A stretch of DNA of 64,000 nucleotides from Corallochytrium limacisporum Hawaii (lineage: Eukaryota > Protista > Pluriformea): NCBI GenBank assembly GCA_002811645.1, contig PDIP01000083.1, positions 196,366 through 260,365 on the forward strand. Reading direction: 5' to 3'. This document shows positions 1 to 64,000 of this stretch, piece after piece (within the stretch, counting starts at the first letter, position 1; each line of letters starts with the position of its first letter). The position numbers were made by a program, and so were the translations under genes. Below the pieces are notes generated by a model. It saw only the letters and a list, made by a program, of their open reading frames with translations. It ran no database searches and had not been told where the DNA came from.

Positions 1-2088
1 GCTGTCACACAACCTGTACCAGAATACTACGAGCAGAATCAAGGAGAGAGTCTGGATTCCCGCCTGGCGGCAATTGAGCAAATGCATGGACTTGGTCCTC
101 CTGACATGTGCCATGTGAGCAAGTCGATCACTCGCCAGGGCGGTATCTTTTCTGCTGCGGAGACAACGAACAAGGGCACCTACCACTACATCCACGGTCT
201 CGATGTGACAAGTGGTGCTGCGATTGCTGCGTACTTTACGTCGTTGCTAGCTGCACCTCGCCAGACAGAATGGCCAGTGCGGGGTGAATGGAAGATCCAG
301 GGTGGCACCTACTGCTCTTACAATGCCTTCACCCGCACCGATGTGCGTGTTGAAATTACCATGCCCGGCAGCGTCCTGGCCTACGGAGTCAATAATCGCG
401 GGGACCGATTCGAGACGACAGAAAGGACGTGGCAGGAGTTGTGGATCTCTGCGGTGCTGCGTTGGGTGGACCGCCCGAATCCGTTTGTGCACCACGTGGA
501 TTGTCTGCGTACGTTTGATCCTTTCGATGAGAAGAGCAGTGAGCAAGCATTCCTCAAGGCTGCGGCTGAAATGTTCTGGGAAGGCGTTTCATTGGGATCC
601 TCTGAGCCTCTGGCCATCCCAGACAATGTCAACAACCGTCTGACCCAGGGACTGCGTCGGTTCTTCATGGACACTGGTCGGTACGCAGATGCCATTGATT
701 TCTTTGCACAGTTCGTGGACCGCGACGCGGAGCTGCAGGCCCTGATTGCTGAAGCGGAGGACAACCTGAATCGCCGCACTCAGAGCCTCTGTACCCTCGC
801 TCGGACCTTGAAGGAAGTTCCGGAGTCAGCTAACCTGCTGGTCGCGGAGGGGTCCCTGCTTGTCCATGCCGGGCAGATGGAACTTGCGGAGAGTGTGAGT
901 CGATACGCTGCAGATACCTCTCCCGGCCGTTCCAGCGTCTGGCTGAACCTGGCACGAGTGTATCTAGCAAGGGAAATGTACGAAGACTGTCTAGTCGCCC
1001 TGAACGTTACACCAATGAATTCTAGCGCGGAGTTCTTCATTCCGGACATGCCTCCGGCGGCACGTCGCATGCACGACAATACAGCCGTGCTGGACATGAT
1101 TGAACAGGAGGAAGACGGTGATGAAGCACTATTCTCTCTGCTGGGCCCGAACCTAAAGGAGAACTTCCTGGAGGCCTACACCATCCTCGCAGACATTGTG
1201 AAAAAGACTGGCTGGGATCAGTTGCTGGCCTTCCGCTCCAAGGTGTTTGTCATGGAGGAGGAATACGTGATGAGCACCAAGGAATTGGCAGAACGGAAAC
1301 GCAAGGCCACGGAGCAGCGCAGAAAGCACACACCGCACGAGGGCTCGCCTGAAGGCAAGCCCCGCCAGGGCCAACGTACGGTCTCTGAAAGCTCCGAAGA
1401 GCAGAAGCCTTCGACACAGGACGACAGCCAACAAAAGGAGCAGGAAGACCAGCAAGAGGAGCCGCAAGAACAGCAGGAAACGACCAATGCGGCAACCGTG
1501 GACAAACCTGACGGCACTACCGCGGAGGAGGAAGCTCGTGGAAGCGATCAATCCAACAAGGAGCAATTGGAGCGCAAGCGTCTGTGCGAACGCTGGTTGG
1601 ATCACATTTTCATGGCGCTCTACAAGGATCTGCGTCAGTATTCACTATGGAAGGCCCAGGAGGCCCGGGTACGGCAGGGGGCGACTGCTCAGGAACGCAC
1701 CGTGGGCGACATGCTCCGCTTGGGTCAGCTTGCGGAGCGTTTGCTCCGGGAAGAGGACGCCCTCCGCTGTTACGCTCAGTGTGTGGAAATTGCCTACAGT
1801 CTGCGCGCGTGGTGCCAGCTCACTACGCTGTACATCAAACTCCAGCAGTACGACGATGCCTTGGCTGCCGTCGGCAAAGTCTTCAGTTTCTACTCCATGA
1901 ACCGGCAGCTGATGGTGCCGCAGAAGGTCCTCGCTGCCCTGAACCAGATGGTTGTGGCCAAGGGATTGAAATACTGCACAGAAAACATTGAGGCTGTCGG
2001 TGACCTGACGCCTGGCATGAAGTGGGCACTCTGGTTCGTTACGCGCAGGCGTCCCGTTCTCTTCGATCAAGGGAAGTCTGGAGCCTAG
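1..2088 (+). CDS. ChAPs family (Chs5-Arf1-binding; Bch1/Bud7-like) exomer cargo adaptor, 5'-partial
   Basis: Frame is open from base 1 (AVTQPVPEYYEQNQGESLDSR...), so the true start lies upstream of the window. Contains ChAPs motifs LGPPDMCHV, GTYHYIHGLD, YCSYNAFTRTDVRV, ALNVTPM, GWDQLLAFRSKVFVMEEEY and KRLCERWLDHIFMALYKDLR, plus TPR-like helices. Confidence 0.9.
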   Translation, partial: AVTQPVPEYYEQNQGESLDSRLAAIEQMHGLGPPDMCHVSKSITRQGGIFSAAETTNKGTYHYIHGLDVTSGAAIAAYFTSLLAAPRQTEWPVRGEWKIQGGTYCSYNAFTRTDVRVEITMPGSVLAYGVNNRGDRFETTERTWQELWISAVLRWVDRPNPFVHHVDCLRTFDPFDEKSSEQAFLKAAAEMFWEGVSLGSSEPLAIPDNVNNRLTQGLRRFFMDTGRYADAIDFFAQFVDRDAELQALIAEAEDNLNRRTQSLCTLARTLKEVPESANLLVAEGSLLVHAGQMELAESVSRYAADTSPGRSSVWLNLARVYLAREMYEDCLVALNVTPMNSSAEFFIPDMPPAARRMHDNTAVLDMIEQEEDGDEALFSLLGPNLKENFLEAYTILADIVKKTGWDQLLAFRSKVFVMEEEYVMSTKELAERKRKATEQRRKHTPHEGSPEGKPRQGQRTVSESSEEQKPSTQDDSQQKEQEDQQEEPQEQQETTNAATVDKPDGTTAEEEARGSDQSNKEQLERKRLCERWLDHIFMALYKDLRQYSLWKAQEARVRQGATAQERTVGDMLRLGQLAERLLREEDALRCYAQCVEIAYSLRAWCQLTTLYIKLQQYDDALAAVGKVFSFYSMNRQLMVPQKVLAALNQMVVAKGLKYCTENIEAVGDLTPGMKWALWFVTRRRPVLFDQGKSGA

Positions 2089-2267
2089 CAAAGTTAGCTT
2101 AAATACAGTATTAATGTCTCTAGTCGCCTTGTAGAAAGCTTTTGAACATTTGTGTATTGCTCCATTAATGTACATTTATATGCCATTTGGATCTGTTCGA
2201 CATAGCAGACAAATTAAATCCAACACCGTGGTTTAGGTCGCATGAGGCCATCGTCTTCTTGTCCACG

Positions 2268-3248
2268 CTATTCCTGTTTCACACCAGAGGAAGCAGCGGC
2301 AACGCCGTAGGCCACCTTCTGCTTTAAGTTTCGCTCCCCTTCGGAGGGTGCCCTGCTCTGGTCCGTCTTACGGACCTCGCCGATCTCCTGGAGCACCAGT
2401 GTCGCCACCGCTGCCTGGCCAAGACCCATGACAAAGACACCAGCGAAGGGAATGGCCGCCAGGAGCACCAGAGGGTATGTGAAGCCGAAGATGACGGCCC
2501 AGTGATACCGCATCAGGGTCTGCTGTTCCTTGTAAGTGAGCATGAGATATTGCTTCATGTACGGCTTCAGAAGCAGCCAGCTCATCTTGCGGGCAAGAAC
2601 GTACGCCTGTAGAGCTGGCACGAGGAACGGGCCAACGAATGGCAGCCATCCAATTATGCCAATGACCGTATACTGAGCGTAAAAGTGCAGGTATTTGCGG
2701 ATCTTGTCCCACTGCTTAACCGCAAAGTTGGTTTTGTGCTCCGTGTTGCGCTTCATGCGCTCGACCATGTCCTTGCCAACTTCTTCGTCAAGATCTAGCA
2801 TTTGGGCATTGAACACATTTGAAAAGAGGTGCGGTTGGCTCTGACCCACCCAATTGATACTCAAGCTCGGCACCAGGAGCATGGTTGACACGAAGGAAGC
2901 AGGACTGATGAGCAGGGACCCCAGTGTAAGAGGCCAAGCCGCAATCGCCGCACCAATGAACATGGAGTAGGCCTTGAACACGGCCTGGGCATTCTCCAAG
3001 AAATAGTCCTTCAGGGGACCACGAAGTTCCTTGTTGAAGATACCGCGCAGGCAGCCGACAAAAAGGATCACAAGACCTTTGCACATCAGCACTCCAGCCC
3101 GTGCCACCTGCATGACCACGGAACCCTCTTCCTTGACCTGAGCCTGCATCACATCGGCCCGGCGCTCACCCCAGGTCTCTTCGAGACCACGGGGTACCAG
3201 GAGAGGTAGGTCATCCTTGCGGAGGTAAGACACTTGCTTCTTACTCAT
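2268..3248 (-). CDS. EI24/Lds-Rrt8-like multi-pass membrane protein
   Basis: Several hydrophobic helices with a repeated LPFVGP / IPFAG pattern and the YKEQQTLMRYHWAVIFGF segment typical of the EI24 domain. Start set at MSKKQ (3248); the ORF extension to 3491 looks non-coding. Confidence 0.6.
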   Translation of the reverse strand: MSKKQVSYLRKDDLPLLVPRGLEETWGERRADVMQAQVKEEGSVVMQVARAGVLMCKGLVILFVGCLRGIFNKELRGPLKDYFLENAQAVFKAYSMFIGAAIAAWPLTLGSLLISPASFVSTMLLVPSLSINWVGQSQPHLFSNVFNAQMLDLDEEVGKDMVERMKRNTEHKTNFAVKQWDKIRKYLHFYAQYTVIGIIGWLPFVGPFLVPALQAYVLARKMSWLLLKPYMKQYLMLTYKEQQTLMRYHWAVIFGFTYPLVLLAAIPFAGVFVMGLGQAAVATLVLQEIGEVRKTDQSRAPSEGERNLKQKVAYGVAAASSGVKQE

Positions 3249-4366
3249 GATGGGAGTTGTGTGGATGATGTGCGAGGGTAGTACTGTTGTCGCACTGGAC
3301 ACTACAGTCTCTACGGGTCGCCGTCGTAGACTATTGATCACACTGTGTGGTATGAACAGATCCTTTTCCTTTGGGAAACGATACACCGATGGCCGCCTCG
3401 TCTGTACCAAGAGACGTACCGTAACGTGCGTACGAACTCCAGTGTTGCACGCAATGCGGGAAGAAGCTATCAGAGATTGCAGGATCATCACCTGCGTACC
3501 CTAGTCAGCAATACAAGGGCTCCATTCCTTGACGAACCGGTGTGAATATGGAACCTTAAGGAAACAGTCAGCTCGAGCAAGTTGGAATACCCTGCTGACG
3601 CAAGCGCTTCCATTCCTATGCATGTCTCCGACGCACGCACAGTGACTGCATTGCCCCGGCTGACCCGGGCTTGTGGAAGAATGATTTGGCCTGCGCTCTC
3701 CATCTCTGGGTGTCCCCCGCCATCTGCAAAGTTCCAAATTCCACTCGCATAGTGCGCTTCACAGTCCGTATGCAGAACTCACTGATGCGAACAAGGAAAT
3801 GGTGAAGATCCGCGCACCCACATTAGAGAACGAGACAAAAGGGTGAACAGTAACTGCCTGTTGCTGGTTTATTTGTGCGTGTTGCGCCGTGAAAACACAG
3901 TGGAAAAGAATCTTCACCAACGATGACGCACGCAACGCACCCAAGGCAGTTCCCCTCCCTGCCTTGCGGGCCCTTTGGGATCCGACAAAGCAAAAAAGAA
4001 AAGAAAAGAGAGGAAACTTCCCCCTGTAATTCTTAGGATTTTGGGGCCAAGTTGAAGTTTGGACTGCGAGCTCCGCCGGTTCTCCCAAAGTTTTGCTCGA
4101 CCTCCCCTCCCCCCGCGCGGCGGCGGAAGAGAGGGACTGATGAGCACTAGAAAAGGGGGCCTATTTTATCCAGCCATCGGGCCGTTTTAATATACTGGCT
4201 TTTTTGTAAATTGCTGTTGGGGGCGGGGCCACACACGCAGAGAGAAAACTAAAGAAAACAGAAAAAATTAAAAACCGAACGGGGCTACGGAACCTGAGCT
4301 GGCATGGGGGAGGATGGATCTCGCTGGTTGATTGTGGGGGCCTCACACATCACATCCAACCGGGTC

Positions 4367-4385
4367 GTGTGTGTGTGTGTGTGTG
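4367..4385. repeat. (GT)n microsatellite
   Basis: About 9 GT units seen directly. Confidence 0.9.
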
Positions 4386-5463
4386 CGTCTGTATGTGTAT
4401 TCCCATCATGATGGATCAGTGCGTGTACGGTAGTCTGCATCATCGGGAGCATGTTGGTGTGTAGTGGGAGTCGGATACGAACAAAATAGACCGCTTTGGC
4501 GGGGGATCACCAGACGTTGCAGTCAGATCGGGACGGGCGATCTCGCTCGGGCTAACGACCCTGTTGGGCATGGTACTATTGATCACACACACATAGAGAA
4601 CTAATGCAAAGAGTGATTTATGAAAAAGGTGATTGAACGATCAAGATGGACAGCTAGCGATCGGGGGCATGCTGATCCAATGATGGGAGGGGCAGCAGCA
4701 CCTGGGTACCTTACCGTAGGGTGGCCAGGCTGGCGAAGCGCGCTCAGTAATAGGCACGGTGGTGGAGACGATAGGGGGAGAGATCGACTCGTGGTTGGCC
4801 CTGTCTGTGTGCAACAACGTCATTCCGTACTCGCGGTACCTTCTTGCCAGTTCAAAAATTTCGGTGACGGAGGACAGTGGGAGCCAAAATATCGGCCACT
4901 CTCCCCTTCCCTTTCGCGGGGCCGGGCGCTTCAAGAGTAAGGCCTACTGCATTTGGCAGGTGCTAATTCAACCTCCCCGAGGAAATATTAGAAACAAAGG
5001 CCAAACATACCAACCGGGCCGTTTTGGTGTTTGAATGAGGGCACGGGCACAGTAGTAGTCGGGGTACTAGTGCTGGTAGTGGTATTACCGTTATCGCGCC
5101 CGTTTGGTATCGGAATCTGTGCGGTGAGACGCGTTCCACGATATACGCTTAGCTGTTCGTACCGTACGCAATACACGGGGTACTTTTGAACCATCCTTGA
5201 ATCAATAGCAGCACGGTCCCCCCATGTCCGTCGCCAATTTGTGTCTCTCTTCTCCACATTCTTCACGCATAGATCTGCGGTGGGACATTGGAGGCATGGT
5301 GCGGACATTACCGATAGCCCCTGCGCACCGTGGGTTTCCTGGGCCGGAACAACCAAGCCTCCATTGTCATTGTCTGTTCCCCGGGCCCCCCTCCCCCGAA
5401 ACTAGGCGGTATACAGGAAAAATAACCGAGAATTAACAGATGTTGACCTCAAACACCTCCCCC

Positions 5464-5654
5464 NNNNNNNNNNNNNNNNNNNNNNNNNNNNNNNNNNNNN
5501 NNNNNNNNNNNNNNNNNNNNNNNNNNNNNNNNNNNNNNNNNNNNNNNNNNNNNNNNNNNNNNNNNNNNNNNNNNNNNNNNNNNNNNNNNNNNNNNNNNNN
5601 NNNNNNNNNNNNNNNNNNNNNNNNNNNNNNNNNNNNNNNNNNNNNNNNNNNNNN
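5464..5654. other. Assembly gap (N run)
   Basis: 191 Ns flanked by C-rich tracts. Confidence 1.
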
Positions 5655-5815
5655 CTTCCCCCCCCGCCCCTTTTGACTGCCTTCCCAACCAACCAAGCGT
5701 CCCTACGCCGTGCAAAACCCCCTCCTGCATGGCTCGGTGCTCTCTCCCCCTTCGCCAGCCTCCCCTCCGGGGCCTTCTTCCTTCCTAAAACTGCTTAAAA
5801 CCTAGGGATCTTTGC

Positions 5816-5855
5816 CTCTCTCTCTCTCTCGCTCTCGCTCTCGCTCTCGCTCTCT
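5816..5855. repeat. (CT)n/(CTCTCG)n microsatellite
   Basis: CT run followed by GCTCTC units. Confidence 0.9.
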
Positions 5856-6715
5856 AGCTCTGGCCCGAGAAAGTCAGTGGCAGTGCCCTCCCCCTTTTTT
5901 CCAAACCCTCTGAAGAATTTTTCTTCAAGGGAGGGGGGGGAGGCCAGAAAAGAAGAATAATCAAAACCAATCCTTTCTACTACGCAACAATGGGAAAAAA
6001 AAAGGAAAAATGCCGGTGAGAGTGGGAGAAACGAGAGCCGGGCCAACAAGAAAAAGAAGGAGGGGGGAGGGGGAGCTCCAGAGTCCCCCAAAGTCAGAAC
6101 CAATCCCCGATCTTTGTCTTTGTTGTGCAAACTTTCATCAATTTTTTTACAGTGTGTCCAATGGCCCCGAAAACGGCGTGTGTGTAGTAGTAGTAGTCCT
6201 TCATTGGACGCGTACTACCACTACTACTACTCCCGGGTCTCCCTCCCCACTCATTGATTCTTCTGTCTTTAATTCTTTTCTTAAAGTTGGCTTGGCTGGC
6301 CCTTTCTCGCCCCCCCTCCCTTGTCCCCCACCTCGCCAGCCGCCCAAGGAGGAAAACCCGAAGAAAAGAAGAATGAAATACCGGAGAGGGGGGGAGCGGG
6401 GAGAAATTGTTTTGCTTTTGTTTTTTGCCATTGCGTCCGTTTATTTACTTTTTTTTGCATTTTCATTCGAGGGAGAGCGCATAAGCAAAAAAAGCAAAAA
6501 GAGAAAATTGGTTGGGTTTTGCTTGTGTGCCGGGTGTTTCGTTGGTTCTCATCCACTTTATTGATATGTTCTTAAATATTTTGAAGAAGAAGAAGAAAAA
6601 CCACCGAACAAAACCCTCCCTCCCCCCCTCCGGGCCGGGCACCGGGCGTGGTTTTTTTTTTCTTTTTCGTGGCCGTTGGGTGCTGTGCATCCTCGGGGCT
6701 TGGAACGGTTGAGTT

Positions 6716-6737
6716 TGGAATGGAATGGAATGGAATG
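6716..6737. repeat. (TGGAA)4 pentanucleotide repeat
   Basis: tggaatggaatggaatggaatg seen directly. Confidence 0.9.
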
Positions 6738-7029
6738 ATCTGGTGGATACGGAACGGGATGCGGGTTGTGGGCGCTTCGGGGAGGCTGTAGGAGTGAGTA
6801 GAGGGTGGTGGCATCAGCGCTACGTCGCTTGACGTGCGCACGAAGAATGAAAGCTTGGGAAAATATGAGGTTGTCCACGGCAGGTATTTAAGCAGATCAA
6901 CCTAAGACCTGCTGTGGACACGCTGTCAACGGCTTCCAACGACAAAGGGATCAGGTTCTGGACAAGGCACGTTGGCCAGAACATCTACACAAGCAAGCAG
7001 GTAAACAAAGAACAAAACAAGAACAAAGA

Positions 7030-8547
7030 ATGTCGGGATACCCACCGCCCGCTGGTGGCTACGGAGGCTATCCGCCGCCTGGCCAACCACCCTACGGCGC
7101 ACCGCCGGGACCCCCCGGTGCTCCTGGCTACCCTCCACCAGCTGGTGGTCATCCGCCCTATGGCGCTCCTCCACCTGGTGGCCAGCCTCCGTATGGCGGC
7201 GCACCTCCGCCCGCCGGCTTCCACCCACCACCCCACGGACAGCCTGGCGCTCCAGGCTACCCGCCCCCTCAGCCCGGTTATGGCCAACCTCCGCCGCCTG
7301 GTGGCCCGCCGCCGCACGGTGCCCCGTACGCCGGCTACCCTCCGCAACAGGCTCAGGCCTACCCGGGAGCCCCGCCGCAGGGTGGAGGCGCCTATCCAGG
7401 CGCTCCCCCGCAGGGCGGAGCAGCCGTCTACGCCGCGTCTCCGTACGGTCAGCAGCCACCGACGGGGTACGCACCGAACCCTTACGCTGCCGCGGGCGTC
7501 GGTGCCGCGGCAGGAGCTCACTATGCTCAAAATGCTCAGGCCGGTGCCCCACCTCCGCAAGGTTACGGCTCGGCCATGAGCGTGCACACTCTGGAGAACC
7601 CGGGACGACCATCGATCAAGGCAGGACGTGGCGAGCCGGTCCGGGATGCTGAAATCCTGCGTAAGGCAATGAAAGGCTTCGGTACGGACGAGAAGGCATT
7701 GATCAGTGTGCTGGGCGCGCGGACGTTGAAGGAAAAGTTCGAGATTGGACGTGCCTTCAAGACAGCGTACGGCAAGGACCTGGTTAAGGACCTTGATTCC
7801 GAGACCTCTGGCGATTTCGGTATGTTAGTGGAGCACCAGATCAAGACTCCAGCCATGTGGGACGCATGGAACATCCGCAAGGCCTGCAAAGGAGCGGGTA
7901 CCAACGAGACGCTGTTGATTATGATCTTGGCCAGCCGCACCAACGAAGAGATTCACGAAATCCGCCAGGCCTTCAAGCGCGAGTACCATGTGGAGCTGGA
8001 TAATGTGCTAAAGAGCGAGACCTCGGGGCACTTCGAACGCCTCTTGGTGTCCCTGGCCCAGGGCAACCGCCAGAAGTCTGGTCCAGTGGATGCCAACATG
8101 GCCCGCGAAGATGCCAGCCGCCTCAAGGCCGCTGGTATTGACAAGCTTGGCACGGACGAGAGCCAATTCAATGCCATTCTCTGCACCCGCAGCTTCCCCC
8201 AACTGCGGGCGACGTTCGATGAGTACTCAAAGCTGACGGGCAAGGACATTCTGCAGTCCCTCCACTCAGAAATGAGCGGTGATCTGTACTCGGGTATGAA
8301 GGCCGTAGTGTGCATTGCGCGTGACCCTCCAACCTACTTTGCCGAGCGGGCTTACAAGGCAATGAAGGGCATGGGCACACAGGAGCAGATTCTGAACTAC
8401 GTTGTCGTGGCCAGGGCTGAGAAGGATATGGAGGACATCAAGGAGGCCTACATGAAGCAGTACAAGAAGAGTCTGGTCAGTGCGATTGAATCCGACACCA
8501 GTGGTGACTACAAGCGCATGCTGGTCGCAATGGTCAATGGTAACTAA
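7030..8547 (+). CDS. Annexin, A7/A11-like, with Gly/Pro/Tyr-rich N-terminus
   Basis: About 180-aa GYPPP low-complexity N-terminus followed by four annexin repeats (KAMKGFGTDE, KACKGAGTNE, KLGTDESQF, KAMKGMGTQE; ETSG/DTSG motifs). Confidence 0.97.
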   Translation: MSGYPPPAGGYGGYPPPGQPPYGAPPGPPGAPGYPPPAGGHPPYGAPPPGGQPPYGGAPPPAGFHPPPHGQPGAPGYPPPQPGYGQPPPPGGPPPHGAPYAGYPPQQAQAYPGAPPQGGGAYPGAPPQGGAAVYAASPYGQQPPTGYAPNPYAAAGVGAAAGAHYAQNAQAGAPPPQGYGSAMSVHTLENPGRPSIKAGRGEPVRDAEILRKAMKGFGTDEKALISVLGARTLKEKFEIGRAFKTAYGKDLVKDLDSETSGDFGMLVEHQIKTPAMWDAWNIRKACKGAGTNETLLIMILASRTNEEIHEIRQAFKREYHVELDNVLKSETSGHFERLLVSLAQGNRQKSGPVDANMAREDASRLKAAGIDKLGTDESQFNAILCTRSFPQLRATFDEYSKLTGKDILQSLHSEMSGDLYSGMKAVVCIARDPPTYFAERAYKAMKGMGTQEQILNYVVVARAEKDMEDIKEAYMKQYKKSLVSAIESDTSGDYKRMLVAMVNGN

Positions 8548-8736
8548 AAAAAACAAAACAGGTGACGGGCAATGATCTTGAAGGCCCTTCTGCCCTGCTC
8601 ATCTCACTCAATCCACTGCCTTCAGCCTATACTTGTTCGAAAATCAAAAATCAAAGACCCTATCACTAGCTCATCACGTTGCTACCGAAAACAAAATAAA
8701 CCCTATTTCTTGCTATGGATAATTTGCATGCGTTGT

Positions 8737-10251
8737 CTATAATCGCTCCTTGTTGATGGCCAGCAACAACTGCCCCATGGTCACGCCGCTCTGCCGCGAT
8801 ACTGACAGCATTTTGGCCAGTCCACGACTATATATCAGTGCATCCGATCCTTCAACACTCTGTTCCTGATTGCCGGCACTGCTTCTGTTGCCGTGGAAGA
8901 TGCCGATGCCGGATGCCGATACCGATGCCGAGATCTCGGCACGGTGCAGGAGCAGCGCCAGGCGCCTGTTTGCCCAATCTGCGGGACCCAGGAACGGGCG
9001 CTCGGTTGTATCTGTCTGACTGGTCCGATCCAACTGTTGCATCTTTGCGTGCATAGAAGTCATGACCAGTCGACGCAACCACAGACAGACAAGAAGTTCG
9101 CAGAACCCTTCTTCAACGTCCAGGGGCACGGATTGATACCGATGTCCGCCCGAATCCACGCCGACCAACGCACGGAAGGCCGCGTGGCCAAGTTCATGGG
9201 CCAACGTCATGGCTGCGACATTTGATGGTAGACCTTCAAGCACGTAGATTGCAATGGTTGTGCCCGGCTGATTATATGACAGGTGACGATCTTCGGTCGG
9301 ATCAGTTGAGCCAGACTGCTGAATCAACTGGTCACCACCTTTGCGGCTGCTCAGTCGGTCGAGGAACTCTTGTAACTTCTCACGCGTGCGGTTTCCAAAT
9401 TGTCCGGATGAATAAGGCCGTCCCAGTGCCACTGTAAGTCCAAGTGGAGGTGGTTGTCTAGTTTTGGCCAGCTGCGGTGGCCCCTCAATCTCCTCGCCAT
9501 CGTCGACTCCGTGCGATCCCAGTGTACGTCCCAGTTCTCGCATTTTCTCAGTGTCACCCAGACCAATCTTAACCCGTACCGGTCCGTTAGGGTCGATTAA
9601 ATGGAGCAGGTGCAGATCTCTACTCTCGGCTACCGAACCAAAGTCCAGTGCAACGCGGTAGGCAAGACGAAACGCTTCGTCGTCCGTCCGTAGGGGTGGG
9701 AATGTTCGATCGCACTGAACGCAGCAGCCGAGGTGCGGTGATCCGCCTATTGTTCGGTGCAAGCCCTCTGTCCAGCGGTCACAGCAGAGTCGGTCACAGC
9801 TTACGCAGCTTGCGTGGCTTTCCACGTGGCTGAGACAGTATGCCATCGACTGATCATCGCCGATCGGAAGAGACAGACTGTACGCTATCTGTTGATCGGG
9901 GTCCGGTTCAGTGATCAATGCCCGTTTTGGTCGGTATACTCCGTACTCAACGTCAGGTACGTATGCACCGCAGACGTTGCATTGTGGATTGCCCAGGAAA
10001 CACAGAAGTCCGACCAGTGACCTCTGGGCCTGTTCGACGATTGTGAGGAGAGGATTGGTGCTGCCTCTTGTACGCTGGTGGTGCTCCTGCTGCTGATATT
10101 GCGGCGTGTACGATTTGAGATACCTTCCTACAAATCTGCCACCGGACACGTTATCACTCTCCGTGTACAATACATACGTGCGGTAGCTAGCGTGGGTTGC
10201 CAAGCCGAAACCCAGTAACCGGCCAAAGACCGCGCCCCCGCCGAGATTCAT
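8737..10251 (-). CDS. DA1-like zinc metallopeptidase with LIM-like Cys/His domain
   Basis: CNVC...YCLSH...CVSCDR...CVQC cluster, then IAIYVLEGLP...LAHELGHA (HExxH)...VEEGFCELLVCLWL...IYSRGL, matching the DA1 (DUF3633) pattern. First ATG at 10251; 5' end uncertain. Confidence 0.8.
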   Translation of the reverse strand: MNLGGGAVFGRLLGFGLATHASYRTYVLYTESDNVSGGRFVGRYLKSYTPQYQQQEHHQRTRGSTNPLLTIVEQAQRSLVGLLCFLGNPQCNVCGAYVPDVEYGVYRPKRALITEPDPDQQIAYSLSLPIGDDQSMAYCLSHVESHASCVSCDRLCCDRWTEGLHRTIGGSPHLGCCVQCDRTFPPLRTDDEAFRLAYRVALDFGSVAESRDLHLLHLIDPNGPVRVKIGLGDTEKMRELGRTLGSHGVDDGEEIEGPPQLAKTRQPPPLGLTVALGRPYSSGQFGNRTREKLQEFLDRLSSRKGGDQLIQQSGSTDPTEDRHLSYNQPGTTIAIYVLEGLPSNVAAMTLAHELGHAAFRALVGVDSGGHRYQSVPLDVEEGFCELLVCLWLRRLVMTSMHAKMQQLDRTSQTDTTERPFLGPADWANRRLALLLHRAEISASVSASGIGIFHGNRSSAGNQEQSVEGSDALIYSRGLAKMLSVSRQSGVTMGQLLLAINKERL

Positions 10252-10816
10252 GTCATTCCCGGGGCCAACTTCTACCAATACGGTCGTTTCCTTGATACGA
10301 CCACGACTGGCCTTACATTATCCTGGTCTCTTATTCATTGGAGCCCCTCTGCGTCACTGACGCCAACAGAGCAGATCGCTGAATATACACACCGTCGGCT
10401 CTTTGTGTCACCCAAGGGTTACACACCCTCCTAAAGTACCCTCAGCGGACACCCGACCCCTGGCTTGAAGGGGAAGGCGGGCAGTTGTGTGGTCGTGGGA
10501 CGGGACGGCTATGTCTGCCTTCGCCGCGTTTGGACGGTCGGTGGGGCGGAATGCCGCGGAGGCCGCAGGTATCTAACCGGCATGACCACGTCTCGACGCT
10601 ACATGCATTACAATGTAGCACTGTGATATAAGCTGGGTGGTCACACTGTGAAGAATAAAAAATGTAGGGAGATGGTCGCAGAAGCAATAATTTGATATGG
10701 CCCAACAAGAGGAAGACGTTTTGGCAGGTCTTTCCGTAGTTCTATTGAGTAGGTACCAAAGAACAATAGCAAGGTGATCAATACACTCAGTGCCGCAAAA
10801 CTTTGTACAGGAAACA

Positions 10817-12412
10817 ATGAATACTTACCGGGCTTCTCGTCTACTCTTCCCCTACTTACACATAACAGCCGAACTGACTTCAAAAGCGCAGCTACAAATC
10901 TTCGAGCCAGGATTGACGAAGTTGGGTGCGAAGGTTGCAGTAAATGAATTGCCGCCGAAGACAACACACATCGTCGCACCAACGGGCACCGATTTGGGCC
11001 AGCTGGCCACGGCTCTGAAGAATCTCAAACGGTCGACCTCGCAACACAGTCCGTTGAAGAAGGCAAAAGGGAAATCAGGCTCGAAGGTCCACCTAAGCCA
11101 TGCACAAGGGGCACTCTGTGTTTCCCATGAATGGGTCTCAGCCTGCTTAAAGGACAAATCTCACGCCTCTGAGGAGCCTTACAAACTAAAATCTGCTGGC
11201 GGTGGTGGATCTAAGGGCTCGTCATTAACCAAACGTCGCAAGCGGAAAAAATCAGGCGGTGATGACGATGGTAAAGAAGGTAGCAGCGCCGGTACCGGTG
11301 GACCCAGCGTGCGGGAGAAGGCTGAGGCCATTCCGAAGTATGAATGCCAACGAATCATGACCCTGGCTATGGAAGGCACCTATCCAGGCTTTGTTAAGGA
11401 AATGCAGATCCTAGAGTCGCACTTCCGAGCCAAAGGTGATCCCATGCGCGCGAGGACGTACATGAAGGCCGCGTCGTTGTTTCGCTACGTCGACTTCGAG
11501 ATATCTGGCGCCTCGGAAGCGAAATATTTGCCGGGAGTAAGTTCATCGTTGGCCGCCAAATTTGAAGAATGGCAGGTTACGGGCCGGGTCAGTGAAGCGC
11601 AGGCAGCTGAGCAGAACGAAGAGAGCCAGACTGTGCAACATTTCACCAAGGTTCTGTGGGCCGGTCCTGCTGTGGCCAAGAAGTGGTACTATGAACGTAA
11701 CTGTCGGACTCTAGACGATGTGCTCGAGCGCGGAGATCCTACAGATATCCAGCGTTACGGCATTCAGCACTTTGAGGATCTCACGGAAGCTCTGCCACGA
11801 AGGGAAGGCGTTGCGTTTGAACGCGCGATCGGTCGGGAACTGGCGGCGATAGACCCAAAGGCCGTGCTCTTACTCTGTGGTGGGTTCCGACGTGGTAAGC
11901 AAACCGGGCATGACGTCGACATCCTCATGACCCATCCCGACAGGGACGGTGAGGTTGGGTTACTGCCCAAGCTGCTCACACGATTGGAGGAAAAGGGTAT
12001 GATTGTAAAGACTCTGTCGAAGCACGTCAACGATGGTCCAGCCAAGATCACTGGGCCTGACCTCAGCGGATCGTCCGGTGCGTTCTCCGAACCGTACGAT
12101 AAATGGCTCGGTATTGCCACGTTACCTGAGTCCCTGGACGCGCAAGGCGGTGGAAACAACGGCAAGGTCAGGCGCGTGGATCTACTAATGATACCGCGCT
12201 ACGTGTGGGCCTACGCTGTGCTGGGGTGGACCGGGTCTAGTCTCTTCGAGCGTGCGATCAAAGACTACGCCGCCAAGGAAAAGAGCTACCGCCTTGCATC
12301 CACAGGTATGGCGCACAGGGACACGGGCAAGCTGATCGAGGCCAACAGTGAGCAGGACATTTTCAAAGCGCTCGGATTGGAGTACATTGAACCGTTTGAG
12401 CGGAATTGTTAA
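10817..12412 (+). CDS. Family X DNA polymerase with N-terminal BRCT, Pol mu/TdT-like
   Basis: BRCT (THIVA...VSHEWVSACL), YECQR, HhH motifs (LPGVSSSLA, VLWAGPAVA), GGFRRGKQTGHDVDIL, RRVDLL, LGWTGS, EQDIFKALGLEYIEPFERN. Confidence 0.93.
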   Translation: MNTYRASRLLFPYLHITAELTSKAQLQIFEPGLTKLGAKVAVNELPPKTTHIVAPTGTDLGQLATALKNLKRSTSQHSPLKKAKGKSGSKVHLSHAQGALCVSHEWVSACLKDKSHASEEPYKLKSAGGGGSKGSSLTKRRKRKKSGGDDDGKEGSSAGTGGPSVREKAEAIPKYECQRIMTLAMEGTYPGFVKEMQILESHFRAKGDPMRARTYMKAASLFRYVDFEISGASEAKYLPGVSSSLAAKFEEWQVTGRVSEAQAAEQNEESQTVQHFTKVLWAGPAVAKKWYYERNCRTLDDVLERGDPTDIQRYGIQHFEDLTEALPRREGVAFERAIGRELAAIDPKAVLLLCGGFRRGKQTGHDVDILMTHPDRDGEVGLLPKLLTRLEEKGMIVKTLSKHVNDGPAKITGPDLSGSSGAFSEPYDKWLGIATLPESLDAQGGGNNGKVRRVDLLMIPRYVWAYAVLGWTGSSLFERAIKDYAAKEKSYRLASTGMAHRDTGKLIEANSEQDIFKALGLEYIEPFERNC

Positions 12413-12518
12413 ACTACGGATAGAACTAGCTTCTTTTTCTTTTAGTCTATTTGTGCATGCGTGCGCGCTTGGGTGTCATCTGCACTGTGAGTCCTGTGAA
12501 TGTCTCTAGAAAATTTTG

Positions 12519-15119
12519 TTACAACATCTCGTCGTCATCGTCCGCATCCTCGTCCTCACTGACCTCCTGTCCGAGGGCCCGGAGCTGCCTCCGGTACTTT
12601 TGCAGTTTCATATCCTGCTCAGCGAGACAGACCAACAGATCCTCGTGCTCCTGACTCAACTCTCCGTGCTCGTCGCGGAGAGTGGCCAGAGTCTGCTCGG
12701 ACTCTTGTAGGCGACGCTGGGCAGTGGCCAGCTCCTCACCACCGGCCGGGGTGGCTGCGGAAGGAGACTGAGACTGCGCCAGCTCCAATTGCCGCTGCAG
12801 GCCCGCCATCGCCTGGTCGCGGTCTTGGAGCATGGATTGCAGTTGTTGTACCTGGCCCTGCAACTGCTGCAATGCTGCGGGGTCGGGGCCACCGCCGCCG
12901 TTCTGTTCTCCACCACTGCTAGCGGTCCCAGCCCGCGCTCGGAGCTCTCGCAATTCTTCGTCCTGTCGCCGAATGATGTCTTTGTACTGGCTCACCACCG
13001 AGTCATGGTAATCCACACCCGCCTCGAGACGGCTGCCACCGCCAGACGGCTTAGCACTGGCACCCTCGTTGCCACCTGCATTTGGTAGTCCGGCCACGAT
13101 CTGATCCGCGATCCGCTTGAGCATCTCTGCGGTTGTGCCATCGATCCAACAGCTGTCCGGAGTGACATTGAGCCCGACGCCGGCCGACGTAGACTTAATG
13201 GCCCGCACAATGACGTCCATCTGCGGCAGATTCTTTAGCTGGCGTGCAAAGGCATCTTCTCCGAGACGGGTGTTGATGATCTGATAGATGGCGTCGCTGT
13301 TCATACCCCCGCTACCGTCCATGGAACTGTCATCATTGAAAAGGTAGCAAATACCCAGCAACACTGCAGCCAAAGACCGGACCAAAGGAGCAACGTTTGG
13401 GCCCCCACTGCTGTGTTCCCATTCTTCAACCATGTACGATACGGAGTCACGGAAACTCAGGAACTGCTTAACCGCAGCTGGACATTCAGCCAGCCACGTA
13501 ACCATGAGAAGGAGAAGACCGACTCGGCTTCGAAGAGCAGAGGCTGCGTTATGATCCCCTTTGCCCTTGCCCCGGAGCGAAAACAGCGCCCGGCTGCACT
13601 GCTCCAGCAGAGTCATTGGCTCTGTGCCCATGCTCACACTGATGGCCGCCTTGAGAGCTTTCTCTTTGCTGGCTAAATTGCCTCGGAGAACCTGGCTCAG
13701 AGCCACAGCAGCGATCCAGTTGTTCATCGCGTCACTGCGCCCGAACAGACCGCCACAGACCACTGGGCCGAAGCTTAGATTGTTACCCTGGGAATCGACT
13801 AGGTTCGCAGTTAGGTTCGCCTGCGCGTCCGAGTTCCGATCGACATAGCACTCAAATACATGCAGACAGGCCATACGCTCCGCAAACCGCCGGGATTCCT
13901 CAAACGCCGTGAGCAGCATACACATAGGCGCGGGCAGTACTTTTTTTGTTGCATTGCGGTCGGATTCCATCTGCGCAAAGAGGTCCTGGGAAGTCTTGTG
14001 GCCACGCAAGACCTCACCTAGAGTAATGAGGATGCTGTACTTAACTTCGAATGGCAGATTCTGCCGGAAGGCCAACTGCGTCAGCACTGCAGTCAATCCA
14101 GACTGGTTAATCGCGGTCTTGTTCGCACCTGCATTTGTTCCCGAGCTCAGAGCTGGATTCGCCATCGATCGTATCAAGTCGAGCATGAGAATAAAATTGT
14201 GAGCTTTCTTCTGATCCCACTCTGAAACCATCATCGCAGCCGGATTCGGGGCACCTGCGCCGCTCCCATCGTCGCCACCGTGCCCCCCTGCGCCAGGTCG
14301 GGGTCCGTCCTCTATAGTCAGGAACGGCACGAGCTTCGCAAAGCAACCCGTTTCCCGGAAGAGCGTCTGATTGCTGCTGTTCGTGCGCAGCAGGTTCAGA
14401 AGCAGCACCAGACAGTCGCCGACAATAATGTCACCATCGCTGTATCCCTCCTCGGCGACAATGTTGAGCAAACTCTCGAACGCATTCTCGAAGGCCACAA
14501 TCTTTTGGATATGTTGGTTGTCCTTGGTAAGTTCAATGAGCAGCAGGAGGCCCTCGTTTCGGATCACTTCCCGTGGATCGCTGATCATGTCCATCAGGCG
14601 TGTGACACCCATCGGAGATGTAAGTATGGTCTCCTGTAAGACCTGTGGTTGGTTCACCAAGCAAATTGTGATTAGCCTCGCCGTGTGGTACTGCACCGAT
14701 GTGTCTGGCTCTTCCAAAAGCTCCAAGAGGATTGTCACGTTGCCTGGATCCTTGGTAAAGATCTCAGTGAACTGTACTCCAAGATTCTGGGCGCCTTCCA
14801 CGCCGCTGCCCCTGCCTTGTTCCTGTTTCTCCAAATTGCTCGTGTCCATGACATTGGCCAATGTTTCGAGGGCAAAGCGAATGATTTCATTGTCGGCACG
14901 GTCATTCTGGAGCACATCAATCAATGCGCTCATACCCTGGGCCCCAACTTCTACTGCGTAATCACGGCTAAGACTGCGGAGGGCTCGGACGGCGTCACGG
15001 CGGTCTTCCAGGAGCGTACTGCTATTGATGCGTTCCACAAGACGCTCGACAGCATCATTCGAGCTCTGCTCCGGCGCCTGTGCGGACAAGGCCGCGAATC
15101 CCCTGCTCAGATAGTCCAT
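12519..15119 (-). CDS. USO1: General vesicular transport factor p115/Uso1
   Basis: SSTLLEDRRDAVRALRSLSR, VGAQGM, SPMGVTRLMDMI, REVIRNEGLLLL, IQKIVAFENAF armadillo head; coiled coil and EHEDLLVCLAEQD acidic tail. Confidence 0.96.
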   Translation of the reverse strand: MDYLSRGFAALSAQAPEQSSNDAVERLVERINSSTLLEDRRDAVRALRSLSRDYAVEVGAQGMSALIDVLQNDRADNEIIRFALETLANVMDTSNLEKQEQGRGSGVEGAQNLGVQFTEIFTKDPGNVTILLELLEEPDTSVQYHTARLITICLVNQPQVLQETILTSPMGVTRLMDMISDPREVIRNEGLLLLIELTKDNQHIQKIVAFENAFESLLNIVAEEGYSDGDIIVGDCLVLLLNLLRTNSSNQTLFRETGCFAKLVPFLTIEDGPRPGAGGHGGDDGSGAGAPNPAAMMVSEWDQKKAHNFILMLDLIRSMANPALSSGTNAGANKTAINQSGLTAVLTQLAFRQNLPFEVKYSILITLGEVLRGHKTSQDLFAQMESDRNATKKVLPAPMCMLLTAFEESRRFAERMACLHVFECYVDRNSDAQANLTANLVDSQGNNLSFGPVVCGGLFGRSDAMNNWIAAVALSQVLRGNLASKEKALKAAISVSMGTEPMTLLEQCSRALFSLRGKGKGDHNAASALRSRVGLLLLMVTWLAECPAAVKQFLSFRDSVSYMVEEWEHSSGGPNVAPLVRSLAAVLLGICYLFNDDSSMDGSGGMNSDAIYQIINTRLGEDAFARQLKNLPQMDVIVRAIKSTSAGVGLNVTPDSCWIDGTTAEMLKRIADQIVAGLPNAGGNEGASAKPSGGGSRLEAGVDYHDSVVSQYKDIIRRQDEELRELRARAGTASSGGEQNGGGGPDPAALQQLQGQVQQLQSMLQDRDQAMAGLQRQLELAQSQSPSAATPAGGEELATAQRRLQESEQTLATLRDEHGELSQEHEDLLVCLAEQDMKLQKYRRQLRALGQEVSEDEDADDDDEML

Positions 15120-17809
15120 TCTCTATCCCTGCAGATTGTCTAGTTTCTACTTTCTATTATTTATACTTTCCTTCTTGCCACATTCCCGTGTTGATTGATG
15201 GTCCAAAGCACTCCGGTGGAAGCGGCAAAGCAAGTGGCGCGATGTCTCACATGACCTACTCTTGCTTCTGGTCTGGGTTCAAACAAGAGTTTACAAATAC
15301 CTCAATTGAGCAGGAACTGTCATGGTAACAGCGATGAAGATGAGTTATATGAATAACCCGCCTTCTTAGACATTCGAGCCACCCGCCGCGTCATAAATGA
15401 AACCGCTGTTGTCGCATTTGGACGCTCGAGTGACCGGGTCAACTCCCTCCTCTCGCGACCCAGAACCCGAGCTTTTCAATTTTTCACCTGGTGAAAGCTG
15501 CATTTGAAGCACACAAGCCAGGAAGGGGAGACTGCGGGCCCAGTGCCCCACTCAAGTTTCCCCTTTCGCGCGCCTCTCCCCCCCCCCTTTCTTTCCCCCT
15601 GCCATTGCTGGAAAGAAACGGAGGGTTGGCTGGCTGGCTGGTGCAGGGGGGGATTTTTGTTTTGCAATTTCTAAAACACTGAAATCCTCATTAAATGGAA
15701 TCTACCGCCGCTGTCGCGGTTTCAAACAGGTGTCACCCTCATCTGCGGAATCCATTGGGGCGACAGTTACATCACTCATGTGGCCTCACACAAATTTTCG
15801 AAAGTGTGGCTTCCTATGAGCTACTCCTCCATGGTCAGTGCACACTATAATATGACAAGGGAACCACGACACCACGAACTGATTCCATCATGACGGTAAG
15901 TAGAGATTCACAAAACGCCATAGTCGAATTCCAAATTGTCCAATGCCTGCCCCACAATCACCCTCCCTATGCGATTCGCCTATGGTGCGGACAATCGCAC
16001 CATCCAACATCCCCATCCAACCCAGGATTTCCTGCTCTCTCGCTCGCCTCTTTCGCTATGCCGTTAGGATCCACAAAAACCATCGAAAGTCGTCCCAGAG
16101 AGTGAGAAAGTAGTCCCCAAAATCGTTCCGCCCGGCCAGTAATTGAAGTCCACGCGAGGTTCTGGCCAAACCCGGAACCCCGGCCCACGCGGAATCGCGC
16201 ACTGGTAAAAACCCCAGGGCAGTGAACGCGAAGCCGGTCCGTTGCGACCGAGCCAGGGCCCGTGCTCAAACCACCCGGCTTCGGTAGCTTCACTATAACC
16301 GGCACCCAAGCGTAACAATAGGAAGATCGAAAGAGAAACTCTATTCTCCGTGGTCCCCCTAGGTCCCAGCGATCCATTTACACCTCCGAACCCCATAGAA
16401 GTTTCTCCCGTCACCGTAATTAATAGTGAATATACTGGGTTTGCTGACAAAAGAGGCGAGCACATACATGACGCAATGGAAGTAAATAAAGGTGAAATAC
16501 ATTCGCGGCTTACGCAAGGGGAACCAAACGTGCCATGGCGTAATCCTCCACGGAGACACATCCGCTCGAAGCACACGGGACACCGTGGAAGGGGATTCCA
16601 TACTGAATATTCGAAACTCAATACTGGAAATATGGACCCCTTGGACGAATCCACCTCTGCTGCTGCTGAAGGTCGTGGTGCGCTGTATTCCCGTGCGCTT
16701 CGTTTCCATCGGGGGCGAGTCCGGCATCCAAGGTCCGTTAGTCCCACAGAATACTGAGTAAAACCCGCCCAAGGCGTCATGAATTCCGTAGAGCACCAGT
16801 GCGACAACTGCCAGCGCGGTCGTCCTGCGGAGCGCGAGTTACGCACAGGGGCGTTGGTAGGTTCCCAAGCGCATAGTCGCACTGTCCAGTATACAAGAGC
16901 CGGTTGATGGGGTGTGTTTCCTTCCCTGCCTCCTCCCGGTTTCCATCTGCTTGCTTGTATGTTTTAATGTCGTTACCCACCTGCCTGCCAGTCCGGGGAC
17001 TGGAGCACAGAGAGAAAAAATAATGGCGCGGACAGGGTGCGGAGGCCCCCCCCCTCCCCCTGTGTTGTAATGTACGAACATTTAACTTGGTCGCTGGGTC
17101 GATTGGGATTTTGGGGCGAGCAATGCAAAAGAAAGAGTGGGTCGTCGGGCGAGAAGGAGGCGAAGAAAAACTTTTTCCCGCCTCACCACCCACCTGCCTC
17201 GGCCTTCTCCGGTCCTTTGGTTTGAGCCTTCGCAACCAATAACAGAAAACTGAGGGGGACTGGTGGTGTATTGCGGAAGGAGGGGTTGGGGTGAAGTGTA
17301 CACACTGAGGCGGTGGACAAACAGGCAAAGGGGGGAGTGTGGATGAGGCGATTACAAACCCCCCCCCCCCACCCCCAGCAGAACGGAAATTGATTGGGTG
17401 TGAGGCAAAACTCTACCCCAACCAAGGGGGCTGGTGGTGGCCTTCTTAGGGCACTCACGGTTGGCGGGGGCCCTTGCGGCCTGGCTGGTGTACGTGTGAT
17501 GAATACCAACGCAAACACACAGACGAACGTAGGTGTAGCAATTTGTTGTTTGGCTGAGTGGTACTGTTTGTCCTCTTGTCCGTTCTTCGTTTGCGCAACG
17601 GTGATACAGGTAGTTGAGACGACTGAATCCTTCCCTGTGTGCTGGTTGTTATGAATCGTTGCCTCACACATGCGTCTACCATCCCCAGGAATATTGTTTC
17701 GGATAACCTACAAACAACACTCTTGGTGGACCTCATTCCGTGTTTTTTTTTTGGCTGGTTGAAGAAAGGCGCTGTGCATTCAATTTGGAAGTGATCAAAA
17801 CAAAACGCT

Positions 17810-18772
17810 ATGTCGTCCATGTCTCCGTTGTCGTTCAAGCTGGACCCGCTGACCGGGCTGCCAAAGGCCCAGTCTCGCGTGGTGGCCAACGCGCCCGTCG
17901 AGAAGAGCCAGTCCTCGCTAATGAAGGGTGGCATCACTGCCTTTGCCGTCTTCCTTGAGATGGCCAGCGGCGGTCTCTTCATGGAAAACGTCAAAATGGA
18001 GAAGCAAAGGACCTCCGATCCCTACTTCCGGATTATGAAGCGCACCCTTTCCAAGGGTATTGCTGGGTTCGAGGCCGGACTGTTCCCCTGGGGTCTGGTC
18101 CTCGGTCTCACCAAGGGCAGTGTCCTTGGTGCCGCCAAGGTAGAGCTCAAGTATTTGCTACAGAAGACGGGTATGTCAAGTAAGCGCAGTGAGCTTATCA
18201 GTGGTTTCGGTGCCGGTGCCGTGCAGGGTGTGTTCATGTCACCTTTGCTGCTGGCCCGTACCCGTGTCAACCAGTCACTGACGGAGCGTGCTGCACAGGG
18301 CATCAAAACTACGCAAACTGAAGAGTTTTGGCTCGGTACTCGAGTCCTTTACGACGCCGTCAAGCAGGAAGGCGTGATGGTTTTGACCTCCGGCATGATG
18401 ACCTGTATCCTGAAGCGCGCTATGGACTGGGGTACCCGGTTTATCTTCATGAATATGCTCAAGGATGCTGTTAAGGCCCGCAAGGCAGAAGGGGAATCTC
18501 TGACGGACTTGGAGCGTCTGACAACCAGCTTTGTCGGTGGTGGCATGAGTGTGCTGGTCACCATGCCTCTGGATCGTCTGATGCCTGTCATCCAGGCCGC
18601 ATCTAAGGAATCCGTCAACGTTGTGGAGGTCATTCGCGAGAAGTTTGCACGGGAAGGTATCACCACCTTGTGGCGTGGCGGTGCCATGCGTACCCTGCAC
18701 ACCGGTTACCATACCATGTTCGCCATTTTCATTTCGGATAAGATCTATGAGCTGGTCTTCCCCAACCACTAA
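17810..18772 (+). CDS. Mitochondrial carrier (SLC25), Yhm2-like citrate/oxoglutarate carrier
   Basis: Three-repeat carrier of 320 aa. GLFPWG...TKGSVL, GAVQG, KRAMDWGTRF and GGGMS motifs resemble fungal Yhm2. Signature motifs are degenerate. Confidence 0.8.
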   Translation: MSSMSPLSFKLDPLTGLPKAQSRVVANAPVEKSQSSLMKGGITAFAVFLEMASGGLFMENVKMEKQRTSDPYFRIMKRTLSKGIAGFEAGLFPWGLVLGLTKGSVLGAAKVELKYLLQKTGMSSKRSELISGFGAGAVQGVFMSPLLLARTRVNQSLTERAAQGIKTTQTEEFWLGTRVLYDAVKQEGVMVLTSGMMTCILKRAMDWGTRFIFMNMLKDAVKARKAEGESLTDLERLTTSFVGGGMSVLVTMPLDRLMPVIQAASKESVNVVEVIREKFAREGITTLWRGGAMRTLHTGYHTMFAIFISDKIYELVFPNH

Positions 18773-19310
18773 GAAAGCAAGTGACGGATACCCTTTTACC
18801 CCAACTTACAACGACACAGTGACATCGAGGCAACCCTTCGGAATGCTTACCCCAACAGATTGCCCGATCAATGAGGTCTTTCACACTCTCGGAATGCCAG
18901 GTCAACGTAAGTTTAGCACATGCCAACACTTTCCACTTTCAGAAACAAAGTTCGTCTTCGTGTTGAAATGAGAGACTGGATAGTTATCGTTCGAGGACTT
19001 CCAGTCGCACCTCGTCAAACCCTTCTTTCCCTTTTTGCATTCTTTTCATGTCACAAATCGACTTTCCAAACATGTATTCAAAGCACAAACAATCAACAAA
19101 ATTGTCTCAGCATCTAATTTTTCAAATACATCATGACTTTTATCATCCCATCAATAACATTGGCAGTGAAACAGGCATCGTGAACTGTTGAGAGCGTTAT
19201 AGAAATGGGGCCCATATGGCCATGTAGTGAAAATGGTTGTGTTCTATAATATCCGATGACATTCAATGACATGTTCAGAAAAGAAATAAATATGCTAGGG
19301 AACAAGTGGA

Positions 19311-19973
19311 TCAAAAGATTTTGGTGAAGACAATTACAAGGAACACAATCACCACGAAAGCAATAAGCCCGTACATGATGATCTTGTTCTGCATAATTCG
19401 CCGGAACATAGCGTTGAGGATGCGTTGTGCCTTCTTCATGTCACTTTCCGTGCTCTTGAGCGTATTGCGGGCCCGGTGCAGAGTCTCCCGCTGACTGTAC
19501 AGGTCATTCAGTGTGTCCTGACCGACCTGTTCTGTCTCAATGGCCACCCGGTACGCATCGTCGAGTCGGGTTCCCATTTGTTGTACTCGCTCTGTGTTGT
19601 CCAGTAGACGTGCTCGTTGCTCGTCCGGATTTGTGCTGTCCATGTCGCCAAACAGAGCACCGCGTTCGTCCCTCTCGGTGGCGGGATTGCGTTTCGCCTC
19701 CTCCAGTTCCTTCTCGAGATCTTCCAATTCTCCCCTCAGCATATCCAATGTCTGTGACCGCTGGGCCCGATCTTGTGGACTAAGCTCACGGAGCTCCATT
19801 TCAATTTGATCCACCAGTTGGCTGGCCTCGTCAATTTCCCGAGCACAGGCACGGATCGCTTCATACCGCCGTGCACCGCTTAAGTTTGGTATCTCATTAT
19901 GCAGGCGTCCGACAACAGAAGCTTTGACATCGTTGAACTCATGCTCATATGAAGCAAAGAGATCTAACGACAT
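19311..19973 (-). CDS. VTI1: Vti1 Qb-SNARE
   Basis: LFASYEHEF Habc start, EQRARLLDNTER, RVAIETEQVG, LYSQRETL SNARE motif and a C-terminal TM anchor. Confidence 0.95.
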   Translation of the reverse strand: MSLDLFASYEHEFNDVKASVVGRLHNEIPNLSGARRYEAIRACAREIDEASQLVDQIEMELRELSPQDRAQRSQTLDMLRGELEDLEKELEEAKRNPATERDERGALFGDMDSTNPDEQRARLLDNTERVQQMGTRLDDAYRVAIETEQVGQDTLNDLYSQRETLHRARNTLKSTESDMKKAQRILNAMFRRIMQNKIIMYGLIAFVVIVFLVIVFTKIF

Positions 19974-21439
19974 TGTGATCCTCTGCTTATAGTATGGTGT
20001 TAAACTTGTTCCGTCAACTCAATCAGTTAGTCTCCGTCAATGCCATAAAAAATGGAACACTCTCTTCAACTTGCAGTCACTGTCAGATCTTTTTCTTTAA
20101 GCATTATTAAATCAGACAATCCGTAAAACAGAATGCAGTTATGGGAGCATGCAAGTCATTATGTAGCTGTTCGTGTACATAATTGCTCAAGACGCAAACG
20201 TTGGAACTGCCGCGTCAGGGGACGAGAGCAAGAAGCCGGTCGCAAGCGGGCGGGTCCTTTGTTTTCGCTTTGCAGGGTTTATTACCCAGCACCCGGTCTC
20301 TACCCTCTGGCTACCATAGTGAATGAAGCAAAGCAGCCAATATCCAAACCCCCTTTCCCTTTCTCTCTCCTACTCATCTGAAAGTTTTAAAAACGTCGCG
20401 AAAAAGTATATCAAATTATCTGGGATACAGGCGATCGTGTGGAGAAAATTAGGCCCCCATGTTTATCCAAGAACATCTTTCTCGGGTTACGCCCCGAGTT
20501 TCCCTGCCCTCCCCCAAATGATGTGATTGTCACCAGTTGGACAGCTGTTTCAAAGCGTGGAACTCTGCCCGGTTGTGTGATGGTGGGTTGAGGTACAAAT
20601 GGCAAGTTCTTCTTCTGGGGCATGTGCACTCAATAACACCCGTGTTTCGCGATCGTTGAGATACTCCACAAAAGATACGCATGCATGCTACGACATCCTA
20701 ACATCATCCAGTACAACTGCATGACCCGCACACTGCCAAGAGTAGGTATGAAAGTCTGTACTAGATCACTGCGGCACGATAGATACAACGGTTTGGTGCA
20801 CCCTTGCATGCTCAGTTCACCCTCTGCGGAGCAAACACCGTTTACCTTCCTCAGACTACATTGGTGGGAATGGGAAGGTCCCGTGAATCGGCGATGTTTT
20901 AGATTGCCAGAAGATGAGCTTTCAGTTGTCTGCCGACTCTCGCTCTGACTCTGCAGACACCAACCAATAGAGACGCATCCGCCACCTCTTGTCCGTAAAT
21001 TTTTATCAGTGCCGTGTGGTACATGCTGGGAGACACAGATGGAGAGGGGGTGATTGCATCATTCACTCCTTGGATCCCTCATCCTTTTTTGTGTGTTTCA
21101 GCAACTTTTTCGCGCTTTGGACAATATCGAACCAAAACCACGCAAACAAAAAGCAGATGAAAACATGCGTATCCACGACAGAGTTGGTGCCGGGTACCTT
21201 CGACTTAGGTGTACTTTGCAGTTCACGCTGCACACTTTGAAGAACTCCCGGAACTCATTCAAAATTGTTCTCTTGCCCTGCGCTCCCGTGATTTGGTCCT
21301 TCTCCACTGCCACCCGGCCCCCTGCCCCGTCGCCCGCCTTCCCTCCCCGCTCCTCGGGATCTCAAGTGCTCCCGGTCCTAACCCTTTGATCTCTCCTCCT
21401 CGTTTCCTCTCTCTCGCTTTGGCTCCTCGCTCCCTGTCT

Positions 21440-21484
21440 TCTCTCTCTCTCTCTCTCTCGCTCTCTCTCTCTCTGTCTCTCTCT
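21440..21484. repeat. (CT)n microsatellite
   Basis: Interrupted CT run within a long polypyrimidine tract. Confidence 0.9.
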
Positions 21485-21712
21485 GCTTTGGCTCCCTTCT
21501 CCTCCCCCTCCCTCCTGGTTTTCTCCCCATTCCCCCTCCCCTCTCCCCCCCACCTTTTTGCCGTCCCACCTAAACCCATCGCCAACAATGGTTATGGGAG
21601 GGTAGGGGGGGTCTGGTTTGCCTTGCGAAATGATGCAAGATCAGCGCGCAACGCGGAGGAAGGAGGACAACCCAAAAAAAAAAAGCTACAGACAAAGGGG
21701 GAAGGAAGGAGG

Positions 21713-22040
21713 NNNNNNNNNNNNNNNNNNNNNNNNNNNNNNNNNNNNNNNNNNNNNNNNNNNNNNNNNNNNNNNNNNNNNNNNNNNNNNNNNNNNNNNN
21801 NNNNNNNNNNNNNNNNNNNNNNNNNNNNNNNNNNNNNNNNNNNNNNNNNNNNNNNNNNNNNNNNNNNNNNNNNNNNNNNNNNNNNNNNNNNNNNNNNNNN
21901 NNNNNNNNNNNNNNNNNNNNNNNNNNNNNNNNNNNNNNNNNNNNNNNNNNNNNNNNNNNNNNNNNNNNNNNNNNNNNNNNNNNNNNNNNNNNNNNNNNNN
22001 NNNNNNNNNNNNNNNNNNNNNNNNNNNNNNNNNNNNNNNN
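21713..22040. other. Assembly gap (N run)
   Basis: 328 Ns flanked by purine/G-rich tracts. Confidence 1.
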
Positions 22041-23273
22041 AAAGGGGGGGGGCGGGGATGCAGGTGATGGTTGTATGCACATTATTGGACGGATGGCACA
22101 CACAAAAGTGGGGAGTGCGCTGGGTGGACGTGTGTGGGGAAAGGGGGGGGGGGCGGGGTTTCGAGCTGTTTGGTGTCCCTCCCGCCCCAGTGGTGGATGG
22201 GGTTTACAAAAATGTCCAAAGCGGCGCCACACAGGGGCAACCAAACCCTCTTTGTCCCCGAGACAGATCGCTTATTATAGCGCAACTACCACTTATACAT
22301 GCTCTCCTGGTGCTGTGTCGTGCTCTCCGCTTGCCCTTTGGAGCAAAAGCGGGTGATCGATTCGACCACACGTACACGCACTATTTCCGGCCAGCACCGG
22401 CAGTCCATATCCGTCACCACAAACAAGACAATGGGGACAGCGTCCAATCATATTGGTAATACTTAATCACCTGCCAGCAGGCTCAAAATCAAACACAACC
22501 TGTCATATGCCCTCGGATAGATGGAGCGTTGATGAATCGATGGCATCTCCGCTTCAAAGGTTTTTTTTTCGAGTTCCCAAGTGGCAGCACCGGAAGATTA
22601 GGACAGAGGCGCGTAACCAAAAGGGAACGAAAATTGCAAAATCCTTGTTCGGGCGGGAGTGGCTTTCAGTACTAAATGTATGGATCCATTCCCGCGCCGC
22701 GGTTTCCACCGGCAGCTACTGGTTGCGCGCAGACCCTTTTTTGGTGTCAAAGGGGGGGCGGAAGCGGAAAGTTGGTCGCGGTCACATGCGCTCTCAGTGC
22801 CTTTTACCTTTGCGTTCGTCTCTCTGTTGTTGGGACTTGTGACGCACAATCACTTTGTGAGAGATTTAATTGTGAGCCAGCAAATCTTGTTGGCCGAGAC
22901 GTAAACGGCACGAAGACCCATGATGGGGACAAACGGGGCTGCCACTCCTTTACGTGGCCCACAAAGTGTGACATCGGAACCAAGATCGAACCTGAGAATG
23001 GTAGTTGAAACACAGATGTGTTATTGACCGATGCTGTTGAATAACTCAATGCACCCGATTGTGGTTCATTTAAAGAACCTGTAAATGAGGCGATAGAGAT
23101 CAGTAGATACATAGTGCAAATTATGGGACGCGCATGAATTGAGAGCATAGATACGAAAACGACTCCCAGCCACAAACGCTGCGCTCAACACAAGTCCCTA
23201 TTTCTCGAGCAAGCACACTTTGCTCTCGCCTGGATCTTTGACTTAGAAACCGTAGAGGATAATTATTGTTGTA

Positions 23274-25763
23274 ATGTCACCATCAATTATGTCGGAACAG
23301 CAGCCACAGCAGTCTCGCCCAAAGCAGGGACCGCAAAGGGTGTTCACTGAGGCTAACCTTGCACGTCTCGGCAGTAAGGAACATCGGAAGCAGTTGGTCG
23401 GCCTTGCCGCTCAGCACCGCTACGAAGAGAACAGTGAGAGCCGCCGCAAGGCCTCTGCGCACCTTCCTTATGTCCCGAGCTTCGGTGACCTCCAACTTGC
23501 AGATCGCGAGAAGGTCAATAGAGTACTGCTCGGTCATCTCGCAGAGTTCCGCTGGAAGGCTGTGAACGAACGCTCCCGGGTACAGAAGGAACTTGGAGAG
23601 CTGCGCAAATTGACAGACTCGGGCAAACCACGGGCCAAAGTTAGTACCGTCCGACCCCCTGGAGATCGCAAGATGCTGTTTGAACGGCCACAGTTGCAGA
23701 AAATGGTCCAAGATCAGGAGCATGAACTCTATAAGTGGTACGCCAGTGAAATGACAAGGCAAGCCAAGCTCAAATCCCTAAACTGCACAGAGTTTCCGCA
23801 CTATCTCTTCACCGAGCACAAGAAGTTCCATCCCCATGACTTGCGTTCGTGGATGGTCCGTACCTATGACAGTCTGCGGTATGTTCCGTTTTCTTGGGGC
23901 GAATTGTCGATCCGCCCGGTCGAGGACCTCAGCGGTACAGTCTTCACGGACGATGCCATCCGTCTGGGCCGCAAGTTCTGTATCGGCGCAATCATGCTGA
24001 GCAACATGTGGGAGTTCAATCCACGCCACTGCTGCCACATGCTCATCACACACCAACCCATGGAGGACGTCATGATCTTTCTGCGCACCAAGTGGCTGCT
24101 CCAGTACGAGGACAACCAAGAAGAGATGGAGCGGGTCATTGAGGACGAGAGTGGAGTCAGGCCCTCTCTCCGGCGCACTAGTCAAATGGGGGGCAGTCAT
24201 GCTGACAGCGACGATGTCACAGAACCTGTCAAATTCACGTTTGGCCGCACTGACACTCACACGGACTTGGAGATGATCCTGGACGAGAGTGAGGAGAACC
24301 AGAGCGATGACTATCTGCAGTACAACTGCAGCACAACCGCGAACGGCAACTCAAGCGTACAAAATAAGGGTGATGAGACCACAGAACATAATAATACTGA
24401 CGCAAAATCCGATATTGCTGCTGGAGGACGGCCCTCCAGTGGCACCAAGGTCTCCTTCATGGTGAGCGAGAACAGCGGCAAGGCGGGCTTCACCATGGGC
24501 GCAGAGGACGATGACCACGACATTACAGACGATGAAGGAGCCAATGATTCGGGTAATTCGGTGTCCGAGGCGGGTAGTTCCGCCCCGTTCTTCACCCGGA
24601 ACTCCACGACGGAAAGCATTGACCTCTCGTCGCGCCCGCAGTCCATGCGCTCATCCAAGCTCAGCCGCGCAAGCGAGGCACCACTGCTTGAGGAAGTTGC
24701 CGACATGTCCCTAGGCTCCGTGCCTGGCTCCCCAGCAATCTTTGACGAGGGTGAGGACGACGGTTACATTGACCCCGAATTTAGAGCCCATGCACCGAAG
24801 TCTGCGCTAAATTCGTCCGAAAATTCCGGCCAGCACCGTCGCAGCTCCCTCATGAAGGGCCTGAAGAGCCGCCTATCCTCTTCTCTGAAGGTTAGTCGCA
24901 TCGTTGAGAAGACATCCCGTCATGCACCGCAGTCCGCGCATCATGGACCATCCCATGCTACGGAGGTATCGTCAACAACCACTACGGCGTCACCCGAAAC
25001 CAGTGAGGAGACCGCGGAGCCCATCACCATGGAGGATCTTATGCCTCTGCCCCTTCGTGAGACAGAGCTTGCCTTCCTCAACGATATCGCTTCGTCAAGT
25101 TCGTACAAGACCCTGGAAAACGCAGTGAGTCAGCTCATGACCGAGAAGGATCCTCCCTTCTTTGTCATTGCCAGCGCCAATAGTGACTCCTGTGTGGTGG
25201 TCAATTGCCGCAACTACGAGCTCACCACTTTCCACCGCTGCCTGCCCGGGTTCATGGGCCAGGACTTCTTCTACCTGCCTGAACGATATCATGTGAAGAC
25301 CACAGCTCGGCCGAGGGTCTATTGCCAACGCAACCAGTGCCCGCGCTACGAGGGCAGTCCGCAGTCGGCGGTGCTCATGGACAACTTCCGTGAACATCAG
25401 GACCGGTTCCTGGAACGCATCAGCCGCAAAGCACGGGAATTAAGCTGGGAGAACCCGAAGTACACATCCCTCCTAAACGCAGAGATTGCCAAGATTGAGG
25501 AGGAGCATGCAGACGAGCCAGAAGACAGCAGGGCCAAGATGATTGCTAGTATCCGTGGCAAATTCAACAAGGAAATGGACATCAAGGAGCGCAAGATGGT
25601 GCAGTCTCTGTTGCTGCAGCGGCGTGCGGATCTGAATCACACCTGCGCACGATGCGGTGTGGTTTTCTACTGCTCAACTGAGTGCGGTAAGAGCGACTAC
25701 AAACACCACGGACCTGTCTGCCTGCGGAAGCATACGGTCTCGGAGGACTTGGGGTCCGACTGA
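23274..25763 (+). CDS. Uncharacterised protein with C-terminal MYND-type zinc finger
   Basis: 829-aa ORF; CARCGVVFYCSTECGKSDYKHHGPVC is the C-terminal part of a MYND finger; long Ser/Asp-rich disordered middle. Confidence 0.85.
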   Translation: MSPSIMSEQQPQQSRPKQGPQRVFTEANLARLGSKEHRKQLVGLAAQHRYEENSESRRKASAHLPYVPSFGDLQLADREKVNRVLLGHLAEFRWKAVNERSRVQKELGELRKLTDSGKPRAKVSTVRPPGDRKMLFERPQLQKMVQDQEHELYKWYASEMTRQAKLKSLNCTEFPHYLFTEHKKFHPHDLRSWMVRTYDSLRYVPFSWGELSIRPVEDLSGTVFTDDAIRLGRKFCIGAIMLSNMWEFNPRHCCHMLITHQPMEDVMIFLRTKWLLQYEDNQEEMERVIEDESGVRPSLRRTSQMGGSHADSDDVTEPVKFTFGRTDTHTDLEMILDESEENQSDDYLQYNCSTTANGNSSVQNKGDETTEHNNTDAKSDIAAGGRPSSGTKVSFMVSENSGKAGFTMGAEDDDHDITDDEGANDSGNSVSEAGSSAPFFTRNSTTESIDLSSRPQSMRSSKLSRASEAPLLEEVADMSLGSVPGSPAIFDEGEDDGYIDPEFRAHAPKSALNSSENSGQHRRSSLMKGLKSRLSSSLKVSRIVEKTSRHAPQSAHHGPSHATEVSSTTTTASPETSEETAEPITMEDLMPLPLRETELAFLNDIASSSSYKTLENAVSQLMTEKDPPFFVIASANSDSCVVVNCRNYELTTFHRCLPGFMGQDFFYLPERYHVKTTARPRVYCQRNQCPRYEGSPQSAVLMDNFREHQDRFLERISRKARELSWENPKYTSLLNAEIAKIEEEHADEPEDSRAKMIASIRGKFNKEMDIKERKMVQSLLLQRRADLNHTCARCGVVFYCSTECGKSDYKHHGPVCLRKHTVSEDLGSD

Positions 25764-27292
25764 ACAGAGCGTGACAATAGAAGCAAGTGGCCAACAAACA
25801 TAGCCATGTCACTAGGTCCATAAAGAGTGTGCTTACAATTTGTTTGTTGAGTAACTAACATAAACAAATATTAAATATATAAGTGAAAGGACAAAAATGG
25901 GATTGAAGAATTGTGATCAGGTTGGCAACGTGTGATGATTTGATCAGAAACTCGGCATGCCTCCCCCTTCACGATCTAGGCTGCCGCGTTGTTCTACACA
26001 CCCCGGCAAACAAAGTGACCGTGCAATCACCGGTCATCCAATAGTTCATTTTGGGTTTGTAGGAACATCCACATTCCTGGGATCTCGTTCGGAACGGTGT
26101 CTATTACGGAGCACTGGTATTGATGACCGGCGGGAGTGGTCTGCTCCGGGGGGGAAGCGGGTGGCGTGCACCAGCCACGTCCTCTTGGCGGTCCGCCCGC
26201 TTCTCTCCCTGGGTCTATAGTGAAAGGATCATAAACCGCCACCGGGCTTCAGAAACGGAATTTTTTCACCCAGGCATCAGCGTGATTAGTGGGCAGTCGT
26301 GGTACTCTCACTACCGAAAATGGAGATGGGGGGTCCCCCCGCCCCGCGGGGTCTCTTGGCAATCGCCAAACAAAAGAACGACCTAGTACTTAATATATGT
26401 AATCCCGCAAAGGGTTTGGGACTGCGCACTCTGCAGTCGGAGATGTAGATCCCAACAGACGTCCGTCGAATGCTTCTCTGGATCACTTTCAGTACTGAAT
26501 GAGTGGGAAAAAATTTGTGCTGAGGGCACATGAAAAATTTTGGGAACAAATCGGTTCCCACACAGAGCGACCGACGTGCGGGAGGAGGCATCCACTAGTG
26601 CTCATCCCCTTTCACCAACCGTGCACAACCCCTGCACAATTCTAGATCATGCTGGCTGGCCTTCCCGTACAGCCTATCCTCCACCTTTGTCACAATCTTA
26701 GGCAGAGTTGTACTAACGGTACAATTCTTGCATGTACGACCCGTTGTGCAGAGATCTCTGTGCGTCCATTCCATACGCACTGATCGGAAAGCACATCTGT
26801 GTGAAGTAGAGTGTCAGAATGAAGTCAATAGGTCCCTAGAAGTAGATCTGTCTGATGCCAGATACGGAGCATGTATTACCGTTCATCGGAACAGGAAGCT
26901 GTACTCTACAGTGCTACGATCTGCAGGGAGATCACCGAGCAAAAGTCACACGTCAGATCAGGAGTCGAGTTCAGCTCCCGCTTCGAAACGAGGACGCAAT
27001 AGATTGGGGGTTTCGACCATCGGTGCGGGGGAGGAGGGATGGGGGAGGGTAGGGCAGGACTGACAAAGCTTAGAGGGAACCAGAACACGGTGCCAGAACC
27101 GGCACTGATCTTTCGGATTTACTTGTTAGGATGTCAGATAGTGCAGAAGAGTCACTTCACGGAATGTGGGAAGCCAGGTCACCAGCGGGCGAGCTACGAG
27201 GACGATCAGACAAAGGTACTTCAGACCTCGCAGTCGAACAGTTAGCAGAGGAAAGGGGAGTGATCAGTGACCCATACAAAGTATAACATCAT

Positions 27293-28738
27293 ATGGAGCA
27301 TACTCAATTGACTGGACTTTCTGAGGCTGAAATCCTCAGCCTACAGCGTGCGCTCGCCATGGACGAAAGTGGTCTCGCTGACCTCATGCAGCAGCTTGAA
27401 GAGGCAGGCCACGATCGTGCCGTACATGCCGCCCACGAGATCCTGGCTGGTGTCAATGATGAAGGTCATTTAGTCACCGTGATTACTGATGGTGACCATA
27501 ATGACAACACCAATGAGTCCAATACTGATCTGTGCATGGTGTGCTTTGAGCAACCATCCTCAGAGGAAGATACGGTACGTGCCTGCCCTGAAGCAACTCA
27601 TCATATCTTTTGCAATAGGTGCTTCCTGTCATATATAGACATGTGCATTGGCGCCCGGCAGACGGTGCTCGAATGCCAACATATGGATGGCTGCTATGCC
27701 CACATAAATTTGGATGTCCTGGCGGAAAATGCCTCCGAACAAGTACTCAAGCGATGGGAACGAATGCTAGCAGTCAAGGACAACCCAGAGCTTCGTGAAT
27801 GCCCGCAGTGCGATTCTCTGTACCCAACTGGATCTCCCAAGAATCCAGACATTTACTGTGACAAATGCAAGGTGACCTTCTGCTATTGGCACTCTGCTAT
27901 TCATCTGAACCAGCCATGCCAGGGAAAGGAGGCCCACGAGGAGAATACCTTGACCTCCTGGCTGTCTACTTTTCGCAAGCGCCTGACCACAACAGAGTGC
28001 CCCAACTGCAAGCGGGCTGTGAATCGGAGTGGTGGGTGCCCGCACATGACCTGTGTCTGCGGAAAGAGTTTCTGCTACCGCTGTGGAGCTCCCTGGAAGG
28101 ACCATATCCCTTCCTACGTTTCCCTTAACTTTAAGCGTTCGTGCAATAACAAGCGGGCATGGGTCGTGCGATCGATGGTGTACACACCCATCATTCCGTT
28201 GATGGTCGCCGGTGTTGCGGTAGGTGGCGCGATCTGGAGCACAGCAAAAGTTGCACGGGGCTTAAAATTTGGTGTGACAGTAGGGGCCCGTGGCTGCAAG
28301 CGCTCTGTGCAAAAGCGGTGGAAGAAACGGACAGTGCCACAGACGACGGAGTCCATCAGTCGCCCAGCTATGCCGCAGAGCATCCTGGTCGTTGAGGAAC
28401 TAAACGATGTCTACCCTTCCATTAATGAAGACACAATCAGTGTTACTTCTTCCGATTCTCAACTTGAGGCTGCAATTGAATCAGGCCACGATTACGGTGA
28501 TACAGGCGACAACAGGTTGGCAGCATCAGGCGTGGAGATGAAGGCATATCCTAGTGGAAGCAACAGAGAGCATATGTTAACCGACATCAGAAATTTCAAC
28601 AAGAGCACCCTTCGCACCCAATACCGGCCGACCCTGCGACGGCGGGCGATTCGCAGGAAGAAATCTGTGAGTTTCAAGCACCATATCCACCAAGTTCACA
28701 GCATACCCCCCGCGCCAAGGTCAGTGGCATCCATTTGA
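27293..28738 (+). CDS. RBR (RING1-IBR-RING2) E3 ubiquitin ligase with hydrophobic segment, RNF144/RNF19-like
   Basis: CMVC...CPEATHHIFCNRC...C (RING1); CPQC...CDKCKVTFCYWH...H...C (IBR); CPNCKRAVNRSGGCPHMTCVCGKSFCYRC (RING2 with catalytic Cys); TM-like IIPLMVAGVAVGGAIW. Confidence 0.93.
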   Translation: MEHTQLTGLSEAEILSLQRALAMDESGLADLMQQLEEAGHDRAVHAAHEILAGVNDEGHLVTVITDGDHNDNTNESNTDLCMVCFEQPSSEEDTVRACPEATHHIFCNRCFLSYIDMCIGARQTVLECQHMDGCYAHINLDVLAENASEQVLKRWERMLAVKDNPELRECPQCDSLYPTGSPKNPDIYCDKCKVTFCYWHSAIHLNQPCQGKEAHEENTLTSWLSTFRKRLTTTECPNCKRAVNRSGGCPHMTCVCGKSFCYRCGAPWKDHIPSYVSLNFKRSCNNKRAWVVRSMVYTPIIPLMVAGVAVGGAIWSTAKVARGLKFGVTVGARGCKRSVQKRWKKRTVPQTTESISRPAMPQSILVVEELNDVYPSINEDTISVTSSDSQLEAAIESGHDYGDTGDNRLAASGVEMKAYPSGSNREHMLTDIRNFNKSTLRTQYRPTLRRRAIRRKKSVSFKHHIHQVHSIPPAPRSVASI

Positions 28739-31354
28739 GCTCAATAGAGTAAAACTTGTTCCTCCATATGGTAGTTGTTGGGTACGTTAATAATGAACGT
28801 ACTGCCCCGGGCCTGCCAGAATGGACCTGTGGAAAAAGGCCCCCCCCCCCAACCGGTTTGTTTTGGGGTGGATGGGGAGGGGGAGGGCCCCGGGAGACGA
28901 CTGGAGACTTTTGCCGGACGCTGGAGTAGCCAGCCGGCTGCTGGTACCATTTCCCTCAGCCTCGCCAGCACCAGCAGCGTCTACTGATGGGAGATGGCCC
29001 CGCCCCGTAAAGGACGACAAAGTGACACACGGACCCATCCCATCACATCACTCATCAGCCCCTCACACGTAAGTACCCAACGGCACATTGACGTATTCGA
29101 AGCATTCATAGTAGTTACGCAAGATCCATTCTCTGTGCGCTTCGTGTGATGCGAGTCCCCCATTCTCTCAGCGGACGCGGCACTGGTCGACATCAACACA
29201 TGTGAGGGGCATCGAAAGGACAGAAAGTTCATGGATGCGAGTGCATGCGAGTCTCTTTTGAAGTGTGGTGAACGAGTCAGAGTGGGTTGGGGAAACCGCG
29301 GAAGGAGGATTCTTGAGAGACCCCAGTCAAGCCCCTTATCCTCTGGTATGAGATTGTGTACTGCTTGATGCACGGACCCATTAGTCAACTAAAATCCACT
29401 CAGTTGCTTGAACGTCCCCAAAATTCTCCCATTTCGTTAATATACACTGGATTAAAACAAGAGTATGCTTCCAAACTCTTCCACCCCGTTAAAGGCCGTT
29501 CTCCTGGGTGTGTATTCTCTCCTTCCGCAGCCCGGAATGAACCCGCGGCAGAAATGTGATTTGTGCGACATTGGGCAGCACACCCTGCGCTGGTCTGAAT
29601 GTTCTTTTTCGTTTGATTCTCCTTCTGTTGGCATCCAGCTTGGCGCCCGGAATGCACAAAGGCTGCATTCAAGAGTGACGAAAATAAGGGAGTGCTCAGA
29701 CATGGATTCGAAAAGTTCGCAGCGGACCAATTTATGAGTGCGAAAAGCAGGATGATTTGCCGGGTCAGGAGTGCGGACACATAACACACGTAATCCGAGC
29801 ACTGCGCTGACACTTAAACGCATATAGGGACTACAGACCATCAATTATGCATCCACTTAAACACATGGTCAGCGCATGACACAAATCGAATACACCGCAC
29901 AGAAATGAGTGCGTGAAGGACTTCCTAGAACATGTATGAGTTAGTGTTCACAAATTCAGTTCCCCGTTCGTGACCCAAGGATCGGTACATGGTAGCACAG
30001 GCACCACAACGATGCCGTCCAGATGGTGATAACAGAGAGCTGAGGAGAACTCAAGTATTCAATGTATCAATTAGCAACAAAAATCCCGTCGCCATCTTTC
30101 GTCATATACATCGCCCCCTCCCCAAAAATACCAGTGTTCCAAGCATGGAGGTTCCATGTCCACAACCCCCAAGTGACTCATTCCTTGGGGTCAAACCCCG
30201 GGTATCCAGGGACCTATGATGATGTGATGTCTGGTGATGATACTAGGGAATGATCACTTGAAAACTGAAGGAAATCACATACCCTACTACCAGTAAGTGG
30301 ACTTCACTGGTCACTCCTGGCCGACCAAACGATGCATCCACCAAAACTGTGTGCAACCCGCTGCCGTCCGAACACAATCCCCGCTTATCATTGGCGGGTT
30401 GGCATCTCGAGACTTTGCCACGTACCCCACCCTATAGCCTGGGCCCGTGAGCAATAGGAAGGGTGTAAGACTCCCGCACGGAGAAAGTACCAAGAAGAAG
30501 CAGATGATGATATCTCCCCTTCCGTAGTTATCTCTTGTACCCAGTGGCGCATCCACTCCTCCTTGTGATCAGGAAGTTCTGGAAAGGGGGTTCGAACCCA
30601 AAAGGTCTTGCCAGCTATCTAAAAAAGGTTCGCGACGTAGGTAGGCTGCAATAGACTTGAGCACTTCACCTGCGAGCAGACCGTCAGAGGCACACCACAC
30701 AACTGTAGATCAGTCATGGAATGTGGGGGCTAGGGTGCACTGAGCGGTGCATCCCATTGCACACATTCAAACAAAGCACGATGGACTAAATGTCCTATTC
30801 GCGACAATCTATACGAACCACACATGCACACTCACACACATACCCGGTACGTGCCGAGCAGTGCATCAGCAGAGAGAGAGCGTGGTTCAGCAAGCAAGGA
30901 AAGGGCAGAAACGCTCTGACAGAAGTTTTGGGCACGAGTCCCTTTCGTGGACATGGCTGGCTGTTCTTCCTCCTTCCTCTCAATTTGCATGGCATTGCGG
31001 CGCGCTTGCTTTACGTTCCTCCACCTTCCCGGTCCACGGCTCCCCTCCCCACAAAGGAGCGTGGGCTCGGGGTAATCCGGTGCTGCTTTCGCTCACTCTC
31101 CGTTGAAATGAATGCGATTTCGGAACTTAACTTGTGTAGTACTGACCCGCCCGCCCCAGCGCAGATTATATTAACCAACTTTCCTGACTCACCTGTTCAC
31201 CAAACGGGCTTCCCTCATTTCCACAACAAAGAAATCGGAGCAACAAAAACAAATAAAGACATAATCATAGGATTCTCCTTGCGCCAGATACGTTTTCGAA
31301 AGTGAAACCGGGCAACGGTTCACGCACAAGGATACGGCACAGCGGATTCGCAAG

Positions 31355-31418
31355 GTAAGGACGAAAATGTGTCCATTTGAATAGTGCCTAACTCCGTTGG
31401 GTACTCAACTGCCTACAG
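31355..31418 (+). other. Putative spliceosomal intron in the intergenic desert
   Basis: AAG|GTAAGG donor, CTAAC branch at 31388-31392, TACAG acceptor; 64 nt. Confidence 0.5.
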
Positions 31419-33923
31419 ATTTTTAAAAAAGTGGATGGATCGCGTGAGGTTTGTAAAAAAAAAAACAACTCCGCCCGCCTTCTAAAGTGTACGACAACCG
31501 CAAAAGTAATTGCTCCATACGATTGCCCAAACCCTCTGGAGTCATCTTCGTGGAATGGTTATGTGGAAACAGTCAATAAAAATAGTAAACTTTTGGGTGG
31601 CACACAACTTTTCAGAGGATCTGACGACATATTTAAGTCCATGTCCGAGCTGCGATATCAAGGTAGTCAATGTATGAATCTGGAAACTGAGAGGAAATGT
31701 GAAAGCACGTCACTCACTGGCTAGTTGCACGTAAAGAATGGCTATCAATTTGCGAGGTATCTATTTGTCCGCGTTCAAGAGCATACTGAATAAGGAAAGT
31801 GCAGCGAAAATTTGAAATCAACCAAGGGCTTGCAACATAAGAACGAACAAGACGATCGTGCAAATTGTGTTGGGTGGACTATGGGTGACTCTGTACGGCT
31901 GCCGGGCGGCCATATGTGGGCGCCGACAGGTAGCGACCTTTGGGGGATGCATCCCAAAACGCAGATCCAGACAACATTGTCGTGCGGAAGGTTTTTGTAC
32001 ATCCGAAGGGGCTGCCCTCCACCCGGAAGACAATCTAAAGAATGCAAATGTACGCAAACAGAAACTCTTCTAATGGCATACAGGTGCAGTGAACTATTCG
32101 CCTGCCATCTGTTCCATGGCCGCCTGTTGATCATGCCCATGGAGTATAGGCGTGTGTGACAAGGATGCAACAAAAGAAGTAATAGACAGAGGTCTGCGTC
32201 CTAATATCTTGGATACACGCCACACAAAGAGGAGATCTTCCTTAGGACAGACTGAAGAATGGGTTGGTGGGTTAGTACTGTACGGGTTTGGTGGGTTTGT
32301 GCTGTTTTTGCTTTGAGCTGTTCCGAGCTCGGTACACACCCGAAAAAAGTAGGGCACCCCAAGGAATTAGGTATCCGCCCCCGAACGGGTTAGAGCGCCA
32401 CATGAATCAAATTGTGTAGGCATCATGGCAGAGTGGGCAATGTCTAGATGGGGGAGGTCAGGGAACACATGCGCAACTGGCTGCAAACACGGGCTGCACC
32501 TGCTGGCTGCATTTCTGCCCGCTGCACATGTGAGTAGAAACTGGGACATGGGGAGGGTTAGTGGGCTGTCCTATACCCAATTCCTCAATTTCACCCCCCT
32601 GTTCCAGTCGTCTTCGGACTTGAATAAACTGCAAACTTGGGTTCTCCAATACCGGAGTCTCCCTTCTTATAGAAGACTGAGAGGGGCCCCATTCCTGGTC
32701 TCCTAAACTTCGACAGATCTGCCCGGCCAGTTTGGAATTTTACTTGCAAAATCTGAGAGAAAAATCAGCAGCTTTAATACTGAATATGTATATAGAGGTT
32801 ATATTTCCTAATATATTCATTATGAAAATGGACCGCCTTGCCAAACCAAGTAAGCAAGCGGCCATGGTGTTAGTTGCAAACGCCAGAGCAGGCAAGAAGA
32901 CGAGAACGAGGAAGGAACGACGAAAAACGAGGACAAATAGGAGAGGGGAGGAGGGAGTAATATGAGAAATAGGTATCTCGATTCTCACACTGCTGCAGGA
33001 AAACGTAGCTACTCGAAAAAGGTACGCCTATCAACTACTACGGTATAGCTGTTAAGCTAGAAGATCTCCCCAACGTACACAGCTATGCATCACGGTTGCG
33101 GAACAAGATAGAAGCCGTGTGCCAGCACATTTCTACTGAATCGGCATGGTTCACGGTACTCGTGTACCGAAGTTTTTTTTTCTATTTGTTCTGTCCATCT
33201 GGCGAACGTCACAGGCTTTTCTCGCTCTGTAGTATAGGCTAAAACAGTATACCATAGTACCACTCACTGTTGTTGTCAGAAAGTGAAGATTGGGCAAAAA
33301 AAATTTTTCTTCGTAGGGGGGGTCCTTACACTTCGCTTACTACCTACCTCCTAATTTTATTGCTTGTTCATTGGCTCTCTCTCCCTGGGCCGGGCCCTAA
33401 AAATAAAACCACATACGAATATATACAGCATCAATGTTGCAATTCGAGCAAGTAATGCATTTCGAGCCATTCTATTTGTCGTACACTGCCTCCATTTTAA
33501 AATTCGTCATGTCATAAAATCCAAAATGAAACTACATATTTCCTACGCCGCCGGACTGTCACCCGGCGGAAACATGGGGGTTGGGAGGGGGGTTCAACGG
33601 TTTGAGTCTTCGTGGTGGCATGTCCGTTCGAACGTCTTATCTATTCCTTTGATCCCCGGAAAGTACATTTACTATCAGAGTGCTCAATCTCCTTCGCACC
33701 AGGACCACAGGTAGATTCAACCACAGGCACCGCTTTCGTTTCTCCACAGCCTCCCATTCACGAGGCCCTCAGAGCACCGCCACACCCACATCCAACTTAA
33801 ACCAGGCTTCATCAGCCGACACCCGGTATCAAAACAAGGGGGTGCGCATCGCCCCTCCCTCCCGGCAGGGGAGTTAGGCTCGCTCACACTGGCTAAAAAA
33901 AACACACACTCAAAAAGTCAGAA

Positions 33924-33939
33924 AGAGAGAGAGAGAGAG
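33924..33939. repeat. (AG)n microsatellite
   Basis: 8 AG units. Confidence 0.85.
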
Positions 33940-35177
33940 GAGTTGTAAAAGCTACCCTCCCTTCATCAAAAAATCAAGAGCGACACAGCTCCTTACTAAT
34001 GCGGACGAGGGAGCGAGAAGAAGTAATCGAAGAGTTTCTTTATGTGGAGTGAATTTGCTAGCCTTGCGATCCCCGCCGGGGGAGGGGGGGTGTTTGGAAG
34101 AATGGGGTTGAGAGACACGCCCCTTCGTTTCGTTTCTTCACTATTTGTTTCGTTGTGCATTATATGTTGAATAATATTTGTACTGCATTTTCTTATCGCC
34201 AATTTTCTTCTTCTCATCTTCCGCTGGGTGTTTGACACTTACCTTGAACAGAAACTGGAGCATAGAAGCACACCACTTAGTGGGCTACATAGGTAGGAGT
34301 AGGAATATAGATCTATTGCATATCAGTGGTTAGCAGTATTCTGACTTCTCGGTAGTGAATATATTTGAAAAATACACGAAAGAAGTGCATAGAATAGTAC
34401 CTGACGAGAGACTCGCTCCTCCCGCAGGAATTGTCCAACCATTGGGCAGGCAGCAGCGTCTGCGGCTCTGTCGTCTTTCCCTCCTCTCTCTCCCTTCCCC
34501 CGTCCCCCCCCCCACTTTTTTTTCACGGGGGCGGATCCGTTTTCTATAGTGATTGTACTGCCTCCGCGTAAGGGAGAGCCGGGAGATGATAGGGGGAGCG
34601 GGTAGTAAACGAGAGTGGGGGAGGGTCCTTTCTCGTTCTTCTCCTTTTTTTCTCCTTGCTCTCCGCGAAGGACAGAAAGAGCAGGAGGTCTACAGAGAGA
34701 ACCTCGAGCAAAGAGGAGGGTTGGTTAGAATCCTTCTCTGGACCACCGACTCGATGATTTAAAGTCATAGGAATTTCATAGTGAAAATGTTTGGGACAGG
34801 AGATGGGTGATAAGTACACCCCCCCTTTCAAACTTGGTGTTGAAACAACTCTGTGGCGGCTACCACTTTGGACCCGTCGTTCCTTTCTTGGGGGGATAAG
34901 AAGGATCGTTTGCACGCAGATACAATGGGGTCCCAAAGTCTACAAACCCGATGGCTTTGGGGATTGGGTTGTACAGAATCATATGCCTCGGGTTGTAGGA
35001 TATGAATGCTGGCCTCGTGATTAATTAAGAGGAGGTACTTATTGAGGGTGTTGATTCCCGATCCGACCTACTTGAAAAGATTTGGTTATACATAGCGCGG
35101 TATCACATAACGTGACCTTTGACGAGGTAATTACTGGCCACTTAGAGGCCTTCACAAGAACATACTACACATTAGCC

Positions 35178-35627
35178 ATGCAAATTGAAATTGCCACAGC
35201 CGCTAACATAATCTGCGGCTTTGCTAGCAATCAGCTCGATGAACATACACTCTCATTTCTACACCGGCGCCTGAGTGAATACTTGGAAGAAAAGTATGGC
35301 ATGCATTGGTACCTGGATGATCCCGACCAGGGTTCGGCGTACCGGAGCCTTGTGTGCTGCCGTGACAATGTTCGCAGTGGCAGCTCATTCATGGATCCCG
35401 TGATTCACGACGTGTTTGTCAGTTGTGGGTTGAATCCCGCGGACTTTGTGGGATGCTTCCCTGATACAATGACTGTATGGGTTGACCCGGGAAGTGTGTC
35501 TTATAAGATCGGTCAGAACGGTTCTGTCTGCGAGGTCTACTCTGCACCGACATCGCCTGTGCCTGGTTCTGGCAGCAGCACTCCAAACCGTGAGCCGAGC
35601 CCAAAACATATGCCAATCTATTATTAA
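35178..35627 (+). CDS. BTG/Tob family anti-proliferative protein (CAF1 deadenylase adaptor)
   Basis: MQIEIATAANII start; box A KYGMHWYLDDPDQGSAYRSL; box B FPDTMTVWVDPGSVSYKIG; box C-like NGSVCEVY. Confidence 0.93.
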   Translation: MQIEIATAANIICGFASNQLDEHTLSFLHRRLSEYLEEKYGMHWYLDDPDQGSAYRSLVCCRDNVRSGSSFMDPVIHDVFVSCGLNPADFVGCFPDTMTVWVDPGSVSYKIGQNGSVCEVYSAPTSPVPGSGSSTPNREPSPKHMPIYY

Positions 35628-35909
35628 GTGAAAACACAACTATCATCAAAATCCACATCTTGCATGTCACCTGAGGCATGAAACCAATTCTTCATATCAT
35701 CAAATCGTATTTATGTGTGTCTCAAAGGGGGCCATGTCTGAACTCTGTAATTGTCAATAATCGCATCTCCTTTCCATTTCTCTTAACGTAGTCACACAGC
35801 ACAAATAATTGCTGCCTTAAAGCTTTTCACTGACTTAGGAAACTAGCCGGAATTTAATATACACAAACTATCTCTAATCGCTAACATTTAGACTTAGGAC
35901 CTCGTGTAG

Positions 35910-35910
<1 letters not shown>

Positions 35911-35943
<33 letters not shown>
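35911..35943. repeat. (GAT)11 microsatellite
   Basis: Perfect GAT run just downstream of the MRPL12 stop codon. Confidence 0.95.
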
Positions 35944-35975
35944 CTTAGATGATGTTGCCTGCTCGTGGTCAGGAA

Positions 35976-36569
35976 CTATTCAATCTTGATCTTTCCGCCG
36001 ACGGCCTCCAGTTTCTTCTTGATCTCCTCGGCCTCTTCCTTGGGCACACCCTCAAGAACCACGGCCGGAGTACCCTCAACGAACTTCTTGGCCTGCACCA
36101 GGTTCATGCCTTCCTTCAGTCCCTTAACCTCCTTAATTAGCTTCACCTTGTTGGCGGCATCGAATCCCTCTAACGTGACCTTGAAGTCAGTCTTGGCCGG
36201 TGCCTCTTCCTTCGCTTCTTCAACCTCTTCAGCAGCTGCTGCAGGGGCACCGGCTCCCGGCATGGCGGCCATGGGCATACCACCTCCCATCATCATAGGA
36301 GGAGCATCGCTAAGCCCGAGCTTGTCCTTGAGCAGAGCATTCAGGTCTGCAACTTCAATAAGGTTCAGGGCCGTAATTTCATCAGCCAGTTTCGTCACCT
36401 TCTCGCTGGGTTCCCGCTTGGTACCGGGAGGTGCTGACTCCTCCACAACGGCTGCTTCAGAGTACCACCGGCTCTGAGTGACAGTCACATTCCGCATAAA
36501 CCGGTAATGAACCTGTGCGGTGGAGCGCATAGACAGCCTGGTGGCCACGCGGAGAGATGCTATAGACAT
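35976..36569 (-). CDS. MRPL12: Mitochondrial ribosomal protein bL12m (L7/L12)
   Basis: Arg/Ser-rich presequence; LADEITALNLIEVADL; KTDFKVTLEGFD...KVKLIKEVK...MNLVQAKKFVE...EEAEEIKKKLEAVGG. Confidence 0.96.
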   Translation of the reverse strand: MSIASLRVATRLSMRSTAQVHYRFMRNVTVTQSRWYSEAAVVEESAPPGTKREPSEKVTKLADEITALNLIEVADLNALLKDKLGLSDAPPMMMGGGMPMAAMPGAGAPAAAAEEVEEAKEEAPAKTDFKVTLEGFDAANKVKLIKEVKGLKEGMNLVQAKKFVEGTPAVVLEGVPKEEAEEIKKKLEAVGGKIKIE

Positions 36570-37278
36570 GGTTCGCAATAAATCCCAAGAAAAAGATTAC
36601 CCATACAACCATACACTCTGGCATGCTCAAGGAATCCTAATTCTCCTCCTCACATAGGTTTACCCTCAATATCACTGTGATCAATGGTCAGAATAAACGA
36701 TATGAATATAACAGTGCCATACGTATTCCTCGGTTGCAAAAGCCAAAGCTACAGTGGCCCTTAACCTTCCCTCTCTCGCAGGCCCATATGTCACCGTTGT
36801 CACAGTACACCGGCCATAGGGGAGAGTCGAACCCATCCCTCGTCCCTCTCCCAACCTGCCCCATGTGTTCCTGATTGTGGTTGAGGCTTTTGTTTCCAGT
36901 TGCTCAAAACAAATCTCCTTCTGCCAACCAAATGGGAGAGAGAAAGGCTGGCCCATTACGAGGAACTACCAGGGGAGGGACCTCCTGGAGGCGGAGGCGA
37001 GGCCTTAGGCCATTGACAGAGTGTTATATATTCGATGATTCAGTATATTTATTGAAGCTTATATCCATACCATTTTCCTTATATTACACATATCGGTATA
37101 TTATATAGCTGGATAGGGCGGCCTTCCATTGGACCCGGTGCGCAGTCCGGAGGCGACGGAGAAACGCGTACGGTGACAAACCGGTTGACTATATAAGATG
37201 GCTTAGTTCTTCCATATTTTACTGTTCTGTTTGTACAGGGCCAGCGTCGTAGAAGGGATACTACGTATACATGTTAAA

Positions 37279-37608
37279 ATGGCATCAAACTATCCTGGAA
37301 GACAACCACCACGACAGACCAGCAGTGCTTTCTTTAAGGCAGCGCTGCCGATGATTGCGTTTACCGTCATCGGAAGCATTATCATGCGTGAGTTTGCAAC
37401 TGCTCGGTACACGAAATCAGATATGAAGGTGTCTGAAGTTACCCAGGAAGAATTACTCAAGCTTGAATACGGACAAAAGAAGCCTGTGGACTTGAATGCT
37501 GAAGTGGACCGGCTGGGACAGGCAACTGGAGAATGGGAATCCTACGAAAACAAACCGCATCCAACCAAGAGTCGTGCACAGACCACTGGATTGGGAGTAA
37601 GGCAATGA
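37279..37608 (+). CDS. COX16: Cytochrome c oxidase assembly protein Cox16
   Basis: FFKAALPMIAFTVIGSIIMREFATARY TM segment and WESYENK tail match the Cox16 pattern; 109 aa. Confidence 0.85.
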   Translation: MASNYPGRQPPRQTSSAFFKAALPMIAFTVIGSIIMREFATARYTKSDMKVSEVTQEELLKLEYGQKKPVDLNAEVDRLGQATGEWESYENKPHPTKSRAQTTGLGVRQ

Positions 37609-37753
37609 AATCCATTTGTACAAGCTCATACTATCTAGCCAACAACAACATAAAGAACGAACTACAACTCATTTTAAGCTAAATAAATTGCTAAAGAACT
37701 CTTACACTATCTACTGGAAATAACTGCTTTACTAATATGCCCCCTGGTGCGCT

Positions 37754-38338
37754 TCATGTTACCATCTGAGTGTGAGTCACACGGGCTACTTTCCTCTTTT
37801 CTTCTTTACCGTTGATGGTATCCATCATGGTCTGCCAGCTTTTGGCAACCATGGCATTGCCCTCGCCAGAGTAAGCCACTACTACTCCCAACGTTTCACC
37901 GGCAGTGCTCAAGTAGAATCTACGGGCATCTCCAAGACTGATTACTTGTGCTCTTACAATGTCCTGAGCTCGGAAGCTATCATGCATTGCTACAGCATCA
38001 ATGTCGACAGCGCTGACATTTTCTTTCCGGATAACACCCTCATAGGGAGAGGCTAGGAAGCCGGACTCGGATGTCATGATCTGGACCCGTGCGTGACGTT
38101 TGTCCACTTCTACAACCTTACATAAAACGATATCGTTGACCGCGGGAATGTTACCACTCGGTTTAATTTTTGCAACCTCTACTATTTTCTGTCCATCACC
38201 GTGAGTATGGTACGACACATAGCCTAAGAGACTGGCATACACGTGGCCACCATGTTCGTAAGTTCCCACTCCCGTCGTTGCTCCGCTTGATTCACAAACC
38301 CGGTACCCCGGGAACACAAAAGCACCACCTTCGGCCAT
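37754..38338 (-). CDS. EXOSC1: Exosome component Csl4/EXOSC1
   Basis: GVGTYE...VYASLLG, PAVNDIVLCKV S1 domain, SFRAQDIVRAQVISLGD, YLSTA...LGVV, EEKRKVA. Confidence 0.95.
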   Translation of the reverse strand: MAEGGAFVFPGYRVCESSGATTGVGTYEHGGHVYASLLGYVSYHTHGDGQKIVEVAKIKPSGNIPAVNDIVLCKVVEVDKRHARVQIMTSESGFLASPYEGVIRKENVSAVDIDAVAMHDSFRAQDIVRAQVISLGDARRFYLSTAGETLGVVVAYSGEGNAMVAKSWQTMMDTINGKEEKRKVARVTHTQMVT

Positions 38339-38767
38339 GGTGTTTACTGTCGTGGACGTATCAGTTTACTGACCCATTGCAAGAGACCACATGTTGTCGC
38401 TATTCAGTACGGGTGAGCCCGTGGCGTGAAATACCAACCGCCCCAGGCAGAGAATGCTCCGCTGTTGCCCAGGCGGGAAGGGGGAAGGAGTTCACAATGC
38501 GAAGACTCGGAGAGGAAAGTGGACTGAGTACGAGAAAGGGAGACAGCGGCGGTGGCGGTGGGAGAGACAAGAGGCACCCTTGGGCCAGAAGGACTCCTCT
38601 AATGACGAAAGCAGAGAAGGGGTAGGATGTAATGTTAATTTGAAACGGAGCAACTCCGCGCTCCGGTTCGAGGGTATTTCACCCACGGGGAACCTGCAGT
38701 ACTTCATTCACATGAATCTTGTCTGGCTAAGAGCGTTCACAGTCCTGTTGGTCTGATATATGCAACG

Positions 38768-40300
38768 ATGGATGACGAAATGTCCTACAGGACGTTATCG
38801 TGGTTTGGTGATGCTGGTTCGGTGCAGGTCGCTGGATCATGGGACCATTGGTCAGGCAAGCTTGACATGACAATTTGTGGAAGCCTTTTTCACGAGTGTT
38901 CGATACCGGGTATGCAGAAATGGATTGCAAGTGTGCGGATCCCATCCGGACCTGACAGGGCAGAGTTCAAGTTCATCGTGGATGGTGTATGGACTATCGC
39001 AACTCATTATGCAGTAACAGCGGACCGCAATGGTAATGCTAACAATTACATAAGCTTGCCTGCTTCCCTGAATGATGAATCTGCCCTGAATCAAGCGACA
39101 TCGGCTTTGAAATCTTCTTCAGGGAATCGCCTGCATGCTCTTCCAGATCTTGACGTTAGGGGACTGAGGACTGTCAGCTTCAACGTTCGATACGACAATC
39201 ACAGTGACGGTGAAAACAGTTGGTCCTATCGCAAACAACACGTCGCACGTACGATTCAGATGCTTCAGGGCCACGTCGTGGGCATGCAAGAAGTACTGTA
39301 CCACATGGCTGATCAGTTGCACCACACAGACGGATTACTGCCTGGCTGGGCATGGGTTGGCCAAGGCCGAGATGGTGGCAAAAGTGGAGAAATGTCACCA
39401 ATTTTCTTCGATGCTGGCTGTCTGTCCGTGGTAGCCACGGGGTCCTTCTGGTTGTCTGAGACGCCGGAGCAAGTGGGCTCTAAGGGATGGGGAGCAGATC
39501 TGCCTCGTCTTTGTACATGGGCACAGCTGCGAATGGTTGAGAGGGGCAAAGCATCATCAGTTGGTTCCAACGATGAAGAACCTATCAAGGACAGCAACTT
39601 GATAGAAACAGCTGTTCAAAATGACGCAGACCACAACTTGCGCACAGTGTCGACGCAGACGGAAGGCATCAGTGATACTGGTCCCACGGATGTGTTGGTG
39701 CTGAACTGCCATTTGGATCACAAGAGTGAGCAGGCAAAGGTGGAGGGACTACGACTGATCCGCCAGCGAGCACGGACACTTGCGTCCATGGCACCCTCTG
39801 TTGTTGGTATTGTGCTCACTGGTGACTTCAACAGTGATCCATATTCGACGCAGTACCATGAAATGCACGACCGCGTACCCACGCCCGTCTCTGCCGGTCC
39901 AAAAGCACAGCTGTCAACCGTCCCCGTTCAAAACTGCAAGGATGTGAAGGAGAAGCAGTCCGACGCGAATACAGCCAATGGAAATGATATCAGCATGGTG
40001 GATGCGTCTGTCCAGGTGCTGGGTACTTGTGTGGATGATGGACTCGTCTTCACAGATACTTCCAGGTTGGCACTTCAACAGCACAACAAGGAAGCAGGAA
40101 CCATAACTGGCTTTACTCACATTGGAGAAGACTACAAGATGACATCAACCATAGACTACATTTTCACAGCACCCCAGGACAAGAGCATTGTGCAGTTGGT
40201 GGGCACGTTAGCCGAGAATGTCAAAGGAAAGAGGGCCTCTGATCACCGGGCTATCTTTGCAGACATTTACTTCCTATCCAACAGATATGGTTGTCGCTAG
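38768..40300 (+). CDS. Fusion of AMPK-beta-type glycogen-binding CBM48 and endonuclease/exonuclease/phosphatase (EEP) domain
   Basis: N-terminal VQVAGSWDHW...EFKFIVDGVW...DRNGNANNYI; C-terminal SFNVRYDN, GMQEV, GQGRDGG...GEMSPIF, GSFWLSETP, NCHLDH, GDFNS, IDYIF, ASDH. Confidence 0.92.
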   Translation: MDDEMSYRTLSWFGDAGSVQVAGSWDHWSGKLDMTICGSLFHECSIPGMQKWIASVRIPSGPDRAEFKFIVDGVWTIATHYAVTADRNGNANNYISLPASLNDESALNQATSALKSSSGNRLHALPDLDVRGLRTVSFNVRYDNHSDGENSWSYRKQHVARTIQMLQGHVVGMQEVLYHMADQLHHTDGLLPGWAWVGQGRDGGKSGEMSPIFFDAGCLSVVATGSFWLSETPEQVGSKGWGADLPRLCTWAQLRMVERGKASSVGSNDEEPIKDSNLIETAVQNDADHNLRTVSTQTEGISDTGPTDVLVLNCHLDHKSEQAKVEGLRLIRQRARTLASMAPSVVGIVLTGDFNSDPYSTQYHEMHDRVPTPVSAGPKAQLSTVPVQNCKDVKEKQSDANTANGNDISMVDASVQVLGTCVDDGLVFTDTSRLALQQHNKEAGTITGFTHIGEDYKMTSTIDYIFTAPQDKSIVQLVGTLAENVKGKRASDHRAIFADIYFLSNRYGCR

Positions 40301-40839
40301 AGTCTTAGTTGTATGTACTACGATGCAATATAGAAGTAAATCACGTTGCAACCACACCCCAGCTTTGCTGTGTTGGTGGGTTAGCTTGACCATCTCCTGA
40401 AATGCCCTTCCGCCCATCGTTTTCACGTTCGCCACCCTTCCGGTGATCCTGGCTTTGGCGCGGTAGGGTCCCTAAAGAAACTTCACCGTAGAAATTTTTG
40501 GCCCTATCCTTCCTACTGACGAATCCCGCCCGGGCTTTCCCTGTACCGCCGCGAACCGCTGCTCCGCGGCCCAGTGGCGTCCTCCGAAACAAACATGCAA
40601 ACTTCGAGTGAACTATAGAGGTATAAGACCTTCTGCAACGTTCATGCTTGACATGGTGATACACCTTATGCCTGGATCGCTCGCGACTGTGCTCTGACAT
40701 CGTTCGCGAACAGGACGACAAAAATATAGAGTCCTGCACCAGCTAGGTGGACCACGTAGCAAAAGCATCTTGGCGAAGCATAAGGAAAGGAACATTCGTG
40801 GATGTTGACGTCTTTCAGTGGAGGTCATTAACCTGCTCA

Positions 40840-41133
40840 ATGGTTTCACCGAAAGAGGATACATTCGACGGGGCTGTGGAACAAGATGTCGATGAGTTTA
40901 TCGAAAGCCTAGGCCTGGGCGCGAAAGAGGAGTATGGTTTGGATGACGTAGAAGCACTTTTAATCGCGGTCATCGGAAAGAAATTGCCAAAGGTAGGTGT
41001 ATATGTGAAAAGAATCATTGAAAGAAAATAAGGAATGAAACCAGCAACTAACTGGCAGAGTCTTACATCTCAACTTTATACGGAAATAGCAATGGATTGT
41101 GCAAAGGCTGGGTTTGGCTCGGATCCCAGATAG
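40840..41133 (+). CDS. Possible small spliced gene (exons 40840-40992 and 41059-41133), unknown, degenerate EF-hand-like
   Basis: AAG|GTAGGT donor at 40993, CTAAC branch at 41048, CAG acceptor at 41058 give an in-frame join (MVSPKEDTF...GKKLPK|SLTSQLYTEIAMDC...). 3' structure uncertain. Confidence 0.35.
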
Positions 41134-41474
41134 TTTCCACGATCCAGTTTGTGAACCAAAATTTTATCCGAACATGGTCAGAAGTTATATCATGGAACTC
41201 CATCAAGATCGTCTGCAATTCTTGCATGAACGAATTACATCTCAAATAAGGTCCCAAACCCTTTCGAGGACGGAGATGCATGAATACCACAGGACGACAG
41301 CAGGAGGTAGTCAGGAAGCCTTTGAACTCTCTTTGGATACATTAATCAAGGATTGATAAATATTTCATTGTCACATTGAAATATGTATTCAATTCTAGGT
41401 AAAGAGTATTTCTACATTGAATTGTATAATAGGACATATCGAAGCGAAATACACAATATTCCTGGGAATCACAT

Positions 41475-42878
41475 TCACGTATCGTTGACCTGGCTTCGAG
41501 CTTGTTCAATTCGTTCAGCTTTCTTTTCCTTATATTTCTCTTTGATACGATCCCATTTCGCTTGCCACCTTGCATTCTGAGCTTTGAGTTCATCAAGTTG
41601 TGACACTTGACCATCCAGTTCCTCATTTCTAACGGCTAAAGCCTGATTTTGCTCTCGTTGAGAGTCCCTTTCGGCAATCAATTTTGCAATTTGCAATTGT
41701 TTGTTCTCCGTTTCCTTCTTCAAATTCTCAATTTCGCTTTCCAGTACATTGAGACGAGCCTTGAGGCGCTCGTTTTCGCTGTCGTCGACTCTGGAATTGG
41801 TCGGGTCCCGTCCACTCTTGACGACATTGTCAGAGGTGCCTCCTATCGCATTGGTTTTGAATCCCCTAGCAGCTCCGCGGTTCTCATCCGTGCGAGATCC
41901 ACTCGCAGTCTTGCCCTGTCTAAAGCTCTCTTGAAGGCGGAGCTGTTGTTTGCGGCCCTCGTTGAAATGTTGCTTGAAGCGGATGATGCTTTCACGAAGC
42001 TGTGTGTTGTCATTGCGATAGCGAGTAGCTTGAGTATCCTTTGCCTTGACCAGCTTCTCAAGTTCAACGATGCGATCCCTCAAAAGTTTGTTCTCTTCCC
42101 GCAACTCACTTAGTGAAGACGACTGCAGCTGTGAACGTGGACTGTCACCGGAGTATGTCCCCATTCCAAAGTCACCAACTGCATGCACTCCAATAAGCTG
42201 AGTTTGCACAGGCTTTTTTGAGGGCACAACCTGCGCCGGATCGTCGCCAAACTCCTCGCCCACCATTACATAGTTATCACCGACGTCAGTGAAATTGTTA
42301 TTTGGATCTGTTGTGGTATTGAATCGGCTCCGTTCCATTGGATCGACATCCTCTACATGTGGTAGGCGATCTACTAGCTCTTGTACTTTCGCATTGAAAC
42401 TCTCAAATGCTTCGAGAGGGTCACTGTAAGCGGAGGCTGACCCTCCCGAGTCTGTTGAACCGAGACCCTGCCGGCTAAGGGTGGATATGGAGGTAATGTT
42501 ATTGTACATGCCCGAGCTGCCATCGTAGGCCGTATCACTGACTTGCCGTCCTAAGCCTGTAGCGACTGTGATATCTTTCAACTTTAGCCTACCATTGGCA
42601 TTCTCGTTTACATCTCCTTCGTGTTGTGCTTGATTCCTTTGGGCCTCACCCTCCGCCTCGATTGCAAGGCGCAACTGCTGACATCTTTTTTCATGTTCTT
42701 GCGCTAGTCTCTGTATGGCAGGTCTGGCTGCGTCGATCGCCGTCGCTAGTGCTGCTTCTACTGCAGTTTTCGCCTCAGTATACTCCTGAAGAGCCTCTCG
42801 CAAGCGTCCCTCTTGGCGATAAACTTCCGCCTGCTGCTGATGACGTGAGGCAGTGGTTAATGGCGCCTCGTCTGACAT
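41475..42878 (-). CDS. Atg38/NRBF2-like protein (MIT domain plus coiled coil)
   Basis: N-terminal APLTTASRHQQQAE...AIQRLAQEHEKR MIT-like helices; DPLEAFESF...LVDRL; AIM-like DNYVMV; C-terminal RWQAKWDRIKEKYKEKK like fungal Atg38. Start at MSDEAPL. Confidence 0.7.
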   Translation of the reverse strand: MSDEAPLTTASRHQQQAEVYRQEGRLREALQEYTEAKTAVEAALATAIDAARPAIQRLAQEHEKRCQQLRLAIEAEGEAQRNQAQHEGDVNENANGRLKLKDITVATGLGRQVSDTAYDGSSGMYNNITSISTLSRQGLGSTDSGGSASAYSDPLEAFESFNAKVQELVDRLPHVEDVDPMERSRFNTTTDPNNNFTDVGDNYVMVGEEFGDDPAQVVPSKKPVQTQLIGVHAVGDFGMGTYSGDSPRSQLQSSSLSELREENKLLRDRIVELEKLVKAKDTQATRYRNDNTQLRESIIRFKQHFNEGRKQQLRLQESFRQGKTASGSRTDENRGAARGFKTNAIGGTSDNVVKSGRDPTNSRVDDSENERLKARLNVLESEIENLKKETENKQLQIAKLIAERDSQREQNQALAVRNEELDGQVSQLDELKAQNARWQAKWDRIKEKYKEKKAERIEQARSQVNDT

Positions 42879-43682
42879 ATTTTCGGCACTGAAGCTATTT
42901 CTGCATTTGCATGATTTCTTCTGATCAGAACCTTTCCCGAAAGCTGCCACTGCGGCGTACACTACTAGTTTGCTCCTTCCCTTGGTGACGTGACACGATA
43001 GTCTACCTGCAATTTGGGAATAAAATACGTAGCTCGACGCTATGCAAGTGAAGCAAGCACGCTGAGACAGTAGCAGACAAAGGATCTAGTGCCCAAGGAA
43101 TGGAACAGGAAATTTTATTGCGAGAGAATTGGGGCAGTAGAACCCAGAAAGTACAGTGGCTTCCCACAGACAAGTTGGACGGACTTGTTTCCGCGACCTG
43201 AACTGCCTGTCGACTGCAGTGCCGCCGCCAAACCGATCTCCCTTTCATTTCGCTGCTGGGGCCGGCCGGCTGGCTGCTTGCTTTATTGGGCTCCCGACTG
43301 CTTCTCCCGTTGAGTTTGGTTGACAACCTACAAGTGGCGGGAGTCCAAACGGGCTAATAATATAGCGGTAGGCATCAGGAGAAGGGGCTGGTGAGAAAAA
43401 TATGGACAACCACGACCCAGCGGCGAATTCTAAGAAGTGGTTGGGGAGGGAGGGGCTGATGAGAGAATTGGGACACCCTGCTGTGGCACGGGCAGTGACC
43501 GAGCCAGCGTGTGCGTTACCCATGGTTGGTGCGCTGCCGAACTGACAGGCGATCTGTCCGCTTGGAAAGCAACTACTGAGTTCTTTTTTGTAGCAGGTGT
43601 GAAGGTATAGAACGTGCTTAGCTCCGTTTCTGCCCAGTAAGTGAGACGGCTTTTTGATCGTGACGCTCTGCAGCAGACGAAG

Positions 43683-44303
43683 ATGCCTAAGAAGAGCATA
43701 TTGTACACCCGTGGTGGTGATTCGGGCACGTCCAGCCTCTACAACGGCGATAGAGTTCAAAAGAATCATCCCGTGTTCGCTGCTCTTGGTGATATTGATG
43801 AACTGAACTCAGTGATCGGACTTGCCGCAGAATATGATCGACATGAAGAGGTAGGTTTCATGGACATGCTCCGGATCATCCAAGGCAATCTGATATTGGT
43901 TGGCTCCAATGTTGGCACTCCCAGAAACGATGAGAACGGGGATAAAGTGAACATGACTAAATTCGATGTCGATGGAAGCAAACTGAAGGAACTTGAGGGA
44001 TGGATTGATGAGTTGGATGCGCAGTTAGAGCCCCTCACCAACTTCATCTTGCCGGGCGGAGGATTGACAGCAGCGCATCTACATCAGTGCAGATCCGTTG
44101 CTCGACGCGCTGAACGAAGTGTGCAACCACTGTTGACAGATTTCTGCGATTCTGAAGTATACAAATACATGAATCGCTTGAGTGACTTCTTTTTTGTGGC
44201 TGCCAGAGCAGCTTGCTGCAAGACTGGCAACCAAGAGGTGTACATTAGGAAGACAAGCGAAGGCGTGAGAGTGCCCGCAATCAGAGGGGCACCTGGGTCC
44301 TAG
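43683..44303 (+). CDS. MMAB: ATP:cob(I)alamin adenosyltransferase, PduO/MMAB type
   Basis: LYTRGGDSGTSSL, ALGDIDELNSVIG, LTNFILPGG, LHQCRSVARRAER, YMNRLSDFFFVAAR. Confidence 0.96.
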   Translation: MPKKSILYTRGGDSGTSSLYNGDRVQKNHPVFAALGDIDELNSVIGLAAEYDRHEEVGFMDMLRIIQGNLILVGSNVGTPRNDENGDKVNMTKFDVDGSKLKELEGWIDELDAQLEPLTNFILPGGGLTAAHLHQCRSVARRAERSVQPLLTDFCDSEVYKYMNRLSDFFFVAARAACCKTGNQEVYIRKTSEGVRVPAIRGAPGS

Positions 44304-44737
44304 TTCATTTTCTCCAATCCAATGTAGTGAACCTTCGTCGTCGTCATCACCACTATCGTTACCTTCGTAATCATCAACTGGACACCGATGATCCTCTGAC
44401 CCTGTGGACCCCGCGTCCCCTCAACCCGAATGGTAGTTTGGAGCAGCCAGTGAGTCTCCCCCCTCCCTCCCGGACGGAGCGGTAGAGGGACCCGGTTTGC
44501 AGGCTCTTGGCGCCTCTCCCGGTAGTCAAATTTGGAAGGTGTGCCCGGAGAAATTCACCGCCTCCAGTGTTTGGGTGTCTCTGTTGGACGTCCTCACCCA
44601 GCGAGCAATGTAGACAAAACAAGTATTTCTAGAAAGTCGATCAGGCAATATGTCTACCTGCTTGTGTATGAATGTAATACATGGTGAATTAGATACCTAG
44701 TTACGGACAGTATGTAGCGGATGTGTATATAGTAATC

Positions 44738-45799
44738 ATGTCAGCGGGACTCAACAGATTGATGCCTCGTAGTTGGGCTTCTGTTCAGGCAGGTTCCACC
44801 CGTAGGTTCTATTCAAACGCCCGGAGTAACTTTGTAAACAAGCGGGTCAGCTTAATATACGAATGGAACGATCAAGTTAATGTGCGGGGAGAAAGCAATG
44901 GCCAAAATCTCCAGGAAGAGGAGGCATTAGCAGGGCCCTTTGAGTTCATTGCCTTTCCGGCGCTATCAACGATATCGACTCATACAGAGATGAGGCCTCT
45001 TACATCACTCCTAGCCTCAAAACTTCCCGGACTTCGGTTCCTCACCATTGATTGGCCAGCTTTCGGAAGCAGTGAATTCAAAATGCCAGATCGGACGGCA
45101 ACGAAGGACTACTTTACGCCGGCCACGTACAGTGACTTTATGGCTGACATCCTCAGTGACTCTTCCGTGGCAACTGATCAAGTGAACCTAATCCTGGGCG
45201 GGCACTCTTGGACGTTTTTTGCTAAGGCACTAATGAATGACCCAGAATTGCACAATAAGGTCAACGAAGTGTATTTGTTGAGCCCAACATACCAAGCACC
45301 ACTGGTTGTTGCAAGTGGCAGTTCTGATAGCATGCTGTCGCGCGTATTCCGTGGCTCGCTGAGGAGCTCAATAATGGGACCTTTGCTTTGGAAAATGTTT
45401 ACATCAAAGAAATTTCTGCGTAAAAATATGAATGCTCATGTGTACACAAAGCAAGAGACTACAGAACGGGTACTTCAAGAGAAGGAAGCTACGACAGAGC
45501 ACACTCGACTCGTCGTGGGGTCCTATGTTAGCGGGGAATTGGACGCTATAAAGACGCCAGAAGATCTGCATAATCTCCAGCACGTTTTGGTTGATCTGGA
45601 TCCGAAACCACGTATTCTTTATGGCGAGGCAACACCGCATAAGAGCATGGCAAAAATCCAGCGTCTGGCCCAACGGATTAGCAATAAGAGCATTACTAAG
45701 GAGTGTCCGGGAGCCCTACTATTCTACGAAGAGTTCCCAGATGCAGTAGCTTCCTGGATTGCAGATGACTACAACACGTATTGCACCGCTGGTCAGTGA
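44738..45799 (+). CDS. Alpha/beta hydrolase-fold protein, cyanobacterial/plant-type family, with presequence-like N-terminus
   Basis: FPALSTISTHTEMRPL, IDWPAFGSS, GGHSW, LLSPTY.APL, YGEATPHKS, PGALLFYEEFPDAVA. Confidence 0.8.
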   Translation: MSAGLNRLMPRSWASVQAGSTRRFYSNARSNFVNKRVSLIYEWNDQVNVRGESNGQNLQEEEALAGPFEFIAFPALSTISTHTEMRPLTSLLASKLPGLRFLTIDWPAFGSSEFKMPDRTATKDYFTPATYSDFMADILSDSSVATDQVNLILGGHSWTFFAKALMNDPELHNKVNEVYLLSPTYQAPLVVASGSSDSMLSRVFRGSLRSSIMGPLLWKMFTSKKFLRKNMNAHVYTKQETTERVLQEKEATTEHTRLVVGSYVSGELDAIKTPEDLHNLQHVLVDLDPKPRILYGEATPHKSMAKIQRLAQRISNKSITKECPGALLFYEEFPDAVASWIADDYNTYCTAGQ

Positions 45800-45878
45800 T
45801 GATCAGAAATAGCAGAAAATACACGAAGATAAAATAGATAGTTGCGATACCATAGTCAATTCTATTGGTCTACACTCC

Positions 45879-48800
45879 TCAAATCTGTTGCGCCATTGAT
45901 AGCACAAATATGGTGCCCGTAAAGTCACCGACGTAGATAGTGTTCGCATCAGCGGCGAATAGAATCTTTGTGATGCAGCGCGTCCTCTGCGTCTTGCGGC
46001 GCTCAAAGCGTCTCCGCAATTTGAAATGCCAGTCCCATGTCTTACCGTCCTCCTGTTCCGTAAACACAACACTCCAGAGATCCAAACCACCCTCCTGATA
46101 TCCAATTGCAATGACACTCTCCTCATCCCAGGCATGGCCACGACTGAAGGCCACAGTACTAATGTACTCATCCGAGGGCTGTACAGATGCGATGGCATCA
46201 CCATTAACACTGAATAGGTGCACGGAGTGCTGTGTTGCAATCAGTATATCACCATTCTCATCGTTGATAGCCACACTGACAATTTTGGCCTCGGGAATTG
46301 CTGTATGCAGGGTGCGAACAAAGTCTACCCGGCACATGTTCCAAATGATGGCAGTACCCTCGGTGTCACCACTGACGGCAATGCGGAATGTCGAGCTAAT
46401 GGCGATGCAAGTGACCGGTCCACGATGGCCGTATAGTACCTTGCGCATCCTCAACGGGGAGACCTTACTCTCTGTAAGCTTCCATGCACGTACAGTACCA
46501 TCACTGCCTCCTGTCATGACATAGTCAAGCTGGCTTGACGCTGCAGCAGTGACCATGCCGAGATGCATGGATGGTTGAACTGTGAGTACATTGATTGGGT
46601 CGTGAATGTCGACCACGCGCAGTCGTCCATCGGGATGTGTGAAGAGAAGGCACATGCCGTGCCACTGGGGTACCAGGATTTTGCCAAAGCCACACTTCAG
46701 TAGAGACCCAGTTCGCTCGTCAAGTGCGAGATCACCGATAGCCTCATGCATGGGCACACCATCGGTTGTGGTCTCCTGCTTCAGCCGTTCTGGGTTGGTG
46801 CATAGGTCAAACATTTCACCTCTAACTACCCTGCGCTGTGGGTGTTTCTTCTTGAACAGTTGCTTCGGCGTCTGGCCAAAGTTATGAATCATGCCAATGT
46901 ATGCATTGCGTTCTGCAGCACTGTCCATGGAACCCAGGTCGACCGCACCCTCGTAGGACACATGCGGGAACACGTTCAAATTCTCAATGGCTGCCTTACC
47001 TTTTTGCTTGAAGCCGAAAACCAGATCAATCCAACCATCCAATGCGGAGCTCACATAGTCACTCTCGAGGGCCTGTCTGTGTTTCATGAGGAAGAAGCGA
47101 GGACAGCCATGGGCCCAGCGAGGCAACACCACTTTGTCCAAGGGGTCACCATCTGTGCGCGTACCTAGCACGAAACGGTTGTCGTTGCGGAAGAATTCGG
47201 GGAGGTAGTAGAACTCCGGAGTAAGTTCGCGCACGTCCATGGAGTTCTTCAGCGCGGCAGACTCCCATGCTTCACATATGTTGTGGAACATGCGGTCCGG
47301 TTGATCCAACTTCCCACCCTGAATTCGCAGATAATGCTGGGTAAACGGTTCCAAGCGAATAAGATAGCTGGTCACAATCATACTAGAAGAGTAGTGAGTG
47401 CCGTAGTGGAAGGCAGGGGTACCACCTGGATCCTCCCAGGCTTCGTAGCGGTCCGCAAAGGTTTCCGCTCGCGCCTCATCCTGAGCACCCATCGGCTTTG
47501 AGAGATCACGATAGCTTGACTCTTTGTCGAGATCAATTGTCTCCGAATCGCTCATACGCAAGACCCATGGGAAGACAGGATACTGGGTCAGGTCATTAAA
47601 AGATCGCCCAGCTTGGGTATTCAGCAGCATCAAGTACTGGAAGTTGGTCAGTTGGCCATTGGCCCACTGGTTGGCATGGGTCTGGGCCGTGCTCATGAAG
47701 AGATTCCTAAGCAGAGGTGCCTTCATCACTGACAGCTGCGAGGCTGCTGTCTTTCTCAAATACTGGCTGATGTGGGCTTCGATCTTGTCACGGTTGTGTT
47801 TCGGGCACGCAATGAAAGTGGTTTCCCCACCACTGCTGAAAATTTCAATGCCGACATCCTGGTACAGGTATCGCCGGGTGAAGACGCCACTGATGTCCGG
47901 CAAAGGGATAGTAAAGGCATCATGTATAGTACTTGACACGGTTGTGTCAGGAAGGTGTAAGCCAATTATAGGCGCATGTGCCATATTTGGATCGGCCGTG
48001 ATGTCAATGATGGCGTTATTTCGATCCATCATGTATCCGGCAATGAAGTAAAACGCTTTCTTGCCGAGCACAATAATTCCCCGATACGCATCAGGTCCTC
48101 GGATGCGTGCCCCGTTAGATATGCTGACCACAATCTCATTCCTTTCTAGCATCCTCTGAAGGTCACTGGTACCTTCATCAAGGATTTCCTCGGCCAGAAG
48201 CGCTTCACCGTCGGCTGAAGGGATAGATTCTGACATGCTTCGCTGGAGTCTTTGATCTTTCGCCTCCTCGGTGCCGGAAACTGTTTCCTCACCAGAATTC
48301 GTTTCCTCATCACTGGTGCCTTGCTTATCTGCGCCGATGTCGCTATTCTCACTGTGCTCACTATTCTCACCGTTCTCACCGTTCTCACCGTTCTCACCAT
48401 GTTCACCGTTCTCACCATTTTCCTCAGGCTTCTCGACTTGTATCTCCGGAACTGTCGCATCGACGGCAGGTTCCGAAATGGATCGTTCAGCTATGTTTGA
48501 TGTAGACGTAAATCCGGCTGCTGTTCCATCTGCCTTCATAATGTCAGCGAGGTCGTTAATGCTTGAGCGTGGGAGGCCGTCAGAAAGACCCAGCAAATCT
48601 GACTCGGTCAGGCCTTCCTCACCATCCATGGCGCCAAAGGTGTGTTGCTTCTGCCTGGCACGCCAAGTTGCAACGTCCCTGCTTCGAATGCTCTCTGTGT
48701 GTGTGCTGTGAGTCAAACCACTGTCAAGTGCTTGAACGAGTCCTTCATTTTCAGAAGCGCTGGCGCCCAAGTCTTCTACAGCGGGTTCATACGTACGATA

Positions 48801-51800
48801 AAAGTCAGGATTTCGCTCCAACAGACGCCACGTCTGATAGGGGCCTTCAATCGGGCACAGCTTCCATTTCTGCAAGGGATCCTCATCATCCGATCCGAAA
48901 GCCGCTAATTCACGCTCCATCTCGTACTCCTGTTTCCTCCAACGGTCCAGAGCAAGATAGTGGGAGCTGAGCTTTCTAGAAATCCATTGGTCCAACCGGT
49001 TGCTGGACTCACTGATATGGGACTTCATCCCAGCAGTAAACCTCCGCCATGCACCACGTGCATTGAACATTAGATCCGTTAGAGGGCGGCGTGCAGCCTG
49101 ATCAAGGTCTTGTCCCAGTGTGGCGATGGCAGCCTGCCAACTTGCCTCCATATTCGTCTTCATCAGATCAACTAGAGAAGATCCCTGCCGCATGGCTGCC
49201 ACGCAATTTTCTTCGCTGAATGCAGATGTCCCAGTGCCGTGGTCTGCCATGAGAAAATCCAAGACGCCCAACTCATCCAGAGCAGTAGTTTCTGCTACAC
49301 TGACAGCTTTCAGAATGGTTGCCAAAGTAGTCGCTAATGAATCAGACCATTCCTGGCTCACAATCAGACAACCGCGATAGATGATCAGCTGGTAGAATTG
49401 GATAGCATGACTTGAGCATGCGGGATGGAAAAAAGCATGCTCAGACGCGACCATGGTCGCCAAGATCTCACCACAATGGGCGGCACTCAGTTGGTTGGGC
49501 TTCAAGTCTACCAGAATGATGTGCTGCAGTTCATGGTGCAGAGCAAGAATTGTGTCCAAATCTTCAACTGCGTCCTCGTTCATCGGCATTGCGGCAATGA
49601 AATTCGCGATGAAGGTAATGATGGTGGTCCGGTCAATCACAATCGAGCCATTGGCATACATTGATACCAATATCTTGACAATTGCCAAAAGATTGCCATT
49701 GAAGATCTGTGACATGTCAGCCATCAACTTGTGCAGATCGTATTCATTCGGCTCAAAGTGTGCAAAAATGAGCTCAAAGAGACCCCCAATGTATGGCGGC
49801 GATCTACTCTGGCCAAGAAGACGCCTAAATGATATGGTAAAATCTTCGTGGTTGAGAATGTAGTACTCCAGTTCTGCTGTGATCATACCTTTGGCGTGGC
49901 TGAACATGGGATGATGGAACTCAGGCCTACTCTCCACCACTCCTTCCGCCTCGTCGGTAACAGGAAGAAGAATCCTGCACATCGTGGGTAAGCTCCATGC
50001 GTGGTGTTCCATTTCTCCTTCCTTTCGCAAGAGGGTCACCAGGTCAAATGGAATGAGTTCGGTCCATTCATCTATACTATTTTCTTCTTTCCCGAACGCT
50101 TTGGATGCATAGTACTCCCAGAAGATTCCGCCCAGGAACGGGAATAGACTTGACTCCAACCCACGAGCAAGTGATGACTTAGGGCCTCTGTCGTCTGACC
50201 GGATGTGCTTGTCTGTGATCGCCTTGATCCATTGCCTGTTGGTTTCCCGATCATCCACGTCAGGCAAACTAACGGGGGACTCGTGGTATATGAGCGAGAG
50301 GAACGTGGCCAAGTTGGCTTCTCTGTAGTCAGGAGAAGCCAACTTTGCTCCGAAGTAGTCACTCCACTCCTCAAATTCCAAAATCAAGCTCTTCCACTTG
50401 TGTTCATTGACAAAGGCATGGAAAACAGCCAGGCGCATAACCAAGGTAAAGCTCATTGCATCGCTAGCGTACAGAGCGACCACAAAATGATGGCTTAGTG
50501 GCCGTTCACGATAGTATGGTAGGGACCGCCACTGCTTCAAATCCCGCGTGTCCTTCTGAAGAGCCGAGATTTCATCAAGCAAGTGCAGAAGCATTGACCG
50601 ACGGAGTAGTTGCCGTGTCTGTTTCAGGACAGCTTGTCGCTTGGATCGCTTAGTGCTGTCTTCTTTGCTTGCCTCCGTCCCAGACCGAGAAACCATGGTA
50701 CTTGAGTTTGATCGAGCTCGTGGTACATCGACAGATATCAGGATCAAGGGCCATACGTTCCGGAAATATCGATCCATGGTCCTTCCCTGCATGACCTCGC
50801 AAGCGGTTTTGATCACTAGTTGGCAGACCTCCAGATCTTCGATTAAGCCATGATAGAGACCATAGAGATAGTTCTGCTGCAGTCGTAAGCCTTGCATTCG
50901 CTTCTTATTGAACGCACGATTTTCGTTGTCTTCAGATACCAGAGAGCGGACCCACTGGAATGCAAATTTCTGGACCTCCGGAGAGCACTTGCGCCAAAGG
51001 GCCAAGTCACACAGTAGATGTTCGAAGGCAGAGCCATTGGCAATGACTGTACGATTAGGATCAGGCGGTGCACAGCCAACGAGCTCTAAAATAGCCAAAA
51101 CACAGTCCTCATCCACAAGATGGCTACGTTTTTGGATCAGGAGGGCAATGATCTCGTAGGCATTGAAGGATGGCAACAACTTTTCCATTTCATGAGTGTT
51201 AACCGCATGTCGATGAAGAAGCTTGCACAAAGTTTTCATGACCATTGTTAATGACTGAGAAGTTTGTGCAAAGTCGAAGAGTTTGACCGCCAAACTCATT
51301 CCACCCATCAAATGAACAGTGTCCTTTAAACCCAATGGTTGTACGATGCTGACACCGCCATTCAGAGCGACACACGGTGCGGGTGCCTGTAAAACAGATC
51401 CAATGGCTGCCACGGTGAGGTTGCTATCATTAGTCGGCGCAAAATTAAAGAGATAAGCGGGTTCCTCAACGAAAGGTTGAGAAAGATGCAAATATTTCTC
51501 GATGAATTCATGCGAAGAAACAAAAGCAGCGCGGCCAGCATGTACAGAGACTAACGTATGCGGTCGCAACGACGATAGATTCATGTGCTCGACAACAAGG
51601 GATCGGTCCTTTCTGACGTCTTCAGCCTGGAACATTTCGTAGGTCTGAAGGTGGTGCAGCTTACCATCGAGACCACTACCGATTGCAGGTCCAATTAAAC
51701 TAAGTACTCGTGAGTCCGTGGGACTGAGTGACTTGTCGTAGATCGACATCGATGACAGCCGCCATTGGCTTGGGCACCGGACATGTAGGTTTGCTTTGGA

Positions 51801-54680
51801 GTGGCCCATGCTACCAATCCATTGCAAAGATCTTTCAACTGGCTGGTCCGTTCTCAGAGGAATGCCCTTGACACCAACACTCTCACACTTTCGGCCATCG
51901 ATCAAGACGGTTGCTACTCCCGAGTCAAGTCGTTGGCGTTGGACAACAATCGTAAGATGGCACCACTGCCTTAGCGGAACGGTGCTGTTCTTGAAGGCAA
52001 AATGGTACTCCCTCTTGTTGGTCGTGAACATCTCAATGCCTCCTGTTGCCCCGTTTATCATCACCCGAAACGGTGATGCATTGCCAACCACACCGGGATT
52101 ATTGGGCGAATACCCACCGTGACGTTGATTGGTCTCAATCGCAAAGAGATCAATGTTATCTCTTGGGCAAAGGCTATCAATATATACCCAAAATGTGAAA
52201 CTGAGGCTTTTCGATGGCGGCCACAGATCACTTGGGACGTTGAGATTGGCATGACTATACCCATAGTAATAGCTGCTGAAGACAATAAAGTCCACGACCA
52301 GCGGCTGACTTGCCATCTTGTCCAACAGGCCGATGATACTCTCCAACTTGACATCATCAGTGGTGTCGGCTACTTGATTCAATACTGTCCTAGTGATGTC
52401 CCGTGTGCAGCAATGCTTGAAAATCATTCCCACCGCGTTCATGAACAGGTTACTCTTCGCACCTGTCTGGGTCTTTAACACCAGGATGCATTTCTGTAAC
52501 ATGTCTGGGGAAGCTGCGCGGGCTGCGCGTATTTGATTCGCTTCATATCGGAGACATCGATCCAAGAGCAATTCTTGCATGGTGACTCGCACTTCATCAG
52601 CTGTGGATTCGATAGCTAAAATCAAGGCTGTGAAGAAAAAGAAAGGATTTCGAATGCTCAGTATAACTGAATCATCCGTAACAGCGGAACGATCAGCTTC
52701 TGCAAAGAGCATTACCAGCAACCCATACAATCGCTGATCATTCTCCCAAGAGTTCATTTTGAGCATACCCGCCAGAGAATCTCCCGCATCACCCCATGGA
52801 GAAAGGCGATCAAACACCGTCTCTTGAGCCAACTTGTCATGCTGTGAAAAACTATGGATGAAAAATAGATTTGACCGCAACGTTGCGAACGCTTCTTGCT
52901 GATCAACCGGATCACACTCGGGCATAAACCGTTGTGCAATATCAGGTACATTCAACGCCATCAGAGACTGTGACGCATCGTTCCTCTGCCTACCCACCCA
53001 GGTCAGGATGTCGAGCACATTTCTCAATCCCTTACTGTTCGCAAGATGTTCCTGTGCGTAATCCACTACCTCAACTAGTGGTCCAGTTGCATCGTCCATG
53101 TTAGACACCGTGCGCTGCACAATCTTCATCCAGCCTGCGTGAACATATTCTGGATTATAGAGCATGGACAAGATGTCTTTCAAATACGGGACCAAATCAC
53201 GGCTGGCGTCCCACAAGTCTGAGACTTTTTCACTAAAGTCATCAATGAAAGATGCATCTGCAGACGATGAAACAGACTCCGCCTTAAGAATTTCAAAAAT
53301 TTGCCGAGTCACAGAGGATCCATGACAAGCATTGTTGAATGTTGCATTCATCTGGTTCATCCTCACCAGCGCATGAAGAAGTTTCACACGGATGGCATTG
53401 TTCCCGTCCTTGAGTATCTCGTTTACAACGCTCAATTCCTTTTCAAAATTGCCCGATCCAGTAACAATAGTGTTTTCAATGATCTTGATGACTCGATCTG
53501 ACTCGTCTGGTGGTAGATCGTGGACTCTCTGACCTAGTCTCTGTAGGGTATCGCCATGGCGCGCAAGACGTCCTTGGGTCTGCAAAACAACATGAAGAAT
53601 TTGGTCATAAAAGGCATTGCAGACCTCAGTACTCTTTGCTGTCATTGCACTTTCCACCATGACCTGATGGAGAGCCAGTGCTGACTCTTTTTGATGGCAC
53701 CTCATAAGCATATTTGACAGTCGAGGAATTATGGACTTGATGACGACATCATTACTAGCCTTGGAACTGTCACTAACTTGAATGCTTGTTTGCACCAAGA
53801 AATGGCCTTCTTCCCTCAAGAAGATGTCTAACATAGATGTATCGTTGTCATCCGGTGTCAATACCAATGCGAGAACGAAAGCCACTCCCTTGAGCTCATC
53901 GACAGGCCTCAGCTGAAATTTTACCAGACTTTTGATCAAGTTCTGCATGGTCTCATGCTCTTCCAAGTATCTTTGCCATTCCCCTGACCATGTGGTCTGA
54001 ATGCTAAGCTCACAAACCTGGCGAGTCGCCTCCTGCCATATTATCCGCTTGCTGTTGGGCACATACGTTGTGAGCAATAGGAAGAGATGCAAAATCTCGT
54101 CTTGGAACAGCTTGCTCATCACTTGATTTCGACACAATGCAAATGTTAGTACCCGAAAGATTGCATCCTGAGAGGCTTGTACTCCAGGAGTATCAAGTAT
54201 AGGTGTGCCTAGGGTGGCGAAGTATACTGCCCGCAATAGCTCTGAGATTAGTGGAGTATTGACCGCAAATTCTGTAAATAGCAACAAGTCCGCACTGGTC
54301 AGAGCGAGAACCTTGAACCCGTTGTGAGTGACATCAGCATCGAGAACTTTCAATAGTGCTCCACATCCTTCATTCAAGTTCCGGCCTTCCAAAGCAGTCG
54401 TAATGTCTTCGCACAAACTTGAAGCTGTCAACCAGACGAAGATAGATGACATACCGAAGCGTTGAGTGATATTATCTATCGATCCGTTTCCGTAAATTTG
54501 AAGGAAACGTTTTGTACACCTATGCCGCACCGCCCGCAACTCTTCCGACCGTGGAGTGTTCCCACCGGTAGACCGTCGCTTGGCCTCCAATGTCTGCCAT
54601 GTCTCGGTGTCGGCATTGAGATCTTCGACTGTCGACACGGACAGGCCAAAGCCCTTTGTTATTCCTTTGAGCCACGACAT
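45879..54680 (-). CDS. BEACH-domain protein (ConA/LamG-like, PH, BEACH, WD40), WDFY3/LvsA-like, no FYVE seen
   Basis: 2933-aa single ORF; [13 protein letters not shown] (PH); [73 protein letters not shown] (BEACH); [10 protein letters not shown] WD repeats. Confidence 0.96.
   Translation of the reverse strand: [2933 protein letters not shown]
48342..48425 (-). repeat. Coding 9-bp tandem repeat encoding (E-N/H-G/S)n within the BEACH gene
   Basis: About 9 units of GAGAACGGT-like sequence encoding [27 protein letters not shown]. Confidence 0.9.
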
Positions 54681-56374
54681 GAGCTTATCTTTACCTCACG
54701 ACGGCAAACGCTTATTCTTTCCTAGATTAGTCATGTTTCTATCTAAAGTGGGAAGGTTCTCCCTATCATGTATTCACAGAGGTCATGTCCCGTTCGTTCC
54801 CTCCAATTCCTTTGATCTTCCGCACTCATGGACATAATATGGATTACACAGCCAATATTCATACATGCTCTCCTATACCTGGATATGAAAGACCTCATGT
54901 CCATAATGAATAACATGGCAAAGGTGACTGAATGTTCGTCCAGCCGAAATCGCACGATCCGCATCCAATGCTGGTCAACTTCACTATGACGCTCACCACA
55001 GCTACCGAAGGGGCTTGCCCAGCAAGAAACTTTTCTTCCAGCCCCGCCGCTCCTGCCGCTGTTGAAGGGAGAGGAAGAGAGACCCGTCTCTCCATCGGTG
55101 CCTCAGTCCCAATAAATTCGCTGTACAACTGGTAGGGGGATCTCACACCTCTTGATTTGCATACAAACCCCACAGTCATTTCACGTCTAATTAATGCCAA
55201 GGAGCCCCATTTACATAGGACCGTTCGACACACTCAAAGGGATAACCATGCAGGGGGTTCAGTGGGTCTCCTATATTGTGGTAAGCAAACCATACAAACT
55301 GTGTGTGAGGAAAGGACAAGAAACCCAGTCCACCCCCCCCCCCCCCGGGGGGAACCTTCCACACCCAGCGCTGTCAGATTGGTAATGTAGGAGAAAGCCA
55401 AACAAAGAAAGCAATGGAAACGCACCGTTTCTCTTTTCTCCCTCTGCCGTTTGCTCTGCCGCACTGATGACAACACAACCTTTTCCGAATGGTACATCAC
55501 CGGACCAACCATATTGAACAGTTGGCCAACTACCTGTGGTTGGGAGAGGCTACGACAGGGCGACAACGGGTTCCCAAGGGCCCAGTATCGTACACCTTAC
55601 AAGGCAAGTCTTACGCAAATCCCCAGGCCCGGGTATTGTCAACTGGCGTTGGTGAGGTTCTCGAGAACATCTCAGGCTTATCACTGAGTAGCGTGTATTA
55701 CTGTAAAGTGGATGTTTCCGTCCATGGTTCGAGATGGCCAAAAAACTGTGTCATTGGCGCCGCCAATTTGTGGGCCACATCACCTGCGAACTCTTCCCTA
55801 TCGTCACAGTCTGCGTGCAATTTGTGTTTTGCAGTCTGTCCGGCACGTCTGCATCCGAACGCGATGCGTGGGTCAGCTGTTGGTACAAAATGTACTGATA
55901 TCTGATTACAAAGTCCAAAGTATATTATTTTGCAGAGTTAGGCGGGCAAACATAGTCCGTTAACAAGACATTTTCTGCAAGTACCGGATATACATTTCTT
56001 GGCCTCGGTTGCGCGCCATACTTGGACTGTAGACCTCCTTCCGATATGCGGGAGCTGATGTGTTTTTCTTCTGGCTGATGAGGGAAGCAGGGACGAGGCC
56101 GGCAGTATTCGTTCCAGAGCTTTTCACAGGGAGGCTTTCTCCCCAAGGGCCTCTCGGGCGTTGAGTTCCGTTGCGTCGGGTTTTCGACGTCTCAACCTGG
56201 CACAACCTTTCTTGAATGGTCTTTTCTAAATCAAAGTGTACTTGCTAACGCATACCAGGTCATGAGCAGCTATAAGTTCGAAGCATGTGACGTATGTGTA
56301 GGAAGATTTATTCTTGGTCTAGTTATGTACCAATCGCAGTCGAGGACTGCAACGGAATACTCTTTTCAGTCAGT

Positions 56375-57397
56375 ATGGTGTTGGAGGCAACAGTTCTGTG
56401 TCTTGATGGCTCAGAGTGGATGCGCAATGGCGATTACGTTCCCAGCCGAATGGAAGCACAGCAGGATGCTGTTCAATTAATTAGCGGAACAAAGACTCAG
56501 CAGAATGCAGAAAACACAGTCGGTTTGATTGCCATGGGCGAGAAGACCGAGGTACTCGTGACTTTGACACAGGACATGGGTAAGATTTTGACTTCGCTAC
56601 ACAGTGTGTCGCCAAAAGGACAATCTGATGTTCCCCGAACGCTGCAGATTGCACAGCTGGTCTTGAAGCATAGACAGAACAAGAACCAACGGCAGCGTAT
56701 TATTCTTTTCGTGGGTTCCCCGCTTGATGTCGAGGAGAAGGATTTCGTTCGCATTGGCAAGAAGCTCAAGAAGAACAATATTTCCGTTGATGTGATTAGT
56801 TTTGGAGAAGATAGCGCCAGCAATGCATCAAAACTTGAAGCGTTCATCTCTGCAGTGAACAAGGATGACAATAGCCACTTGGTTACAATCCCTCCTGGCC
56901 CGCATATCCTCAGTGATATGCTTCTCACTACACCTATTGTTATGGGTAACGACGAGTCAGGTGGCCCTAGTGCTGCCATGATGGGTGGTATGGGCTTCAA
57001 TGAAGAAGAAGATCCTGAACTGGCCCTGGCTCTCCGCATTTCACTGGAAGAGGAGCGCGCAAGGCAAGAAGCAGCACGGCGAGCCCAGGAGGCAGCTGAA
57101 GGCGAGGCAGCTGAAGGCGGCACTGAAGGTGAGAAAAAGGAAGGCGATGGCATGGCAGTAGACGATGCATCTAAAGGCAAGGAGGCCGCTGCTGGTGAGG
57201 AAGCAGGAGCCGATGAGAGTGCAGGGGCGAGTAAGGACGTGAACCCAGAGTTCCTAAGTTCCGTCCTGAGTGGTTTGCCCGGGGTCGATACAAACGACCC
57301 TCGCATCAAGGAGGCTCTGGCACAGATTGAGAAAAAGGATGGCGAAGGCGACGACAAGGAGAAGAAGGACGACAATATGGAAGAAGACAAATCTTGA
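56375..57397 (+). CDS. PSMD4: 26S proteasome ubiquitin receptor Rpn10/PSMD4
   Basis: MVLEATVLCLDGSEWMRNGDY VWA domain, LKHRQNKNQRQRII, one UIM (DPELALALRISLEEER), C-terminal PEFLSSVLSGLPGVD. Confidence 0.97.
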   Translation: MVLEATVLCLDGSEWMRNGDYVPSRMEAQQDAVQLISGTKTQQNAENTVGLIAMGEKTEVLVTLTQDMGKILTSLHSVSPKGQSDVPRTLQIAQLVLKHRQNKNQRQRIILFVGSPLDVEEKDFVRIGKKLKKNNISVDVISFGEDSASNASKLEAFISAVNKDDNSHLVTIPPGPHILSDMLLTTPIVMGNDESGGPSAAMMGGMGFNEEEDPELALALRISLEEERARQEAARRAQEAAEGEAAEGGTEGEKKEGDGMAVDDASKGKEAAAGEEAGADESAGASKDVNPEFLSSVLSGLPGVDTNDPRIKEALAQIEKKDGEGDDKEKKDDNMEEDKS

Positions 57398-57527
57398 AAG
57401 TCTTGGCCAACTGCCTACAGTAAATGAATGAGCTTTTAACCAGTATTTCTTTTTCTTGTTGCAGATAATTGATGAGTCTCTTACATTGCGACCATGAGGT
57501 AGGTTTACCATACAGACATCGTTGTCC

Positions 57528-58883
57528 CTACCGCAGCAACCTGCGAACTCCGTAGCCCAGGACACCGATCACAGCGAGGCCCGCACAGGCAATGATTGAG
57601 TTTTCAATAATTTCATCCTGGCGATGTGCCCTTTGTACAACCTCCGAATAGCGCCTCCGACTAAATGTGACCATGCTGTACAAGGGTACCCATTTCTCGG
57701 GCATGATAGAGTGCAGCAAGCCATCCACATTCTTCCGTGCACGGAAGAGCAGAGAGTTCACAGACAACCGCATTTCAATATAGTTATACATTGCTAAATC
57801 GCATATGGCGTGCGCATCGTCAGGCCTGTACTGCGAAAATGATTCAAGCGTCATGGCAAGATCACCTTTGTTTTTCTCTAAGGTGGCATGAAACTCAAGA
57901 ATGTCCTCGAATCCGCAGTTCATACCCTGTCCATAGAACGGTACCATAGCATGCGCAGCATCACCCATGATGACCGCCTTATCCTTAACGTGCCACGGAC
58001 TGCACTTGACACTTACCAAGTGGCTTGTCTCATTTTTGCGATAGTCCATAAGCAACCGATCCTTGCCGATCAGAGGTATTGAATCATCAAAGTACTTCGT
58101 GAAGAAACGCATAATGTCCGCGTCGCTCTCAATCTCTTCGAACATTTCAAATGGCATGAACAAAGTGCACGTGAAGGTCTTGTCCTGGTTGGGCAAAGCA
58201 ATCATCATGAACTCCTCTCGCGGCCAAATATGCAGGGCATCTGGTTCCATCCTGAAAGCATCATTATCGCCCGCCGGAATGGTTAGTTCCTTGTAGCCGT
58301 GTGGAATGTACTCCTGCTGGTAGTTGAACAGAGGCCGGCGCATCATCTCCTTTCGAACTCTACTGTACGCTCCGTCGTTGCCTACGAGCAGATCGCTCTG
58401 CACTGTCTGCTTCTCACCGTCAACAGTGTTCATAAACGTGGCCTCTCCTGTCTCTACATTGCATGACTCAAGTTTGTGCTTGAAGTGGAAGTTGACAAAA
58501 GGATGTTTTTCAGTTTCTGCAATCAGCACCTGGTTCAGTCTCTGTCTGTCAATGCTGAGGATGCCTTGGCCGGGCTTCCCGTATGGTATGCGGACTTTGC
58601 TGCCGTCCCTGTTGTGGATCATGCGCCCGGTCATTTTTAAGCCGGTGGACACAACCTGGTCCGCAAGTCCCACCTTCTTCAGTGCCTCGATCCCACGCAC
58701 AGACAATGCAAGATTGATACTGCGACCGGCGTAGCCTTCATCGATGCGACAGTCTTCTCGTCCCTCGTACACATCTACCTGGTACCCTTCTTGTCCAAAG
58801 TAAAGGGCGTTCAGGGAGCCGACCAGGCCACCACCGACAATGGTGACTTTCTTACGGTCTCCACCATGTCTGACCCCTGTCAT
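57528..58883 (-). CDS. KMO: Kynurenine 3-monooxygenase
   Basis: GGGLVGSL FAD motif, GRSINLALSVRG, DGAYSRVR, YIPHGYKEL, LHIWPR, MMIALPN, GDAAHAMVPFYGQGMNCGFED, C-terminal TM. Confidence 0.97.
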   Translation of the reverse strand: MTGVRHGGDRKKVTIVGGGLVGSLNALYFGQEGYQVDVYEGREDCRIDEGYAGRSINLALSVRGIEALKKVGLADQVVSTGLKMTGRMIHNRDGSKVRIPYGKPGQGILSIDRQRLNQVLIAETEKHPFVNFHFKHKLESCNVETGEATFMNTVDGEKQTVQSDLLVGNDGAYSRVRKEMMRRPLFNYQQEYIPHGYKELTIPAGDNDAFRMEPDALHIWPREEFMMIALPNQDKTFTCTLFMPFEMFEEIESDADIMRFFTKYFDDSIPLIGKDRLLMDYRKNETSHLVSVKCSPWHVKDKAVIMGDAAHAMVPFYGQGMNCGFEDILEFHATLEKNKGDLAMTLESFSQYRPDDAHAICDLAMYNYIEMRLSVNSLLFRARKNVDGLLHSIMPEKWVPLYSMVTFSRRRYSEVVQRAHRQDEIIENSIIACAGLAVIGVLGYGVRRLLR

Positions 58884-58890
58884 TCTGGAT

Positions 58891-58976
58891 CTGTTTTGTT
58901 CAATGCGTTAGTATACGTGACGTCCATGAGTTGAAAGCACGTTTGTTTAAACCTAACAACTGCTACTATTGAATAC
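58891..58976 (-). other. Putative 5'-UTR intron of KMO
   Basis: Minus strand: GAG|GTATTC donor, TACTAAC branch (58907-58913), CAG acceptor 7 nt upstream of the ATG. Confidence 0.6.
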
Positions 58977-59733
58977 CTCTCATCATGCGGAGGTGCCCCT
59001 CGGGGCACCCCACGACACACTCACACAGGATTGGGCACAGTCTAGCTAACGCGCACCCAGTAAACCTGTCGGCTCCTGCTCGTGCCCCACCCGGAGGAGG
59101 CCTGTGTCTTACATCCCCCCATCGCTCCGGAACTCCCCTCCCAGCAAACGCGGGTTCGTCACGACCTGACAATATACTCCGACTTGCTTTCATCTACTGA
59201 AAATGAGGAGAAGGTTCAATATAAAGTATCTTGGCATATGGAATTGCTGACCTATCTGAAAAAAATTCCGCTTCTCTGACGCGTCTCGAGATCGTTCTCT
59301 CTTGGCGGCAAATTAACAACTTGCGCTTACGGTAATAACTGCTCCATGGCTCGAAGAGGCTCAAGGTCGCAAGAGGGTCCTTTTGCGCCCACCATTCTAT
59401 GGGGCACTACCACTGCGGTGGGCAACTCCTATTTCACACGCAGTGGGGGATTCAGGAGATGGGGCATCGGAAGTAACCCGGGGGGACCGCCCGGCAAGGA
59501 GGGTCTGAACCGCGCCATAAATCCGTTGCTGGCCCAGCGGCGGGCCGCAAATGCGGTTTGCAATTCACGCTATTAGCATCAACAAAGGAAATATCACATC
59601 ATCAATCCCAAGGAATGAAAGACATGTCAAATTACTGTTATGGAAGCCTTTTATGTATGGAATGATGAGGAAGCCAGGAAGTGAGATGGTGAATGAATGC
59701 TGAACTTTTAACTTGAGCCAATGGTGCATACAG

Positions 59734-61266
59734 TCAGTCGTCCTCATGATCACCGCTGGTTTTGTCTTTGATGCGAATCAGACCCTGGCGGTAGAGGTCC
59801 GCAACCATGCCCAGGATTTCCTCTTCGTCTACAGTGCCATCAGCCTCCTCGACGAGCTTACTGAGGGTCACGCTGTTAGGATAGGCATTCACTAGCACCT
59901 CCGGGATGAAGGCAAGCTCAGCCTTGACCCGCAGACGGTACGGTACCTCAATCTCCTTGTACTGTCTGGTATTGTCAGCAGTGTGGAAAATATCTACAAA
60001 GCCTTCGGTTTCGTCAGTGAGGTCAGCTGCGGGGCAAACACGTAGGGCAAATTGACCGATTAATGTCAATGTGGAGTCACTGTCCAAACTTGGGAAGGTG
60101 TCCGCAGGACGGTGAATTGTGCCGATTGACTCCGTCTTGCTCAAACACGGGGGCAGACTCTCGTGGATGAGATTAATGGCCATGCTGTCTGCAGCATCAT
60201 CTACCACAGAATCATCGAGCATGTCAGCTAGACCAGCAACCATTTCCTTGACCTGGTCCATGAAATCTTTTCGCTTCTCCAGTTTCTCTCCCCCGTGCTC
60301 ACTTACAGCATCCGCGGACTGCAAGCCGGTTGTCTGCAAGTACCGGAGAGGCAGTCCTTCCCTGTAGGAAAGCGATGACGTGGTGGCCTTCTCTATTAGC
60401 ACCGGCATCAACTTCTCCAAGAAATTGCTCCAGGTGTTCTGCTGGTAAGTGGATATGGTAATGTGGAAAGAATGACCACAACCGGGCACTGTGCGAGCTT
60501 GATGTACGTGGCCTCTGGGCAGGTAGAGCAGGTCACCCTCGGACAGCGTGATCTCCCGGTTTGGATTGCCAACTTCCTCCTGGGAGAAGTTTCCACTCGA
60601 TTCAAGCGGCAAGCGATCGTCCTCATGGCTGTGATGCAGTTTCCAATGCTTCTGGCCCTCAAGTTGCAAAATGAACACGTCGACATCGTCCCAGTGTGGT
60701 GCGAATCCTTGGGTTTCCTCCGGAGTCCAATAGACATTTGCACCGCAGAAACTGCCAAAATACTCCGTCAGAAGGTAATTCAGGCGCCATACATTCTTGG
60801 AGTACGTTGCAGGATTCAAGAAGCGAACGCTGCATCCATCCTCAAGGAATTCGCTCAATACGTTAGGGTACACTTTGCCTGTTGGATTGTGTGTCTCCCG
60901 TACACCCTCACGGTAGCTGGTGATGTCAATATTCTTTGTGTACTCTATCCGGTCTTGCATGCAAATTTTCATGAGCTCCATGCTGGAGAAAACATGAGAG
61001 TAGTATCCTGGATCTTTGCGCTTGACGTGCAACGGGTTTTTCTCGAAGTATTTCTTGTGAAACTCTTCTACTTTTGTGGGTCCGATCAGCCAGCGCAAAG
61101 CATCTTCTCCGCTGCGCAGCTTGAAGGGATTCACTGCAGCGCTGCCATTACTACTAGGTGCATTGGTTACATCGCCATTTACCGAAGCCTTGGCCTTCTT
61201 TCCAGGGCGCTGCATTGCATGTTCCCTATGCTCGGCCACACTGACCGCAATTCGTTTTTTGCCCAT
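59734..61266 (-). CDS. RIOX1: Ribosomal oxygenase NO66/RIOX1 (JmjC, cupin-4)
   Basis: GANVYWTP...QGFAPHWDDVDVFILQLEGQKHW, LSEGDLLYLPRGHVHQA, HSFHITISTYQ; HxD...H Fe triad intact. Confidence 0.93.
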   Translation of the reverse strand: MGKKRIAVSVAEHREHAMQRPGKKAKASVNGDVTNAPSSNGSAAVNPFKLRSGEDALRWLIGPTKVEEFHKKYFEKNPLHVKRKDPGYYSHVFSSMELMKICMQDRIEYTKNIDITSYREGVRETHNPTGKVYPNVLSEFLEDGCSVRFLNPATYSKNVWRLNYLLTEYFGSFCGANVYWTPEETQGFAPHWDDVDVFILQLEGQKHWKLHHSHEDDRLPLESSGNFSQEEVGNPNREITLSEGDLLYLPRGHVHQARTVPGCGHSFHITISTYQQNTWSNFLEKLMPVLIEKATTSSLSYREGLPLRYLQTTGLQSADAVSEHGGEKLEKRKDFMDQVKEMVAGLADMLDDSVVDDAADSMAINLIHESLPPCLSKTESIGTIHRPADTFPSLDSDSTLTLIGQFALRVCPAADLTDETEGFVDIFHTADNTRQYKEIEVPYRLRVKAELAFIPEVLVNAYPNSVTLSKLVEEADGTVDEEEILGMVADLYRQGLIRIKDKTSGDHEDD

Positions 61267-61668
61267 GCTTGACTTAGATCTATATTCTTATTACCTCTTT
61301 ATGATCGTTCATAAAAGGAAGGGTATGTGAATACTTCAATTGGAATGACATAAATACCATACGCAGGTAAAGTTTAAGGCCACTTCCTACAATTCAGTGC
61401 AAACGTACTAGCCCTCACGTGGAGGGTTTTGCAAAACTTGCGGGTCAGTGCGGAAAATAACGGGTTTTCGGGGTGTGAGTGACTCGCAGGGAAGGAGGGG
61501 CTATACAATTTCTTATCCCAAGAGCAGAGACGGGGGGGATCGAGGCGGGACAGAAGGATCTCCAAAAGGATTGGGGTCTGCGTCCCTTGAGGTATTGTAG
61601 GACAATCAAAAGTGGATCGGAGATGGATATATTTGCATTTCTTGAATCGCTAGTGGTTGGCTAGGCTT

Positions 61669-63369
61669 CTACAGGTGGCTGTTGGTGGACGGGGTGAAGG
61701 TGACCATCACACCTTTGTCCGTTTCTTTGGAACTGACACGGCCTTTCCGGCCAACATACTCGTTGGCGACCATGGCCGTGAGGGTGGCTTCGTCTGTGTT
61801 CAGAGCCACGAAGCGCTGTCCAGTCTCCAACCGGCCGATAATAGTCGCCTTGCTCGGTTTGCCCTTCTTGAACTCCACAGAGTATGCCTCAATGGTGCCC
61901 TGTCCGAAAGGCTCCGGAGCGACCGGCACTGGCTTCACGCTGGCATCCACCGCCTGCTGAATGGCAACGGGGCTGTCACGTTCCCACCTTCTGCCTCCGT
62001 TGAGTGGCGGGGACGTGGAGTAAATACCAGCAGCATGCTTGCTTACGTAGCCACCGTTGGCATTTACAAACCCGAGCTTTCGCGGGTTCTTGCGGCAGGT
62101 CTCGACCATGGCAGCGATTGAGTGCATAACGTAGTTATTTCCGGGGCCACCGTGGTAGGGCAAGCCGCCAGTGACGGTCAGCGGTCGTGTCTCCTTGACT
62201 CCGTCGAAACCAAGGACATCGCAAGCCATTTCCACAGCAGAAGGGAAGCAACTGTATATATCAAAGAAGGCAATGTCGCGCGGCTTCACGTTAGCCTGGC
62301 GGAATGCTGACTCGAAGGAGTACGTCATTCCCGTGCTCTTAGTGAGGTCAGGGCGCTCGGAGAGGAAGAGAGGGCTCTCGTAACAATCACCTGCACCATG
62401 CAAGAAGACAATCTTTTCGTCAGCCACACCACACTGCTTAGCGTGGGAGTAGGACGTGAGCAGCACAGCAGCACCCTGATTCAGGTCCCAGATACTGTTC
62501 AACCACTTTGTGTATGGATAGGAGATAAAACGGTTGCGCTTAGTAGGAGTGGCAATCTCTTCGGCCGTGTGGTAATCGGTCTTCCAGCTGTACTCCGTGT
62601 TCTCACTGGCCACCTTGCAGAACTTTTCGAAGAGTTTGCCCATGTAGAGCATGTGCTCCTCCGGGCCATGGCCCTTCGAAGCGCGGATGGCGGTCTCAAG
62701 GGTTGGGTAGATCTCAATAGGCACCTTCAGACCATGTCGCAGTTCCATTGGCGTGCTCAACTCTTTGGCGGTCTGGAAAGGCTCGAAGGGCACGCTTGCG
62801 TCCTTATCACCTTCTTTGCGGTGGTTCTGCACCATTTCCATGGCCTTGGAGGGGTCCTTCTGCATGAGAAGGCCAAGACTGCCCTGCAGAGCATACATGG
62901 CTTCGCCGCCGGTCAGCAGAGCGGTCTTGATCTGACCCTCTGCGCGGTTGGAACCCTTGGCGATCTCAGCGGCGAAGTGATTCACCAGAGACTGCGGCGT
63001 GTTGCCACCGAGCGCGGAGTGGACAAAGGTAGTCTTTGCGCCACCATCGGCACCCGCGCGAGCCTTGTGTGGATCACGACCCATCTTACGCATAACACTG
63101 GCGGCGGGGTTTTTCCAAATGCCTACAAGCAGATCAGGAACCTCTCCAGGCAAACCAGAATCAATGATGGTTCTCGTGAATGTGAGCACATCAATTTCAT
63201 TGATGCTGATTCCTGCATCCTTGAGTGCCTTGTCTCCCGCGACCGCAGCTAGTTCGATCGGGGTTGTTACTGTGTCAGGAAGCTTAACCCGCTTCGTATA
63301 CTGACCGACACCCACAATGACGGGTGTGTCTGGGTGGATTGCTGGCATCTTTGCGGTACCTTGTGTCAT
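61669..63369 (-). CDS. Bacterial-type thiolase-like protein (acetyl-CoA acetyltransferase family, TLP1-type with extra C-terminal domain), PTS1-like SHL end
   Basis: TPVIVGVGQ, GGNTPQSLV, NRFISYPYTK, NQGAAVLL, DIYSCFPSAV, LTVTGGLPYHGGPGNNY, NANGGYVSKHAAGIYS, GTIEAYSV...GRLETGQRF. Confidence 0.9.
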   Translation of the reverse strand: MTQGTAKMPAIHPDTPVIVGVGQYTKRVKLPDTVTTPIELAAVAGDKALKDAGISINEIDVLTFTRTIIDSGLPGEVPDLLVGIWKNPAASVMRKMGRDPHKARAGADGGAKTTFVHSALGGNTPQSLVNHFAAEIAKGSNRAEGQIKTALLTGGEAMYALQGSLGLLMQKDPSKAMEMVQNHRKEGDKDASVPFEPFQTAKELSTPMELRHGLKVPIEIYPTLETAIRASKGHGPEEHMLYMGKLFEKFCKVASENTEYSWKTDYHTAEEIATPTKRNRFISYPYTKWLNSIWDLNQGAAVLLTSYSHAKQCGVADEKIVFLHGAGDCYESPLFLSERPDLTKSTGMTYSFESAFRQANVKPRDIAFFDIYSCFPSAVEMACDVLGFDGVKETRPLTVTGGLPYHGGPGNNYVMHSIAAMVETCRKNPRKLGFVNANGGYVSKHAAGIYSTSPPLNGGRRWERDSPVAIQQAVDASVKPVPVAPEPFGQGTIEAYSVEFKKGKPSKATIIGRLETGQRFVALNTDEATLTAMVANEYVGRKGRVSSKETDKGVMVTFTPSTNSHL

Positions 63370-64000
63370 AAAACCTGTATTACAAACTGCCTACCACCAA
63401 CCTTTTGAACCGGTTGATTGGTGTGCATTGAGTATGAACAAACAAGTGCCCGGTGGGCTGCTGCAGTGTTCTATATAGGTTAAGTGACTGCAGGTCAGAC
63501 TGCTATGCGCTGTTGCACCACTGGATTGATGTTATTGGGGTGTAAGTGGTACTTTCAGAGACATCGCTTCCAACGTTCAAAGGCTAGCCAGTTTTCATCG
63601 CCTTTTTCCCTTTCGCCGATCGCTTCTGTGGGGGACACACTACCCTTCTACCCCCAAAAATAAACCAAGAAAAGGCGATTGCAGAAAAGACCCGGTTCAG
63701 TGCATTGAGAAAAAAATTGGAGAAAATGGAGGATATTGCCAACGGATACATAAACTGAAAAACAGAAACCACACCGGAATTCATAGTGGGCCATCTGCGC
63801 AAGAATGTCGCGATTCATCACTCCACCAGTTGCCTGCCCTTCCACACCGCCCCCTTGCGCAGTCCGTAGTACCACCCTCTGTCTGGGAATATTGTATCAA
63901 ATCTACTCATTTTGATTTAGCTCTGCCGTCGCTTGGGAGAGCGGGAAAATTTTGACAGATTCGAACTCAGCACCCTCGAATGTATAACTGTGCCAATCTT

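Follow-up and report, generated by a model that had tools for sequence, protein, structure and literature searches.

The window analysed here, 64,000 nucleotides of the Corallochytrium limacisporum genome, contains on its forward strand a single intronless reading frame of 510 aa (38768..40300, stop codon included) in which a CBM48 module precedes an EEP phosphoesterase domain. The ATG at 38768 is the first in-frame Met downstream of upstream stops. The initial annotation had described one intronless ORF and had named two separate RNA-seq transcripts as a finding that would count against its reading. Two small RNA runs from 2015 bear out the single gene: in each run, one contig (X1, 38732-40361; X2, 38720-40391) is colinear across the whole ORF, has no joints and is unspliced. 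Besides the ORF, the transcript covered by these contigs (38720..40391, forward strand) includes ≥48 nt of 5ʹ UTR and ≥91 nt of 3ʹ UTR. Gaps without coverage on both sides set the ORF contigs apart from those of the neighbours, and an adjoining contig has a GT..AG joint, indicating that the sequenced material is RNA. The acidic N-terminus of the protein leads directly into the CBM, and we see no signal peptide in its sequence, in agreement with the initial annotation.

Could the fusion be an artefact, either of two adjacent genes placed in one ORF or of bacterial contamination of the assembly? The closest named relatives of the EEP domain are bacterial, which would be consistent with contamination. 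Nonetheless, both domains are found on one contig in each of the two runs, ruling out two genes fused by misreading. Furthermore, the flanking genes (exosome CSL4, an RBR ligase and a JmjC/RIOX1-like gene) are eukaryotic, a neighbouring gene is spliced, the nearest kin of the EEP domain, P0125 and P0127, look eukaryotic, and the published Corallochytrium culture, provided that it is the source of this assembly, was axenic (PMC5560861). We consider an artefact extremely improbable.

The CBM48 module (aa 9-98; 38792..39061, forward strand) is of the AMPK-beta/SEX4 type, and matches the Pfam family AMPK1_CBM (PF16561) with an E-value of 1.5e-13 (51.2 bits, cutoff 26.8). All three motifs claimed for it are present: GSWDHW (23-28), FKFIVDGVW (67-75) and GNANN (89-93). 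The sugar-binding residues of AMPK-beta are also kept, as had been claimed; in an alignment to the rat AMPK-beta1 structure 1z0n, W28, K68, W75, G89 and N92 are equivalent to W100, K126, W133, G147 and N150, respectively. Roles in glycogen binding have been documented for W100, K126, W133 and G147 (PMC6274970). Seven residues of the module, G23, W28, K68, D72, G89, N92 and N93, are invariant in our CBM alignment (A2). Asn (N88) stands in place of AMPK-beta1 L146, and ~11 additional residues follow W28. When the CBM was modelled alone (pLDDT 59), the best 50 Foldseek matches were all CBM48s of SEX4, AMPK-beta or SNF1, and the best match of this low-confidence model was the CBM48 of SEX4. Confidence for the module in the full-length model is low (pLDDT 33-51), and the alignments are shallow. 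Because its binding residues are conserved, the CBM48 is most likely able to bind glycogen, and is predicted to dock the protein onto glycogen particles.

A Ser/Asn-rich linker (aa 99-131; 39062..39160, forward strand), with one short predicted helix at 104-116 and an AF2 pLDDT of 53-64, connects the CBM to the EEP phosphoesterase domain (aa 132-505; 39161..40282, forward strand), which sequence and structure comparisons assign to the BT3783-type subfamily. The match to Exo_endo_phos (PF03372) has an E-value of 6.4e-9 (36.3 bits, cutoff 24.5), and a subfamily HMM built in this analysis scores the protein at 221.5 + 31.7 bits. The EEP motifs listed in the initial annotation are all in place: SFN (137-139), QE (174-175), NCHLDH (313-318), GDFN (352-355), IDYIF (462-466) and SDH (491-493). 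The catalytic and metal-binding set is complete (N139, E175, H315/D317, D353/N355, D463, D492-H493). In an alignment of 97 aligned sequences (A1), N139, E175, N313, H315, D317, D353, N355, D463, S491, D492 and H493 occupy columns that are ≥90% conserved, and every residue conserved at this level is present in the Corallochytrium protein. Residues that the aligned relatives conserve beyond the six classic EEP motifs are likewise present: R141, W152, R155, G198, R201, G204, G207, E208, W228, L229, S230, P233 and R247. The EEP core is modelled by AF2 with a pLDDT of ~95 and has the four-layer alpha/beta sandwich fold.

Two inserts, both on the forward strand and both present in the mRNA, interrupt this domain. 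The first (aa 262-306; 39551..39685) is disordered, with a pLDDT <50 for 266-299, and has no counterpart in bacterial relatives; the second (aa 365-440; 39860..40087) is largely disordered, with a pLDDT <50 for 376-422. We can rule out that the inserts are unspliced introns, since in both RNA runs the contig continues colinearly across each of them. Large disordered inserts, together with the long branch on which the protein lies (1.3-1.5 substitutions per site), are features that might be expected if the protein were non-catalytic, and glucan phosphatases do include non-catalytic relatives (PMC13666283). However, the catalytic and metal-binding residues are all intact in a confidently modelled core. 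Moreover, four of the five strain differences in the ORF are synonymous, and the fifth, N285D, the only one that changes an amino acid, falls in the first disordered insert. Loss of catalysis is thus very unlikely.

The EEP domain belongs to the BT3783 subfamily of sugar/glycan-phosphate phosphatases, as opposed to the nuclease, lipid or inositol EEPs. A sequence search of the PDB returned 3g6s, 3mpr, 4c1r (BT3783) and 3l1w as the only EEP relatives, with E-values from 5e-29 to 6e-15. The same four structures rank first in the fold search (1e-27 to about 1e-22), and the next class, which comprises CNOT6L, nocturnin and TDP2, follows at ~1e-13; hence, by fold E-value, the nucleic-acid EEPs are ~10 orders of magnitude behind the BT3783 group. 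Foldseek target TM values between the EEP model and solved EEPs are 0.84-0.92. No other EEP class is as close to the domain as BT3783, BVU_0621 and 3l1w, and the solved kin that are nearest by both sequence and fold are BT3783 and uncharacterised proteins. In bacterial members of the subfamily, the fusion partners are glycan modules, for example BACON and GH125.

An alternative explanation is that the substrate of the EEP domain is a phosphoester other than a carbohydrate, such as a nucleic acid, a lipid or, as for nocturnin, a dinucleotide, with the CBM48-like module serving in regulation or protein interaction and not in anchoring to glycogen. The EEP superfamily is very diverse, and the long branch, the two large inserts and the modest Pfam score of 36 bits leave some room for such a function. 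We nonetheless regard it as improbable, since sequence and fold searches both place the BT3783 group well before the nucleic-acid EEPs, the protein keeps the residues that this group conserves outside its catalytic set, the carbohydrate-binding residues of the CBM are retained, and a parallel fusion of the EEP subfamily to CBM20 exists.

The characterised relatives give an indication of the likely substrate. BT3783 (4C1R; apo form 3MPR) is a mannosyl-6-phosphatase from a yeast-mannan utilisation locus of Bacteroides thetaiotaomicron, and is related to the Corallochytrium domain with a sequence E-value of 5e-26, a fold E-value of 5e-25 and a target TM of 0.89. It is a Mg-dependent phosphatase that has been assayed on phosphorylated sugars and that dephosphorylates a phosphorylated high-mannose N-glycan (PMC4978465). 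BT3783 is a bacterial protein of ~290 aa, produced in mature form from residue 27 onwards; it has no CBM, and its substrate is phosphorylated mannan or N-glycan, i.e. mannose phosphate. In contrast, the Corallochytrium protein is eukaryotic, is predicted to be cytosolic, and has an N-terminal CBM48 and two disordered inserts. Another solved relative, the Enterococcus faecalis V583 EEP structure 3l1w, is clearly related to the domain (sequence E 6e-15, fold E 8e-22), and is presumably MapP. MapP of E. faecalis is an intracellular EEP-family phosphatase for which activity on maltose-6ʹ-phosphate has been reported (PMC3737437). Its reported target, the 6ʹ-phosphate of an alpha-1,4-linked glucose disaccharide, is chemically the same as a C6-phosphate on an alpha-glucan chain. 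MapP differs from the protein described here in being bacterial and single-domain, and in acting on a soluble PTS product.

The known glucan phosphatases, laforin, SEX4 and LSF2, are all built on the cysteine-based DSP fold (PMC13666283). The Corallochytrium protein shares with laforin (CBM20-DSP) and SEX4 (DSP-CBM48) the combination of a starch/glycogen-binding module and a phosphatase-type domain on one cytosolic or plastidial polypeptide, encoded here by one transcript, and its CBM is of the same family as that of SEX4. Catalysis in laforin, SEX4 and LSF2 depends on the cysteine of a DSP (CX5R), whereas the EEP domain is metal-dependent. A Pfam scan of the protein found no DSPc match. Hence, the protein lies outside the laforin/SEX4/LSF2 family and could at most be a functional analogue.

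How unusual is the architecture? The best 150 matches of an exhaustive phmmer search of 1.84 billion representatives include ~27 of at least 400 aa. We found no second CBM48+EEP protein in 20 of these (P0166, P0172, P0177, P0222, P0226, P0264 and P0269 lay outside the domain scan), and a word search found none either. Our literature search found no published link between EEPs and glucan phosphatase or starch binding. The initial annotation had named no characterised protein with CBM48 and EEP; the general idea of the fusion, though, extends beyond this gene. A small, uncharacterised eukaryotic family on metagenomic contigs (P0189, P0282, P0287) combines CBM20 with the same EEP subfamily, and the ESM Atlas lists a bacterial EEP+CBM21 cluster, with no further CBM fusions found there by shape. 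The CBM20-EEP contigs are eukaryotic and intron-poor. Like the Corallochytrium protein, the proteins they encode carry their starch-binding module at the N-terminus, lack a signal peptide and keep the SDH motif intact, but the module is CBM20 instead of CBM48 and the two large inserts are missing. Association of an alpha-glucan module with an EEP is thus not peculiar to the Corallochytrium gene.

In our EEP tree, the Corallochytrium domain groups with P0125 and P0127, neither of which has a CBM, and the EEP domains of the CBM20-EEP proteins form a separate clade (support 97-99) on an unresolved backbone. An AU test did not reject a common clade of the Corallochytrium and CBM20-EEP domains (p 0.80). 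Since the module families differ, and since the nearest kin of the Corallochytrium domain have no CBM, the CBM48 and CBM20 fusions appear to be independent.

The Corallochytrium genome encodes a GT3 glycogen synthase and a glycogen phosphorylase. The initial annotation had suggested looking for laforin, and none was found: the genome search returned neither a CBM20 nor any CBM48 locus with a DSP. As CBM20 is missing from the results, and so is any fusion of a DSP to a CBM, there is no laforin- or SEX4-type enzyme among the genes found. This negative result concerns laforin and SEX4; the genome has 19 DSP matches, which may include a CBM-less enzyme of the LSF2 type. One DSP gene adjoins a GT5-CBM48 gene, but we rejected it as a rival glucan phosphatase, since it encodes rhodanese and DSPc domains and is DUSP10-like, i.e. 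a MAP-kinase phosphatase.

We found no glucan, water dikinase (GWD) in the genome. The sole PPDK_N match is a 1740-aa protein in which an ATP-grasp domain precedes a phospho-His domain at the C-terminus. The PDB entries that match it best, 5fbs and 5hv1, are titled “PEP synthase”, and we take both to be rifampin phosphotransferase. The domain order of GWD is the opposite. We therefore rejected this protein, whose order is rifampin-phosphotransferase-like, as the GWD partner, and do not count it as support. In the same genome, PFK2/FBPase-2 and a GT5 glucan synthase are likewise fused to CBM48. Together with the EEP fusion, these suggest an unusually elaborate glycogen-particle proteome.

What is the likely function of the CBM48-EEP protein? 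We propose that it is a cytosolic two-domain enzyme in which a flexible linker, ~30 aa long, joins the EEP domain to the glycogen-docked CBM48. The EEP domain, with Mg2+ as its likely cofactor, would most likely cleave phosphate monoesters from glucose units, either in glycogen itself or in alpha-glucan chains derived from it; we propose this activity because of the intact catalytic set and the closest characterised relative. By analogy with BT3783 and MapP, C6-phosphate is the most likely target. The enzyme would then take the role that laforin, SEX4 and LSF2 fill as DSP-type glucan phosphatases, but by an unrelated fold. The single transcribed ORF, the identities of both domains, the intact motifs, the subfamily placement, and the presence of glycogen synthase and phosphorylase genes in the genome are established by our analysis; from these we infer the binding, the activity and the substrate, and we predict, with somewhat better than even confidence, that the protein is a glycogen-tethered cytosolic phosphatase for phosphorylated alpha-glucan. 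The initial annotation had put forward a glycogen-targeted phosphatase on a non-DSP fold as a candidate, and all of the computational tests that we ran favour this predicted function.

Two further observations are consistent with the glucan-phosphatase reading: in another eukaryotic lineage CBM20 is attached to this EEP subfamily, and the genome, in which we found no laforin- or SEX4-type enzyme, does encode glycogen synthase and phosphorylase. Several observations count against it. BT3783 acts on mannose phosphate and MapP on a disaccharide, neither on an alpha-glucan polymer. Within the CBM, L146 is replaced by Asn, there is the ~11 aa insertion, and the models are of low confidence. No GWD was found, the nearest EEP kin have no CBM, and a CBM-less LSF2-type DSP may exist.

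An alternative function is that of a phosphatase located at glycogen whose substrates are small, soluble sugar phosphates, such as glucose-6-P, glucose-1-P, or short phospho-oligosaccharides, e.g. maltose-6ʹ-P, from glycogen breakdown. The CBM would then only concentrate the enzyme at the site where these substrates form, and the polymer would not be the substrate. Three observations are consistent with this: the disaccharide phosphate on which MapP is reported to act is soluble (PMC3737437); the assays of BT3783 also included phosphorylated sugars in free form; and PFK2/FBPase-2, an enzyme of soluble metabolites, is tethered to CBM48 in the same organism, such that a CBM48 fusion here does not imply a polymer substrate. 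However, BT3783 also uses glycan-attached phosphate, a CBM with a flexible linker is the layout of the polymer-acting SEX4 and laforin, and unchecked hydrolysis of glucose-6-P or glucose-1-P in the cytosol would waste energy. We regard a soluble substrate as unlikely, though worth considering beside the predicted action on phosphorylated alpha-glucan.

What would a glycogen-tethered EEP phosphatase mean? We tentatively suggest, as a possibility somewhat short of even, that glucan phosphatases include a third class, not based on DSP, in which an EEP sugar-6-phosphate phosphatase of bacterial type gained an alpha-glucan-binding module on at least two occasions. The module would be CBM48 in Corallochytrium and CBM20 in a lineage of intron-poor eukaryotes that is known from metagenomes alone. 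If so, eukaryotes without laforin and SEX4 would have gained glycogen/starch dephosphorylation by that fusion, glycogen phosphorylation would be regulated in unicellular holozoans, and laforin would have an analogue that works by an entirely different mechanism, one that depends on metal. Laforin is the human Lafora-disease enzyme. It is absent from most protists and invertebrates (PMC2714694), which raises the question of how they handle glycogen phosphate. A glycogen-tethered EEP phosphatase, if real, would represent a convergent solution through metal-dependent chemistry, would extend the sugar-phosphate EEPs from bacteria to eukaryotic storage-glucan metabolism, and would provide a model that is simple and testable, in a unicellular organism closely related to animals.

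We predict, with slightly better than even confidence, that the CBM48-EEP gene (window 38768-40300, + strand) encodes a cytosolic, glycogen-tethered, Mg-dependent phosphomonoesterase whose substrate is phosphorylated alpha-glucan, in the form of the polymer or of derived chains. The ORF is 510 aa long, and its start ATG is the first in-frame Met downstream of stops. Pfam identifies an AMPK1_CBM (CBM48) domain at aa 9-98 (E 1.5e-13, 51.2 bits, cutoff 26.8) and an Exo_endo_phos domain (E 6.4e-9, 36.3 bits, cutoff 24.5); NCBIfam profiles gave no match to the protein. All the motifs quoted for both domains in the initial annotation were found at the expected positions. In each of two small RNA runs from 2015, X1 and X2, a single contig without joints is colinear with the full ORF (38732-40361 with 0 differences from the assembly in X1; 38720-40391 with 5 differences in X2), and both contigs are set off by uncovered gaps from those of the two neighbouring genes. 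Since both domains lie within one colinear RNA contig in 2/2 runs, the ORF, the Pfam domains and the RNA together confirm the proposed fusion and its single, intronless gene. An artefact is barely credible.

The RNA data also bear on two long insertions within the EEP domain. The contig of the small adjoining gene (40743-41368) omits 97 nt with GT..AG ends (joint 40990-41088), which shows that spliced RNA was sequenced. The contigs of the CBM48-EEP gene run colinearly through both inserts, which are therefore coding sequence rather than unrecognised introns. Over 3.8 kb (window 38000-39620 region), six positions of run X2 depart from the assembly, five of them within the CBM48-EEP gene and one within CSL4; with X1 identical to the assembly, X2 shows that the organism has been sequenced from a second strain or allele. 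Four of the five differences in the ORF are synonymous, at third positions, and the fifth is N285D in disordered insert 1. This pattern, in a small sample (n=5), is what purifying selection would give.

By its catalytic domain, the protein belongs to the EEP superfamily and, within that, to the BT3783-type subfamily; it also carries a CBM48. The only EEP matches among all PDB sequences were 3g6s (E 4.6e-29), 3mpr (E 3.5e-26), 4c1r, named ‘mannosyl-6-phosphatase’ (E 4.9e-26), and 3l1w, which we take to be MapP (E 6.4e-15). The same entries lead a Foldseek search with the AlphaFold model (E 1e-27 to 1e-22, target TM 0.84-0.92), in which the core has a pLDDT of ~95 and the inserts are disordered at 266-299 and 376-422. 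CNOT6L, nocturnin, TDP2, PDE12 and ANGEL2 form the next group, from ~5e-13, and beside this ranking we regard a non-carbohydrate substrate as improbable. The domain had been described as having all its catalytic motifs, and every residue at least 90% conserved in a 97-sequence alignment is indeed present: the catalytic set is intact (N139, E175, N313/H315/D317, D353/N355, D463 and S491-D492-H493), and R141, W152, R155, G198, R201, G204, G207, E208, W228, L229, S230, P233 and R247 are also kept. With such an active site, we give very little credence to a dead scaffold. BT3783 (4C1R; apo 3MPR) is a divalent-cation-dependent phosphatase that has been assayed on phosphorylated sugars and also shown to act on phosphorylated high-mannose N-glycan (PMC4978465). 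MapP of Enterococcus faecalis is an EEP-family maltose-6ʹ-phosphate phosphatase (PMC3737437). The main rival to our prediction, a phosphatase that sits on glycogen but hydrolyses small soluble sugar phosphates, has to be read against both the sugar and the N-glycan activities; we consider it a serious but rather unlikely alternative to an enzyme acting on phosphorylated alpha-glucan.

Glycogen tethering is predicted from the CBM48 module. Residues 11-97 align to the glycogen-binding domain of rat AMPK-beta1, 1z0n (HMMER, E 1.7e-4 for this domain by itself; residue number = chain index + 67). W100, K126, W133, G147 and N150 of AMPK-beta1 correspond to W28, K68, W75, G89 and N92, bearing out the claim that the sugar-binding residues are kept; L146 is replaced, by N88. 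Both L146 and N150 have roles in sugar binding. The module has an insertion of ~11 residues after W28 relative to AMPK-beta1. Glycogen binding by AMPK-beta1 is abolished by W100G and K126Q, and lowered by W133L and G147R (reviewed in PMC6274970). G23, W28, K68, D72, G89, N92 and N93 are invariant among this module, the three other CBM48s of the genome and five AMPK-beta-like proteins. The predicted structure is weak (pLDDT 33-51 in the full-length model and 59 for the CBM alone). The best 50 PDB matches of that stand-alone model (pLDDT 59) are all CBM48s, from SEX4 (the top match), AMPK-beta or SNF1.

In a word search, the full-length protein matched nothing else in which the two domains occur together; leaving itself aside, its best matches are bacterial EEPs with 31-37% identity, mostly from Bacteroidota where named, some of them fused to BACON or GH125. 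The CBM region alone retrieved only AMPK-beta-like proteins. Among 1.84 billion representatives searched exhaustively with phmmer, 6404 matched (best non-self E 1.4e-47), and CBM48 was absent from the 20 scanned with Pfam out of about 27 long matches. These searches yielded no second CBM48+EEP protein. In the paper collection searched, none joins ‘glucan phosphatase’ or ‘starch-binding’ with ‘exonuclease phosphatase’. Many relatives have two or three tandem EEP domains of this subfamily (P0121-P0123, P0162, P0165, P0205, P0240 and P0252); one of them, a 737-aa protein with three copies, is annotated as coming from the ostracod Notodromas monacha. In further relatives the partner domain is GH125, BACON, Metallophos, an esterase or SnoaL-like.

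A different carbohydrate-binding module does occur with this EEP type. In P0189 (413 aa), the EEP domain is preceded by a CBM_20 at the N-terminus (40.8 bits, cutoff 23.3); a search with this protein recovered two further full-length members, P0282 (477 aa, 49% identity, CBM_20 32.6 bits) and P0287 (376 aa, 38% identity, CBM_20 49.2 bits). P0189 and P0287 lead directly into the CBM20 without a signal peptide; P0282 is extended by ~65 aa at its N-terminus. The P0282 contig (23.5 kb) is eukaryotic and intron-poor and carries Mpp10, a class-C GPCR, AIF-1 and a thioredoxin+PUL gene, which also adjoins P0189. The CBM20-EEP genes at L009:10001-11434 and L008:1216-2457, on metagenome contigs from an intron-poor eukaryote, both have the thioredoxin+PUL gene immediately downstream. 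In the ESM Atlas, a bacterial cluster of 62 proteins is assigned EEP + CBM_21 from language-model features only. In EEP-domain trees, the CBM48-EEP protein groups with the metagenomic proteins P0125 and P0127 (SH-aLRT 93 to 98), which are eukaryotic-looking and without a CBM, their N-termini being complete given in-frame stops further upstream. Elsewhere in the tree, on a poorly supported backbone, a clade of their own (97-99) unites the CBM20-EEP proteins; placing the CBM48-EEP protein with them was not rejected (AU test, p 0.80). The tree may be read either way on a common eukaryotic EEP ancestor, neither showing nor excluding it. CBM20 and CBM48 belong to different families, which implies that a module was gained two or more separate times.

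On either side of the CBM48-EEP gene lie ordinary eukaryotic genes (exosome CSL4, an RBR ligase, a Ssl1-like VWA protein and a JmjC/RIOX1-like gene). The published genome of C. limacisporum is 24.1 Mb, from an axenic culture (PMC5560861). In the assembly searched (24,109,830 bases), this EEP type is single-copy, and GT3 glycogen synthase and glycogen phosphorylase supply core genes for glycogen synthesis and breakdown. The sole GT3 match (G000:C268:269305-271173, + strand, E 1.9e-303) is on the same contig as the CBM48-EEP gene, ~32.6 kb downstream of it and ~9 kb past the window end. Such proximity has a chance of ~0.3% for any single gene pair in a 24 Mb genome and, given several glycogen genes, is only mildly suggestive. 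AMPK-type CBMs number four: in AMPK-beta, the CBM48-EEP protein, a PFK2/FBPase-2 and a GT5 starch-synthase-type glucan synthase. In the 713-aa PFK2/FBPase-2 (L015:1591-3732 = G000:C110, - strand), the CBM (aa 102-188, E 2e-22) precedes 6-phosphofructo-2-kinase and fructose-2,6-bisphosphatase domains, and the protein looks like a glycolytic regulator tethered to glycogen. The GT5 enzyme (L004:1447-3120 = G000:C183, - strand; Glyco_transf_5 E 5e-24, C-terminal AMPK1_CBM E 1e-12) coexists with the animal/fungal-type GT3.

Known glucan phosphatases are DSPs (PMC13666283), and laforin is missing from most protists and invertebrates (PMC2714694). Our check for laforin found no CBM20 in the genome, and none of its 19 DSP matches is at a CBM48 locus; a CBM-less LSF2-type DSP may be among them. 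The only one of these DSPs near the GT5 gene combines rhodanese and DSP domains and is a MAP-kinase phosphatase. The genome yielded no canonical glucan, water dikinase (GWD). In a 1740-aa ORF (L007:3409-8631 = G000:C172, - strand), a PPDK_N ATP-grasp domain occupies aa 573-1034 and a PEP-utilizers phospho-His domain lies C-terminally at aa 1648-1716; ~570 N-terminal and ~600 central residues fall outside named domains. By its domains this is a putative giant dikinase, arranged in the order of PDB 5fbs/5hv1 (‘PEP synthase’), not of GWD.

The CBM48-EEP protein falls outside the DSP glucan phosphatase family, though it may work as those enzymes do. The glycogen-targeted phosphatase originally proposed is supported as a hypothesis only, strengthened by the BT3783-type placement and the parallel CBM20 fusion. 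What is new in CBM48-EEP is how known parts are combined, and the prediction that follows is specific and testable.
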